Positions 1-64,000 of a stretch of 64,000 bases of DNA are shown piece by piece; within the stretch, counting starts at the first letter, position 1; the number at the start of each line of letters is the position of its first letter. The DNA comes from Vitrella brassicaformis CCMP3155. Lineage: Eukaryota; Protista; Chromerida. Where the stretch lies: the NCBI GenBank assembly GCA_001179505.1, contig CDMY01000246.1, positions 86,265 to 150,264 on the forward strand, given 5' to 3'. Under the pieces are notes generated by a model. That model was not told the DNA's origin. It saw only the letters and a list, made by a program, of their open reading frames with translations, and did no database searches. A program made the position numbers and the translations under genes.

Positions 1-21
1 CTGTGTGCTGTTGTCACTCAG

Positions 22-1015
22 GTCATTCTGTCCATCCAAGTGCAGGACAAGAAGGAGTCGAGCACCATCCCGCCGCCAATGGCCTCCCCATTTTGTTGAC
101 GCCGTCAACCACACTGTAGGGAAGGACACCAGGCTTGCAGTGACCCGCCAGCGATTGGTGGTACGGAGGTCAAAACGCGGGCATTGCCGTCTGCCATCCT
201 ATGGGGAGGTGTGAGTGCTGAAGCTGACGAGAGGCGCCAGCGGCGCAACAGCGAGGGCTGCTGGCAAAGATGGAGCGGTTCAACCACAGAGACGTCATGG
301 AGCTGCTGCGGGCGGAGGGGTCCCCTGAGGCCTTCGCCAGACCGTAGACATCCTGCAGCAGGTGAGGCGGGCGAGCATGGCACACTCACTCTGGTGTGCG
401 TCCGTGATGAAACTCTGTTTGTCTTGTTCTCTCTCTTTACAGCTGAATGCCTCTGGCTATGTCTTGATGCAAATCGTCAACGCGACCAAAAGAGGCGATG
501 CGGACCGCCAGCAGCTGACCGGTCGACTGCACCTCTAGCAAGGGATCCCCGTCGGCCCACTGGTACAGCTGGAGGCCATAAGCCACCGCATTGTGAAATC
601 GGCGGCATTCGGAGGGATGGGGGGAATCGCTGAGCTGATTGAGGAGCTGTTGAGGCCGACGTGCTCACTGCAGCGTCTCGGCGTCTCTCGTCTGCGTGAC
701 GTGTTGAGGGACCACGACTCAGAGGATTGCAATATACATGGTGACCCGAAGCGGCACGCGAATGCAGGCCGAATGTGGTTTATTGTACTTCGCTGTGTGT
801 GTGTGTGTGTCAGGAGGGTGTGTGCGGCGACGTCGTGTGGCGTCTGCTGAAGCATGACGGGAGTGCTGCGAGTGAGGGGATGGTTCCCTGGATCGATGTG
901 TCGGGGCTGACCGACACGCAACGGTTCTGTCGGGTGACTGCCTTGCTGACGTATGGCAACAGGGGGTGGATGTCCATGTGTAATTCTTGGCTTTGGGTCG
1001 TTGCAGTGTATTCTG
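22..1015 (+). pseudogene. Degenerate multi-exon gene fragment of unknown family
   Basis: Exon-like blocks with splice signals (exon ends 361 before GTGAG; acceptor TTTACAG ending 442; acceptor GTCAG near 812). Reading frame LNASGYVLMQIVN...RLHL*QGIPVGPLVQLEAISHRIVKSAAFGGMGGIAELIEELL has an in-frame TAG at 536-538, and an apparent frameshift lies near 335 (MERFNHRDVMELLRAEGSPEAF to QTVDILQQ). Confidence 0.4.
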
Positions 1016-1498
1016 GCCGGGCCTGTGCGCGCCCGTTTGTGAGGTGCTGTGGCTGTGTGCCATTCATTCATTAGTCACTTCTTTGTTGTCAGTCAGTTAT
1101 GGTGGCAGATGTCGCTCTCACGTCACGTCATCTGACCTAGCCGTCCTTCCTGCTGATCGAAATCTGTCTCCCTCTGTGATTGAGTGATAGCAGCGAGTGA
1201 TCGTGGGACCTGTGGATGAAGACATTCCATGAATTAAATAAACCCAGCCAGTCAAATTGTATACAGTACACACCATCGAGCATGCACACACGTCAGAAAC
1301 CGGGCTAGGCTACACTGCTAGCCAGTCAGAACCGGGTTCAGGTAACCAGTTAGCCACTCATCTCTCTGTCCTCCCACCATTCTACGCACGCCGTCAGGAT
1401 CATCTGCGGCCCACTAAATCTGACAGGCCCCACACACCCGAACAGACACACAGTCAAGATACGTCGTCGGCTGTCGTGTGTGAGATGTCTTCCTTACA

Positions 1499-1551
1499 GA
1501 TGTGGCGGTGTCGCCGCGCTCTACAACCAGCCCGCCGCCATCGAGGCTGAG
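1499..1551 (-). pseudogene. Orphan fragment of the terminal exon of the F-box-like/LRR family
   Basis: Minus strand reads LSLDGGGLVVERGD, matching the family C-terminus (LSFDGDGLVVERR in copy 2, LSLDVCGLCVERR in copy 4). It lies ~80 bp past the stop of copy 1. Confidence 0.55.
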
Positions 1552-1632
1552 CAGTCAGACGTGACACAAAAGGCAGTCAGATGTGATGGGTACACTAGGT
1601 GGGTGGAACGTGCTCCTTACCTATGAAGGGCC

Positions 1633-4313
1633 CTACGTGTCGCGGCGCTCAACACACAGAGCGGCGATACGATGGCTGAGCTTGTATGGCCCGCCACTGA
1701 GGTTGAGCGCGGCCTGGTTTACCAGGAAACGATGCCTAAAGTAGTTGGACACGCCGGCGTTGTTAAACTCGACTATAGTCCTCTTGTGGCCCTTTCATCC
1801 ATCCAACCAACACGACGACAAGCACGGAAACAAACCCATCACCCAGGGACTACCTGTCGCCTTGTGGAAGTGTATGCTGTCGCGGACCTTCAACTCATCA
1901 TTGAAGGAAGTCACCATAGCCATGACGTGCTGATATAGTGTTTCCAACAGATGAGCCGCCACACCGCCTGGAATGAACGATTCCAAACACCATACACAGA
2001 GTCTTTGGCGCCTTTCCGTTCGCCCTCCCTCACCTGACACGTAGATAATCACTTCTTCGAGAGTCATGCTGTAATGGCCCCCCCACAGACAGGGGCTCTG
2101 GCTGTCGTACAACGGCACGGTGAATGCGCTGGCCGACAGGCTTAGCAGCTCCACATCTAGGCTCCTCTCCCTCCCCCTGCTAGTCATCTCCTTCTGCAGC
2201 TTGTGGAGGAACTGCCACACCTCACTGACAGGCGCGTTGAGGACGCCCCCGTGATGCTCGTCTCCTCCCTCGATTTTGTACAGGTTGGGCATGCGCGAGG
2301 CGACCTCGAGAACCCTCTTCTTTTTGGTGTTGTTGGCGAGGGCGTCGCCTGCCAGCCGCAGGGTGTGGGCGGTCGGGAATGTGTCGTCGGTGACGGCCAG
2401 AGAATGGGCCTCATCGTCGAATCCGCGATAGGTCACGATGCAAGCGACCTTGGCGCATTCGCAAATGGTCCTCTGCGCTGTGGGAGTGCCAAGGCTGCTG
2501 CGGCTGGTGGAGAGAATCTCCGCATCGATTTCGCCATTCGAGTAACCGAAGCCCATGATGTGCTGAGAAAGCGCATCGGGATGCGCGACGGCTTCACTGC
2601 AGAAATACACGCAGTCGAGAGGACGTGAGCAGAAATTATCTACATGCTTTTGCTTAGGTGTCCTTACACGAGCTGTGCCGTCTTCTGCAGTATCTCCCAG
2701 TGCTCGTCTGTGTCCCGCAGCACCTCGCCAATGTCGATCTTGAGCTCTCTGATGGACCGCTTCACGCCCCTCGCCACCAGCACCTCACGCAGCCTGTCGA
2801 TGTCGTCAAGGCTGCCAGCCTGCCAGTACCCCCTGTAGGGATAGCCTGCCACTGCCAGCCCCCGCAGTGTGCGGAGGCCCGAGAGTGAGTGCGGCGGCAG
2901 CTCACTGAGCGCACCCACCATTTCACCGCAGCCAACTTCTGAATCGATGACGTCCAGCACTTCAAGCCCGCCACAGTCCGCCAGCCGTGCCTTCGCATTC
3001 TCCATATGCACACCGTCGGATGGAAAGTGACCAAACCGCCGCAGGCCGAGGGTCTTGATCCCACGTGTGCGCCAATTGCGGCCCGCGCGAGCGGACGCGC
3101 ACTCGTCGGGTATGTTGGCGACCGTCTTGAGTGCCGGCAGGTGGACGGGGGCGGCGGGGGCGGGGGGCAGATCATGTGAGGGGGGACGGCGGGAGATGTC
3201 ACCAAAGGCCATGCAGCGGTCGAATGACAAGACTGCCAGTGTGCCCTCATCGTCCGGGTCATCGCCATCGTGCCCCCCTGCCGCGGCAGCAGCTGTCCCC
3301 TCCCCTCCTTCCCTCTCTCGTATCTTCTTTTCTGCCACGGACACCCGGCCGCTCGCGTGACCCTCCACCAAACTCGCCCAGGTCCCGCGACACCAGCCCT
3401 CCCCCATCTCGGGATGGCGGTGCTTGACCTCTCGAATGTTGATCGATCTGCGCCCCCATCTGTGTGCCACGGGCAGCGGCATGGCCGCCCACATGGGCCG
3501 CGCCGTGTCGTTCTCCCAGTCGATGACCAGTTTGGTGTAGTTGGCGGCCGACTGATGGAAGAGGGGCGTGCCGAGGGGCCGGCGGTAGCGCGTCAGCTCC
3601 CATGGCTGCAGGTGGCCGAACACGTTGGAGAGTGCGTCACGGGACAGACGAAGGCGAGCCTGAAGTGTCAACGAACAGGACATCGATAGGTCAATTCGAT
3701 GTCCAAATCTATGATGGTGCCATTCTGACCGCTCCTTGGTGGATGGGTGCATTGCCGCTCCTATGCACTAGACGATACGACGGACGCCTCTCCGCAGCCA
3801 CCTGACAACACACCACCCGTATGCACAGACCGTTGTGGCCATTCTTCGTGCGCACCTCTGTCTGCCCATCGGTTGCTGCGGCTGCCGGGCAGGTGGTAGG
3901 CGGTGCGTCCCCTGCTGGTGTGAGCGCATCTACGGCACTGGAGAGGGCGGGTGCCAAGCACGACAGCTGGTTGACAGAGGCCGTGCAGTGGCCGGCCAGC
4001 AGCGACAGCTGAAGGCGCAACGACTCATGACAAGACGCCTGCAGTGTTGAGAAGAAACAAAGGAGACCACAAGTCAGTCCACCAATCGGGCCACACAGCC
4101 CTGACTGACTGACCTGTGCAGGGTCTTCATTGGACAGCTCCAGCTGCTTGATCTGCGACAGACAGCCACCAACCTGCACCAAACACACCACACAGAAGTC
4201 AAGCTGTGTGAGCACATGGGCTTCTCAACCACGTGTATCTTCATGCTCACCTTTGACTGCAGTTGCAGCAGCTGGTCCAGGCTGTGCTCGATGCCCGCCG
4301 CCTCAGACTTCAG
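1633..4313 (-). CDS. F-box-like/LRR-like expanded family protein, copy 1 (5' end probably in the N gap)
   Basis: Exons: LKSEAAGIEHSLDQLLQLQSK; LSQIKQLELSNEDP; LRLQLSLLAGHC...; RPSYRLVHRSG; large exon ARLRLSRDALSNVFGHLQPWELTRYRR...KTAQLV (2664-3660); EAVAHPDALS...; GGVAAHLLETLYQH...DELK; GHKRTIVEF...VERRDT* (stop 1633). Same exon structure as five other copies. Confidence 0.75.
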
Positions 4314-4366
4314 CTGCAAGATCACACACACACGAAGACCATGACAAACAAACTCATGCCAGCCTC

Positions 4367-4666
4367 NNNNNNNNNNNNNNNNNNNNNNNNNNNNNNNNNN
4401 NNNNNNNNNNNNNNNNNNNNNNNNNNNNNNNNNNNNNNNNNNNNNNNNNNNNNNNNNNNNNNNNNNNNNNNNNNNNNNNNNNNNNNNNNNNNNNNNNNNN
4501 NNNNNNNNNNNNNNNNNNNNNNNNNNNNNNNNNNNNNNNNNNNNNNNNNNNNNNNNNNNNNNNNNNNNNNNNNNNNNNNNNNNNNNNNNNNNNNNNNNNN
4601 NNNNNNNNNNNNNNNNNNNNNNNNNNNNNNNNNNNNNNNNNNNNNNNNNNNNNNNNNNNNNNNNNN
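4367..4666. other. Assembly gap (300 N)
   Basis: Run of N. Confidence 1.
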
Positions 4667-4844
4667 GCAGCCAATTGGCGGCAGCTCATCCGGCCACAGT
4701 CGAGCCGTCCTGAGAACAGCTCATCAGACGGCCAGCGCGAGCGGGTCAGCCGCTCCCCACAGGCCTGCAGGGGCTCAACGGCATAGCAGCTGTTGACAGG
4801 CCCACCGTCCATCTGGGAGGCCCAGCCAGGGCAACGCACTCGCC

Positions 4845-7207
4845 ATGTCGGCGTGCGAGGTTGACCTATACAACGACCCGACTCTCTATGACAAGTACGA
4901 TGTCGTTGGTGAGCTGGGCGCCGGTTCGTTCGGCAAGGTGGTGCTGGTGTGGGAGAAGGGCAAAGGGCCGGCGGGCCGTCTGTTCGCGGCCAAGGTCCAG
5001 GACTTCTCGACCTGCTGGGAGGGTATCCCTGTCGAGGCGGTCCGCGACGTGGTGAGGTTGGGAGGCAGGGAGGGAGGGGTGGGTGGGCGTGTGATGTGTG
5101 GCGGGTGTGGATGTGTGTGTGGCTGTGAGTGATGCAGGCCATTCTGACTAAGATGAAGCACGAGAATGTGGCCAAGGTGTTCGAGGCCTGGGTGTCTGGC
5201 GAGGAGGGGCGGCTCTACATGGTCATGGAGTATGCCTCCGGCGGCGACCTCTTCAGGTTCCTCCGCCGCATGTTCCCACCGGTGAGCAAACCAGCAAACA
5301 GACCAAGGAAACCGACAGAGCCGACGGATGGACCCTCGTGTGTATGTGTGTACTCTGCTGTCATGCATTCGCGAATGCAGCGAAAGGTCAAAGTGGATCG
5401 GATTCTGCCGCCCGAGCAGGTCAAGCGCTATATGTTCCAGGTACCTGAGAGAGAGGCACACACAGCCATGGGATGCCCCCCCCTCTGCTGTGTGTGTTGG
5501 ATTGGACAGCTGCTGTTGTCGTTGGCCCACGTTCACTCGCACGACATCGCCCATCGCGACCTCAAACCCGCTAACGTGCTGCTCAACAAGAGCACCACAC
5601 CTGGACGGTATGCGACATTCCCCCCCGCCCAAACGCGTCAACCAAACCCACACACCACACACCCACACACACGTTTGTCCGTTTACGTGTCTGTGTCCGT
5701 TTACGTGTCTGTGTGGATGCAGTGAGAAGTTGTTGTTAACCGATCTCGGCCACGGCCGTCTCCTGGACAGCCTCGGCGCCCCGCCCGTCCGACACACCGT
5801 AAACACCGCACTGACCCAGCGGCACCATGTGTCAGCGACACGTGTGAATCCGTTGTCCCATTCATCAGAACCCGACTGAGTTGGGGACGCCATCGTACAG
5901 AGCGCCGGAGGTGGTGCTGGGGCAGCGGACACACGGGACGGCCGTGGACATCTGGGCTGCTGGTATGAGGGCGGGAGGAGGGACTTACACATGGCACCTG
6001 CGGGATGCTTATTGTGTGTCCAATTGTGTCTGTCTGTCTGTCTGTCTGTGTGCAGGCTGCATATTGGCTGAGATGCTCGGATGCCGTCGCTCGCCCTTCG
6101 ATGTGAGTCAGCCACTAGCCGGCTCACCGAGCCATGCACACACACACAGCCACACACAGCCACACACACACAGACAGAGATAAGTGTGTGTGTGTCTGTG
6201 TGTATGTGTGTTAGTGTCCTGTGGGTTCTGACTACGGCTCTCTGATTAAGATGATCGATTTGCTGGGGCTGCCGCCGCACAGCAGACTGCGGGTGCTCAA
6301 CCTGCCGCTGTATAACTCACACGTATGGACACACGAAACCAAAGCACCACACACACCACACACACGAGTCCGTCCGGCTGTGTGTCTGTGTGTCTGTGCA
6401 GTACCTCATCCTGCCGCGGATTCCGCAGCGGAGCAAGGCCGAGGTGCGCGCCAAGCTCCAGAAGACCCTGGCCGAGGGCGAGAACGGCGTGACCATCACT
6501 GACGAGGAGTTCGACTTCCTCTATGAGTAAGTCAGACCATCAGGCATCCTCCCTCCCTCCCTCCCTCCCTCCCATGGCTGCATTCCTCTGTCAACTGTGT
6601 GTGTCAGTCTGATTAGGTTTGACCCTGCTGAGCGTGTGACGGCGGCGGAGGCGGTCAACCACCCCTACTTTGACGACCTGGACAAACAGGTACCCAGCCA
6701 ACCACACCACCAGAAGTGCACCTATCCCTCACACGCAGCCCTCTCCACCTCTCCTGGCCCATTCATTTGTGTGTGTCTGTGTGTGTGTGTTGGGTGCAGG
6801 AGTTTCAGCACTGGGCGGCTGACGTCGGCAGCCAGTTCATCCAGCCCTACACGCCGCACATCGAGGTGGAGCCGGTCTACGAGCCGCCCTCCATCGAGGC
6901 GGCCCACGCTCAGACACCTCCCCCTGCTACACCTCCCCCTGCTGCCATCGCTGCCGCTGCCGTAGTCCCTGCTCCTGCTGCTGTCCAAGAGCAGCCCCAG
7001 GACAACGGCCGCCGATACCACATGCGCCCCCGGCGCAATAAGAAGCGGGCGCCGCCGGGTGCTGTGGATGGCGGGGTGCAGCACGGCGAGGGCGGGGGTT
7101 TGGTGATGGCGGGCGAGGCCAAGAAGGGCCGTCTGCAGGCGGACAAGGGACAGGACGGTGGGGCTAATGAGGTGGAGAGGAAGCGCAAGAAGCGCAAGGT
7201 GGGCTAA
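4845..7207 (+). CDS. Divergent CDK-like (CMGC) Ser/Thr protein kinase with Pro/Ala-rich, basic C-terminal tail
   Basis: GELGAGSFGKV, FAAK, PSTAIRE-like EGIPVEAVRDVAIL, HRDLKPAN, DLGHGR, GTPSYRAPE, DIWAAGCILAEM, FDPAERVTAAEAVNHPYF spread over ~12 GT-AG exons; ends in NLS-like ERKRKKRKVG*. Confidence 0.9.
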
Positions 7208-7885
7208 CTGCCCCTCGCGCACACAAACGATAGCAAAAGTGTGAGTAGCTGTCGTACACTGAGCTGGGCGGTGGGGGGGATGTAGAGGGGGAGGGGAGGG
7301 GAGGGGACAATGGCCGTGCGTGATGGATGGATGGACAAATGGATTGATGGATGGGCGAGACAGACAGACAGACGTGATGCATACAGACATGTACCTGGTG
7401 TGAATGAATGGGACCGACCGATCCACGGGCCGGCCAAGAGGCAATCAAACAAACAGGGGCAATGACACCTGAAAGGGTGCACGCGTGACGGTCGCCACTG
7501 AGAATTCAGGAGACAGGCGAGGCGATGCAAGGCTGACAGCACTCAGGCAGGCACTAGAAACCAATCCTCACTGACGCACCCATCCATTTCATTGCACACG
7601 CACACGCATACGCATACCAGCGGCAGGAAGGAGTGCATGAGGGAGGGACGTCTACCCATCCATGAGCAGCTGCCACCGCCCCGCCCGTCCATGACAGCAT
7701 AGGAGGACCGAGGGGGCCGTGGGTGGGTGCTGTCTGTCTGTCTGTCAGTCTGTCTGTCTGTTCATCCGCAGCTGTCCACCATGCTATCAGCTGCTCCCTC
7801 ACGCAGCATCGCCCCGAGCACCCACCCCCGAGCCCTTTGCCGGTCGATGTCCTCACCTACGGGAAGCCATTCATCTGAGGGATGG

Positions 7886-10637
7886 TCACGTGCGGCGCTC
7901 GACAACCAGCCCGTCGCCATCGAAGCTGAGCTTGTACGGCCCGCCGCTGAAGTTGAGGGAGGCCTGCTCAGCCAGGAAACGCCGCTCGAAGTCGGTGCGC
8001 ACGCCATTCTCGTCTTCAAATTCTACTATGGTCTTCTTGTGACCCTGTCATTAATTCCACCAAGAGGAGAGTGGGCACACACACACCACCCGGCAGCTGT
8101 CTGTGTGTGGTGTGTGTGCGGCGCACCTTGAGCTCGTTGCTGAATGAAGCCACCGAGGCCATCACGCGCAGGTAGAAGGTCTCCAATTCGTCATCCTCTA
8201 CACCGCCTACAGCGAGTGGCGAGTGAACACAGACACCACACAGAGATGTCATGTGTGCTGGTTCTCCCATCCCCCCTCACCATGCACGTGGATCGTCACG
8301 TCCTCGATCGGCGGCAGCTTGTCGTTGGTGCGCCGCCCCCACAGACACGGGCTCTGGTGGTCGTCAGCGAATTCATTCGTCAGCGGATTCAGATCCACCG
8401 CGAGGCTCCTCTCCCTCCCCTTGCTGACCAGCGCCGCCTGCAGCCGCTCGAGAAACATCCACACGTCACCAGCCGGCGCGTTCAGCAACTGCCCGTCCCC
8501 ATCTGATCCCTTGATGTGTGACAGGTTGGGCATGTGCGAGGCGATCTCGACTGCCCGCTCCTTCTTGGCCTCATCGTCGAGGGCAACGTTCAGCAGCAGC
8601 AGGGTGTGGGCGGCTGGGAATGTGTCGTCAGTGATGACTGCAGGGACGGCCTCGTCGAATCCCCTGTAGGCGACGATGTGGGCTGTCTTGGCGAGCTCGC
8701 CGACGAGCTTCTGGACAGTGGGGGTCCCGGTGCTGCTGCTGCGCGAGAGTATCTCGGCGTCGATCTGCCCATCCCTGTCACACTCACGCATAATTGGCTG
8801 TGACAGCGCCTCGGGATGCGCGACGGCGTCACTGCAGAGAAGCATCAAAAAGACGAGCACATCGGTATACGTCACGTGTACTTGGCCCTGTACTTGGCCC
8901 ATTCCCCATCTGACGCGTTCTTACACGAGTTGTGCCGTGTTCTGCAGTCTGTTCCAGTAGCGTCTCCCAGTAGCTTGGTCTATCTCAAGCTCTCGAAGGG
9001 ACCGGCTGACGCCCCTCGCCACCAGCACCTCACGCAGTCGGTCGATGTCGGCGGGGCTGCTATCCATCTCGACGCCGCGCAGTGTGCGAAGCGCTGCGAG
9101 CGACTTCCCGTCAGCGGGCAGCGCACTCAGCACACTGGCCGCATCGTCATCGTCCCACCGGAGCTCGAGCACCTCAATGGCCTCAAAGTCGCCCACCCAT
9201 GCCCTCGCACCCTCCACCTCAGCTGAAAGGTCTCGAATGATGAGCGTCTTGACAGCGGGCGTCAGCCACTGGCGGCCCTCGCGAGCCGAAAGGCACACGC
9301 CGGGTATGTTGTCGACGGTCTTGAGTGCCGGCAGGTGGACGGGGGCGGAGGGGGCGGCGGGCAGGGCAGATGACGGGGGAGGGTAGGGGATGTCGTTGCG
9401 AATGCTGTCGTCGAGCTCGACCTCCTCGAATGACAGCACCTCCAATGTGCCCTCGTCGGCCGACCAGCTGCCATCATCATCTTGCTCTGCCGCGGCAGCA
9501 GCTGTCCCCTCCCCGCCCTCCCTCTCTCGTCGTTTCTTCTCTGCGATTTCCGCCCTGCCGACGGCGTGTCCCTCCACTAATGCCACCTAGGTGCCGCGAC
9601 ACCAAGCCCATCGCCACTCGGGGTAGCGGCGCCTGATCTCTCGCACGTTGGTCGCCCTCTTGCCCCATCTCTGCGCCACGGCCAGTGGCATGGTCCCCCA
9701 CATGCGCCGCGCCTTGTCGTCCTTACAGTCTATGACCAGGTTGGTGTAGTTGGCGGCCGACTGATGGTAGAGGGTCGTGCCGAGGGGCCGGCAGTGGCGG
9801 GCCAGCTCCCATGGCTGCAGGTGGCCGAGCACGTTGGAGAGCTCATCGCGGGACAGACGGAGGCGAGCCTAAGGCCGATACATATGACACACGTGTGACT
9901 GAATGCAAAAGGGATGCTCGTGTGCGTCATCACTCACCGGTCCAATGTTGATGGGCAGCTGGCCACTCTCGTAGATCAAACGATAGGACCTCTCAGCAGG
10001 AGCAGCCTGAACCTCACACGCACACACCACATGCAGCAATCCTCTCTGCATAGAGCCCTCTGTGGTCGTGCAGGTGTACCTGTGGCTGCTCCTCTACGGT
10101 GTCTACTGGTGCCTCGGCGGGCGGCTCAGCGGCCGTCGCTATGAGGGCATCCACTGCAGTGGCCAGCAGGGGCTCCACTGTCGACAGCTGGGTGGCGGCA
10201 GCGTTGCACTGAGCAGTGAGGAGGGACAAGTGGACACGCAGCTCGCGAGTCGAGGCCTGCATGGACAGCCAGAAAGCAAAACGCATGATTCATCAGAGAG
10301 AGAGGGGCGAGGCGAAGATAAGGATTCACACCACTGTGTCGTTATTCGCAGGCTCCGTCCGCTGCTTGATCTGCGTGAGGTGTTCATTAACCTGAGAGAG
10401 AGGAAGCAGTGGCAGCGGTGAGCGAGTGAGACCATGTATGGCTGCTGTGTTTGGCTGAAATACCTTTGTCTGAAGTTGCATGAGGCGTTTCAGGCTCTCG
10501 CTCGCCAACTGAGCATCCTCCCGAAGCTGCCGCTGCTGCATCAAACGACCAGGCAACACACACAGCAGCCGAAAGGTGAAAGGCGCTGCGTGTGTTTTAA
10601 CGCCTGCTTTCATCTTCCTCACCTCGTTTGCATCCAT
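7886..10637 (-). pseudogene. F-box-like/LRR-like family copy 2, with premature stop
   Basis: First exon MDANE|GTGAG at 10637. Complete family exon series to VVERRT* (7886). In-frame TAG at 9587-9589 replaces the conserved Trp of CRGTWVALVEG. Confidence 0.75.
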
Positions 10638-10859
10638 TCTGTTGACCGCCGTCAGGGATTAAGGCCCTCCGAGGCCCCTCCTAGGACGCAGAGGCGACGC
10701 CCTGCGATCGAATGACATCTGCCGCCTCTGCCGTCATCACACGAAGGTTTCCCAGCACGGTTGACCTCGTCTGACGCAAGATCTACGGCATTTGATGGAA
10801 AAAAACGAACGCCCTTTCCAGCTCGCAATTTTGAAGGTGGGTGAGGTGAAATAGCGATA

Positions 10860-13139
10860 ATGTCGGAGCCTAAGAAGCGGAAGGGGCCGCCTGATGGTGA
10901 CAGTGACGATCAGCTTCCCTTTCGGTCCACTCGGCCAGCCTTTGTCAGCGATGCGCTCCGCTCCATCGCTTGCCACTTCGACGACGCCGGACGGGCCCTC
11001 GCATTCAAGCAACAGGCCCTCGAAGAGATGCAGATCGCCAAACAGCGGCTGTTGAATGATACTGGCTGGCGGGAGGATGCCGCCGGCGACGCCAACCAGA
11101 AGCTGTACCTGTCAGTGGGCGGCACTCAGCGTGACGTTCCTCGCGGCTGGCTGACCAAGAAGGCCGACAGTCTGCTGGCGTTCATCTTCAGCGGCCATCT
11201 CGACGGGCGGCTGGTTCGCTGCACCGACGGATCCAATCGCATCTTCCTGGACCTTGACGGCGCTATCTTCGACAAGTTCCTGGACGCTCTGGCAACATTC
11301 GACGGCAGCAGCAGGGCGAGTCAGGCGCAGATCAGAGGTGAGCTCGGTGAGGCGTTCTTCTTCGATGCGCTGCTCAACAATCCCCTCCCCAACGTCACCC
11401 CCTCCCCCGGCCCCCCTCCCTCACACACGGACGCACCAGCTATGCCCCCTCAGATGCTCGAGGCCATGCCGTCAGGCGCCGCCATCATGGAAGACATCAA
11501 GTCGGTGTGTGTTGGGTACATGAAGGAGCATGCGGCCATTGACGCGCAGATCGATGACGTCAAGTGTACCATGCGGCAGCTAGAGGATCGCATGAAGCTG
11601 GCTGAGCCCTGGCTGCAGCCGTCGACGGGGGGCGGGGTGGGGGTGGTGAGTCTGAGTGTAGTCGGGATGACGCTTAGCACGACCACGGCCACTGTAGAGG
11701 CGTGTGGCGGAGACGACTCGCCATTCGCAAATCGCTTCAATGGGTGAGTACGGACACGACACATGCTAAGGGCAACACACGTGTGAACGCTTGTTTGCTC
11801 TTGCCTTAGGTCCTCGTTGGACGCCACCTCACCAGCGATTGTCCGCAAGGCCATCAATTTCGCCCGCCAACACCGCCTTGCACCCTCCCAATCCCTCGCC
11901 ATCCCCACCTTACAGGGTTCATCGGCCAACGGCACGCTGGAGCTGCGCCGGACACTCGAGATGTTCGGTCTCATCGGGCCGCATGGGCACTGTGTGCAGC
12001 GCATCGCACCGTCAACTCATTTTGGAGGTCCGGGGATGGGGATGTTAGCGGGGCGGGCGGAGCTGAATAGGCTTGTGGGCTGGCTTGAGGAGGAATGGAA
12101 CAAACCTGTAGAGGACATACGGTGCACATACAGGTACGCACGCGGATGTGGATAGGCGGAAGTACGCTGGCAACATGGATGTCTTTGTTCCTCAGTTGTT
12201 CGTCGGCAACCGCGTACGATGGCGCCGCCTTCCTGGCGAGCATCCCAGCACCCGAGGCGGAGAAGGGCTGGGTGAGTATGGCAGACGACAGCAATGCAAG
12301 CAGGTGGATACACTCGACACATGGTGCATTGCTGTGTCTGGATGTGCAGGTGTTCTTGTTGAAGAAGGGTCAGGAGGTGGTGGGTGCAGCCTGCCCCTTG
12401 GGGCTTAAAAAGGACACGAAATGGCTCCGTGCGGGGTACGTCATCATTTTGTGTGCAGCACGTGAGCACGTGAGCACGTGTGCACTCTTGTGTGTGTTGG
12501 CAATGAGCGCAGGTTGGCCACACCGCGTCAGAGGCGTCGCCGGCGGCGGGACGATGTTAGTAGTGAAGACGATTTTACTATCGTGGATGACGATTCCGAT
12601 GAGGACGAGTTCCCTCCAACACCACCACGTGAGCCGATGGTCACAGGTACGAGCCAACGGTCTTCCAGAGGCATATTGGTTGTGGGTGTGGGTGGCTTGG
12701 GCCTGTGTCAGGAGAGCCCGGGGGGCTCCCGGAGGAGCTGATGAAGATCGAGAACGCGGATGAGTGTACCGACTACCACCGCTCTTCGCAGGAGCCGATT
12801 CCCTTCCTCTGCAAGCTGGCCGACCCCGACCACCCCGACACCGTCACAAAGACGACAGGAGACCGATCGAGGGTCGTCGTCAGCAAGAGGGAACCGATCC
12901 TCGGTGACCGAGCGTTGAAGATCAGTGTACTGTCTTTGGGAGAGAAGGCCTTCTTCCACGGTCTCTCTGTGCACCTGACGTTCCCCTTTTACCCTGGCGT
13001 TTGTGCATTCAGTCAGACAGAGAGACCTCTCTTAAGCGGTGCACCAGCCATCCAGGGGTGCAATCAGATTGTGCGTGGAGGGTGGGATTTGGTCGAGGTG
13101 TGGCAGGTGTCCTACATGGGGCAGAGAGCCACGACATAG
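10860..13139 (+). CDS. KCTD-type BTB/POZ (x2) plus probable TLDc domain protein
   Basis: KLYLSVGGTQRDVPRGWL...SLLAFIFSG...RIFLDLDGAIFDKFLDAL (T1-type BTB). Second BTB-like VVSLSVVGMTLSTTTATV...RKAINFAR. TLDc-like ELNRLVGWL...CTYSCSSATAYDGAAF...VFLLKKGQEVVGA...LVEVWQV. Multi-exon; the last intron boundary is uncertain. Confidence 0.65.
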
Positions 13140-13219
13140 CTATGTTTGGGGGGACGGGACGTACATTCATGATGGACAGACATGTCGCGGGTGTACAGTG
13201 ATGATAATATTACTATCAA

Positions 13220-15044
13220 TCAAAGGCACATGTGTTGTCTTCTCCAGTCTGCCAACCCCTCACACACAGGCCTTAGAGCGTCAGAAGCCTTCTCATACAC
13301 ACACATCAGCTCACAAAACGCCCCCGCTTCACTCACACACGGCTCATAAGTCACACCATCTGCCAGGCCCTGTGTCTCCGCCATGGCCGCGCCAGCCAGC
13401 CCAACCAGCGAAGGCTCACAGGGCACCATCACACTCCTGTTGAGAGCGGTGCTGAGTGTCTGGGCGAGAAGAGAAGAGTTGGCGCATCCCCCAACCACCA
13501 CAACCGGCTGAGATGAAGACACATCCACAACCGATGGCATGTACTTCTCGAGGTGTCGAATCAGCCGGGCTGCCTGGAACGCCACGCCCTCGTGGACGGC
13601 GCGGCAGAGGTCGGCAGGCGAGGTCGATGCCGTCACCCCGATAAACGCGCCGGATGCATTTGGACCTGCCCACACAGACATCAAGAGATACCTCCACGGC
13701 ATCCAAGCAGCGAAAATACCCATGGTTCCGCACTTACAGTTGTCAGGCGATCTCTCCCCCTTGAGGTGCGGCAACCAGAGCACGCCTCCGCCACCAACTC
13801 GACCCTCAGACGCCATAGCCTCCATCCCTTTCCCCACGCCGGCTCCGATCTGCAGGCCCTCCAGCCACTCAAAGTTGCCTCCAGCCGTCAGCATTGGCGC
13901 AGCAAGGACAACACGGGAGGGATCATAGTGATACGCCAACGTGAAGATCCCCTCAGTGGCCGCAGGTGGGGACGAGCCAGGGGGTAGCAGGGTGGCTGCC
14001 CAGCCAGATGTGCCGAGGTAGAGATAGGTGGGACAGACAGACGCCGGCTGTGTGTTGGAGGTGGGGGTGGGGGCGAAGGAGAGGGCGCCGTGGGTGATGG
14101 AGGCGACGTCTCCACCGGCGTGATAGACTTGAGCGCCTCGGATCCATTGCAGCACTCTGTCAGCGCCATCCACATTGGCGACACTCTTCCCTCCCACCGT
14201 CACAGCGCCAACCACCTCCCCTGCTGCCGCAATCCGAGGCAGCGCCTCAACCAACCCTTCAGCCACACCAGTCCTCAGCAGAACCTCCTTCGCCCACAAG
14301 GCTTCCCCTCCGGCGTCATTCTGCCCCCTCCACACCTTCTCCATCTCATGAACGCTCAGCAGTCCAGTAGTTGACGCGTTGGTCACGTCCGTCACGCACT
14401 CGCCCGTCAGCCAGTGGATGAGATAGTCGGCTGCGCCGAGCAGGACTTGTCGGCATTGTCTAGCTGCGTCGGGATGGTGCTTCATGACCCAGAGCAGCTT
14501 TGCGGGGAGGGACGATGGCCCCTTGAAGGATAGCAAGGTGGACGAAAGGTCAGGAGGGATGGATGCCGCCTCGTCGATGGCGCGGCTGTCGCTGTAGAGC
14601 AGGCAGGGAGCGATGGGGAGCAGGCCGAGAGCCGCATCTCCATCTGTGTGGCCGAGCATCATCACTGAACAGAGAGAGGAAAGGACACACACAATGAGTG
14701 CGCTCATGGCCCTGTTGGGTGTGCCTTGCTGACGTGTTTGCATGAGTCCGCTGACGCAGATCTTGGTCGGCTTGCAGTGCGGCTCTTGTGTCATGATGGC
14801 ATCCAGCCCCTTGACGACCATCTCAGCCCAGCAGCTGGGGTCCACTTCGCCCTGCGCCATCTTTGTCCGGCACGATGGCGGATAGCGCTGCGTGCTCGTT
14901 GCGATGATGGACACTCTCGATGCCTAATCAGCAAGCAAACTGAGGGAGAAGGCAACTGCAAGGAGAGGGGGTCGCGCTGCTTACCTCGTCTGTGTTTATG
15001 AGTGCCACTTTCACGCTCGTCGAGCCAAGATCTACACACAGCAT
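13220..15044 (-). CDS. xylB: FGGY-family carbohydrate kinase, xylulokinase-like
   Basis: First exon MLCVDLGSTSVKVAL (phosphate-1 motif), CLLYSDSRA, GAADYLIHWLTG...TDVTNASTTGLL, GGDVA, YLYLGTSGW, LPHLKGERSP, RAVHEGVAF, VVGGCANS. Substrate assignment is by family resemblance only. Confidence 0.85.
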
Positions 15045-15146
15045 GATGAGCTCTGACGATGAGGATCAACCGCGGATCTGGAGGAGGAGCTTCTCGAGCT
15101 CGCGTCTGATCCGGGCCGAATTCAGAGCGTGAGAATAGCCGACAGG

Positions 15147-17870
15147 ATGAGGGACAGGGACAGATCTCTAGAAGACGTCCGGGAGCCCGAGCGCGTCGAA
15201 CCCGTCACCACCATCGTCCTCAACTGCTGCAACCTTGGTCAGCTGATGAGATGAGATCCACAGATTTGGATGGATGAGGACGCCCAGTGGTATGGTGTGT
15301 GTATGCGTCTGCCGGTCTGTGCGTCAGGTCGCGACTATGCCTTCTCCAAGTTGAGTGCGAGCCCTCCGCCTACGAATTTCGACTGGAACGGCGTGCGGAA
15401 GGCTTTGGAGTACTACGACAGCCGCAAGAAGAAGGCCAAGATCATGGGCATCGTCACCCACCGCATTCTCAGAGACCACCCTGTGAGGTGCCAGCCAGAT
15501 ACGATGGATGGATGGATGGATGTGTGAAAAGAATCTGTGTGTGTGTTGTTGTTGTGTTGTGCAGCTGCCGAAGGACCTGCTTCAGAGGAAGTTCATTCGT
15601 GCCGAGTGGAGCGACGCGCCGACGAGAGATCTGCCGGATGTGGACATGACGAGCACACTGAGGACTGGTGAGGCTCGGTGCGGGAAGACGCACAGAAAGA
15701 AATCCCTCTCGCTCACCGTGTGTTGTGTGTGATCAGCACAGGAGCACGACGCTCAATTCGTGTGCAACGACGAGTACCTCTGCTGGGAGGAAGACCCACC
15801 CAACGACATCAGGAAGTTCATCATTGGGTCAGCACGCCTCCACACAAACGCACCTCCACACACTCGTGTCGCTATACCGTTTGTTTGTGTGTGTGCTTGT
15901 GCTGCCGACATCTGTCTGATTCATGTCAGCAAGGGTGCGTCCCACCAGGTTCAGTATTTGTTTCTGCCGAGCGGTCACTTCATGCCCAGCCAAATCCCGT
16001 GGCCTGAGGGGCCGCCCAACCCGCCGCCACACCTGCCCAACAGAACCGCTAGAGGCGCACACACATACCGACAGGTGAGCAGGTGGGGTGGGTGGCAAGG
16101 GTGGTGGAGAGTGGATGGGTGTGTATGTGTGTGTTGTGTGTGTGTTGTGTGTGGTGCAGTGTTTCATGACGCGTGACCGTTTGTCGACCATGCTGCGCGA
16201 TGCCCAAGTGAGCCTCAGCAAGGCCGACGAGGAGCAACTTCTGCAGAAACTCAACAACATAGAGGTGAGGCCACCCAGCCACAACCCCTCTACACACACA
16301 CACACACACACACACATACACACACTGCTGGCACGAGTGTGCTGTGTGCTGTGCGTTGTATGGGTCAGATGGATTTGATGATCGACCCCAACACCGACCC
16401 CCGCCCGACGTTGTCCAAGAACGTGGCCGCCACCGTGTACGAGCGGGCCCTCGAGTCGGGCGTCGGTGATGTAGAACCGGTGGGTTCCTTCAACGCACCC
16501 AACACGACGCCACAGCACACCCCTTTGAATCTGTGTGTTATGTTCGTTGTGTGTGGCAGTTAGAGTGCGTGGCGTTTCTGCTGCACTCGCAGGCCATAGT
16601 GCAGCACATCTACATGGACGTAAGGACGGACGGATACACAGACATACATATATACGCGCAGCGAGGCAGCCGACAGGCCAAAGGAAGAAATGACGTGTGG
16701 TGTGGTATGGTCCGTGGTCTGCTGTGTGTGTGGTGTGCAGGTGTATGCGGAGGTGACAGTGCGGCTGGCGGAGTACTTCGACTCCAAAATGAGCTCCAAA
16801 AACTTCGCAAAGTATAGGCATTTAGGGAGGGTGGCTCACACGCAGCCATCCATCCATCCATGCATCCATCGGGCATGCACATATGTGTGGTGTGGTGTGT
16901 GTGGTCAGGTTGGTGGTGCGTCAGTGCGAGCAGTGTTTCGAGGAGGAGGGCATCAAGGGCGCCCTCTGCGTTAGCGGAATGAGTACACGCACACACACTG
17001 ACCCACACACAACAGTACAGTACAATGCCACAGACACATCTTCTGTCTGTCTGTTCCTCTCTCTGATCAGACGACCGCAGCACCCCCACGTGTTTCAACT
17101 TCGTCCGACGCCTGCTCGGCACACTCAAACTGCTCGGTCGGGCCGGTGCACACACCACACACAACACATGACACGTGTCCGTCCAGTCCATGGTCACTCG
17201 TCATTTTCGTCGAATGCATTTCGTCTGTCGCTGCTGAATGAATGTGTTGATTCGTTCGTTCGTTCGTTCAGGTCGTCTGATAGCGAATGGTGTGTGTCAG
17301 CAGCCGTCCGTCGTCTTCGACATCGCCCGGAGCGTCCAGACCGTCGGAGGCGAAAACTGGAAGGCCGAATGGCACCTGGTCCGGGGGATGTGATGTGCAC
17401 AGGCAGACAGACAGAGGATGCTCACACGGTGGTGGTGTGTTCTTCTAATTTGCAGGAGGGTTTGTGTGCGTTGCTGGCCTCCGTGACCTCCATGCTGGCC
17501 AAGGACGTACGCAGCGTACAACGACCCTCTTTATCTCGTGTGATTCAGCTGATGTGTGTATGTGTGTGTGGTGTGTGTTTCCCTTGGCAGCCTGTTCGCG
17601 TGAAGGATTTGGACGAGGTCTACAACAAGCTGACGCAGCTGAGCAACAGCATCGACAGGAAGCGCAAACAACACATCAAAGACCTCATCAAAGTCACTCA
17701 CCGACACACACGCGCACCATGATCGATATGCATCTCTGTATGTGTGGGTGCAGGTCGTCCGCGACATCCGTGCCAGCTGCGCCAAGGCCACCCCCGCGCA
17801 GGCGTCCGATAGCCCAGGCGCCTCACCAGCTGCAGCGTCGTCAAGTGCGGCGCGTGTGCCCTCCCAGTGA
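15147..17870 (+). CDS. Regnase/Zc3h12a-type NYN (PIN) RNase domain fused to a MIF4G-like domain
   Basis: Spliced N-terminus TIVLNCCNLG...FDWNGVRKALEYYDSR...PDVDM...AQEHDAQFVCNDEY...RKFI...HQVQYLFLPSGHFMP parallels the Regnase PIN motifs. C-terminal half VAATVYERALE...VYAEVTVRL...NFAKLVVRQCEQCF...EGLCALLASV...LDEVYNKL...KQHIKDLIK parallels the eIF4G MIF4G helices. Exon phases compatible where checked; stop at 17868-17870. Confidence 0.65.
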
Positions 17871-18111
17871 CTGACCGACCGAAGCGTCGCTATAGCATAG
17901 TGTAGTCGAATGAATGACTGTATGTAGAGAAGCCCGCCTAGGCCCGCCACACACTGACGGGTGGTTGGTGACCAGTGCTTTCCTGGGTGGCTATGTGTGT
18001 GAATAGGGGAGGGAGAGAGCGGCGCATGTGTGCGAGTGAGTGTGTACGGTCCTTCACGATGGCGTGTGAGTTTACGATTGGCGGAGTTTCTTTGCGCCAA
18101 TCGTCATCGCA

Positions 18112-19526
18112 ATGTTTTCAGGACTTCATAGCAATGTTTTTGGCCAGGCTCGCCCGTCGCCTCAGCCGCGGGCGCTGCTCGAAGACGCTCTTCTCTTTGC
18201 CCGCGCTGCTCGCAACCCCGCCGCACCTGTGCTTCGTCCCATCCCTGAGGACCTTCCGGCTCCTCCTCGGAGCCCTGCCCGTCCGGCCGCTCCCCGCCGT
18301 GCTCGCAACTCTCCTGTGCCGGTGCGTTTCCCCAGTGTCGACGCCAACCTCATCGCAGTGCTTGACAGAGGTGAGTGACCAACGACACAGACGATAACTC
18401 GTGACACAAAAATCATCTGTTTGCCTGTCTGGTGGAAACAGTGCCTGACGAGGAGTTTGCCGATGACGTGCCTCGGTGCCCGCTGACGCTCACCGTGCCG
18501 CGGACACCCGTGACCACACCGTCAGGTCACGCAACGAACACCAAACGCTCAAGCAAACGCTCATCTTCTTGTGATTGTCTTCTGTGATGCGCACCATTAT
18601 GCAGGCAACTGCTACGACCTGTCCCCTCTTCGCAAGCACATCCGCACCAACGCTCCCTACGCCAAGTCGCCCATGACGCGACAGCTGCTGCGCGAAGAGG
18701 ATCTGCGTCCGGACCGCTCCGCCCTGCACCACATCGAAAGATGCGCCAAGAAGGTAGCTGCCTGCCAGCATACACGCCCACACACACGGAACATCCGGAC
18801 GGGCAAGTTTGTTTGTGTGTAGATTTGGGATGACCAGCAGGCGGCGATTCAGCAGGCCAGTGAGAGTGCATCGGCGGCGGCGGCGGCGGCGGCGTCCTCA
18901 AACGCACACGATGACAACGAGACTGACCAGACCAGCAATAGTACGCACGTACCAACAGATGCATCATGGACCTTTGTGTCATGGTGCTGTGGTGCTGTGC
19001 TGTGTTGTGTTGTGTTGTATCGTGTAGGCATGACTCTTGTGAAGGAGCTGTGGGGGCGCTACAAGCATAAGATCACCATGACACACAATGACCTGACACC
19101 GACACCCAAACTCATCGATGCGGTGAAAACACCATCACAGCACAACACAGCACAACACAACGCATGCCTCTGCGCGCCTCTCCGTCTGTGTGTATGCTGT
19201 TCAGTTCCTGACCGACAAGCACACAGACACAATGGATGTGCTCGAGTGGCACAAGGAGCAGATCAAGAAGCAGTCCAAGAAACACGTAAGGACCCCCACA
19301 CACACCAACACCACATCACACCAATGTGTGTGTCCACTTGTATCAGCTCAAGGAGATTCATGACGTCGTGTCGCATTCTTTCGAGAAGGAGATGGTCGCG
19401 TGGCTCAATAGCTACAGTCGCACAACCCAGCAGGCCGGCTACACCAAACGACGATCCCTCACAGGCTTCCACCCCACACTCATCCGTGATGCTGTCTCGG
19501 CCATTCTCAAGGAGGCGCTCAAGTGA
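18112..19526 (+). CDS. U-box domain protein (putative E3 ubiquitin ligase)
   Basis: CPLTLTVPRTPVTTPSGNCYDLSPLRKHIRTNAPYAKSPMTRQLLREEDLRPD matches the U-box pattern. Pro-rich N-terminus; 7 exons. Confidence 0.75.
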
Positions 19527-20595
19527 CCACACCACCAACCCCCCACGACACAGACCCATCAAGTGAGCAACGGAGCGCACAAGGGAGGGATGTGGGTCAT
19601 GCGCCTGCTGTGCTGCCATTCAGGTGTCGATGTATCATGTGGTCGTGAATTCAGTGGAAGTGGCTGGCACATGTCCTTCCATGTGTGTGTGTGGTGCATG
19701 CCATGGATGGGTGAGAGATTCCAAGAAAGAGAGACAGACAGAGAAACAGAAGAGACAGACAGCAATTCCGACAGACCGGAAAGCAGGCAGTAATTCACAC
19801 ATGCAGACACAGCACAGCCTGTGTGTGCCTTCTCTCGCCCTCCATGTACCGACAGACGTGTGTGTGTATGTCTGAATGCGTGTCTACATGTTTGTGTATG
19901 GCAGTGGACATCGCTTCCATGATGAAAGAGTACTTACGTCTGTCCAGTTCGTTCTCATGAATGCGGCAAGCCACTCAACATCAGCCTTCCATTTGTTTTG
20001 CACTTGGTCCAGCCTCCCACACAGCGACCCAGCCACCACGCAGCACGCACCTTGCCGGCGACACCGTCCCGTCTTCCTATCCTTCTACACCAGCGGCACA
20101 TAGCGCTGGACAAACGCACACAAAGCAATGGCATGCAGCAAATGTCTGGCTGCACGCCGACTAGCTGTATGGCTCACCACTCCGAATATCTTTTTCTGTC
20201 TGGTGTGTCCGCTGGCGTCCTTGGTGACCTCATACAGGTCCTGCGGGCCTCCCTCTGGACCCAAAGGGATCATCATGGAAGTGTCTCATCCGCCCGCCAT
20301 CGATATCCGATCCCTCAGACACACTCACCCTCAAAAAGGGCCGGTCGCCGATGCGTCGTTAGGGGTTAGCTGAGCACTTCAGCGCTCCCCCTGCCCACCT
20401 GCAATGGGAAAAAGCCTCCCAGCAGGATCGGCAAACCCTGCGAGCTTAGACGTCGCAAAGAGGGGCCTCACCGCCGAGTCTTCCCATCTGCAATCCCGAG
20501 ATGGAGGGTCATGCGACTCATCGCAGGGGTTTGATTGCTGCCGCCTTTGCTGTCTGATAGCTTTGTCGCTGGTTCTCCGCCACCAGCTCATCTGG

Positions 20596-23247
20596 ATGGA
20601 CGTCAATCAGGTGAGTTCAGACACACGAGCACAGAAGAGAGAACTCACGCGGAGAAAGGGCGCCACCACGCTTTTGGTTTCTCTGCGTTCAGTTTGTTGC
20701 GAATGCCCGTTCCGTGAAGGACAGCCTGGTGCTGCTCCTCGACCAAGATCCCGCCACCGTCGCCGCACAGGTGGGTTGCACTGACTGGCTGAGTAAACAT
20801 TGACGAGGAGCCGCTCACTGTGTCCTTGATTGATGCAGGCGTCGTCGCCCGAGGCATGGCTTGAATCATCAGCTGGGCTCGATAGCCCCACTGCTGAGCA
20901 CCCTCACGACCCGGCTCCAGCAGGGAGGGCCCACCCTCACCAGTGCTGTAGTTGTAGATGCACCCACGTCGACCACAGAGGCCGCTGCTGCAACGGGAGC
21001 CGCACACACAGAGCCACGGGTGGGGAGAGTTGGGGTGCGTGGCCGTCCGTCCGTGGTCATCTGTGCAGGGATCCGCCCTCTGCGTTGCGGGTGTCGTGTT
21101 GTATTGTTGCATTGCAGGCGCCTGTGAACACTGGTGGCCCATCGTTTCGTCGCATCCATACCACCGGCAACCCTCCACCGGTCAACGTTAACCAAGGACC
21201 GGTAAGGGCCACGCACAAGAATGAGTGTGATGCAATCAGCTCATGGCGTGTTGCCGTCCTGTTGGTTGTCACTTCAGGCTCGTCGTCGTCTCTCGCGTGA
21301 CGAATTGGCGAATGTGTTCGGCCACCTGCAGCCCTGGGAGCTGACGCGACACCGCCGGCCCCCTCGGCACGACCCTCGTCCATCAGTCGGCAGCCAACTA
21401 CACCAAACTGGTCATCGACTGCAATAAGGGCGACAAGGCGCGGCCCATGTGGGAAGCCATTCCACTGGCCGTGGCGCACAGGTGGGGCAAGAGGGCGACC
21501 AACGTGCGAGAGATCAAGCACCGCCATCCTGAGATGCGATGGGCTTGGTGTCGCGGGACCTGGGTGGCCTTAGTGGAGGGACACACCATCGGCCGGGCGG
21601 CCATAGCAGACAAGAAACGACGAGAGACAGCTGCTGCCGCGGCAGCTCAAGATGATGATGGCAGCTGGTCGGCCGACGAGGGCACGTTGGAGGTGCTGTC
21701 CTTCGAGGCCGTCGAGCTCGGTTCCAGCATTCGCATCCCCTACCCTCCCCCCTCATCTGATCTGCCCGCCGCCCCCTCCGCCCCCGTCAACCTGCCCGCA
21801 CTCAAGACCGTCGACAACATACCCAGCGAGTGCCTGGCTGCTCGCGTGGGGCGCCAGTGGCGGACACCTGCCGTGAAGACGCTCATCACTCGAGGCTATT
21901 TCAGTGCGTCAGAGGAGGCTGTGAAGGCGTGGGTGGTCGACTGTGAGGCCATTGAGGTGCTCGACCCCGCCATTTTGGGCGCCGCCGATGCGGCGGATGT
22001 GCTGAGTGCGCTGCCCGCTCACGGGAAGTCGCTCGGGTCACTTCGCACACTGCGAGGCGTCTGGATCGGTAGCAGCTCCGCCGACATCGACCGACTGCGT
22101 GAGGTGTTGGTGGCGAGGGGGGTCAAGCGGTGGATCAGCGAGCTCAAGATCGACATGGGTGGCCATCTGGGGAACACAGACGAGGAATGGGAGAGACTGC
22201 AGAAGACCGCACAGCTCGTGTGAGGACAGATAAGAAGGGAGAGGGGTTCAACCCCAGATGTGCTCGTCTTTTCGTGGTGCATTTCTGCAGTGACGCTGTG
22301 GCGCATCGTGAGGCGTTGTCGAGGCGCATTGTGGGCAACATCATTTGGCGTGGATCCATCGACCTGGAGCTCATCTCCCGCACCAGCAGCAGCGGCACTC
22401 CCCTTATGCAGCGGATCATTGACAACTACGCCAAGGGAGCCCACGTCGTCGCCTACAGCGGAGGTGACGAGGCCATCCCTGCAGCCATCACCGACGACTC
22501 ATTCCCAGCCGCCCACACCCTGCAGCTGCTGGACGATGCCCTCGACGATGAGGCCAAGAAGGAGCGCGCCCTCAATATCGCCTCACACATGCCCAGCCTA
22601 TCGTGTATCAAGACAGGAGACGGCGAGGTCGGGGAGGTGATGGACGCACCCGTCCGTGAGGTCTGGCGCTTTCTCGAGTGGCTGCAGGAGGCGCTGGTCA
22701 GCAAGGGGAGGGAGAGGAGCCTGACGCTGGAGATCGTCGTGTCGGCCGCCGACTTCACAGCACCCCTCAGCGGTGGCCGAAGCCCGGCGCTGTGGGGTCA
22801 GGGCAGTAACGCCAAACGGCCGCCGATCGAGAAAGTGTCCGTCTCTATTGATGGTGAGCGGTGACGGGAATAAGCAGGGACAGCCGTTGGCCGCGTCGTC
22901 GGTGCATGGCGATCATGTTTGTGCACTGTGTTCGTGTTCAATTTACCGCAGGCGATGTAGCGGATGACGAGTTGGAGAGATGGTACCAGCACGTGATGGC
23001 CTCGCTCAACTCATTCAACCACAAGCTCAAGGTGCGACGCGCACCACCCACACACACAGATGACTCACTGCCGGACAATGAATGACAGGGCCACAAGAGG
23101 ACCACTGTGTGCTTTGAGGACGACGCCGTGCGCACCTACTTCGAGCAGCGTTTCCTGGCTGAGCTGGCCGGACTCAACCTCAATGGCGGCCCGTACGAGT
23201 TCAGCTTCTCCGATTTCTCGCTGGTTGTTGAGCGGCTGGACACATAG
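20596..23247 (+). pseudogene. F-box-like/LRR-like family copy 3, with +1 frameshift
   Basis: First exon MDVNQ|GTGAG at 20596. Family exons to VVERLDT* (23247). C5 run at 21359-21363, where other copies have C4, shifts RRPLGT into RRPPRH. Confidence 0.7.
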
Positions 23248-23805
23248 GTAAGACGCAAAGCGTTTGCACGCCGCCGAAGTGCCTTGAGCGTCTGTCAGCC
23301 TGTGTGTGCTGTACTGTGCTGCGTCAGGTCGGCACAGAAGCATGACACGACACCGGTAGCTGGCCGTTGATGGGCGGATGGATGGATGGAGGGATGGCTG
23401 CTGCCGTGAGTGAGCAGCTTGATGGCGTGTACAGGCGGTGGACAGACAGTTAGGCACCTAGATCGACGGCTGGATGGAGGGGTACTTTACTCAGCCATCG
23501 CTTATGCCCACCACGGCCAAGACATGACAGGGCGGTCGGTGATTCTGCATGTGTAGCTACTTGTTTCCTTGCTCGATGCGTGCGTGCATTGCTGTTGGTG
23601 TCCATGACCTACCTGCCGCCTCACTGTTGTGTGAATGAAAATGCATGCGTCTGTGCCTTCCCAAATCAAGGCGAGTCAGGGCCATGCAGGAAAGCGTGTT
23701 AGGTATTGCAATCCATTGGTCGTTAATGTACACACACTGCACGTCACCCTGGTCCCTCACACCTCTCACACCACACCAGTCAATCACCACATCGCCCCCT
23801 ATCAA

Positions 23806-26800
23806 TCACCTCCTCCCATGGTAGCTACCATCACGATACCCCCCATCCCTCTCCCACCCATCCCTCTGCCGATATCTCCGATCACGGTTACCGCGCAAAT
23901 CGCGGTCAGGTGTGTGGCGGCGCCTGACGTCACGGTCTTGCACGGGCTGCCGACAGGGCGGCGGGGCATAAAGCTCAATCGGCTCCTCCTGAACAACCAC
24001 AAGAGACAGACAGATGCATCCATAGAGGTGGATGGATGGCAGGCCTGATCTGTGTGTGTGTGTGTGTGTGTGTGTCTGTAGGTGATGAGTGCGACTGACC
24101 AGTCGTCGCAGCCGCTCTTCCTGGTCATCGCCTCCCCAGCTCGGGTGCTCATCAGGCCCGCCATAGTGAGAGCGGGTCTCCCGGTCCCGCGGCGCCCCTG
24201 CTGGCACATCCCTCCGGCCCCGTTCGCCCAGCTCAGGGTCGACCATGTCTCTTCCCGCTCTGCTCACGTTGGTGCGGGCCTCGTAGGTGTCCTCTGGTGG
24301 CCCGGGCTGATAGTCCTGCTGTGGATGGCGAACTTCATGCCGGCGTTCCGACGACCTGTGCGTATGTGCCGAGCGGGCCTCATTACTGCGGCGGGGAGGA
24401 GGGAGGAGGGGAGGGATTGGAGAGTAGGAGCTGGAGGGAGAGTCATCGCTGTCCTGGTTGGGGGGAGACTCGATGAGGCTGAGAGTGCGGTCGACCATGC
24501 CGAGCATGGCATTCAGCTTGTGGATTTGCTCAACAACAGCCGAGTTCTGCGGGCCCGATCTCAGGTTGCGCAACTGGTCCAATAGGAGCTCCCTGTGATA
24601 CGCTGTCTCCAGTGGCTGACTATCCTGACGCGAGTGACGAGAGAAAGACGAGCCCGCACTGTCGCGCCTGCCGAGGACAGGTGGTGGGTCAGGACGGTGG
24701 ATCGCAGGTGGGTCAAGCAGGGGGTTGGCGGGCCGCTCGCGATGGTCACTGCCACGGCTGGGGCGGGCATCACGATCGTCGTAGTAGTCACGGCTGCGCC
24801 GGTCTTGCTCGCGACGGTCCTCCACCCGACCACCTCCCATCCGATATTCGTCACCCGGCAGCTCACGGTTTCGATAACCAGCACGACGGCGATCCATCGG
24901 CTCGCGGGGCTGGTAGGGGGGGTCTCGGTCATAGCCCCTCTCCCTCACATCGTCCCGTCTGCTATTATCATGTCTGTCGTAGTCCCTCTCCCTCTCGTCT
25001 CGCCGCTCACGGTCCCGATCGCGATCGTGAGGCGACTCCCGCTGTCTCCTGCCATAGGCGCGGGTATCCTCGACTGGCCCCTGCTCCCTCCTCGCCTGCG
25101 CTCGTGTGTCCTCAGGTGGCATGTCACTCCGAGAAACGACGCTTCTCTCAGGCGACTCCCAGTCATGCCGTTGGCTGCCATGCGAGCGGAGGTAGAAGTG
25201 ATCGTGGCGGTCGTTGAGACGCCTCCCGTCTGCAGGACCTGGCTCACGGTCACGCTCGGGTGCACGTCGAGTGGCCGTCGGTCCGGTGGGTTGAGTCAGC
25301 TGGGCAGCAGCTCCCCGCTCCGCGACGACGGATACCGACTCCAGCTCATCGGTGTTGACGGCAGACGGCGGCCCCCCTTGTCCCTGAGCTGGCGGCGACG
25401 GCCCTTGGAAGGGCATCTCCGGCATCTCTCCCAAGTCTCGCACCTCGGGCATATCTCGCACCATCTGTGGCGCCGGCTCTCGCCCCACCGCGGCATTCGA
25501 GTAGACCTCCCACACATCGTCAAGAGACTCGTAGTTGGCCGTGCATGGAGCGGCGGGGCCAGCTGTGGGCTGGTCTGGCGACACACTGAGATAGCCGGCC
25601 GGAGGCGACGCCGCCATGTCGAAAGACGAAGGGGCCGGCCTGGCCTCGGCTTTCGCCTTCGGCTGTGGAGACGGTGAGGAGTCCAAGCCGCTTCCACCTG
25701 CCGCCGCAGACACACCTGCTGCACGACCCTGCTGGCCCAGGCTGTGCCGAACGATTCGCCGGGCAGCAGCCTGGTCAACGCGAATAATGAGGGGCGGGGT
25801 AGCCCGGCTGGCAGAGGGGACTGCCTTGGGTGCAGGAGAAGGGCCATTGTCTGGCGCATCCTCAGACAATACCCGTGGCGGCAGGGGAGGCCTGCTGTTG
25901 CCGGGCGGCCCACGGGGGATGGGGGGACTTGGGGTCTGCTGCTCAAGAGAGAGGCGCTGCACCCTGTCGGAGAGGCGGTCACGCTCGAAGGCTGAACAGT
26001 AGGACCCAAACAGAGGGGCGGGAGAGCGCTCGGGCAGCTCTGATGTTAATTACCCCACACCAAGGAAGGCAAGCAATCCAAACCATCACCTAGGTGTGCG
26101 GCCAGCGTACCTTCATCAGGCTCGAACGCAGACATCGCCTCATCGTCGCGGATGCACTCAGACGGCGGGGGGCGAAAAGCGTTCGGGTTGTGCCGGTAGA
26201 AGTTCCTGTAGCGCTGCTTGAGCACCTTGAGCGAGTCACCGAAGAACACCCATGGGAACGACCGGAAGGTGTGCGAGCGATCTCCCGCCGTCGGCTCCGA
26301 CGTGTCGCTGGTGGAGCGGGGGATGTTGGCATCGACTCTGTGGGGTCGTGGATGATACGCTGCGATGAATGCCGCCGATGCGCGGACCAGCATGCGCTCA
26401 TTGGCCCGCTGCCGCTCCTCATCGCTGGCACCGATGTCGCCCCCGTCGTCGAAGAGTCGTCGCTTCGTTGCGTCCACCTCGGCCCGCAAGGCATACGAGA
26501 GCTGAGATTGAAGGCAGAGGAATGGTGTGGTGGACATGCAGTGGATTGAGGTACGTATTTGTGGGAGTTTGTGGCCATCTGACCTTGCTGGAGAGATCAC
26601 GGTCCTTCTTTTGTCTGCCGTGGACGTGTGTGATGCACCCGGTGAGCAGCTGCGGACAGAGAGACAGGGCGTCAATATTGGTGTAGTGTACCTATTGTAT
26701 CATGTGTTGTGTCGTGTTGTGTGGGGTAGGTACCTCGCTCTCTTCCGCGATGCCGTACTGCTGCATGAGGTGCACCACCTGACACAGACATGACACACAG

Positions 26801-29800
26801 ACATTCACCAAGCAGAGATGATGATGGTCAGCAAGTGAGGCTCTCCATCCGTCCCGCATGCCTGCCTGCCTGCCTGCCTGGATGGATGGATGGATGCCCA
26901 CCTTTTGCCTCCATCGGTTGCATTCCATGCGCATCTCATCCACATGGTCCATGGCGTCCTTGTGCAGCACGTCGGGGTCGACCACACCCGGCGGCATCGG
27001 CTCATTCTCCGGCCAACGCCACTCATCCGCGTCCGCATCCGCATCATCCTCCTGATCGCCCTCATCACCCCCACCTCCCAAAGCATCGGTCTGTGGCCTG
27101 TCAGGGCTCTCCGTGGCGGGCGGCGGCTGCTCGACTGTCTCGAAGAAGACGTCTCGCGGCATCCGCATCTGCGCCCCATCCACATACACCATGGGGGTGT
27201 CGTCATCGTCATGCTCCTGCCGGCCACTCATCCGGGCACGAACTCGGTTCTTCATCCAGCTGACGATTGCTGCTGCAGACGGCTGGTCTCGCCGCAGCAG
27301 GTAAGTCGCTGGGCCAGCACAAGCGGCGGCTGCTGGTGGGTCAGGTATGGTTATGTCGGGTGTGGGGGTGGTGGCGTCGCGCTGCTCGGGAGGGGATGAC
27401 ATGGCCTCCGACGTGTTGTCGCTGACGTCAGCGTCACCCATCCGCCCAGCAGAGTCGTCGGGGGTGCGTTGCGACAGGCTGTTGCTACTGGGAGCGCTCG
27501 AGACGTGGGAGGGTCGTTGGGTGCGCGTGGGCGGCCGCGGTGGAGGTCGGCGGCGTGTGAGGGGTGTGGGGCGCTTGACGTAGAAGTCGGTTACTTGGTA
27601 GAGCTCGCAGAAGAAGAGGGACGCCTGGAGGCTGGTGAATCGGACGTCGTATACGTGACGCTGGTCGCTGGCCTCTGGCTGGAACGGCGTGATGGCGGGA
27701 CGCCTGATGGGCGCACACAATAGGGTGAGGTGACAGAGGGGCGGGCGCAGTGGTTGTGGGTGGATATGTCGCTTACCCTCCCAGGGATGACCGCTGGTCG
27801 GTTCTCCGTCGGTCGATGCCGCTGATGGGCGTGTGCTCCCGCGTGATGCCGTGCAGGTGCAGGTATCGCGTCAGTGTCCTCCGCAACTCGTCCTGAGATC
27901 GCAATACAGACCACAAGCGCACACGTCCCCTTCTACTCGCCGCTGTAGCGTGTTGCCCACGCACCTTGTCGAGGGAGCAGTGTTCGACGGTGACGGCGAA
28001 TGTTTTGTTGTAGAAGTGCTCCATCTGGGAGATGGCGTCGAAGAAGAAACTACGGCTGTCAGAATCTGCATAACCACACACCACACCGGGGAGGGGATCA
28101 GCACCCCTCTCTGTCATTGGCATGAATGTGTGCACACCTGTGGATGTTCGCGGGGCGCCCCGTGCGTCTGTGGGCTCCTTGACGTCGAAGGCCTGCAGGG
28201 TCTTCTCGTCGGCTGTGGCGTCCGACCTGGCTTTGAGCTCGCTCCAGCACACGTCGAAGCACGCCGCTGCCTTGACCGTCTGCGCACACACATCCACACA
28301 CACATCCATCCATCCACCCTCAGGGGTGCACTAATGGCGTCAAATTCGTTCATCCATATGTGTTTGTGTGTGTGTGTGTGTGTGTCTTGACCTGGAAAAG
28401 GATATCGAGGTAGGACTGGTTTGGCCCTGCCCGTCTGATGAGGAGGTCGACGAAGGCCAGATCCTTCGACCTGATCCACTTGACGATCAGCCGCAGCTGC
28501 TCGCACAGCCGGGCACGGTTGAAGCCATCCTCTGACATACATGACGCACACAAACCAACAAAGGGAAATCCATGGATAAAGGATAAAGGGCAGTGGGTGA
28601 GGTGCACCGCTAGGCCTACCGGGAGCCAGGGGTGTGATGCGCCTGACGCGGCCGATGTCGGGGCCGCCGACCAAGTCCTTGTCGAAGTTCTTGCTGTTCT
28701 TCTCACGCATCAGGCACGTGCCGTAGCTCTTGATCAGCGAATCCTCCTCTGCACCACACACACACACACACACACGGCCACATACAAAGGGCAGCGGTTG
28801 ACACGTGTGTCCGTCTGCGTGCGTGTTTGTGCCGACCGCCCGACTGACCAAGTGAGACACGGACAGTGGCCTTTCTGCCAGTGCTCTTCCACTTGATTTG
28901 CAGCTTCCCTCCTGGGATCCGCCTGATGAGCTCCGCAGCCACCTCGGGGCTGCTCACGGGCACCTGCGCCGACCAGCACTCCGACACATGACCCGGCGAC
29001 ACCTCCCGGGGGTACCCCCAGCACCTCTGCAAGCGACCAACCAGCCATGTGTCGGTGGGGTGTTTGTGCGGCTGCCCTGCCATCCAGCCAGCGACTGACC
29101 GTGACTTGGTGTGTGGGTATGATGTTGTCTCCGCGGTTGAGGGGCAGGTCGAGTTTGCGGCGGAATTCTTTCTCGAGAATCTCCTCCAGCACAATGGGCC
29201 CGTTGTCGACGGGGATGTGGGACACAAACAGGTGGTCGCGCTGACCTGATTGGCGAACACACAAGCATACACACACAGGGGGGCCAGAGGGTCGGGTGAG
29301 GTGGTGTGCTGTGCTTACGGTCGCATGCTTCTGCATGTCGAAACTCGTCCTCCACAGCGATCTGCAAGGGCTCGCTCGCCACCGACGTGTCGCTGAGACC
29401 CCCCTCGCGAAGCCACACCTGAAGGAAAGGCATACAAAGCCGACTGCCACCTGTCTGTTTGTGTGTGTGTGTGTGTTGGTGCGATGGATCCGCAGCTACC
29501 TGCACTTGGAACTGGACGGTCTCCATCGTCAGAGGGATGGACAGCTCCTCTCGCGCGTCGCTTCTGCGTGTGTTGTACACGAGCTCTTCGAACGGCGCGT
29601 TGCACTGGTAGAGGTTGCTGAACATGTGGCTGTTGCTGGGGTGCCGGGGGTGCTGGCCGTCGATGAGCCCCCTGATGAGGATGCGGTGCCCCACCGCCCT
29701 CTGGGCAAGCCCGAAAGGGATCCGCCAGCTCAGCAGCACACCTCTCGCCACCGGCCGCTGGGTCGCCGGGTCGCGGACCAGCCATGGCTCTGGCGCCACC

Positions 29801-32800
29801 TCTGGCCGCACCGGACGGTGGCCTGCAGTTCACACGACAGACACACAGAAATGCTGGTTGGCTGCTTGGGTCGCTGGTTGGTGTCGTGTTTGTGTGCTGA
29901 CTGACCGGCGTCACTGATGGCGTTGTCGACTGTGTCAGCGAGGTAGAGCATCTCGCGGTATATCTCGCCGCACACCGAGATGCTGGGGAAGACGCGGCCC
30001 CGCTCCCAGTGGATCGGCTCGGCCAAAAAGTCGGCGCGGTCCTTGGCCGTCCACTCGACCGGCAGCTTCACACACCGACCTGTTTTGGCGCTGTCGACGG
30101 CCTCTGCGTGCAGGGCGGCGAGGCGAAGGCAGGCGGGATCGTTGGCCTGGCGCGACAAGGACACAGAGAGACATGCACGAGGGTGCTGAGTGTGGGCGGA
30201 CCCGCCTGCCCGCCCGCCTGGTCACCTTGAGCTCGGCGTATATCTGGGGTTGGTAGACCATGTTGAGCCAGGCCACAGCTATCTTACCCAGGTTGTCGCT
30301 GCAGAAGTAATTGATGAAATACTCCTACACACACACAGTGTCACCAACACATCCATCCATCGATCCATCCACCCACCCATGCGCCCACTTGCCTTGAGCA
30401 GCCTCTGTCTCTCGGCGGGGTTCTCAAGTGGGTTGTCGTCCCGCCCCGCCGCCCTCCCCTTCGGCCGCGGCTTGTAGTACTCCGCACCAGGGGGATTGGG
30501 CGTCGGCGGAATCAGGCGTTGGTCCCATATCACGTGGTACTGGTCACCTGACAGACACAAAGAGAGACGGAGAGAGAGCGATGCATCGGTGTGTCGGTCG
30601 CGCACCATCGAGGTCTGATCCGCTGAGCTCGTTTGGGTGCGGCCGCGAGCCCTTGACGGGGAAGACTATGACGTTGACGCAGTGTCGCAGCTCAGGTCTG
30701 TCGACCGCCTCGAAGACGCGTGTGTCGCCGGGGTCGAAGCAGGGGTTCTTGGACACATTCACCCTCCCTGATGACAGACAGACAGACACAGTGGACCATT
30801 ACACAGACAGGTGCATCTGTGGGGTGTTGATTGTCCTCTCCCCCCCCTCCCCGCCCTCCACACACACACACCCCGACCGACCTGTGATGGTGTGTTCGTG
30901 TCCGTCTGGGTCCTTGACCCTCACGTGCACCTGCCCCTCCTCCAGTACTCGAGCCTCGCTCTCGTCAGACACACCATGCAGCACCGCACCTTGCTGTCTC
31001 ACACAGACAGACAGCCAGACATCACCAAGCCCACGTAGCTGGCTGGATGGCTGTGGGTGCATGGGGCTGGCTGGCTGGGTGGCTGTGTGTGTGTGTATGT
31101 TGGCGCCTTACCTCTACGTATAGGTGTGTCTTTGCGAGGATGTCCTTGACGGTGAACCGGCGGATCTCGCTGAGGCACGCGCGCAGGAAGGGCTCGTCGC
31201 TCACGTTGAACCCCTGACGCAGAAAGTCCCCCAGCAGCGCCAAGAAGAAGTGATCGCGGCCGAGGTGAGCCAGCATACGCAGCGCCGCACCTGACACATG
31301 ACACATGACACATGACACAGGGGAGGGAAGAGAATGCCAGCCATTGTGTGGCTGGGTCGGTGGGTGTGGGGTGCGCTGTCTACCGTTGTCGTCAAGCGCC
31401 TGTCGGATGTCTGTGAGCATCTCGTCTTTGAGTTGGTGGAAGACCTCTGGCTTGACGGCTCGGGTGAGGAGCAGCGTGATAACCTCCCTGTTGAGATGGA
31501 GGGGGATGAACCGCGCGTGGTCACAAGTCTCCAATTGCTGATGGGCGGAACGGTGGGACAGCACGAAAGCGAGCGTCTCCATGTGTGTGTGAGGGCGTGT
31601 GTGGTTGTGCCTACGTCATGGTGGGCTTTGAACTTCAGCTGAGACTGCCGGACCGCCATGCGGACACTGAACCACCGGGAAACAGCCCACTCAATGAAGG
31701 GACGGTGCCCCCTCACACACACACAGAGGTGTGGCTTACGGCTCTGGGTGTTTCTGCCTGAAGGAGGGGTCGAGTACGATCATGCCCTTGACACCGTTGA
31801 ACCGAATCTGACGAACACAGAACACCACACCAGGCCAAGGGGACACTTATGACGTGACGGACGATGTGCGGCAGGTAGGTACACACCTGGAAGGCGCAGG
31901 GCACATAGTCGATCTTGAGCTCCGTCGCCACCTCCTTGGCAACACTCCTGTCGCAATACCCACACCCATCTGACACAGCCAAAGCCAAGAAGTCAGGAGG
32001 GGTCATCCATCCACTCATCCACCCCGCAACGGACCGGTAAATTCGTAGTCTCCTCTGTCTGGGTCGTCTGGGTCGATGGGCGCGGTGATGTCCTTCTCGA
32101 CTACCCACTCCTCTGGCGCGATCCTGATGGCCTGGCGGGTGGCGCTGAAGCACTGACCCTGACGCGCCGCATACTTGCCTGCAGGTGGGGGTGGGTGACG
32201 CACACACACACACAGATGGGTGGGCCAGTCGTATGTGTGTGTATGTTTACGGCCAGACCAGGCATGTCGATGCTCGTGAAGTCGCCCATGAAGGACTCGA
32301 TGTAGACGAACTCCAGCTGCTCATCTGAATCAACCACACACACACACACACGACCACATCCACCCAGCTGCTCGTGTGAGTGCTGGCTACCCCACCCCCC
32401 CATCCCACCATGCTCCTACCTGGCCTGAACATCCAGCAACCGCAGTTGCGCAACTGCGATGACGAGTAGGCCAGCAACTCATACGGCGGCAGACAGGCCA
32501 GGCTGATCCCTGAAGGAGCGAGAGAGGGAGGGAGGGAGGGAGGGACAACACCAGCACCTCGGACGCCCAACGTACCCCGTGTGGACATATTTCGAGAGTC
32601 TCTACCTACCGTCATCGAGTACCTTCTTCATCCGGTGCGTGACGACTTCGTCCAGCGACGCCTCGTAGAAGAGACGGTCACAGTCCTCCTCTGCAACGAG
32701 TGACGGGCAGCAACACAGGAGAGGGCCGTGAATGTGCGGCATCAGTTGTGTCTTTCCTGTTCGCCTCTGCTGACCGACGAACGCGACGCGAAGAAAGTTG

Positions 32801-35800
32801 TCGGTCTTGTCGCGGAACCGACGCAGCACACTGACGAGAAGACACACACATAGACACAGACAGGGAGTGTCTGTGTCTGTGTGTGGATGTGGCTATGTGT
32901 TGTGTTGTGTCGTGTTGCATACCGGTTGGACTGCTCGACGAAGGGCCCCCTGACGTACATCTTGAGTGGCGTGACGTCGACGTGCAGGATGCGCATGCAG
33001 TGCTCGGGGTAGTCCATGAGGGTGTGGACCAGGCCCAGTTGCCGCTGACCACGGGCCGCGATCCTCTCAAACTCTGAGAACCCGAAACACCACACACAGA
33101 CAAAGACAAGAGAGAGAGAGATGCAATACGCGCGTTGGTCTGTTTGTGGTGGCAGCCAGCAGACCTACTACCTTGTTTCGGGTTCATGATGGGCTGGCCG
33201 ATCTTCTCCATCGCCTGGTACAACACACAGACACACTCCATCCTCCCCTCCCTCCCATTTGTGCGTTGGGCGGTGGTGTGCCGACCGTCAGACAGTAGAT
33301 TTTGACCATGGGGTCGAGCTGGGCGGCCAGCAGGCAGTCGTTCACGAACGATGGGTCAAGCTGACCACACAATGAATGGCCACAGAAGGGATCGCATCCA
33401 TCCATCCATCCATTCCCCTCTCTCTTGAACACCGACCCACCGCATTGGAGCCCTGCAGCAGCCCTGCATGTATGACGCGCACAAACACAACAAACACCAG
33501 ACAATGATTGGTACAGGAGTCGGTGCGTGACGAATTGGTGCTCACCCACCGTTTGTGACCAGCACTTGGTATGAGGCGAAGAGCAGGAAGCCGTGCTCCC
33601 CACTCGTCAGCAGCTCCATCGACACACTACAAATCATCAACACACCACACCACAAACCCAACACACGTGTGTGTGGAGACGTGGCCGCCGAGCCGTTTAC
33701 TTGTCGTCCAGGCCACCGACCGGTCAATGCCCGTGAAGATGTCGTTGACGGATGGGATCTGCAGAGGGGGTGCGTCGGGCGGGAGGTCCTCCTGCTCGGC
33801 CCGCGGCAGAAAGGTGGGCCTGTCCTGGTGCAAGTGGACGTAGCGGATGTCCTCGTACGGACACGACGCAATCCCACCAGACCTGCAGGTGGGGTGGTGA
33901 ATGAGGGAACCGTGCGTGTCGTGTCGTGTCGTGCTGTGTTGGGTGCGGTCGGTGTGGTGTGGTGTGGTCGGTGCGGTGTATATGGCCGAGCGCAACTACC
34001 CGTTGTCGCTAGTGGGCAGCAGCCCTGCCTTCATGAGCGACGGTGCGATGTTCTGCTCGAAATGGGCCTGCAGCCATCCATCAAACACACACCGCACCAA
34101 GCATGTATGGATGCGTCTGTGTGTGTGTGGGGGGGTGTCAGGCGGGGTCTTCGTCTTACGTGTCGCTTGGGACAGACCACCGTGATGCACCACGAGGCCT
34201 CCAGGGCCTGACAAACACACACATTGCTGTGTGAGTCAAGGACCACAGGACTTTCTGTCTCCTTTTGCCCTGCCCACCGTGACGTCCTTGGTGCAGGGGT
34301 GGACCGTGACGCCGTCGCCCCACTTGCCACCTTTGCCCTTGCCCTTGCCCTTGCCGGCCGCTGGGTGGGCGTCGTCGCCCCAATCGCTCCCCCACACGCC
34401 GTCGTCGGGTCGGCCGCTCGGCCGTGAGGACGACGAAGAAGACGCCCCCATGTTGCCTCGGGGCTTCTTCGGGCCGCGTGTCTGGTCGAACCCACCCTAC
34501 ACACACGAACAGAGAGACAGTACGGGGCGTGTGTGGGAGTGTGGGAGGGTCTGTATGTGTGTTGTACCGGTGGCTGGTAGCCGTCGTGTCCTGTGGTGGT
34601 GGTGGTGGATATGATCCAGGGGTCGGTCATGCGGCTGAAGTCGACCCGGTTGTTGGGGCTCTCATCGGGGCGGTCCGACTCGTCCGGGCTGAGGTGGCGG
34701 AAGCCGTCGCCGACGTCACGATAGGACAACTGCACCGATCGCACCAATGGATAGAGGGACGGACACACGCACACAAGAGGTGTGTGGTGTGGCGTGGTGC
34801 GTGTGTGCGGGGTGGTACCTACCCTGGGTGCTCTCGAGAAGAGGATGACCAGGTGGATGTCGTCATCTTGGTCGGGGGCACTGGCAGGGACCAGGAGCAC
34901 ACGCAGCTGGACATGCTTGAAGGGCCACTCGAGCCGGTAGCACCGGTAGTCCTTGCTGACCACACATACACAGGGAAGGAAGAGGATCACAGCACCATCC
35001 ATCCATCCACTCATCCGGCGAGGATGTGTGTGTGCTGTGTCTGTGTGTCTCTGTGTCTGTGTGTCTGTGTGTCATGCTCACGTGAATGTTATCCGCAGCA
35101 TCCTCTGGGTGAGGAGGAAGAGGCAGCCGACCACGCCACGCGTCAAGGCGTCACAGTCCTCCTCATAGTCGTGCTGCACTAAGAGCGAATTCTGCACGCA
35201 CACACACACACACACACACATGGACGGCCAGCTGGACGGACGGATGAATGGATGGTTGGACAGCTGGACGGTGGTGTGCTTACGGCTTTCCGCAATTGTT
35301 TCAGCTCCTTGTACGTCTCTATAAGTTTTTCCTTGACCTGCGCACACACACCACACACCAGCCCACCAACTGCCCCCCTGCTACGACACACGCCCGCAGG
35401 TACTCAGTTGTCACTCAGTCACTGACCATGTTGCCGAAGTACAGCCGCGTGCCGAAGAGCGCCGTGGTCCGGTGGGAAGGCTTGGATGCGTCCAGGTCGA
35501 CCGACAGCATGGCCTGCAGCGGGCCCTCACGCTGGTGGGTCTCCTGGCAGGCGTGCTCTGCCCTGTCACGGCTGTAATACCGGATGACCGCCACGCCATC
35601 GCCCGACATCCAGATCCTGGCAGGCACCAAAAAAGCGTTCCAACTTCCCCTCCCTCTCTGCTCTGCGTGTGTGCGTGTGTGCGTGTGTGCGTGTGCGTCA
35701 TCCAAGAGAGTACTCACTCATCGACGAGTCCATGGTTCTCATAGGTCTGCCGCAACTCCCATGCCGTCGTCCGTGGGTTCAGCCCTTTGACCACCAACGT

Positions 35801-36109
35801 GCCGGAAGACTGCTCGAGGCCCTGCACACGTCAACAGGCAGCCAAGGGGCAGACAGAATATGGATGGAAATTGCCCTTCTCTCAGATCACAAATCAGTGT
35901 CGGTGTGCTCACCCACCTCATGCTCCTTGCGCCAGCTCGTCTGACAGGCTCTGCATGGGCCGCCCTTGACCAGAAACACAGATCCTGCATGACACAGAGA
36001 CGTCATGGTCCATGGCGCGCACACACACACACAGACGGGCATGAGGAGCATCCCATCCCGTAGGTGAGATCTCACCGTCGATGTCGGCGTACTCATGGTC
36101 CGCTGCCAT
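23806..36109 (-). CDS. RDR: Eukaryotic RNA-dependent RNA polymerase (RDR1/2/6-like, DLDGD) with large insertions and an Arg/Asp-rich tail
   Basis: ~35 exons. N-terminal RRM (TLVVKGLNP...), VTPLKMYVRGPFVEQSNRVLR...DNFLRVAF, YELLAYSSSQLR, MGDF...GKYAARQGQCFS, SDGCG, AFQVRFNGVKG, LNREVITLL, KNPCFDPGD, catalytic ELSGSDLDGDQYHVIWD (split by an intron at ~30548-30605), SDNLGKIA, LAALHAEAVDSAKTG, LMQQYGIAEESELLTG, RSFPW. Start MAADHEYADID at 36109; stop at 23806. Confidence 0.92.
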
Positions 36110-36642
36110 GATTCAATCAACCACAGAAGAGAACCAACATCTACTCATCAGTTCGACTACGGGGCAGCACGATGCAGTGACGGCTAGCTGAGGAGGCCCG
36201 TGTGCTGGCGTGCTTCTCTTCGGCTCACGAGAAAAACCCAAAAGCAGACGCGATCGCAGTTCAGTCGAGCTCGCAAATGCGATCTCAAAACCTCCAGGCT
36301 TTTTTTCGCGCCAGAGCTTCCAACGACGCACGAGATGATGATGCACAACAGCGAGAACACAGGTTCGTGGCGTGACGAGACGTGGTGACCCGCTGTCTGG
36401 CAAGATGGTCAAGTAGCCGCTCCCAAGCAGTGGGGGTGGCGGACAGCCGCAGCAGGGCGTGGAGATTTGTTCCCACGTCGCCGTCGAGAAGACAACGGCG
36501 TCAAGACACGTCATTCGGCGTTTCCGACTGCCAGCGGATCTGTGAGTGGTGGTGGTAACTGAGAGAGGCCACGTTGCCGTCCGTGTGCAGCACCCAGCGT
36601 CCCTCCCTCCCTCCCCTCCCTCCCCCCTGTGCGATATCCCGC

Positions 36643-37402
36643 ATGTCGATGGGCCTGAGCTTCTCGTCAGGGGAGGCCACAGGCGCCCACCTCGAGCAGC
36701 CAGCCGTCGGCCGAGTGACAGACGACATCCTCCCCTCCCCGCCTAACCACCTGACCAAGAACCACTCGACCCGCCCCCCGCTGTCCAACCATCGCAAGCA
36801 CCAGCACCTGCCCACCACACACGCGACCACCAACAACAACCACCGGCTGCTGCACACGTCGTCACGGTCACGCTCGAGGGCCATCCAGAACCGCCCTCTA
36901 CCCCCGTCGCGGCCTCTGCGTGCTCTGTCTGGCGAGATGTGCAACGGCGTGGGCGGTTCGTCGTGCTCGTCGGTGGGCGACGGGGTGTGTGAGGATGAGG
37001 AGCCGATATATTTCCTGTGGGACCTGGACGAGACTTTGATAACCTTCCAGTGTTTGCTGGCGGAGCAGCCGACGCTGAGGGAAAAATACGGCATCGAGAC
37101 CAACGCGGGCGCCATTAGGGGCAAAATTAACGCGGTGAGGACCACTCAAGCAACATGTGCACGGCACGGCACACGGAAAGGCACTGAATGGCCCCTCTCC
37201 TCTCTCTCTGTCTGTCTGTCTGTCTGTGTGGTGTCAGTATACGTTGAGTGAGTGTATTTTGAGCATAGCGGAACGTTACATGGGTCTGAGTGAGATCGAG
37301 CGGCTCGACCTCGTCCCGACAACCTGCCTGGAGTTCAGGGTGCGTTTGCACGCAACACACAGCCGGCCAATCGACACACACACAGCATAACATGAAATCG
37401 CG

Positions 37403-37433
<31 letters not shown>

Positions 37434-39564
37434 CAGGCGTATGAGGAGGACGGTGGCACATCCGGTGGTGAGGAGCGGTTCAATCAGTTCATATCACCCC
37501 CGCCCTGCCCCAAACTCGCATCACTCACAGAGCAAAACAAAAAGTAAGCAGAAGCGGGCAGATGCACTACACGGGATGGGATGTACCACACATGGCACAT
37601 GTCCGTCCGTCTCTCCGTCCGTGTGTCTGTGTTGTGTGTCTGTGCCCATGAGCAGGCAGCTCGCGCGGCTCTTCAAGGAGATCCGTCGCGTCTACAGCGC
37701 CTACCCCAACGAGGTAAACCTGCCGGTCTTCCACCAGCTGCTGCCCGACAGGCAGCACTACCTCATGGAGAAACACCTCAAGCAGACCACCAGTGCCATC
37801 CCACCCATACCCCCCTCGCCCACACCCAACACCCCCACCAACACCGGCAACGGCAGTGGCAAGGGCAATCCTGCCGCCAGCAGCCCCACCACCCGCCCAA
37901 TCCAGCCGTCCATCCGGCTGCCCAACGGGCTCATTCCTGCGGTGTCTTCCTCCCGGCTGATGACCAAACTCGCGCCCAAGGTCGCGGCGGACGGCCCTGC
38001 AGTGCAGCACGAGAGCGAGGACGAGGAGATGGAGCCGGTGGATGCGTCTGTGGTCGATGGGGACGGCTGTGACGGCGACGGCTGTGACGGTGATGGGTGC
38101 TGCGAGGGGGATGGGTGCGAGGAGGGGGAGGCCAGCCGTGTGCCGAGGGAGCGGGGCCCCTCGCCGCCCCTCGACCTCGATGCAGCCACGGGGCGGTCGG
38201 TCAAGCGGCGGCCGTCCCTTCCCGACTCCCAGATCAAGAAGAGGCGCGTCGACGGCGACAAGATGATGGCCATCATGCCGGCCTCCCACGTCGTCGACCC
38301 CGATGACGGCTGGGAGGACCCTTTCGCCCACACCCTCTCCCATGATGGGTGGATCCACCAGGACGCTGAGTGTGTTGACGGTGACGATGACGTCGAGGAC
38401 GAGGGCGGCCCCAGCACCCCCGACGGCCCCGTCCCCCGCCTCAAGACAGACGTCTTCACCCCCCAGCACCGGCAGAAGGGCGCCGACTGCCCCCAGCGGC
38501 TGGCGACCGACTGCTCGATGGCTGACAACGGCACATCAGACGACAACCGGAGTTCCGAAGATGGGGCCGGTGATGCGATGGATGACGGCGGGATGAATCG
38601 GGTGCGGCTGCGTGCGGCCATGAGGGCGCTGGGTGTGGGTGGGAAGGTGGTGTTGGGGGAGGAGCAGGGTGCGACGGCGCTGCTGGCGTCGCCCAAGGGT
38701 GCCGATTTTCTTGAGAGGTGCACGACCAACGACCTCATGACGCTCATTCGCGCGGGGGACCTGACAGACGTCAAACTGCTCGTCGACTGGTGAGCAACGC
38801 CCCGCACACCCGTCAGATGTTGTCTCTCATGTGGTGTGGTGTTGTGCTGTGTCTGTCTCTCAGGATCAACACGGTGTCCCGCGGCTGGATGGACAACGCC
38901 CGTCGCGTGCTGACGACACTGACACGGCACTGCAAGGCCCCCGTGCGACACTACATCGTGTCGGCGGGCCAGCTGCTGCCCACGGTTGTGAAGCTGTGTC
39001 TGTTCGGCCTCAAGGACCACTTCCCGATCGAGCACGTCTACTCGTCGGCGGCCTACGGCAAGAAGGAGTGCTTCGAGCGCATCCTGGCCGACATCGTGCG
39101 CGAGCACAACCACCGGCGGCAGACCAAGGAGCGCCGGGGCGACAGCAGCGGGCGGTCGTGTGGCGGCGGCGGGGGCGCAAGTGTCGACTCCGCATCCTCC
39201 GGACACAGCGACGTGAGTGAAACACAAACAGACAGACACGTCGAGCAGAGAGCGCCATGATTGTCATCCCTTGTCCTGTGCCTGCCTGTGTGTGTTGGTG
39301 CGTCAGGTGTTGAATGTTCGTGTGTGCGCGATTGGTGACGGTATTGAGGAGAGGGAGGCCGCTCACACTCTTGGAATCGACTTCTATGCGGTAAGGCAGC
39401 ACGCCAGCTGCCCAACGACCGATCTGCAGACACCTCACACCTTCATGTGTGCTGTGTTGTGTTGTGTTGTGTGTCAGGTTGAGGGATGGCAGGACCTCTA
39501 CACCGTGCTGCGCGACTTCACCGGCCTCGAGCAAGCGGACCATGAACAAGACAGACCAGGGTAG
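36643..39564 (+). CDS. EYA: Eyes absent (EYA)-family HAD phosphatase with a long low-complexity insertion
   Basis: YFLWDLDETLITFQCLL (HAD DxDxT), ILSIAERYMGLSEIE, RLFKEIRRVY, IVSAGQLLPTVVKLCLFGLKDHFPIEHVYSSAAYGKKECFERI and AIGDGIEEREAA match the EYA domain motifs. Confidence 0.88.
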
Positions 39565-41559
39565 ACAGACGAGCCTCGCCCGCCCCCTGGCCCCTCCCTC
39601 TGCCCCTTCTCGTAGATCGGTGTTCCGTGATCATTATTATCATTATCATTGTTATAACCTCTTTGCTCGATCGTCGACCCTTCCATCCATCCATCCATCC
39701 AGTCTTTAGGCACTAGAACGTCCACACTACTACTTGCGTATTCGAGTGTCACAGATCAACTGTCTGTCCGGCTGTCAGTTCTGCATGAGAAGTGAAATAT
39801 CATGTGTGTGGGAGGGGGGGGGAGGGGGCCCTGGGGGCTAAGAGAGGTACTTACAGAGGGATGGGTGGCTTGGGTAAAGGTGAAGGCGTACATGCGAGCG
39901 TGTCCTGTGCTCTGACGGATGCAATGGACGGGCATGCTGCTGCTCTCTGTGTCTGTGTGCCTGTGGGTGTGTTGGCGGGCCGGTGGGTGGGGTGCTCCTT
40001 GATTGGTTTGTTGTTGCTTCGATGGAATGGATGATACGCACATCCGCCCTGCTTGCCCACCGACCGACCCATCTATCCATGCACTCATCCATCGCACACA
40101 CGAAGGGACTCATTTGTTTGTCTACTAATCATCGCGTCGCGTGCACTGAGTGTGGTTTTCTTACAGGGAAGCGGGAGGGAGAGGGAGGGGGAGGGGTACA
40201 TGTGTTGTTGAAAGAATGGCGGGATGGCTGTCATTGCCTGAACAGCTCACCTCACCCACCCAGCCACCCACCGTCGAATGTATGTGTCGATTTTGGCACG
40301 GCCCGGCCCGTCCCGTCTCACCGCACTACGCTACACCACACCACACACACACGGGGTAGGGAGGGAGAAAGAAATACAGGCGTGTTTTCCTAGGGTGGGT
40401 GGGGGTGCTGATAAGGTACACTACTGACTGATAAGGTCAGGTACGTCACGTCACAACTACAGAAGTGGCTGTTTCCGTCGGTCTGTCTACTCATCACGTG
40501 TCACGCGTCAATCGACTGACTGAAGTACTTGGTTTGCACTAGTCGACTTGGGGGTACTTACGCAAAAACCGCGTGTGTGAACGAACGAGTGTGTGGTGCA
40601 GGTACAGGGCAGACAGACAGACAGGCAGGGACCAGGGCGTCCATCCATCCATCCATCCATCCATCCACTCATTCACTCAAGTGCGTGTGTAAAATAAAAG
40701 TTGGTGGTGGAAACGGTGGGTGTTTGTCCGTGGGGGCGGGGCGGGGGGAGTGGCAGCACTGCGGGCCACACACTGATTTTTGGTTCTTTGCAAAGCAAGT
40801 ACTGTTTTGAACTGCCGTGCCGGTGGTGTGGTGTCCACCTTGGCCTTCGCATAGGTGCCCTGCTCTGTTTTTGCCTGCAGAGCGGCGGTGACGATGTGCT
40901 GGCCGAGTAAGGACTCCGCTCCAACTCCCCTCCACACCCACACACGCCATTGACTACATGTCCGTTGCAAGGGAGAATGTGACAGTGACACCACACCACA
41001 CACACGGCACACCACACCGACCGCACCACCGCATGCACTCGACTGACTCACCTCACCGCACACCTCGGACTTGTTTGTTCTGTGGCTGACGAACGGGGGA
41101 TAAGCTGGGCGGCTGGCGTGCGGCTAAGTTACCCTGTTGTCTTGCTACGCGCTGTGCTGTGTTGGGTGTTCCATCTAGTGCACTCCCTGCACTGTGGTCC
41201 ATCTAAAGGGGCGGGCGTTGATGCTGGGTTTAGGTGGTCGTGTGGGTGGGAGGCCGCGCGTGGCGGTGCTGCATGGCATATGCGGGGGTGTGTGGACCAG
41301 TTTTGCACCTTCCATGGTACTATCGCTCAAACATCGTTAGTGCGTTCGGGAAGAAGTCGCAAAACGAGTGCAGATTCCAGCTTGCAGTTGAGCCGCAGCC
41401 CCGTGGGCGTGGCCACATGGAGGAAGGAGCACTAACCCACCGACGTGTAACCCAGTCCGGAGCCAGGTAGAAGGATTGTCGACTCATTCCGATGCAGAGG
41501 CGATTGCTGCCGCCTTTGCTGGTTGCCCTTTGGCTGGCTTTACACCGCCAGCACGCCTG

Positions 41560-44500
41560 ATGGACGTCAATCAGGTGAGTGCATGACGCGGGAGGGCTCC
41601 GGAAGGCTCCCAAGGCAGGGCACAGGGCGACACACGAGCACAGCAGAGAGAATGCAGGCAGAGAAAGCCGCCTTCGCCATGCTTTTGACCACTCTGCTCA
41701 TGTGTTTTGTGATGGTCGCAGGCCTCTCTGCTGCCGTTCGTTGCGGATTGTGCTTAGCTGCATAAGAGCGGCGCCATGAACGTAGCTCAGGTGAGTGGCG
41801 GCCTGACGGGCAGGAGAGGCCTGCATCTCCCATTGAATGACGTGTGTTTCATTCTCTGTGCTGTGTGTGTGGTGTTCAGTTGAAGCGGCAGGCGGCGGGT
41901 GTAAAGGAGAGCCTCGAGAAGCTGCTGCAGCTCCACTCACAGGTCAGGTGTGATGTGATGTGATGTGATTGCACCTGACCGGCCCGACGTCACACATTCG
42001 TGCCTTTCTTCGTCGCTGGTGTGCATCAGGTTGGTGCTCATCTATCGCAGATCAAGCAGCTGGACCCTGCCACTCACCCTCTTGAGGTACACACCCACAC
42101 CCTGGACCAGGCAGCAGGTCGAGGCACTTCACTAGATGGTGTGTGCTGCTCCCTCTGCTGCCTGCTTGTCGTAGGCGTCGTCACCTGAGTCGCTGCAGAT
42201 GCTCGTGCAGCTGTCCCTCGCCGCCGCCCATGTCAACAGTGCCGTCACTCAGCTGTCGTGTGCTGAGTCGGGTCTCTCGGGAGCCGTTGATGCGCTGACG
42301 GCCACAGCCATTCCACCACAAGCCAGTAGCTCGGCAGCTGAAGGGACCGATCAACAGCCACAGGTACAGATCATGCAACGCACAGAGTCAGTAGAGAGGA
42401 TTGTGTCCATGCCCCCCCATGTGTTGGTCGCAGACTCGGCGCCCATCGTATCGTTTGATCCATCGAAGCGGCAACCCTCCCCCGGTCCACAACCAAAGAC
42501 CTGTAAGGGCCACGCACAGCAATGAGTGCGATGTAATCAGCCCATGGCGTGTTGTTGTCCTGTTGATTGTCACTTCAGGCCCGTCGTCGGCTGTCGCGTG
42601 ATGAGTTGGCCAATGTGTTTGGCCACCTGCAGCCCTGGGAGCTGACGCGCTACCGCCGGCGTCTCGGCACGCCCCTCTTCCATCAGTCGGCCGCCAACTA
42701 CACCCACCTGGTCATCGACTGTGAGGACGACACGGCGCGGCGCATGTGGGAGACCATGCCGCTGGCCGTGGCGCACAGATGGGGCAAGAGCGCGACCAAC
42801 GTGCGAGAGATCAAGCACCGCCACCCCAAGTGGCATGACGAATGGTATTGCGGCACCTGGGTGGCCCTCGTGGAAGGTCATGCCATCGGGCGGGAGGCCA
42901 TAGCAGAGAAGAAGAGACGGGAGAGGAAAAGAGGGGATGGCACAGCTGACGCTGTGGCGATGCGAGATGGTGACGACCCCAGATCGGCTGACGATGGCAC
43001 ATTGGAGGTGCTGTCATTCGAGCAGGTCAAGCTCGACAACAGCATTGACATCTCCTACCCTCCCCCCTCATCTGATCTGCCGCCCATCCCCACCGCCCCC
43101 GTCCACCTGCCCGCACTCAAGACGGTCCGCAACATAGCCAACGAGTGCCTGCTGGCGCGTGTGGGCCGCCAGTGGCGCACACCTGCCGTGAAGACGCTGA
43201 TCATCAGGGACAGTTGGGCGGCTAGTGGTCTAAGGGCATGGGTGGCCAACTGTGAGGCCGTTGAAGTGCTGGACCCCGCCATTTTGGACGCCAGCGATGC
43301 GGTGTATGTGCCGAGTGCGCTGCCCGCTGACGGGAAGTCGTTGGCGGCGCTTCGCACACTGCGCGGCGTCGAGATGAATGGCAGCAGCCCCGCCGGCTTC
43401 GACAGGCTGCGTGAGGTGCTGGTGGCGAGGGGCGTCAGCCGGTCCATCCGCGAGCTCGAGATCGGCATGGGGTGGATGCCGAGCACTGACGAGACTGTGG
43501 AGCGGTGCCAGAGCGTCGCACGGCTCATGTAAGGACACAACAGAGAGAGAGAGAGAGAGGGAGAGAGGGACAGAGAGAGAGGGGGGGGGCTGCAGAGAGA
43601 CAGTGCAATTCATTCCTGTGCTTTGCCTTTGATCAGTGACGCCATTGCTCATCCCGAGGCAGTGCAGAAGGGCGTCTTCGCACTCAGCAACGACGGCACG
43701 TGTGGACAGATCGACCCAGAGCTCCTCTCGCGCAGCAGCACCGGCCCCGCCGCCGCCCAGAAGCTCATTCGCGACTTCGCCAAGAGAGCCGGCACGGCGA
43801 CCTACAGCGGAGAGGACGAGGCCCATCCTGCAGCCATCACTGACGACACATTCCCCGCCGCCCACACACTACGGCTGCTGGGTGATGCCCTCGACGATGA
43901 GGCCAAGATGGAGCGGGCGGTCGAGATCGCCTCGCACATGCCCAGCCTGTCGTGCGTCAAGATAGGAGACCACCAGGAGCTGGATGCACCTGCTACTGAG
44001 GTGTGGCGTTTCCTCGAGCGGCTGCAGGCGGCGCTGGTCAGTAGGGGCAAGGAGAGGAGCCTTTCGGTGGAGATGTATCTGTCACCGAGTGCATTTGTGG
44101 AGCCCGTGCACACTGAACGGAGTCCCTGTCTGTGGGGGCGGGGCAGCAACGACAACTTGCCGCCGGTGGAGGAAGTGACGATCACCGTGCTCGGTGAGGG
44201 GGTGGGGGCGCAGGGGACAACCAGTAGCCATGGCATCTGTGTGTGTTCATTCACTGTAGGCGGTGTACAGGATGACCACTATGAAACCTTTTACAGTAAC
44301 GTGATGGCCACGATCACGTCCTTCACGGACGAGCTCAAGGTAGCGCAACACCATACAGCACACAGACACAGCTGTCCAAGGATGTGTGGCTACGCCATTC
44401 GCCCTCTTGGGTGAACGATAGGGTCACAAGAAGACCTGTGTGGAGTTGCTCAATTGTCACCTGCGCACCGACTTCCAGCGGCGCTTCATGGCGCAGCAGG

Positions 44501-44589
44501 CCGGCCTCAGCCTCCTCAGCGGCGGGCCCTATAAGCTCAGCCTCGATGTCTGCGGGCTGTGTGTCGAGCGCCGCAATGCCGCCACATAG
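41560..44589 (+). CDS. F-box-like/LRR-like family copy 4 (apparently intact)
   Basis: MDVNQ|GTGAG first exon, LKRQAAGVKESLEKLLQLHSQ, VGAHLSQIKQL, large exon 42579-43528 (ARRRLSRDELANVFGHLQPWEL...), DAIAHPEA..., final exon GHKKTCVE...VERRNAAT*. No disruption seen. Confidence 0.8.
43540..43582. repeat. (AG)n microsatellite, representative of abundant intronic AC/GT, AG, ATCC/GGAT and AGAC simple repeats
   Basis: Directly visible tandem repeats in most introns and intergenic regions of the window. Confidence 0.9.
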
Positions 44590-45769
44590 GTCGACACACA
44601 TCACACACACCACAACCCACGACGTGCCTTGAGTGTCTGTCTGTCTGGCTGTGTGTGTCGCCTATCAGATGGTCACTCGGCGGCCCATGAAGGTTGCTGA
44701 GACAGCCGTAGATGGATGCTGCTGTGAGACAACGCCTTGACGGTTTGCAGTGTAAAGCGGTGGGGTGGGGTGGAGGACAGCTAGATGAATGAGTGACTGG
44801 TTAGCGGGAACGGAGGGCTTCCCTTGCAGCCACCACGGCCCACAGTGGTTGGCTGTGCGGTGCGTTGCTGTGTGGTTGCTGAGAGCTTCATGCGTGTGCA
44901 TGTCGATGGTCCATACATACATACCTGACTGAGTTGCTGTGAATTAATGCCTGCGTCCTCCAGATCACACACATGGATGTCTTCACTGGGCACCAATCAG
45001 CCAGCCGGTGGGTCGGTCAGTCAGTCAGTCAGTCACACATGGACACACCAAAGCAATTCGCTTTCTTGGGAAACGGACTTTTTCTCAGCGTGAAACGGAC
45101 TTCGGTGTGGGCTGGATGAATGTCATCAGATGCCTCAGATGACTCAGCGGACCCTCCTGTGAGACACCAATGGGCCTTTGCTGCCTCGCGTGAGAGCGTG
45201 ACTCAACCTCGGCAAGCAAACTCGCCTTTTCGGTCGCAAATCGCCATCGAGAATGGTTCATCTTCTGACTATCAAATGCCTTTATTTCTCCATGGAGTCA
45301 CTCTTTCATCGTTCCGCTCTTTCACAGAGGGGTGCTTCATGTGTCTTGCGGGCATTTTGAGCCATGAAACGGTCGGTTTGGATGGCTGATGAGTGAGTGA
45401 TTGGTTTATGCGGTTCATTTTGCTTGTGAATAGAGTGATCGGGATGGGCTGATTGCTTGACGGAAATGATTGCTTTATGTGGTGATTGCTTTGTCACATG
45501 AATGAGACACGCGATAAGCAACCGAGACACGATGAGAATGAGCGATGGTGGTGTGCTGTGCTTCTCTCTTATGCCGCTCTGTACTCCTCGATCACTCACT
45601 CATACATAAACATGCGTATACAGGTGACTGCTTCACTCACTAAGGGAGGGTCGACCCACCTGCTTGACGGCCCGTCAAGCAGGTGGGTCGACCCTCCCTG
45701 TACACATTACTCAGTCAGAATAAAAGAGTCAAGCCGTTTACAGGGAGTAATCACCCAGCCCGCGGGGCA

Positions 45770-47797
45770 TCATCCCAGCAGCTTCAGGGTGTGGGCGGCG
45801 GGGAATGTGTCGTCGGTGATGGCTGCAGGATGGGCCTCGTCACCTCCGCTGTACACCACGGTGCCGGCTCTCTTGGCGTGCTCGCTGATGAGCTTCCCGG
45901 CGGCGGGGCTGCCGCTGCTGCTGCGCGAGAGGAGCTCCGCGTCAATCCGTCCACACGTGCCGTCGTCGTTGAGCTTGAACACGCCCTCCTCCACTGCTTC
46001 GGGATGCGCAATGGCGTCACTGATCGAAGGCAAAGCACAGGAATGAACGGCACCGTCTCTCTTGAGCCCCTCTCTCTCTCTCTGTGTGCGTGTGTGCGTC
46101 TGTGTGTCCTTGCATGAGCCGTGCAACGTTCTGCGAGCACTCCACAGTCTCGTCAGTGCTCGGCATCCACCCCATGCCGATCTCGAGCTCGCGGATGGAC
46201 CGGCTGACGCCCCTCGCCACCAGCACCTCACGCAGCCTGTCGATGTCGGCGGGTCTGCCCCAATACATCCGGACGCCGCGCAGTGTGCGAAGGGACTTCA
46301 GCGTTTTCCCGTCGGCGGGCAGCACACTCAGCACGCCGGCCGTCTCGTCAGCGAGGTTGAGCACCCCAATGGAATCACAGTCACCCAGCCATGCCCTCGC
46401 ACCCTGGACCTCTGACGCACCAAAATTGTGGGGGATGAGCGTCTTGACGGCGGGTGTCCGCCACTGGCGGCCCACGCGAGCAGCCAGGCACTCTCTGCGT
46501 ATTTTGTCGACCGTCTTGAGTGCGGGCAGGTGGACGGGGGCGGCGGGGGCGGGCGGCAGAGCAGATGAGGGGGGAGGGTCGGAGATGCGGATGGTCCGGT
46601 CGAGCACAACCCGCTCGAATGACAGCACCTCCAATGTGCCCTCGTCAGCCGACCGACCGCCGTCATCATCTCGCCCAGCCGCGGCAGCAGCCGCCCCCTC
46701 CCCGCCCTCCCTCTCCCGTCGCTTCTTGTCTGCGATGGCCCCCCTGCCGATGGCGTGACCCTCTACTAAGGCCACCCAGGTCCCGCGACACCATCCGTCT
46801 CGCATCGCCGGCCAGCGGTGTTTGATCTCTCGCACGTTGGTCGCCCTCTTGCCCCATCTGAGTGCCACGGCCAGCGGCATGGCCGCCCACATGCGCCGCG
46901 CCGTGCCGTCCTCACAGTCGATGACCAGGTTGGTGTAGTTGGCTGCCGACTGATGGAAGAGGGGCGTGCCGAGGGGCCGGCGGTAGCGCGTCAGCTCCAA
47001 GGGCTGCAGGTGGCCGAACACGTTGGCCAACTCATCACGGGACAGCCGACGACGGGCCTGATGTGTCAATCAACAGGACATCAAAGTAAGGTCAAGATGG
47101 TTTCGATGTATCAGATCTGTCAGGTGTCGGTCTGACCTGTCCTTGGTTGTTCACAGGTGGAGGGTTGCCACTTCGATGGATCAAACGATAGGACGGACCA
47201 CTGGCCACAGATGCCTGCCGAAAAGAGAGCAAGAACAACACAGACATAGAGAGTGTCGTGCTGCGGCCATCTGCTGTGCGCACCTCGGCATCATCCTGAG
47301 TGGCGGGATTGGGTGCGGCCGCCAGGATCGGCTTGAGTGCATCCACCACCCGCGACACGTCCTCATGTGTGCGGGTGAGCTGCGACTGTGCTGTGGCGAT
47401 GTGGGAGCTGACGAGGGCACGCTGCACATGAAGCTCAAATGAGCCGGCCGACGGTGCCTGCGAATAAATCGACAGCAGCAATGTGCGAGAGCGATGCAGC
47501 AGTGTGTGTGACGTACCTGTCCAGAGAGGCCGGGAGGCTGCGCTTGCTCAAAGTGAGACCGCACCGCGCCAAGCTGCACGACAAAGACACATTCACAGAG
47601 TCGATGACTCTTTTCGTGCAGGCAGGCAGGGCAGGCACACCGCTGTGTTGAGCTCTTGAAGGTGCCGCAGGCCCTCCTCGACTGCCCGCGTACCCTCCCT
47701 GACCTGCACAGTCACACACGAGAATGGACGACAATCATGAGATCTGATGAAACGAATCTGTCCGTAGCCGTTGCTTGCCCACCTGATGCACATCCAT
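45770..47797 (-). pseudogene. F-box-like/LRR-like family copy 5, 3'-truncated
   Basis: MDVHQ|GTGGG first exon at 47797; large exon ~46114-47060; GC instead of GT donor at 46113-46112. The next exon breaks at HTLKLLG* (45770), family similarity ends there, and the last exons are absent. Confidence 0.75.
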
Positions 47798-47922
47798 GAT
47801 GCTGACAGGCTTTTTGAACGAGGAAACGACGATTTTTTTCGTCGGGGAGCTCGCCAGATCGGGCATCGCGGAAAACGGGCAGAGTTTGACAGACCAACGA
47901 AGCCGGAGTCCTCCTTTACACA

Positions 47923-50065
47923 ATGTTGCTGAGGTGTGCTTGCCCCCTTCTGGCCGTCTCTTCGCTTCTCCAATGCGGAGCACTCTCCCGCAGTCTCCAC
48001 ACCTCGCCCGGCGGCGCGATGGAGGCCGCCTTCTCGATGTCTGTGGCTCAGAAGGACAAGCGGGCAAAGCCATCGCCCCAGGCGCGTCGCCAGCTGGACC
48101 CTTCGCCGCATGACAGGGGAGTTCAAGGAGCGCTGGGACCGTCGCTGACGAGCCTGGACAGCCAGCGAGATCTGCGGCTGATCTACAACCGGCTGCAGCC
48201 GGAAACGCAGCCCAAGACAGATCCCCTCGACGCCCTCTTTGGCAAGGCGATGGCCATCACGCGGGAGGAATTTGTCAAAGTAAGTGAGTCAAACGACGCT
48301 ATCTATGACGCTATGGTTGCCTGCACCTGACTGTTGTCATGTGGTGCAGCTGGTTCCAGGGCTCGAGTACTGCCCGCCTCCCATCCAGGAGGGCGAGCCG
48401 GAGTTCTGGGACGAGGTGGACGAGACCAAGTCGCAGCTGCACATACAGTCGGCCGAGATGCTGCGGGAGGACGGACCCATCAGCACCAAGGCTCTCAACG
48501 GCGTATTCGACGCTCTCTCGGGTGGCGCGGAGACCCTCGACAAGGTCACTGTGCAGAAGCGCCTCGCGCAGTGGGGAGCCAAGGGTGAGTGAACTGGGAC
48601 AACCGTGCAGGCAATGAGTTGCATTGCCTGCCAGATCACTCTCCCTGTGTGTGTGCGTGGATGGGCTGCTGCAGGTTCTGATCAGTTTGCTGAGCGGATC
48701 GAGTCGGCGTTGGCTTCGATGAACACGACCTCGCCCATTCTGATCAGCGGGCAGAACGTCTATGTGACGCCGGCGATGCGCAAGTACGTCGACACCAAGA
48801 TCGGCAATGTCATGGAGCGGTTCCACTCGTGGATTATGCAGGTGCGGACACGCCCACACCCACACCCGCAATCACAACAGGGCCTTTGTCCACGTGTGTG
48901 CGTGCTGTGTGTTGGTGTGCAGGTGTCAGTGAAGCTCTACGAGGAGTCGAGGGCTTTGGAGGGGTCGCGCAAGGTGCCGGATCGGTTTGTGTGTGAGGTG
49001 ATTGTCTATCCCAAGGGCAGCCACAGCATCGAGGTCAGGGCCAAGGGCGAAAGCATGTACGCCGCCATCGACGTCGCAGAGACGCAGATAAACAGACAAC
49101 TCAGCAAACACAAGGTGGGCGGGGCGGGGCGGGCTTCGTCAGTGGCCATGGGAGCAGCACAACACACACATGAATGAGTCCCTCTGTGTCTGTCTGTCTG
49201 TCTGTGATGGCCATTTGTAGGAGAAACGATTGCGTGACAGGCTGAAGAGCGGGTCCATTCTCGTCGGCGAGACACCCGGCTCACCCACTGCAGTCGAGAA
49301 TAAGGACCCTGAGAAGGTAGCGTAACAAAGCGGTTAATCGACGACTGAGGCTGGATGAGAGATTGGCCGACCTGGACGTGTGTGTATGTGTGTGTGCAGA
49401 TTGTGGAAGAGTCGGTCATGGAGGATCTGGCAATGAACGAGGTGTATGACGAGGGCATCCCGCCCCCAGGGCCTGTCGATGTGGCCGAGGAGGCAGACGG
49501 CGGCATCAGGGTCTGCACCCCCACCCACCCACCCACCCACATGGCATGGATGTCGAATGAACCCCATATCGCTTGTTCACTGTGTCTGTTTGTCTGTGCT
49601 TGCGATTGATTGCCAGGTCGAGCGAGGCATCCCCCTTGCCGAAGCTGAGAGCATGGTGCGTCCCGTACACCGACACACACACACACACACACAGATGGAC
49701 ACGACACCTTTACGGATCGGATCGTGTGTCGGTGGGTGCGGTGCATGCAATGCAGGGCATGACGTCATGGCCGACATGGAGCTGCGATGCCAGCACTTTC
49801 CCATGGAAATACGACCAGGAAGAGACGTGCTACATTCTCGAAGGTACACACACCCCACCCCCACCCCCACAGACACAGACACACGTGCCATGCACCTCTC
49901 TCTCTGTCTGTGTGTGCAGGTGAGGTCGAGGTGGTGCCGATGACCCCCACTGGGGAGGGCAGGCCCGTCAAGATCACCGCGGGCGACATCGCCATCTTTC
50001 CCAAAGGGCTGGGGTGCACCTGGAAGGTCACCAAGGCCGTCAGGAAGCACTACCAATTCAAGTGA
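47923..50065 (+). CDS. Predicted plastid-targeted protein: unknown helical domain + HPF/YfiA/PSRP1 ribosome hibernation domain + C-terminal Cupin_3 (DUF861)
   Basis: Hydrophobic leader MLLRCACPLLAVSSLLQCGALS followed by AAF. HPF motifs ILISGQNVYVTPAMRKYVDTKIG...FVCEVIVYP...AKGESMYAAIDVAETQINRQLSKHKEK. Cupin GMTSWPTWSCDASTFPWKYDQEETCYILEGEVEV...ITAGDIAIFPKGLGCTWKVTKAVRKHY. Exon phases compatible. Confidence 0.8.
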
Positions 50066-52367
50066 CCCCACCCACCCTGGAAGCCAATCTTGGAGAAGGG
50101 ATTTGTCAACCGACGGGAGAGAGGGAGAGATGGACAGACAGACAGTACACTACCGTGTACGCAACGCATGGCGAGAGAGAGGATAGGGGAGAGGGGCGTG
50201 GGTGGAGTGCAGTGCAGTTGCCGACCTACCACTACTACCAACCACTGAGCTCTTTTTCGGATTGATTGATTGATGTAACATGGCAGGCAGGTCCAGGGGG
50301 TGGGAGACTCACACGAGGGGCAGGGCAACGAACGAACGGTGAGGGGTGCGGTGTGGTGTGAGGCCTTCTTTCTTCTGTGTCTGTCGGTCTGTGTCTGGGA
50401 TGGGAACAAAGTGCGGCCGTGCCGGTGGGTGTTGGGACGGAACGGACAAGACGGAATGGGGTCGTCTTGATTGATACGCTCACTGTAGGCGCTGGTTGAT
50501 ACGATAGACTAGGTGGGCGGGCGTGTGTGTGTGTGTTTTCAGCACACATTAGCTGCTGACTGAGCGTCCAGGCATCAGTAAGTCAGGCTCACATACTGCG
50601 CCTGCTTCTCTGCTCCGTCCGCTCAAAGGGGCTGGCTGGCCAATGTGCTTGATGTGGTGGACGGACGCCAAGCCTGACTTGACGTGTGCGTTGGGTGCCT
50701 GCCTGAATGGACCTACTCAGTGGTGGTTGCTGAATCAAGTGACTGACAAGGGAGGGAGCATTGAATGAGTGAGGCGGGGAGGGGGAAGGGGATGAGTCTC
50801 TGACACACACACACGCGGACACGGCACCTTGTATAAAGACACGGCACACACACACACACACACACTCTCGCACTCAGTGAATGCACCGCTCGGCGAGGAC
50901 AGGACCCCCAGCCGTCGAACCATCCTACAGACAGACAGACATGAGGCCCCCTGCTCGCTCGCATGGATCACAGAATCGGCTTTCCAGGCCATATCATATG
51001 ATATGGCTTCCTGTCTTGCTTGCAACAGATATGGACAGTCAGAGAGAGAGAGTAAGTCAATGTAGGTAGAGAAAGAGTACGAACGATCAACGAGGGAGGC
51101 GACAGACACCAAACGAACCACCACCTGACACAGATAGATCTCATCGCATAAGTAAGGAATGCATTGCATCCGATTCGGTGGCAAAAATGGTCACGAAAAC
51201 ACATACAGAACACAAACAACCCACTAGATGACCACGCCCCCCCGGCCCCTCACAGATGCATCGCATCAGTCCACCATTTACCACACCGCAACACCCACAC
51301 CCACACGCACGCCATGTCACAAGAAGCAAGCAAGAAGGAGGAAGAAGCCATCATCGATGGCCCCACGAGAAGCCCCTCAGCCAGCCAGCCAGCCCAGCCA
51401 GCCTGCGCGAGAAAGGTGTCGAGACAGGCTGAGTAATAGAACCCAGGGAGGCATCCATGCAGGCGAAAGAAGGCCGCACACACACCCACACACACTCGCA
51501 CTCACCGGACGGCCAATGCACTCAGCAGCACACACATACAAATAACACCAAACGATCGATCACTGTCCCTCTCTCCGTCTGTCTGCTGACCTACACACAC
51601 CCGTCCACACACTCAGATGAAACCACACACCCACACACATCACATAGGTCCCTCATGCATTCATTTTCCAAAATACGAAGATACATACAGTCAGCCAGCA
51701 GGCAGCTCTCTGAGTGCATCTCACCTCTCAGCTTACTTACCCCTACGCGTGTGTGTGTGTGTGTGTGTCTACATCCTTCCTGTGTGTGTGAGGGTGTGGG
51801 TCGGTGAAGGTGGGGGTGAGTGTAGTGAGTGTAGTCGATTCGATGTGTGTCATGTGAGCGCGTCGCATCCGCCCGTCTACAAAAACGGGTCGGGCTCATT
51901 GCATTGCGCGAGAGACCTCCCCTCCCTTCCCCTGCCCTGCCACACCATACATACCAACCAACATGCCATGCATCTCTGTCTGAGTGTGTGTCGTCACAGA
52001 AGTACACACACATTACAGACAGACAGACGGACAGATTTCATCCTTCCTTGTACGCCTACGGAAGCCCACACCCCACCCCCGAGCCCACCCACCGGAATGT
52101 CTCGTGTCGATGACATTATGTGTGTGGGGGTATCTTACAGCCAGCTGCCTGTCTGCCTGTCTGTCTGCCTGCCAGCCGGCCAGCTACTGAGCGGACCGAC
52201 CACCAGGCCAGAAACAGTCACCACACCACACCACACCCCCCACCCACCCTCCGGCTCCCTTTATTCAACAGAGGTACCGACCAACAACCAGCAGCGACAA
52301 CACATACAGATGGATAGCTTCACCAGCAAAATCTCCCCTCTCCCTCCCCCCCTCCCCCCACCACTGA

Positions 52368-55300
52368 CTACAGCTCGTCCGTCCTCGTGATGGCCGGCGG
52401 GGTCAGGCTGCCAACGACCGATGAGGCGTCCCTAAAGCCGTCGAAAATGCCGCTGTCAGGGGGCGTGTTGGGCAGCTGAGACGTCAGCACCCTCTCGGGC
52501 GTCACCTCCCTACTGCGGGCCGACGGGCTCCTCAGGAACTGCTGGGCGCGGCTGCCCCACTCCTTGAGCTTGGTCGATAAGCGGTTGCCGCTGATCTGAC
52601 GCGCAGCACCGTGCTGCTGCTCGTTCTTGCCAGGTGGCAGGGAGAGCGACACGGCCTCGGCTGGGAGGGGCGCGGGGGAGGTGACCAAGGACACGGGGGC
52701 GCTCTCGGCCGCTGACACCGGCTGCCCTGACCAGGCAACCAGGTCGCTGTTGCTGAGGCTCTCCTGCATACCGCCTCGGATGCCGAACGTCCTTCTTCCG
52801 CCACTGTTGGCCGTCGTGGCCGTGGCGAGAGCTAGGTTCCCTTGGCTGCCCCCAGGGTCACGCAGCACGAATCTCTGGTGCAGCCTGGCTCGTTCGCTGT
52901 CGACAGGGGGGATGGGGGGGTAGAGAGGGGCTATGGGGTTGGGGCTGGCGCCGGTGCTCTTGTTGCGTGTGACGGGCGTGCCGGCGGCGGCGGCGGCGGC
53001 CATGGCGCTGAAGGAGAGGGGGTAGGGGAGCACCTTGGTCAGGTCCTTGCCGGCATTGCGGGGGGCAGCTGCAGACCAGACAACCCAAACGACGTTTCGT
53101 GAGTGAGTGCTCGTTGGGGGGATGGATGGATGGTGGGCGGGTGCTTACGGTCAATCTTTGGCGGCCACTCGTCTTTGGCTTCGTCGAATTCCATCCAGAA
53201 CTCACTGCACACACACAGACACAGCCGCCGAGACAGCGGATGAACATTGGGTGGGCGGATCGGATCGGTCTTTCGTCCGTGTGTTCGCTGACTGACTCAC
53301 CAGTTTCTGTTGAGGTTTTCGACGCAGTCGTGCTGCACCACCTCCGAGCAGTAAAACTCGTTCATCTGACACACACAGCAGCAGAGAGGAAACAGAGGGC
53401 GTCTATCTGTTGCACACACTGGTGTCTGTGCGTGTGTTGTGTAGGTGGGTGGCTGGCGGACCAGGTCGTAGACGGGCTTGACGATGTACTCGATAAACCC
53501 GACCTGACTCTCCCGCAGATCGAGATTGTTTCGGTCACACAGGGGGCTCACCGGCAGACCCAACTGCACCACATACCACAAACAGCACACCCATGCCCTC
53601 ACTCGGCGTGTCACGTCTGCTCCGTCTGCTCCCTTACGGATTTCTCCTTGTCGCCCTGGTTGTAGAACTCCTCTATGACCCGGGCCGTCCACTGCTTGTG
53701 TAGAGCGAGGGGCTTGGCGGCGTGGGCGATGTCGGCCGCGCGGAGCATCATACCCAGCACCGTGCGAAGGTCAGACAGCTCGTGCACCTTCCAGCCTGCA
53801 GACCAAGACACACACCACACCACACCACAGCAAAGGTGTGTGTGTGTGTGTGTGTGTATTGTGCATTTCACCTCTGGCCATAGAGTTTTTGAATGTGGTG
53901 GTGGTGAGGAAGTGGCGCTCGATGTCTGTGTCGAGGACGGCCTCGATGATGATCTGACGCAGCACCACCTGCTTCTCAACCGGGAAGGCCGACAAGATCT
54001 GCACGATTTCCGAGGAAAAGAACACATTAGAGATATGAGTATCCTGTGGCTGCGTGTCCTGGGTGTGCGTGTGTGGTCGGCTGACGTTGCTCGGTCTGAG
54101 CCGCATGACCATGAAGGCGATGCAGCCTGATGGGAGATGGGAGAGGGGCACAGGGGGAGGGAGAGAGGGAGGGAGGGAGGGGTCAGCTTCGTTTGTTGTG
54201 GCTCGTTTCGTTTCACGTGTGGCGGGGTGGCTTACAGTGGAGGTTCTCGTGGACACACTTGTCGTTGAACAGCAAAGCCTGCATCGTATTGGCGTTCTTG
54301 TGGTAACTGCAGCAGCACACACACACACACACACAATCCACCCTCTCCCCCTCTCCCCCCTCCCTCTCTCCCACTCACTTGTTGGTCCTGCCATTGTGAC
54401 CAACGTCATGTATGGCGGCCGCAATGAGGATGGCAAAGCCATAGGCAGGATCGACGTTCCAGTCGAGGGCCGCACCGCAGACCTGCTCCCGCTCTCTGCT
54501 CTTCTCGTCGATGGGCGAGGCCCCAGCGATGGTCCTCGACCGCCGGGCCGCCAGACAGGCAGTGGACGGCTGGGGACGACAGATGTCGAGGGACCCGACG
54601 TCACCCAGAGAGGTCGTCACAGTGGCGGCAGAACCCCTGCACCACACACAGACAGAGACAAACACACAGACACAGACACATGGGAGTGTGCTTAGTTAGT
54701 TGGGGTGGTGTGTTGGAGTGTCTGACTGACTGACCCTGATGCAGTGGCGCTCGCTGTGGTGGACGAGGTCAGCGGTGAGTTGAGTTGCATGACGGCAGGC
54801 GATGTGTGTGGTGGTGGTGGGTTGAGTGGGGTTGCGGGGCATGACGCCGCCGTGGGAAACCCCCCGTTTTGGTTCAACAAATCGCACGACCGATCGAATT
54901 GGCGGAGGAAGTAATAAGTCGAATTCAGCACGTCCGCACCTACAGGCAGGCAATGACATACGGTGTCGTCGACAGTTTCTCATGTGTGGGCGCGCGCGCG
55001 CGTGTGTGTGGTTGGTTGGTACCGTGAATTGCGTTGTGGTAGAAGTTTTGTCTGTATCTGACTTCGATGTTGCTGAGGAAGTTGGAGAGCTTGTCGTGGC
55101 TCACACCCAGCTTGTCGGCCCACGGCCGCAGCAACCAGTAGCCAGCGTGGCACAACGCACGGCCGCCGGATGCTGCACATCACACACACACACACACACA
55201 CTCTATGTCAGGTGGGGGGTGCGTCTGCCATGGCCATGTGTCTGTGTGTGTGATTGTGTCAAGTACCCTTGTCAACTTCGAACAAGTCAGCCTGCCATGT

Positions 55301-56465
55301 GCCGAGCTGGGAGTAGGTCGACTCGTCCTGACGCGCCGACACGACCGACCAACACGCAACAGACGTCACTCATTGCACAGCTGTTATGTGCCGTCATCCC
55401 CTTCCCCCTTCCCCTCCCCGTCGGCGTACCTCTGTTCTCATCCTCGGGATGCTCACATCAGGCTCCCTCTCTGCCAACACACGCAGAGCAGACACACACC
55501 CCAATCACAAACCCAGGCGGAATCTGCCGTGTGCCTCACTCCCTCCCTCGTGTGACCACCGGACCTCTATAGTGCAGCGGACAGATGAGGTGCTCCAGCA
55601 GCTGGTGCTCCGTGTCGAACTCAAACGACCCCCGACTGGTCGCCACACTCGTCCCCCGGCTCCCAGCGTCGCTCCCAGCGGTGGCCCCAGCGGTGCTGCC
55701 GTCTGTCGTGCCGCCCGCGGGCATGCTGTTCGAGTGCGAAGGCTGCCCGCCAGTGGACTGGTTGGGCGTGATGTCGGTGTCGGACCGCTCGGAGGTCTCC
55801 ACTAGGGTGGGCAGACGGCTGGTCGTCTGACGGCTGCGCTCTGTGTACTCATTCAGGAAACTGACACACACACACACACACGGGGGAGGGAGGGAGGGCG
55901 TGTATGCGTGTGTGGTTGGGGCGTTCATGCCTGCGTGTTTACCGAATCATGTTGGATGAGCGCGAGAGGCCGGGAATTCCCCCAGCGGACCGCGACAGCT
56001 CCGCAGAGATGTCAACACTGAACGCGAAGACGCACACAGAAACGAAGCCGCATCAGCATCAGCAGTTGTCCTCCCTCCCACTGTGTGTCAATCTGTTTGT
56101 TCATCATGGGTACCTGAAGAGGTTCTCGCCAGATCGAAGGTCGTCGATACTCGACGTGAGCGATTCGACGAACTTCTGCCAGTCGAGCGCGGTGACGAGC
56201 TCGTGGAGCGGCTCCTGGCTGCCGTTGGACGGCACGCCCTCATGGTGGCCACCGATGTGCGCTATCTGAATGACCACGGAGACGGAGGGAGGGAGGAAGG
56301 GAGGTGGCAATGATGCTCTCCGTCTGTTGGTTTGCTGGTGCGCGTGCGTGAGCTGCCTGCTGACCTTGACGGCTTCCTCCAGCCCGACTTTGACGTAGTT
56401 GAGCTTCTCCAGAATGTTCTCAAAGCGAGTCTGGAAGTGCTTCTGCTGCCTGATTGACACAGCCA

Positions 56466-56497
<32 letters not shown>

Positions 56498-58226
56498 AAA
56501 GGGTCAGCGGCCATCCATCCATCCATCCATCCATTCGGCTCACTTTCTTGACTCCATCTTGTGCAGCTTGTGTGTGAGGTACTGGACGCGTTTGTTGAGC
56601 GACGACCGCTCTATGGCGTGGTTGGCCTTGTCGCGCTCGTGCCGCTCCTGCGTCTCACACAGGTGCTCGTTGAGAGCGTGCACCTGGTACGTCCCCAGCA
56701 CAAGCAGCCCGACCGAAAACAGCATAAACGTCACATCACCTGAACACACACACACACACGGACACACACATTCATGTCGGCTGCTACATAGATGGCAACA
56801 CACACAGACACACACATGCCGGCCGTCACACATACACCCACATCCATCCATCCATCCAGTCTGTTCTTACGGGGCAGCTCGGCTATCTGCTTAGCAAGCA
56901 TGTCAGCTATCTGCTTACGCAGCAGTTCCTGCTCCTCCCACAGCAGCCGGCTCTTCCCGTGGATGTAGGCAGCCACATAGATGACCGCCCAGCTCACCAC
57001 CATCCACCCACACAGGTACAACGACAGCCGCTTCTCGAGCTGAAAGGCCAGCACGGCTCCGAACATGAGCACGACGCAGAGGAAGATGGCGGTGCTGTCG
57101 GAGGTGTCGGGCCTGAAGTCCTGGTCGGGGACGGTGTCGAAGAAGATGACAAGGCGGTTCTGCTCCACCATGAAGATAAAGGGGAAATGCAACACGTATA
57201 ACGATGTCAACACCTGATCATATCAGACACACACCCAACCGCACACAGACATGGAAAGAGGAAGACGCTTCTCTCTCTCTCTCTCTCTCTGTGGCGTGTG
57301 CGTGTGTGTGTGTGTCTGTGTGACTGACGATACCATGGAAGATTTCCGTCTGAAGCATTCTTTCGCCCAGTCGGCCTTCCACAGCATGCAGAGAATCCAC
57401 CCAAGGATGATGGCGATGAGTATGGCGCGGTACATGAGCACGAAGTAGAGGATGTCGATGCTGTCCCACTTGACGTAATACCAGTAGATGTCGAACCCCA
57501 TCCACACCAGGTTGAACACCAGGTACACCCAAGGGATCAGACGCCGCCACCGAGAACGGTTCTGGAGCAGAAACTCCTTCTTGTTTTGGTCACGATTCAC
57601 GCGAAACGCTGAAAAGGGACAGACAGATGGACACACACACACGTTGCACAAACGGTCTCTGCCACAGCTCTTGTGAAGGCATTCTGGAATCTGCGCTCAC
57701 TGGAGTCAAAAATCCTCATTGCCGCGACTATAGACCTGGACCTTCTTGGCGCATTCCTCTGCTCGGAGGAGGGCGTGACCTCCAGCTGCCCAAAGTCCGA
57801 TATATAGCTGATCGAGTGCTGCAGGTTGACGGTCGAGGGGGCTATCGACAAATCGCTGACAGGGATGTTCTGCTGCGACTGCGACTGAAAGGGCTGGGAG
57901 GGGGGCGGGTGCAGCGCCACCACAGGCGCAGAGCGGTGAGAGCTGCGGGGGGACGACCTGCTGGGCGAGCCGGGGGACTCGTCGCGGTGGTGTCTGCTGT
58001 CATGATGGTGCTGATGGTTGGCAGGCTGGGAGTGGGAGTGGCCGGAGTGGCCTGAAGAAGACTTGGGTGGTCTGAGGTGTGTGTTGGTGGGGTCGCTGGC
58101 CGACGGGGGGATCTGTGTGTTGTTGCCCATCACCTCGTCATGGTTGTCCATGCTGAACGACACGCGACGCTCGGACTTGCTCGGCTGCGGGGGCGGGTGG
58201 TTGCGGTGGGGGTGATTCTCACTCAT
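52368..58226 (-). CDS. Membrane-anchored class I cyclic-nucleotide phosphodiesterase
   Basis: Several hydrophobic segments (57223-57600, 56900-57200, 56600-56740), then YHNAIHGADVLNSTYYFL, AAAIHDVGHNGRTN, HENLH, VLDTDIERHF, MLRAADIAHAAKP, WTARVIEEFYNQGDKEK, SQVGFIEYIVKP. First in-frame ATG MSENHPH at 58226. Confidence 0.92.
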
Positions 58227-58710
58227 CGGGCGAGGCCGAGCCACGATGGGATCCGATAAAGCTGATGCCGATGGGATGGCTGGCAAGGGTGCGGCGCATG
58301 CCACACGCGCACAGCCGAGGAACGTCCCAAAACCCTTCCTGGACTCTGAGCTGATCTCGGCAGCTGAGTGCGGCGCTGGCAGCGGCGGATCTACGACCGC
58401 TCCTCCAGCGGCCTTGGCAACGCCATCTGCTGATTGTAGGTGCTGATCTTCGTTCTCGAGTGAATGTGCTCGCGGATCTCCAGATTCCCGAATAACACGA
58501 ATCGTGGTTGGCTACGTGTTGAGGTCGGTACGCCACAGTCACTGACGCAACAGCATCCTTCTGCGCGCCACTTTTTTCCTTCGCCGATCGCGCAAGAAAA
58601 GCGCGCACTGTCCAAGAGGAGTCTTTTGGCTTTGTCGTGGCTGTGGTTGTTGGGGCGAGCCTGATGAGCCACCTGTGAAGTTTTGGTTGTTTCTGGTTGC
58701 GTGAGTCGGG

Positions 58711-59783
58711 ATGTCGTCTTCGGCCAGCAGCAGCACGACGCCTCACAGCGCGAATCTGCGGCTGCTCGCTGACTTCAGATCGCTGCAGAGTGATGCGCCA
58801 GAAGGCATCTCCGCCAGGTGAGCAGACACAGACGAGGGGCGACACAGAGGGAAAGGTGGACGTGTGTGGCTCCTGGCTGATGTGTGTGCCCTCCCTTGCT
58901 GGTTATCCCCGGCGGCCTCAGTCCTGTCAGGTGGGCAGGGGAGGCCGAGGATGGGATGCTTGTGATGTGCACGGAGAGAACTGCGACATTCTGTTTGTTT
59001 CGTGTGGTGTGACTGACTGACATTCAGTGATGATAATATGTTCATCTGGGAGGCTACGATTGTTGGGCCGGACGAGACGCCATGGGAAGGTGCGCAAGGC
59101 AAATGATCACACACACGGCCAGCCACATGGTGCAGGGCCATCAGTGACCATTCTCTTCCGTGTCCGTCTCTGTGCTCCTGCCTGTTCAGGCGGCATCTTT
59201 TCGTTGACGATTCGCATTCCTCCCAACTACCCCGACCGGCCGCCGAACGTCAGGTTCACCACAGAGATGTTCCATCCCAACGGTATACAAAGAGGAGCCG
59301 CCAGAGACGAGAGTGGCGCGGATGCGTTGTGTGCCGTGTGCCGTGTGTTGTGTGTTGTGTTCAGTGTTTGAGGACGGCAATTTGTGTCTGGACATCATTC
59401 AGGACCAGTGGAAGCCCATCTACACCATCGGCACCGTACTCACCTCAATACAGGTAGGTATACAGACACCGACACTCACACACGCAGAGGGCGTACGAAT
59501 TTGATGATGTGTGCTGTGTGGTTTGTTGTGTCCCCCGCCCGTTCATCCACACATCCATCCATCAGTCTCTGTTGACTGACCCGAACTGTTCGTCGCCGGC
59601 GAACACGGAGGCAGCGAAACTCTTCCAGAAGGACCCAAAGGAGTAAGACACTCACACACAACACACCACCCACAATGACCGTGTGTGCACATGTGCTGTG
59701 TCTGCGTTGGTGCCTGTGTGTGTGTGTGTGTCAGGTACGCCAGGAAGGTCCGGAAGTGTGCTCAGAAGAGCGTGGGCATGTAG
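58711..59783 (+). CDS. UBC2: Ubiquitin-conjugating enzyme E2, RAD6/UBC2-like
   Basis: [47 protein letters not shown]...[38 protein letters not shown]...[20 protein letters not shown]...YARKVR. Active-site Cys present. Confidence 0.9.
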
Positions 59784-59795
59784 ACAAACCTGGGG

Positions 59796-60095
59796 NNNNN
59801 NNNNNNNNNNNNNNNNNNNNNNNNNNNNNNNNNNNNNNNNNNNNNNNNNNNNNNNNNNNNNNNNNNNNNNNNNNNNNNNNNNNNNNNNNNNNNNNNNNNN
59901 NNNNNNNNNNNNNNNNNNNNNNNNNNNNNNNNNNNNNNNNNNNNNNNNNNNNNNNNNNNNNNNNNNNNNNNNNNNNNNNNNNNNNNNNNNNNNNNNNNNN
60001 NNNNNNNNNNNNNNNNNNNNNNNNNNNNNNNNNNNNNNNNNNNNNNNNNNNNNNNNNNNNNNNNNNNNNNNNNNNNNNNNNNNNNNNNNNNNNNN
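59796..60095. other. Assembly gap (300 N)
   Basis: Run of N. Confidence 1.
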
Positions 60096-60952
60096 ATCGT
60101 GGCTGCGTGGCATGCATGGCTTGCCCACGCACTTTCTCTCTCTCTCCCTATTCTATCTATTGTGTGTGATGCATGTGTGGATTGGATCATACATGGCGGG
60201 GGGGAGGACTCTGCATCGATTGCCTGTCTGTTTGCCTGTCTGTCTGAGCTGCCTGGTTAAGCGAACACGGGTGTGCCCCCCTGTTTGCCATGTTGTTATG
60301 CGCGAATGAGTGTACCATAGAGGCATGATGTGATGACACATTCCACGCAGCTCCTGTGCCTCCCTCCTGCCTGCCCCCTGCAACACAGAGGGCTGGAGTG
60401 GGATGGGGGGCAGGGACTGTCATGGATGGACGATTGGATGAGTGAAGGGGCGTGCAGCTGCCTCTGACCTTCTATGTGACGGCAGGCAGACAGACAGACA
60501 GACAGACAGACAGCCGGATGACCGAGACCGAGACCAGCGAGGCAGGGGAGAGTGCTGTCTCTGGTGACGTCGATAAGTTGAATCGTCGATAAAGGACATC
60601 TCTGATGTCTTTTTTCCTGTCTCTGCCCAGAAATGAATGAGTGGATCGATGGATATGATGGATGGACCCTCGGCAGGTGGCGTGGCCCTCAAGTTTCATT
60701 CGCAAGTTTGATTGCTACAATGTGTGTTGCAAATTCGCGAAATAATAGCAAAACCATGTCATCGTCACGCACGACACCAATGGACACACACGGTCGGTCT
60801 GGAGGGTCACCGTCAGCTGCACAAAGGCTAGCTTCCCACAGGGGGCTCGGCCTTGTGTCTACGCACAGCCGCCGCTGTGTCTGTATCATCTGCACACAAC
60901 AGACACCGACATAACCGTGACTGACAAAGAAGAGAGTGCATCGTTGGTTCTC

Positions 60953-63785
60953 TCACGGTTTCTTGGCGATAGAGAAGCCCGAGTTGAGGTAAGTCAACGA
61001 GAAGTCAAAGGTGATGGGAGAGGTGGGGGCCATGGCGAGGCTGAGGATCTCGTGCTGCGATCTGAAGCGCGTCCTGCTCTTGAGCCGAAGTGGCTTGTCC
61101 AAGACGATCACCTCAGTCCGCCGCCATCCCTGCGTGAGAAAGTTACATGCAGATTGTGTCTCCCTCCCCTGTTGTGTGGCTGGCTGACCTTCAGCTGGGT
61201 TGTCGAGCTCATCATAGCACACAGGTTGGTGTAGAAGGTATCGAAATCATCCTCCTCGTCCAGCCCATCTGCGCCGGAGAGACAGTCACGCAATGTGTGT
61301 CTCGAGCTCACACAACTCAAGCCTTACCGTGCACCGATATTTGCGCCCATTCGATAGATGGCATGGCCTTGTCCGTCCAGAAAAGGCCCTCAGGCTGCTC
61401 ATTGGCGAGGTCTCCGGCTGAGACGCGAGAATGCACATTCTTCAGCACCGGCGGCCGACCCATACGCACCGAAGTGGCATTCAGGTGCTTCAGGAAGTTG
61501 CGCTGGGCGTTCAGGTCCGAGTGGCCAACCAACTCCACAAACTTCAGCCGAGTCAGATGAGAGGCGATCTCCGCGGCTCTCTTGATCTTCTCCGATGACA
61601 TACCGCTCGACGACTTGAAGTGGAAGGTATTGGCGCACCGGAACGTTTCATCCGAGACACGTGTCACGGCAGCCGCCTCGGCACCCTCAGGGACGATCTC
61701 ATCTTCACCATCGTACTGCACGTCACCCGCACAACGAGCATACCTGAAAGACACGTGTCAGGTGCACCAGACACAGTTCGTGGAGAAGGGGAGGAAAGGT
61801 GTCGTGGAGGGCGGCGTACTCTTCAACGTATCTCTTGACCCATCGGGATTGGGTGCGGGCCCAGAAGAGCAGGTCCGCTGAGATGTGGACACCTCTCTCG
61901 CTGGACGACTGTAGGGACACAGCAAGGGGCTTGGAATACGTCTCCGGATGGCATGTGTCCTCCCTGATCAAACAAAGAAACACAAATGTTTCTCCGCCAA
62001 GACAACAGTTGCTGGCTTTTGTGTGTGTGTCTTTTTACCCTAAGGTTCCGATGGCCTCAGCGAGCTCCCGCGACTCGCTGTCATTCTCCAGATTGAGGCG
62101 CCCTTCCACACGAAGCTCCTTCAGACTGCGCCTCACGCCCCTCGCCACCAATGTCTCCCGCAGCCTGTCGATCTGTTGAGCAGTGGCGCTCATCATGTTG
62201 ATGAAGCTGAGGTGTCTGAGGTTGGCCAGGGGTTGGCCATCCGGCGGCACTGCAGACAGCATCTCGACCGAGAGCTCGCCTGTGCATCTCTCTTGATCTA
62301 TGCCCCCATAACCATCATCTTGGTACTCGAGCACCTCCAGAGATCGGCAGCCGTCTATCCATGAAGCACCTGCAGCAGGCTTCAGCTCCTCCACGTCCGA
62401 TGTGATGGTGAGAGCCCGCAGGTGAGGCGTCCGCCACTGGCGACCGACACGCACGGCAGCGCACTTGCTTGGCAGGCCGGTGACGGTCTTGAGTGCTGGG
62501 AGGATGGTAGGCGCCGAGAGGGCGGGGAGGGGGTAAGATGGGGAGACAAAGCGGGGGGGCCGAACGTTGGCGGCGAGACCGACGGCCTCAAAGGACAGCG
62601 CCTCCAGCGTGCCCTTGTCAGCCGACTCGTCGCCATCGTGATGCATCGACACGCCGTGGCTCGCCTTCTCTGCTCTCTCGTGGCTCCTCTTGTCTACGAT
62701 GGCTGCCCGGCCGATGGCGTGTCCCTCAACCAATGCCACCCAGGTCCCGCGACACCATTTAGGACGACGGGGTGGATAGCGGGTCTTGAGTGATGAGAGG
62801 TGGGTGGCCCGCTGCCCCCACTTGTGCGCTACACTCAGCGGCATCTTCTGCCACATCCGCCGCGACTGGCGGTCGCTGCTGTCGATGGTCAGGTGGGTGT
62901 ATTGCGCGGCTGCCTGGTTGAGGATGTGGCTGCCGATGGAGGGCCAGAGGGGCGTGAGGTCCCAGGGGTGCATGTGGCCAAACACGAGAGACAGCTCCTC
63001 TCGGGACAAACGAAAACGGGCCTGAAGGGACAGATGGATGAATGGGGCTGTAAAGGTCTTTGCTTTCTCGAGCTGACCGGTCCGTTTTTGATTGGTCGGC
63101 GCCCGCTCTCGTAGATCAAACGATATGACTGAACTACTGCCGGCTCGGCCTGAAGGTGTCGACACACATAAAATACAGCCGAATCTTAACGTCGTTCAGC
63201 CCTTCCCTTGCGTATTTCCCTCTCCTCCACACGCACCTGTGCTTCCAGCTCTTCGTCATCATCTGGCGCTGGTCGGCGCAGGCGTCGCTTGGGCCGCCTG
63301 GCCGTGGCTGCGAGGGCCTCAACAGCGCTTGACAGTCCCGGCTCGAAGAAGCCCAGCTGCGTCACTGTGTTATCTATGACGGTCGAGAGAGGGGCCAGCT
63401 GCATGTGGACCGCCAACGCTGATCGCGAAGATGCCTGGCGGGCAGAGTGAAGGAATGTGATAGATGGAGGCCATTGCTTGTTTGCATGCTGGTACCTCTG
63501 ACGTGAGGTGCTTTGCATTCAGCTCCTCAACTCTCATCAGCTGAGCACTGATCTGTTGCAAAGACGATACACACACCGTCGTCGACGCTTCTGTTGCTCA
63601 ACGCTTCTTGTCACAGTGCTTGGGGCTTTGTATGTACCTTTGTTTGTACGCTCTGCAAGGCCCGCAAGCGCTGCTCGATGCGACGCGCCTCCTCCTTCAC
63701 CTGTATCATCAGTCCGTCACGAATGCAGCCACGTACAGCCTCTATCTCAGCTTCTGCATCTTGGGCTCACCTTATTGAACTCCAT
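60953..63785 (-). CDS. F-box-like/LRR-like family copy 6 (most divergent, apparently intact)
   Basis: MEFNK|GTGAG first exon at 63785; QSYRLIYESG; ARFRLSREELSLVFGHMHPWDL...WCRGTWVALVEGHAIGR; extra intron at 61744-61819; final exon GWRRTEV...FSIAKKP* (60953). Confidence 0.72.
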
Positions 63786-64000
63786 GGTGGGCTACGATGC
63801 GATTTCTACCATAGAATGCTTATCGTCGATCCTGATCTTTCTGGCTCGGATCCAATTGATTTGGGAAACTTGCATTAACCGTAACACTCGTCTGTGTGTC
63901 CGTGATACTCATGAACATACAGTCCCATGAGCACGCAGAGTCAAACGCTCACGGGGAGGAGGGATCGATCCCCGCCCCATCAGCACACCCCAGTCCCGCA

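What the first reader, a model, noticed from the sequence alone, without database searches (positions are those of the whole stretch)
26990..29825. Large FN3-like + RRM-like insertion inside the conserved C-terminal region of the RdRP
GEIYREML (near 29950) and DPDVLHKDAMDHV...LMQQYGIAEESELLTG (near 26980-26630) are, from recalled alignment, only tens of residues apart in plant RDR1. Here they are separated by several hundred codons over ~9 exons, mostly phase-checked. The insert contains an FN3-like pattern (LLSWRIP...VGHRILIR...QFQVQVWL...SEP), an RRM-like pattern (LFVSHIP...AQVPVSSPEVAAELIRRIPGGKLQIKWK), a further globular-looking ~200 aa and a Pro/acidic linker. I do not recall such an RDR architecture. 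Inference: an extra RNA-binding or partner module for template selection.
Basis: partly seen in the sequence, partly recalled or inferred. Interest (0 to 1): 0.75.

Follow-up and report, generated by a model that had tools for sequence, protein, structure and literature searches.

The report
Four-domain insert inside algal RNA polymerase
An RNA-copying enzyme (cellular RdRP) of the alga Vitrella brassicaformis really carries an expressed, in-frame block of about 700 extra residues between its catalytic part and its C-terminal head. The block is predicted to fold as one fibronectin-III-like domain plus three RRM-like domains and was found only in this alga's three RdRP genes.

Summary
The minus-strand gene at window 36109-23809 is Vitrella brassicaformis CEL96798.1 (2754 aa).

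- **Gene structure:** ten GT-AG exons (29822-26902) continue the frame after the last RdRP motif, GEIYREM. They return to a tail that profile comparison identifies as the canonical RdRP head domain (hhalign 98.9 %, E 1e-17).
- **Size of the insert:** the 119 nearest RdRPs have a median of 158 residues after that motif. Here about 712 residues lie between the motif and the head.
- **Expression:** spliced contigs from two studies join the RdRP exon, every insert exon and the head exons with exactly the predicted lengths. The insert is therefore neither a nested gene nor spliced out in those assemblies.
- **Predicted folds (AlphaFold2):** one FN3 sandwich (Z 10.7) and one RRM fold (Z 9.0). Pfam finds none of these by sequence.
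- **Distribution:** an exhaustive phmmer search of 1.84 billion proteins found the FN3 part only in the three Vitrella RdRP paralogues. All three have the order core, insert, head.

The function is inferred, not shown: an RNA- or partner-holding arm at the neck-head hinge. I class it as a new variant of a known enzyme, of moderate interest.

The parts
23809..36109 (-). Whole RdRP gene (CEL96798.1 / A0A0G4EIH3, 2754 aa): N-terminal RRM_1, RdRP core, insert, head, long disordered tail.
   Evidence: tblastn of P0001 on the window. Pfam RdRP at residues 557-1139, E 2e-146, and RRM_1 at 43-98. Record names.
29906..30146 (-). Exon A: the last exon of the RdRP Pfam domain, ending at GEIYREM (neck helix 3 region). 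It ends in intron phase 1.
   Evidence: Pfam RdRP profile positions 510-581 of 582. Aligns to RDR2 residues 905-964 and to 7w84 residues 902-964. Neck 3 assignment from PMC8713982.
29319..29822 (-). Exons B and C (29822-29500, 29418-29319): FN3-fold module, P0001 residues about 1155-1292, flanked by phase-1 introns.
   Evidence: AlphaFold2 model m5f4c610af1a1 residues 2-137. VIA-align Z 10.7 to Robo3 FN1 and Z 10.3 to titin Fn3-56; the top 28 rows are all FN3. Foldseek E 6e-4, TM by target 0.6-0.7. 40-50 % identical among paralogues.
28849..29245 (-). Exons D and E (29245-29100, 29026-28849): RRM-fold unit a, P0001 1296-1404, flanked by phase-1 introns.
   Evidence: Model residues 145-256 show beta-alpha-beta-beta-alpha-beta-beta. 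Z 9.0 to a nucleolin RRM and Z 8.7 to U2AF65 RRM1, with 83 of 83 residues aligned. pI 8.7-9.4.
28138..28748 (-). Exons F, G and H (28748-28620, 28531-28392, 28279-28138): a helix plus RRM-fold unit b, P0001 about 1405-1540.
   Evidence: Low-confidence model m3de0dbe35fa5. Foldseek top hits are tandem-RRM structures aligned over about 235 columns.
27550..28065 (-). Exons I, J and the start of K (28065-27965, 27892-27777, 27703-27550): RRM-fold unit c, P0001 about 1556-1664.
   Evidence: Z 9.7 to U2AF65 RRM1 (77 residues aligned, rmsd 2.1); nearly all of the top 50 are RRMs. An aromatic residue on strands 1 and 3 is kept in all three paralogues.
26992..27549 (-). Middle of exon K: Pro/Ser-rich linker (27549-27313), a short conserved islet (27312-27124, P0001 1744-1806) and an acidic linker (27123-26992).
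   Evidence: Composition. The islet is 41 % identical to P0002 and is also present downstream of P0005.
26111..26991 (-). RdRP head domain after the insert: end of exon K (26991-26902), exon L (26778-26734), exon M (26649-26584) and exon N (26501-26111).
   Evidence: hhalign of the Vitrella tail alignment A4 against 23 RdRP head regions A5: probability 98.9 %, E 1.1e-17, 144 columns. Weak collinear hits to RDR2 996-1031 and 1088-1114.
23809..26039 (-). C-terminal tail of about 700 residues, rich in Arg, Pro, Asp and Ser. It is reached by splicing out 26110-26040, which removes the stop at 26046.
   Evidence: The X4 and X6 contigs join 26111 to 26039. Frame checked, composition.

Best explanation
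This is a genuine, expressed, lineage-specific domain insertion in a cellular (RDR-type) RNA-dependent RNA polymerase. After the last core motif (GEIYREM, in or near neck helix 3) the chain leaves the polymerase body. It runs through one FN3-type beta sandwich, three RRM-type modules, a Pro/Ser-rich linker, a short conserved islet and an acidic linker, and then returns to form the normal helical head domain. The entry point corresponds to the flexible, unmodelled neck 3-head connection of Arabidopsis RDR2, a surface site that can accept extra domains without disturbing the catalytic barrels. The insert predates the triplication of the gene in Vitrella and has been kept folded and in frame in all three copies. 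My inferred mechanism is that the basic RRM-fold units form an RNA-holding arm beside the template cleft, capturing or guiding single-stranded template or holding product, and that the FN3 module acts as a spacer or protein-docking unit. Shown: the insertion, its expression, its position, its conservation and its predicted folds. Inferred: RNA binding and any role in template selection.
For: - Exon model with continuous phase, identical to the public protein P0001.
- Spliced contigs from two studies cover exon A through the head.
- RdRP Pfam E 2e-146, ending at residue 1139.
- The tail is a true head domain by hhalign, 98.9 %, E 1e-17.
- The 119 nearest RdRPs have a median of 158 residues after the motif, and in the long-tailed fungal ones I inspected the head motif follows the core motif directly.
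- FN3 fold Z 10.7 and RRM folds Z 8.7-9.7.
- All three paralogues have the order core, insert, head.
- Identity among paralogues is 40-50 % for the FN3 module and 24-37 % for the RRM units, against about 20 % in the Pro/Ser-rich linker.
- Units a, b and c have pI 8.6-9.4 in P0001 and P0002.
- Neck 3 leads through a flexible loop to the head, whose tip faces the cleft (PMC8713982).
Against: - No Pfam fn3 or RRM match on any insert part, even at E <= 10.
- Models come from only three sequences; mean pLDDT is 64 and 53.
- Z values of 8.7-9.7 are only slightly above the tool's stated background of 7-8.
- The RNP1 and RNP2 aromatic positions are only partly kept and differ between paralogues.
- Units b and c of the third paralogue are not basic.
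- No RNA-binding, activity or interaction data exist.
- Contigs cannot exclude a minor isoform that skips the insert.
Confidence: 0.55

Rival explanations
1. The insert is a protein-docking platform rather than an RNA binder. Degenerate 'pseudo-RRM' units and the FN3 module would recruit partners such as Dicer, Argonaute or a helicase, or mediate oligomerisation of the polymerase.
For: The RNP aromatic positions are not canonical and are not conserved across paralogues. There is no RRM_1 profile match. FN3 domains are typically protein-protein modules (established knowledge).
Against: Three basic RRM-fold units in a row resemble tandem-RRM RNA binders in Foldseek. The position next to the template cleft fits RNA handling. 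No partner is known.
Confidence: 0.28
2. The insert is a tolerated lineage-specific expansion at a permissive surface loop with no specific function, as is common for large insertions in alveolate proteins.
For: It was found only in Vitrella. It enters at a flexible loop. Part of it consists of low-complexity linkers.
Against: The folded modules have been retained in frame in three paralogues that have diverged to 24-50 % identity, whereas the linkers have drifted to about 20 %. The short islet at 1744-1806 is also conserved.
Confidence: 0.12
3. The insert is real, but the FN3/RRM assignment is wrong for some or all units, especially b and c, because the shallow-alignment models default to common folds.
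For: pLDDT is 53 for the b/c model, with many residues below 50. Foldseek gave no match at E <= 0.001 for that model. There is no sequence-profile support.
Against: The secondary-structure order is beta-alpha-beta-beta-alpha-beta in each unit. Both search methods list almost only FN3 domains or RRMs respectively.
Confidence: 0.15
4. The finding is an artefact: the insert exons belong to a nested or separate gene, or are normally spliced out, and the long protein is a gene-model error.
For: The public annotation of this genome does contain errors: the third paralogue is split into two models, and one intron of this gene is drawn differently from the RNA contigs.
Against: One 5150-nt spliced contig runs from exon A through all insert exons to the head and tail. 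A second study's contig joins exons E to K. All piece lengths fit an open frame. The same arrangement occurs in two other loci.
Confidence: 0.03

Closest known systems
Plant RDR1/RDR2/RDR6-type cellular RdRPs (Arabidopsis RDR2, PDB 7eu0/7roz; 7w84)
   Same: N-terminal RRM, RdRP core (PF05183) with the DLDGD loop, neck helix 3 motif GxxYR, and a helical head domain with the QYG..E.EL.TG and FPW motifs. Core identity is 35-38 %.
   Different: In RDR2 about 30 residues link GKLYR to the head; here there are about 712 residues with four predicted domains. The protein also carries a disordered C-terminal tail of about 700 residues. Total length is 2754 aa against about 1120 aa.
Neurospora QDE-1 and Mucoromycota RdRPs
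   Same: Two-barrel core followed by neck and head. Some Mortierella-type proteins also have long regions after the core.
   Different: In the long-tailed fungal proteins inspected (P0019, P0042, P0053, P0112) the head motif follows GxxYR within about 40-50 residues, so the extra length is C-terminal and not an insertion at this site. One other long-tailed protein, P0050, has a low-complexity stretch there instead.
Tandem-RRM RNA-binding proteins (IMP3 RRM12, nucleolin RBD12, PABP RRM1-2, hnRNP A1 UP1)
   Same: Predicted units b and c superpose as a pair of RRM folds, and units a and c match single RRMs at Z 9.0-9.7.
   Different: There is no sequence-profile match, the RNP1/RNP2 motifs are degenerate, and the units sit inside a polymerase rather than in a free RNA-binding protein.
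Trans-acting RDR cofactors with RRM-like folds (for example the plant SGS3 XS domain working with RDR6)
   Same: Functional analogy only, from my own knowledge: an RRM-like RNA-holding module working beside an RdRP.
   Different: Here the modules are covalently built into the polymerase. No XS-domain match was seen among the top structural hits.

Membership tests
Eukaryotic cellular RdRP (RDR family, PF05183) | Full-length match to the RdRP profile | tested here: met
   P0001 residues 557-1139 match profile positions 1-581 of 582, E 2.1e-146. Window exons also match individually.
Eukaryotic cellular RdRP (RDR family, PF05183) | Catalytic DxDGD loop in the second barrel | tested here: met
   The DLDGD string is present near residue 988 of P0001. 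Its equivalence to the RDR2 metal A site was read by eye.
Eukaryotic cellular RdRP (RDR family, PF05183) | C-terminal helical head domain (PF26253 RdRP_head) | tested here: met
   hhalign A4 against A5: 98.9 %, E 1.1e-17. The precomputed PF26253 hit lies on the gene model downstream of the third paralogue. The local Pfam copy appears to lack PF26253: it did not report it for plant RDR2 P0045, which carries it in the precomputed list, so its blank result is uninformative.
Eukaryotic cellular RdRP (RDR family, PF05183) | RNA-templated RNA synthesis | not testable with these tools
   Needs an enzyme assay.
Fibronectin type III (PF00041) | Match to the fn3 sequence profile | tested here: not met
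   No Pfam family at E <= 10 for P0001:1150-1300 or for the window ORF pieces.
Fibronectin type III (PF00041) | Seven-strand FN3 sandwich fold | tested here: met
   Predicted model only: Z 10.7, rmsd 2.8 over 97 residues to Robo3 FN1. The top 28 VIA rows are all FN3, and Foldseek probability is 1.00. Strand pLDDT is 70-84.
RNA recognition motif (PF00076) | Match to the RRM_1 sequence profile | tested here: not met
   No RRM family at E <= 10 for 1296-1410 or 1400-1665. hhalign of units a, b and c against the protein's own N-terminal RRM gave a best P of 0.022, not significant.
RNA recognition motif (PF00076) | Beta-alpha-beta-beta-alpha-beta fold | tested here: met
   Predicted models only: unit a Z 9.0/8.7, unit c Z 9.7, and units b+c against tandem RRMs at Foldseek E 1e-3. 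Confidence is modest to low.
RNA recognition motif (PF00076) | RNP2 and RNP1 aromatic residues on strands 1 and 3 | tested here: inconclusive
   Read by eye from the paralogue alignment. Unit a has an RNP2-like LFVSHI stretch and a W/Y on strand 3 in two of three paralogues. Unit c keeps one aromatic on each strand in all three. Unit b does not.
RNA recognition motif (PF00076) | RNA binding | not testable with these tools
   Needs a binding assay.

The most novel reading that the evidence does not exclude
Vitrella RdRPs carry their own template-recruitment arm: an FN3 module plus three RRM-fold modules hinged between neck and head. This arm would take over in cis the job that separate cofactors do for other RdRPs (SGS3 with RDR6, Pol IV coupling for RDR2, RDRC subunits in fission yeast). 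It would be the first folded multi-domain insertion described inside the C-terminal architecture of a cellular RdRP.
Probability: 0.3. Interest if true: 0.65.

Novelty: new variant of a known kind. Interest (0 to 1): 0.5.

Why it matters
How cellular RdRPs choose and hold their templates is poorly understood, and the role of the head domain is still unclear even in RDR2 (PMC8713982). A natural polymerase that has four extra folded modules spliced in exactly at the neck-head hinge shows that this site tolerates large insertions. It also offers a self-contained system for asking whether RNA-binding modules next to the cleft change template choice. In addition, it documents RNA-silencing machinery with unusual architecture in a chromerid alga, a close photosynthetic relative of apicomplexan parasites. 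The public gene models there need correction: one paralogue is split in two.

Tried and rejected
- **Pfam:** the ten window ORF pieces and the insert parts of P0001 gave nothing beyond RdRP. This rejects sequence-level membership of fn3 or RRM_1.
- **PDB sequence searches:** single tail exons gave no hit or noise. The joined tail of P0001 and its two-sequence profile hit RDR2 only weakly (E about 1). Profile-profile comparison resolved this.
- **Word-based homologue search:** the third paralogue's insert returned only itself and missed even the known paralogues. It says little about absence.
- **ESM Atlas:** the feature search scored 0.79, to a ciliate FN3 protein, which is a lead only. The shape search gave FN3/Ig hits only and no FN3+RRM combination. 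One earlier Atlas call failed on length.
- **Internal duplication:** hhalign found no significant similarity among units a, b, c and the N-terminal RRM, so I rejected recent tandem duplication.
- **P0004:** this 639-aa ENA protein with phage minor-capsid families matched my query at E 1.8e-5 in 9 stretches. I judged it spurious or repeat-driven, since my query contained 27 intron-encoded residues.
- **Literature:** searches for Vitrella or Chromera with RdRP, Argonaute or Dicer found nothing relevant.
- **Nested gene or exon skipping:** rejected on the spliced contigs.
- **Operators' rule on spliced models:** I sent no joined model of my own to any tool. The spliced protein used is the public record returned. 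only translated exon by exon.
Full report
**1. What is in the sequence**

The region is GC-rich eukaryotic DNA with many short introns. On the minus strand, exon A (30146-29906) encodes the end of the Pfam RdRP domain (profile positions 510-581 of 582) and closes with GEIYREM followed by a few more residues. It stops in intron phase 1.

I traced ten further exons, B to K, between 29822 and 26902. Every one has AG/GT borders, and the phases hand over without a stop. The exon count is 10, not about 9.

**2. Is it one mRNA?**

The run search returned six holders of the stretch, of unrecorded library type. When laid on 25800-31700, two of them proved to be spliced assemblies.

- **X4 record 9** (5150 nt) lies on 30134-29905, 29821-29498, 29026-28849, 27702-26905, 26501-26111 and 26039-25800.
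  - The unlisted record stretches between these pieces are 244, 629 and 114 nt.
  - Allowing for one to three ambiguous border bases, these equal exons C+D (100+146), exons F to J (129+140+142+101+116) and K-end+L+M (3+45+66).
- **X6 record 23**, from a different study, joins exon E to exon K with the same arithmetic.

The two in-frame 72-nt introns (H/I and I/J) are removed in both contigs. The insert exons are therefore part of the same transcript as the RdRP core and the head. They are not a nested gene and are not skipped in these assemblies. Contigs cannot exclude a rare skipping isoform.

**3. Identity of the gene**

An exhaustive phmmer search with exons B+C, given as one stop-free window reference, ran against 1.84 billion representative proteins. 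It returned four proteins.

- **P0001** (99 % identical, 2754 aa) is CEL96798.1 / A0A0G4EIH3 of Vitrella brassicaformis CCMP3155. It maps to window 36109-23809. Its residues 1155-1880 are identical to my exon translations.
- **P0002** (CEM03318.1, 2625 aa) and **P0003/P0005** (CEL96779.1, 1669 aa) are the two other Vitrella RdRPs.
- **P0004** is a phage-like repeat protein that I regard as spurious.

Pfam on P0001 finds RRM_1 at 43-98 and RdRP at 557-1139, and nothing else. From this point I used the public protein by reference. I sent no joined model of my own to any tool.

**4. Is it an insertion into a conserved region?**

Exon A aligns to Arabidopsis RDR2 residues 905-964 and to the 7w84 RdRP at 902-964. 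Single tail exons were too short to hit the PDB. The tail of P0001 hit only RDR2, weakly but collinearly, at 996-1031 and 1088-1114.

To settle the question I aligned the regions after GxxYR of 23 diverse RdRPs from plants, fungi, an amoebozoan, a sponge and green algae (A5). I compared this with the Vitrella tail alignment (A4). hhalign gave 98.9 % probability, E 1.1e-17, over 144 columns. The match starts at the D.D.L motif that follows GxxYR by about 20 residues in the Eutrema RDR2 used as reference.

Among the 119 nearest non-Vitrella RdRPs, the length after the motif has a median of 158 residues, and 92 of them fall in 150-199. A few fungal proteins have 300-636 residues there. In four long-tailed ones I inspected (P0019, P0042, P0053, P0112), the head motif follows within about 40-50 residues, so their extra length is C-terminal.

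In P0001 the motif ends at 1140 and the head begins near 1852. About 690 residues have therefore been inserted.

According to the RDR2 structure paper, position 962 lies in neck helix 3. That helix connects through a flexible, partly unmodelled loop to the C-terminal head, and the tip of the head faces the template cleft (PMC8713982). The insertion sits in that connection.

**5. What the insert is made of**

I folded two pieces of P0001, each with an alignment of the three paralogues.

*Residues 1150-1410* (mean pLDDT 64, strands 70-84):
- A beta sandwich at model residues 19-116. Its structural neighbours are FN3 domains. VIA-align gave Z 10.7 to Robo3 FN1 (97 residues, rmsd 2.8) and Z 10.3 to titin Fn3-56, and the first 28 rows are all FN3. 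Foldseek gave E 6e-4, probability 1.00 and TM by target 0.6-0.7.
- A beta-alpha-beta-beta-alpha-beta-beta unit at model residues 151-254. It matches a nucleolin RRM (Z 9.0) and U2AF65 RRM1 (Z 8.7, 83 of 83 residues).

*Residues 1400-1665* (mean pLDDT 53), a poor model, but both search methods point the same way:
- VIA-align lists almost only RRMs for model residues 161-266 (U2AF65 RRM1 Z 9.7, rmsd 2.1).
- Foldseek lists tandem-RRM structures (IMP3 RRM12, nucleolin RBD12, PABP RRM1-2, UP1, PUF60, Sxl) aligned over about 235 columns.

My reading of the insert, in order:

| Module | P0001 residues |
|---|---|
| FN3 fold | 1155-1292 |
| RRM-fold a | 1296-1404 |
| RRM-fold b | about 1430-1535 |
| RRM-fold c | about 1556-1664 |
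| Pro/Ser-rich linker | 1665-1743 |
| Conserved islet | 1744-1806 |
| Acidic linker | 1807-1850 |

Caveats:
- The Z values for the RRM units are only a little above the tool's stated background.
- The alignment is three sequences deep.
- Pfam matches no insert part at E <= 10.
- The units show no detectable similarity to each other or to the N-terminal RRM.
- The RNP aromatic positions are only partly retained.
- Units a to c are basic (pI 8.6-9.4) in P0001 and P0002, but less so in the third paralogue.

**6. Conservation and distribution**

All three Vitrella RdRPs carry the block directly after the core motif. The third paralogue seemed to lack the head. However, the gene model immediately downstream on the same strand carries PF26253 RdRP_head. 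In addition, tblastn places the islet, the acidic linker and the start of the head at L001 20084-20590, overlapping the annotated end of CEL96779.1 and running just past it. That gene has been split by the annotation.

Identity of P0001 to its paralogues:

| Region | Identity |
|---|---|
| RdRP core | 59-64 % |
| FN3 | 40-50 % |
| RRM-fold units | 24-37 % |
| Head | 46 % (P0002 only) |
| Pro/Ser-rich linker | about 20 % |

The folded modules are thus kept while the linker drifts.

Outside Vitrella nothing was found. The exhaustive phmmer search found no other carrier of the FN3 part. The closest RdRP cores are plant and fungal at 35-38 % identity, with no alveolate among the top 120. The word search and the Atlas searches added nothing. 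No paper in the library deals with these proteins.

**7. How it most likely works**

*Shown:* a folded, expressed, conserved block of about 690 residues enters at the neck 3-head hinge of an otherwise canonical RdRP. The protein keeps the DLDGD string and the head.

*Inferred:* the head tip is thought to guide template RNA into the cleft, and the inserted units resemble basic tandem RRMs. I therefore think the block is an RNA-holding arm beside the template entrance, with FN3 as a spacer or docking module (about 0.4-0.55).

*Rivals:*
- A protein-docking platform of pseudo-RRMs (about 0.28).
- A tolerated, functionless expansion (about 0.12).
- A mistaken fold assignment for some units (about 0.15; this overlaps with the others).
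- An annotation or splicing artefact (about 0.03).

**8. Verdict**

The functional inference remains untested.

The enzyme is a member of the RDR family, and all testable defining features are met. The inserted modules are FN3-like and RRM-like by fold only; they are not demonstrable members of those sequence families. I class the finding as a new variant of a known kind, with interest 0.5.

I confirmed both independently.

Noticed in passing
window 26040-26110 (minus strand): The spliced contigs of X4 and X6 join 26111 to 26039. The public protein CEL96798.1 uses a shorter intron and keeps 17 extra residues (ELPERSPAPLFGSYCS). Both versions stay in frame, and the stop at 26046 is intronic in either.
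   Followed up: partly
window 23809-26039 (minus strand): The RdRP continues into a tail of about 700 residues rich in Arg, Pro, Asp and Ser, with runs of RD/RE dipeptides (P0001 about 2380-2470). The tail aligns to P0002 at 31 % identity. Its function is unknown and it resembles RS/RD-type disordered regions.
   Followed up: partly
L001 10001-23550 (GCA_001179505.1, CDMY01000246.1): The third Vitrella RdRP is annotated as two adjacent same-strand genes: CEL96779.1, and a 955-aa model with RdRP_head. The islet, the acidic linker and the start of the head bridge the gap, so this is probably one gene.
   Followed up: yes
window 28164-28360, 30331-30527, 30725-31118: Contig word depth is about 5- to 100-fold or more above the flanks in all four runs, with many false joints and loose ends there. 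These are dispersed repeats inside introns. GGATGGATGG-type and CA-rich motifs recur in many introns of this window.
   Followed up: no
window 29906/29822, 29319/29245, 28849/28748: The FN3 module (exons B+C) and RRM-fold unit a (exons D+E) are each bounded by phase-1 introns, which is the symmetric pattern expected of shuffled modules. The FN3 start and the FN3/RRM-a border are at about the same protein positions in the third paralogue.
   Followed up: partly
window about 35824-35400 (minus strand), P0001 residues 43-98: There is an N-terminal RRM_1 domain just above the Pfam threshold (20.9 bits against a cut-off of 20.7), as in plant RDRs. It shows no significant similarity to the three RRM-fold units of the insert.
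   Followed up: partly
P0004 (ENA, 639 aa): This protein carries phage minor-capsid and YmgM families and matched the FN3 query at E 1.8e-5 in nine short stretches. The match is probably repeat- or composition-driven, since my query included 27 intron-encoded residues.
   Followed up: no

Follow-up and report, generated by a model that had tools for sequence, protein, structure and literature searches.

The RNA-dependent RNA polymerase (RdRP) CEL96798.1 of Vitrella brassicaformis carries, after its N-terminal RRM, a predicted disordered loop with three WG pairs, and the stretch encoding these pairs is a genuine, transcribed coding exon. The loop is most likely, although we hold this with modest confidence, a tolerated and fast-evolving spacer, the WG tryptophans of which are not selected as an Argonaute-binding platform. 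Both the lack of constraint and the lack of function of the loop are inferred.

Results

The RdRP coding region was located by exact spliced protein mapping onto the window (the whole stretch of 64,000 nucleotides analysed) at 23809..36109 on the minus strand, with 47 exons encoding 2754 aa. The gene product was identical to CEL96798.1 / A0A0G4EIH3 of V. brassicaformis CCMP3155, which is one of three RdRPs of this species (CEL96798.1, CEM03318.1, and CEL96779.1) and the one with the WG loop. The RdRP core scored 489.5 bits against a Pfam cut-off of 23.8 for PF05183, and the phmmer matches to RDR2 in the PDB reached an E value of about 1e-87. Moreover, the DxDGD (metal A) motif is intact, with the columns of D987, D989, G990, and D991 invariant across 45 RdRPs. 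The AF2 model (pLDDT 81, pTM 0.81) was matched by Foldseek to 7EU0_M with E = 1.5e-55 and TM 0.64/0.69 over ~1187 columns. Only residues 548-1144 were aligned in the PDB sequence search; the N-terminal part was therefore mapped with the AF2 model, Foldseek, and a MAFFT alignment. Judged from the predicted structure, CEL96798.1 is an RDR2-like cellular RdRP, with its N-terminal region included in the fold match. The N-terminal RRM was recognised by Pfam RRM_1 at 20.9 bits (cut-off 20.7), and the AF2 model also gave RRM-like Foldseek matches.

The DLDGD motif is common to CEL96798.1 and the plant RDR2 / RDR-alpha-type RdRPs (PDB 7EU0, 7ROZ, 7W82), as is the motif DPWI...T(K/T)D(V/F)T to CEL96798.1 and the plant RDR2-type enzymes. 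However, CEL96798.1 is extended beyond its core by a very large insertion together with a tail that is disordered, and reaches 2754 aa vs. about 1130 in plant RDRs. In addition, plant RDRs have 8-15 linker residues after DPWI, in the pattern DPWIRTTDFTPxxxIG, whereas CEL96798.1 has a disordered insert of ~86 residues at this position.

The insert comprises aa 271-356 (about 86 residues), namely the last 15 codons of exon 8 and exon 9, and separates two strands in the beta-barrel-like domain at the N-terminus of the RDR2-like fold. Exon 8 ends with DPWI (34613-34624) and the 15 first insert residues ISTTTTTGHDGYQPP, and nearly the whole disordered insert is encoded by exon 9. The plant-like RDRs among the matches read ...DDPWIRTTDFTPSGAIGRC..., whereas CEL96798.1 reads ...TDPWI-(about 86 aa)-TKDVTALEASWC; by this comparison, the original prediction that the insert splits the plant motif DPWIRTTDFT was essentially right. 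Its description of a Gly/Ser/Asp/Lys-rich disordered insert within an RdRP also held, the composition being seen directly and the disorder being predicted by AF2. Residues 274-355 had pLDDT values of 28-37, all below 50, and were without secondary structure, while the flanks were at about 90, as was the model from residue 360 on. The three WG pairs placed at 34317-34397 were found to be those of W320, W324, and W344, each beside Gly inside the predicted disordered region and with spacings of 4 and 20 residues (Table 1). Trp makes up 3.5% of the insert vs. 1.2% of the whole protein; disordered regions are normally Trp-depleted. The insert also contains two microsatellites and a basic patch, PKKPR, that, read from its letters, may resemble a short nuclear-localisation signal. 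A Pfam search with the exon 9 translation alone returned no match. An LC3-type W-x-x-[LIV] motif in the loop was considered and rejected because 0/3 loop W fits.

Table 1. Positions in the window of the RdRP features discussed in the text
Feature	Position	Strand	Residues	Details
N-terminal RRM	35529..35797	-	aa 43-98	Pfam RRM_1; Foldseek
Exon 8	34568..34729	-		162 nt, phase 0; X5 contig piece 34567-34729
Trinucleotide microsatellite	34593..34608	-		GTG on + strand, 5.3 copies; TTTTT, insert start; Tandem Repeats Finder
GT..AG intron between exons 8 and 9	34497..34567	-		71 nt; flanking pieces adjacent in X5 contig
Exon 9 ('WG exon')	34278..34496	-	aa 286-358	219 nt, 73 codons, phase 0-0; GGFDQ...TKDVT
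PKKPR basic patch	34458..34472	-	aa 294-298	Read from sequence
Candidate Ago-hook domain	34311..34448	-	aa 302-347	46 residues, W320/W324/W344; dos 37.55 half-bits
W320-G321	34389..34394	-	aa 320-321	Context DDGVWGSD
W324-G325	34377..34382	-	aa 324-325	Context GSDWGDDA
Hexanucleotide microsatellite	34333..34355	-		TTGCCC on + strand, 3.8 copies; encodes GKGKGKGK; Tandem Repeats Finder
W344-G345	34317..34322	-	aa 344-345	Context GGKWGDGV
Exon 10	34160..34207	-		48 nt, ALEASWCITVVCPKRH; ordered domain resumes; conserved in both paralogs
RdRP core, Pfam PF05183	29952..32975	-	aa 557-1139	E = 2.1e-146
Catalytic DLDGD, intron-split	30543..30615	-	aa 987-991	Alignment of 45 RdRPs
SWGGDD	24124..24141	-	aa 2681-2686	Annotated C-terminal disordered tail, tail as annotated; dos 8.4
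DGWERDGG	23839..23862	-	aa 2737-2744	Near annotated C-terminus; dos 7.4

The splicing of the WG exon was evaluated in a spliced contig (record 18 of run X5; 1821 nt, depth 21.5). The contig pieces 34277-34495 and 34567-34729 adjoin at record positions 830/831, and the exon 8/9 joint, which reads ...GHDGYQPP/GGFDQ..., is seen directly. Phase-consistent splicing of the WG exon onto its upstream neighbour, as first proposed from the DNA, is the same joint that the contig shows, and the inclusion of the exon in a spliced transcript was borne out in the annotated frame. The unseen stretches of the contig (117, 293, and 172 nt) are compatible with an entire N-terminus built from canonical GT-AG exons. 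Constrained enumeration, allowing +/-14 nt around the boundaries expected, yielded a single open-frame GT-AG chain that matches the 293-nt stretch in length; several chains fit the 117-nt stretch, the chosen one being the annotated one, and the 172-nt stretch agrees with annotated exons 2 and 3. The reconstructed N-terminal exon chain was identical to that annotated for CEL96798.1. Furthermore, an independent DNA assembly from a different study (X2) showed 0 differences over 32958-35023. The reading of the insert as an unspliced intron was rejected because DPWI is not followed by a GT donor and the transcript contig includes the exon.

The Ago-hook potential of the insert was assessed using dos, the composition score of Karlowski 2010, re-implemented from the published matrix (PMC2910046); the thresholds given there are a dos of at least 6.99 half-bits and an ics of at most 2.14 (PMC2910046). 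The candidate domain, at 37.55 half-bits, falls into the 'medium' class at five times the published threshold, a figure that covers dos alone. CEL96798.1 ranked first by dos of 156 RdRP-family proteins, with twice the score of the second-ranked. However, a probably non-coding frame at 36746-36832 reached a dos of 35.7 in the six-frame translation of the window (106,022 residues), and the specificity of dos in the Vitrella genome is therefore poor. Karlowski et al. themselves caution that false positives of hook scoring come mainly from biased segments rich in Gly (PMC2910046). When the 86-residue insert (22% Gly) was shuffled, 3/3 W were adjacent to G in 6% of trials, three WG pairs arose in 0.9%, and adjacency together with the observed clustering in 1.2%. 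A chance origin of the WG pairs is thus excluded only modestly.

The homologous loop was compared among the three Vitrella RdRPs. The homologous exon of CEM03318.1 (222 nt, phase 0-0) encodes an acidic/polyQ insert of ~95 residues with no Trp, and in CEL96779.1 the loop position is taken by a Gly linker of 16 residues, with no W and no intron there. Trp in the homologous loop is absent from both paralogs, and conservation of the WG motifs, which the original prediction had named as a check, fails at the paralog level. Orthologs of CEL96798.1 were not found in the collections searched. In the word-index search, the N-terminal region within full CEL96798.1 retrieved itself only, and residues 1-560 alone retrieved nothing. 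When metagenome contigs were scanned with residues 200-470, 110 patterns matched, with 0 confirmed by tblastn, and a phmmer search of residues 1-547 against 156 RdRPs matched the Vitrella paralog sequences alone. The two long paralogs do not align over their C-terminal tails, and DGWERDGG of CEL96798.1 and the GW of the paralog's tail remained unaligned; therefore, the GW motifs of the two tails are not homologous. A regex screen of the whole window for PIWI-domain motifs detected no Argonaute gene near the RdRP gene.

Discussion

The recruitment of RdRPs to Argonaute-targeted RNAs is partly understood, and the solution differs by lineage, with RITS-RDRC in fission yeast, SGS3 and SDE5 with RDR6 in plants, and mutator foci in nematodes. 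The WG loop of CEL96798.1 can be read against this background in several ways, among which a drifting spacer is the one we lean towards. Since the CEL96798.1 gene and CEM03318.1 carry a same-phase exon (219/222 nt) at the same place, the loop exon would predate the duplication behind the two genes. After the duplication, the loop sequence may have been essentially free to drift, partly by microsatellite expansion (GKGKGKGK, TTTTT, and SSSSSS), and the three WG tryptophans would be a by-product of Gly-rich low complexity in a GC-rich genome, although their chemistry might still suffice for a minimal hook. The hypervariability of the loop among the paralogs, the microsatellites in the insert, and the weak shuffle statistics are in line with such a spacer, whereas the dos of 37.6, the enrichment of Trp in the insert, and the flanking of W by Asp/Gly/Ser, like in known hooks, point away from it. 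Moreover, as CEL96798.1 is an RNAi enzyme, its prior for a hook is above that of a random protein, and the absence of W in the paralogs could reflect sub-functionalisation, not neutrality. If the loop is only drifting low complexity, it would serve as a caution that WG counting over-predicts Ago hooks in Gly-rich, GC-rich proteomes.

An unlikely alternative is that the loop W insert into the PIWI-domain hydrophobic pockets of one of the Vitrella Argonautes, making the loop a putative built-in Ago hook. The proposed geometry uses W324 and W344, 20 residues apart, with W320 as an alternate; given the minimum spacing for hAgo2, just W324-W344 or W320-W344 could plausibly span two pockets. The flexible loop of ~80 residues, near the RRM/template-entry side, would tether the RdRP to a target-bound Argonaute, and dsRNA would then be made from the targeted RNA, coupling target recognition and siRNA amplification in one protein. 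That a Piwi-type target-bound Argonaute recruits the RdRP itself, with no need for an adaptor of the SGS3, RITS or RDRC type, appears improbable.

Several observations are nevertheless consistent with a hook. The dos lies in the 'medium' class, the W have acidic neighbours and lie where the loop is predicted to be disordered, and the C-terminal tail holds two more GW-like motifs. In addition, alignment to plant RDR2-like sequences places the loop in the beta-barrel-like domain after the RRM, and the RRM of RDR2 adjoins the positively charged template channel and binds RNA. There is also a precedent, as RDR6-dependent amplification needs the GW motifs of SGS3 and the AGO1 pockets. Against a hook, the W count is just three, with two of them 4 residues apart; the homologous loop is without W in either paralog; ortholog conservation is lacking, none having been found in the collections searched; the insert is Gly-rich low complexity with microsatellites; and a comparable dos occurs in a probably non-coding frame. 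Furthermore, a 2025 survey found that the residues of the Trp pockets vary in Argonautes other than those of the metazoan AGO clade, the PIWI clade included (PMC12477606).

As in GW182/TNRC6, the NRPE1 CTD, SPT5L, and Tas3, the W of CEL96798.1 are flanked by G/S/D/N in low-complexity disorder. However, canonical hook platforms usually have many W, whereas CEL96798.1 has 3 W in 46 aa and a dos of 37.6; in an Arabidopsis screen, the mean hook domain was 184 aa and the strong members were above 150 half-bits (PMC2910046). An alveolate precedent is provided by Wag1p/CnjBp of Tetrahymena, GW proteins bound by a Piwi-type Argonaute. The logic of SGS3, in which Trp in a disordered acidic context links Argonaute to RdRP-dependent secondary siRNA synthesis, is the same as that proposed for CEL96798.1. 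In Arabidopsis, the AGO Trp pockets are coupled to RDR6 amplification via the cofactor SGS3, not via the polymerase, and the disordered regions of plant RDR6 are free of Trp (bioRxiv 10.1101/2025.10.18.683247). The SGS3 hook is on a separate cofactor, is conserved in ~200 plant species, and has genetic proof (bioRxiv 10.1101/2025.10.18.683247), whereas the motifs of CEL96798.1 are on the polymerase itself, are not kept in the paralogs, and form a candidate hook. An acidic W neighbourhood, such as that of the loop, is required according to the same study (bioRxiv 10.1101/2025.10.18.683247), a likeness that does not sit easily with a spacer. The novelty that had been claimed for direct docking held with one qualification: a literature search found no description of an RdRP carrying its own Ago hook, but the coupling of Argonaute Trp pockets to RdRP-dependent amplification is already known in Arabidopsis via SGS3. 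If such a hook were real, a polymerase with the hook built in would be the simplest possible coupling to Argonaute, and it would give a first view of how siRNAs are amplified in the free-living organisms related to apicomplexan parasites.

It is also conceivable, but doubtful, that the loop has a function other than that of an Ago hook, exerted by a charge patch or by a different short linear motif. The basic segments PKKPR or GKGKGKGKGGK could serve for nuclear localisation or, next to the RRM, as an additional arm that binds RNA; further candidate roles are a W-acidic motif for a different partner and a Ser-rich phospho-regulated segment. The disordered loop indeed carries PKKPR and an 11-residue Lys/Gly run, and it shares the N-terminal region with the RRM, a domain that binds RNA in RDR2. 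Partner docking by the N-terminal domain of an RdRP is known elsewhere: in nematodes, the N-terminal region of RRF-3 is reported to dock a small-RNA partner, similar to what is proposed for CEL96798.1 (bioRxiv 10.64898/2025.12.23.696163). However, the contact reported there is made by a conserved N-terminal domain instead of a Trp motif in a disordered loop, and GTSF-1 takes the place of Argonaute as the partner (bioRxiv 10.64898/2025.12.23.696163). Moreover, the proposed motifs are short and common, 0 of the loop motifs, PKKPR and the Lys/Gly run included, are conserved in the paralogs, and the CEM03318.1 loop is strongly acidic, which is the opposite charge.

Finally, an annotation or splicing artefact, in which the mature enzyme would be without the WG stretch because of regular skipping or translation in a different frame, is very improbable. 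In its favour, skipping of exon 9 would preserve the frame because of its phase 0-0, all three frames are open across this GC-rich exon, and the transcript evidence is one assembled contig from one run of unrecorded library type. Against it, that contig contains exon 9 with canonical GT-AG borders in the annotated frame. Skipping would leave the DPWI...ALEASWC strands linked by 15 residues, which is possible but absent among the joints listed, and CEM03318.1 is annotated with an exon of similar size and the same phase at the equivalent place.

Gene structure and expression of the WG exon

When 1.84 billion representative proteins were queried with the catalytic exon, a Vitrella brassicaformis CCMP3155 protein of 2754 aa matched at 100% identity (P0001; CEL96798.1, UniRef A0A0G4EIH3); it is encoded on a 150,264-bp contig. 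Exact spliced mapping of this protein onto the window yielded 47 exons. Every defining feature tested was found, and the enzyme is an RDR2-like cellular RdRP, in which a long region downstream of the core terminates in a disordered tail.

Features of the CEL96798.1 gene and protein
Feature	Window position	Strand	Residues	Remark
RdRP gene CEL96798.1	23809-36109	-		intron-rich; translated pieces match Pfam RdRP PF05183
RRM_1			43-98	
RdRP core			557-1139	E = 2.1e-146
DLDGD motif			987-991	intact
Exon 9 (WG exon)	34278-34496	-	286-358	219 nt, phase 0-0
WG pair W320	34389-34394	-	320	in exon 9
WG pair W324	34377-34382	-	324	in exon 9
WG pair W344	34317-34322	-	344	in exon 9

The annotated tail (23809-27703, exons 42-47) comprises ~1100 mostly disordered, Arg/Asp/Glu/Pro-rich residues beyond the post-core insertion, with the W-acidic motifs DADEWRWPENE, SWGGDD, and DGWERDGG. 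At the other end, the transcribed 5' leader carries a short upstream ORF (ATGAGTAGATGTTGG...TGA; 36120-36155, minus strand) immediately ahead of the start codon annotated at 36109.

The original prediction assumed that splicing joins the WG exon in frame to the exon encoding DPWI, and this was confirmed. In a spliced contig of sequencing run X5 (1821 nt, depth 21.5), the pieces 34277-34495 and 34567-34729 are contiguous, showing that the 71-nt GT..AG intron 34497-34567 was removed exactly as assumed. The transcript basis is this one assembled contig, not reads; X5, whose library type is unrecorded, was judged to be RNA from its spliced contigs. The lengths of the unseen contig parts served as constraints on the exon chain. 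For the 293-nt gap, a single open-frame chain with GT-AG borders had the required length within ±14 nt around the expected exon boundaries. The 117-nt gap admitted several chains, the one chosen (next exon from 33882) being that annotated, and the 172-nt gap was compatible with annotated exons 2 and 3. The N-terminal chain so derived matched annotated CEL96798.1 residue for residue. Furthermore, X2, a DNA assembly of another study, has a contig spanning 32958-35023 with zero differences. Given the spliced contig, an exon-skipping or annotation artefact is a very improbable source of the WG exon.

Position of the insert in the fold

Residues 1-1151 were modelled with AlphaFold2 from an input alignment of 45 RdRPs (mean pLDDT 81, pTM 0.81), and the model fitted the Arabidopsis and maize RDR2 structures across essentially its whole length (7EU0_M, E = 1.5e-55). 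Residues 274-355 formed a loop without secondary structure (pLDDT 28-37), and its flanks were confidently modelled, with pLDDT ~90 from residue 360 on. Plant-like RDRs among the matches read ...DDPWIRTTDFTPSGAIGRC..., vs. ...TDPWI-(about 86 residues)-TKDVTALEASWC in CEL96798.1, indicating that the insert occupies the loop after the DPWI strand. The predicted disordered insert splitting a plant RDR motif was thus borne out by both the motif comparison and the fold. By alignment with plant RDR2-like sequences, the insert-bearing domain is the beta-barrel-like domain that follows the RRM in RDR2, where a positively charged template channel adjoins the RRM (bioRxiv 10.1101/2021.08.31.458351).

Hook-like composition of the loop and its background

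The WG pairs had been proposed to dock the RdRP directly on Argonaute. Domain extension and the Ago-hook composition score (dos) were re-implemented from the published matrix of Karlowski et al. (2010; PMC2910046), with a significance threshold of 6.99 half-bits and a 'medium' class of 25-150. W320, W324, and W344 fell in a single 46-residue domain (aa 302-347) scoring 37.55 half-bits, which by our own arithmetic from the Karlowski fitted distribution translates into P of about 1e-4 for each WG-containing protein of Arabidopsis. This was the highest dos among 156 RdRP-family proteins (runner-up, 17.5). Small and acidic residues surround the W in DDGVWGSDWGDD and GGKWGDG, and the loop has the context of an Ago hook. 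The C-terminal tail holds two weaker motifs, SWGGDD and DGWERDGG, neither of which aligned with the tail of the paralog.

SGS3-AGO1 coupling was recently reported to promote RDR6-dependent amplification, and RDR6 is without Trp in its disordered regions (bioRxiv 10.1101/2025.10.18.683247). The small, acidic W contexts of the CEL96798.1 loop fit the criteria applied to SGS3, namely a negative patch together with Trp located in disordered sequence. The proposed mechanism is similar, but the SGS3 hook sits on a cofactor and the putative one on the RdRP itself. Our search of the accessible literature found no description of an RdRP bearing its own Ago hook; if functional, the hook would represent a known coupling in a new form.

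Several observations nevertheless call for caution over a built-in hook. The insert is 22% Gly, and shuffling placed all three W beside G in 6% of trials, W-G adjacency plus clustering arising in 1.2%; two of the three W are separated by just 4 residues. In a six-frame dos scan of the 64-kb window (106,022 residues), eight domains exceeded 20, and a probably non-coding frame outside the RdRP coding sequence (36746-36832, minus strand) reached 35.7, indicating that GC-rich DNA here readily yields hook-like composition. That frame encodes the W/G/S-rich stretch WWSRVWWAGAGACDGWTAGGGSSGSWSGG. The main false positives of the score are Gly-rich biased segments (PMC2910046). Moreover, a 2025 survey found Trp-pocket residues to be variable in the PIWI clade and three conserved Trp pockets to be restricted to metazoan AGOs (PMC12477606).

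Divergence of the loop among Vitrella paralogs

Vitrella has two further RdRPs of this type, CEM03318.1 (P0004, 2625 aa) and CEL96779.1 (P0151, 1669 aa, same contig as CEL96798.1). CEM03318.1 has a same-phase exon of nearly equal size (222 nt) at the homologous site, so the loop exon is older than the duplication that separated these two long paralogs. It encodes the acidic/polyQ sequence KESKSSLLQQQQQQQQ...DDEDEDEEGAENENGECE...PRKSVT, diverged from exon 9 past recognition except for the last residues. CEL96779.1 has only DPWKISDPRAFGGGQGGVRKGAT at the site and no intron. Neither homologous loop contains tryptophan, so the WG pairs, which in a hook should be conserved, are not conserved at the paralog level. 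The GKGKGKGK and TTTTT runs inside the insert are microsatellites. Word-index searches with the N-terminal region of CEL96798.1 found no relative (one recovered just the query protein), a metagenome scan for relatives of this region confirmed none, and residues 1-547 matched only Vitrella paralog sequences among the 156 RdRPs.

The best-supported reading, which we favour by a modest degree, is that the loop is real, expressed, fast-evolving, and disordered, with probably incidental WG pairs. A functional Ago hook on the loop is doubtful, its score set against the high background and the tryptophan-free paralogs. Equally doubtful is another linear-motif or charge function, e.g., the PKKPR or Lys-Gly patch acting in nuclear localisation or as an arm that binds RNA.

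Exon 9 and its CEM03318.1 counterpart (L001 2660-2881) are both in phase 0-0; skipping either preserves the frame, making them possible regulated cassette exons.

Exon 17 of the CEL96798.1 gene (32923-33073, minus strand) and exon 15 of CEL96779.1 (L002 3637-3787) are identical at 147/151 nt, with diverged flanking introns and proteins just ~54% identical overall. This pattern suggests gene conversion or nucleotide-level constraint, and the resemblance accounts for three differing contig letters (32988, 33012, and 33039). Finally, a 955-aa product that was called separately and carries PF26253 RdRP_head (L002 11120-12093) begins 27 nt past the annotated CEL96779.1 end; the two are probably one RdRP gene split by annotation.
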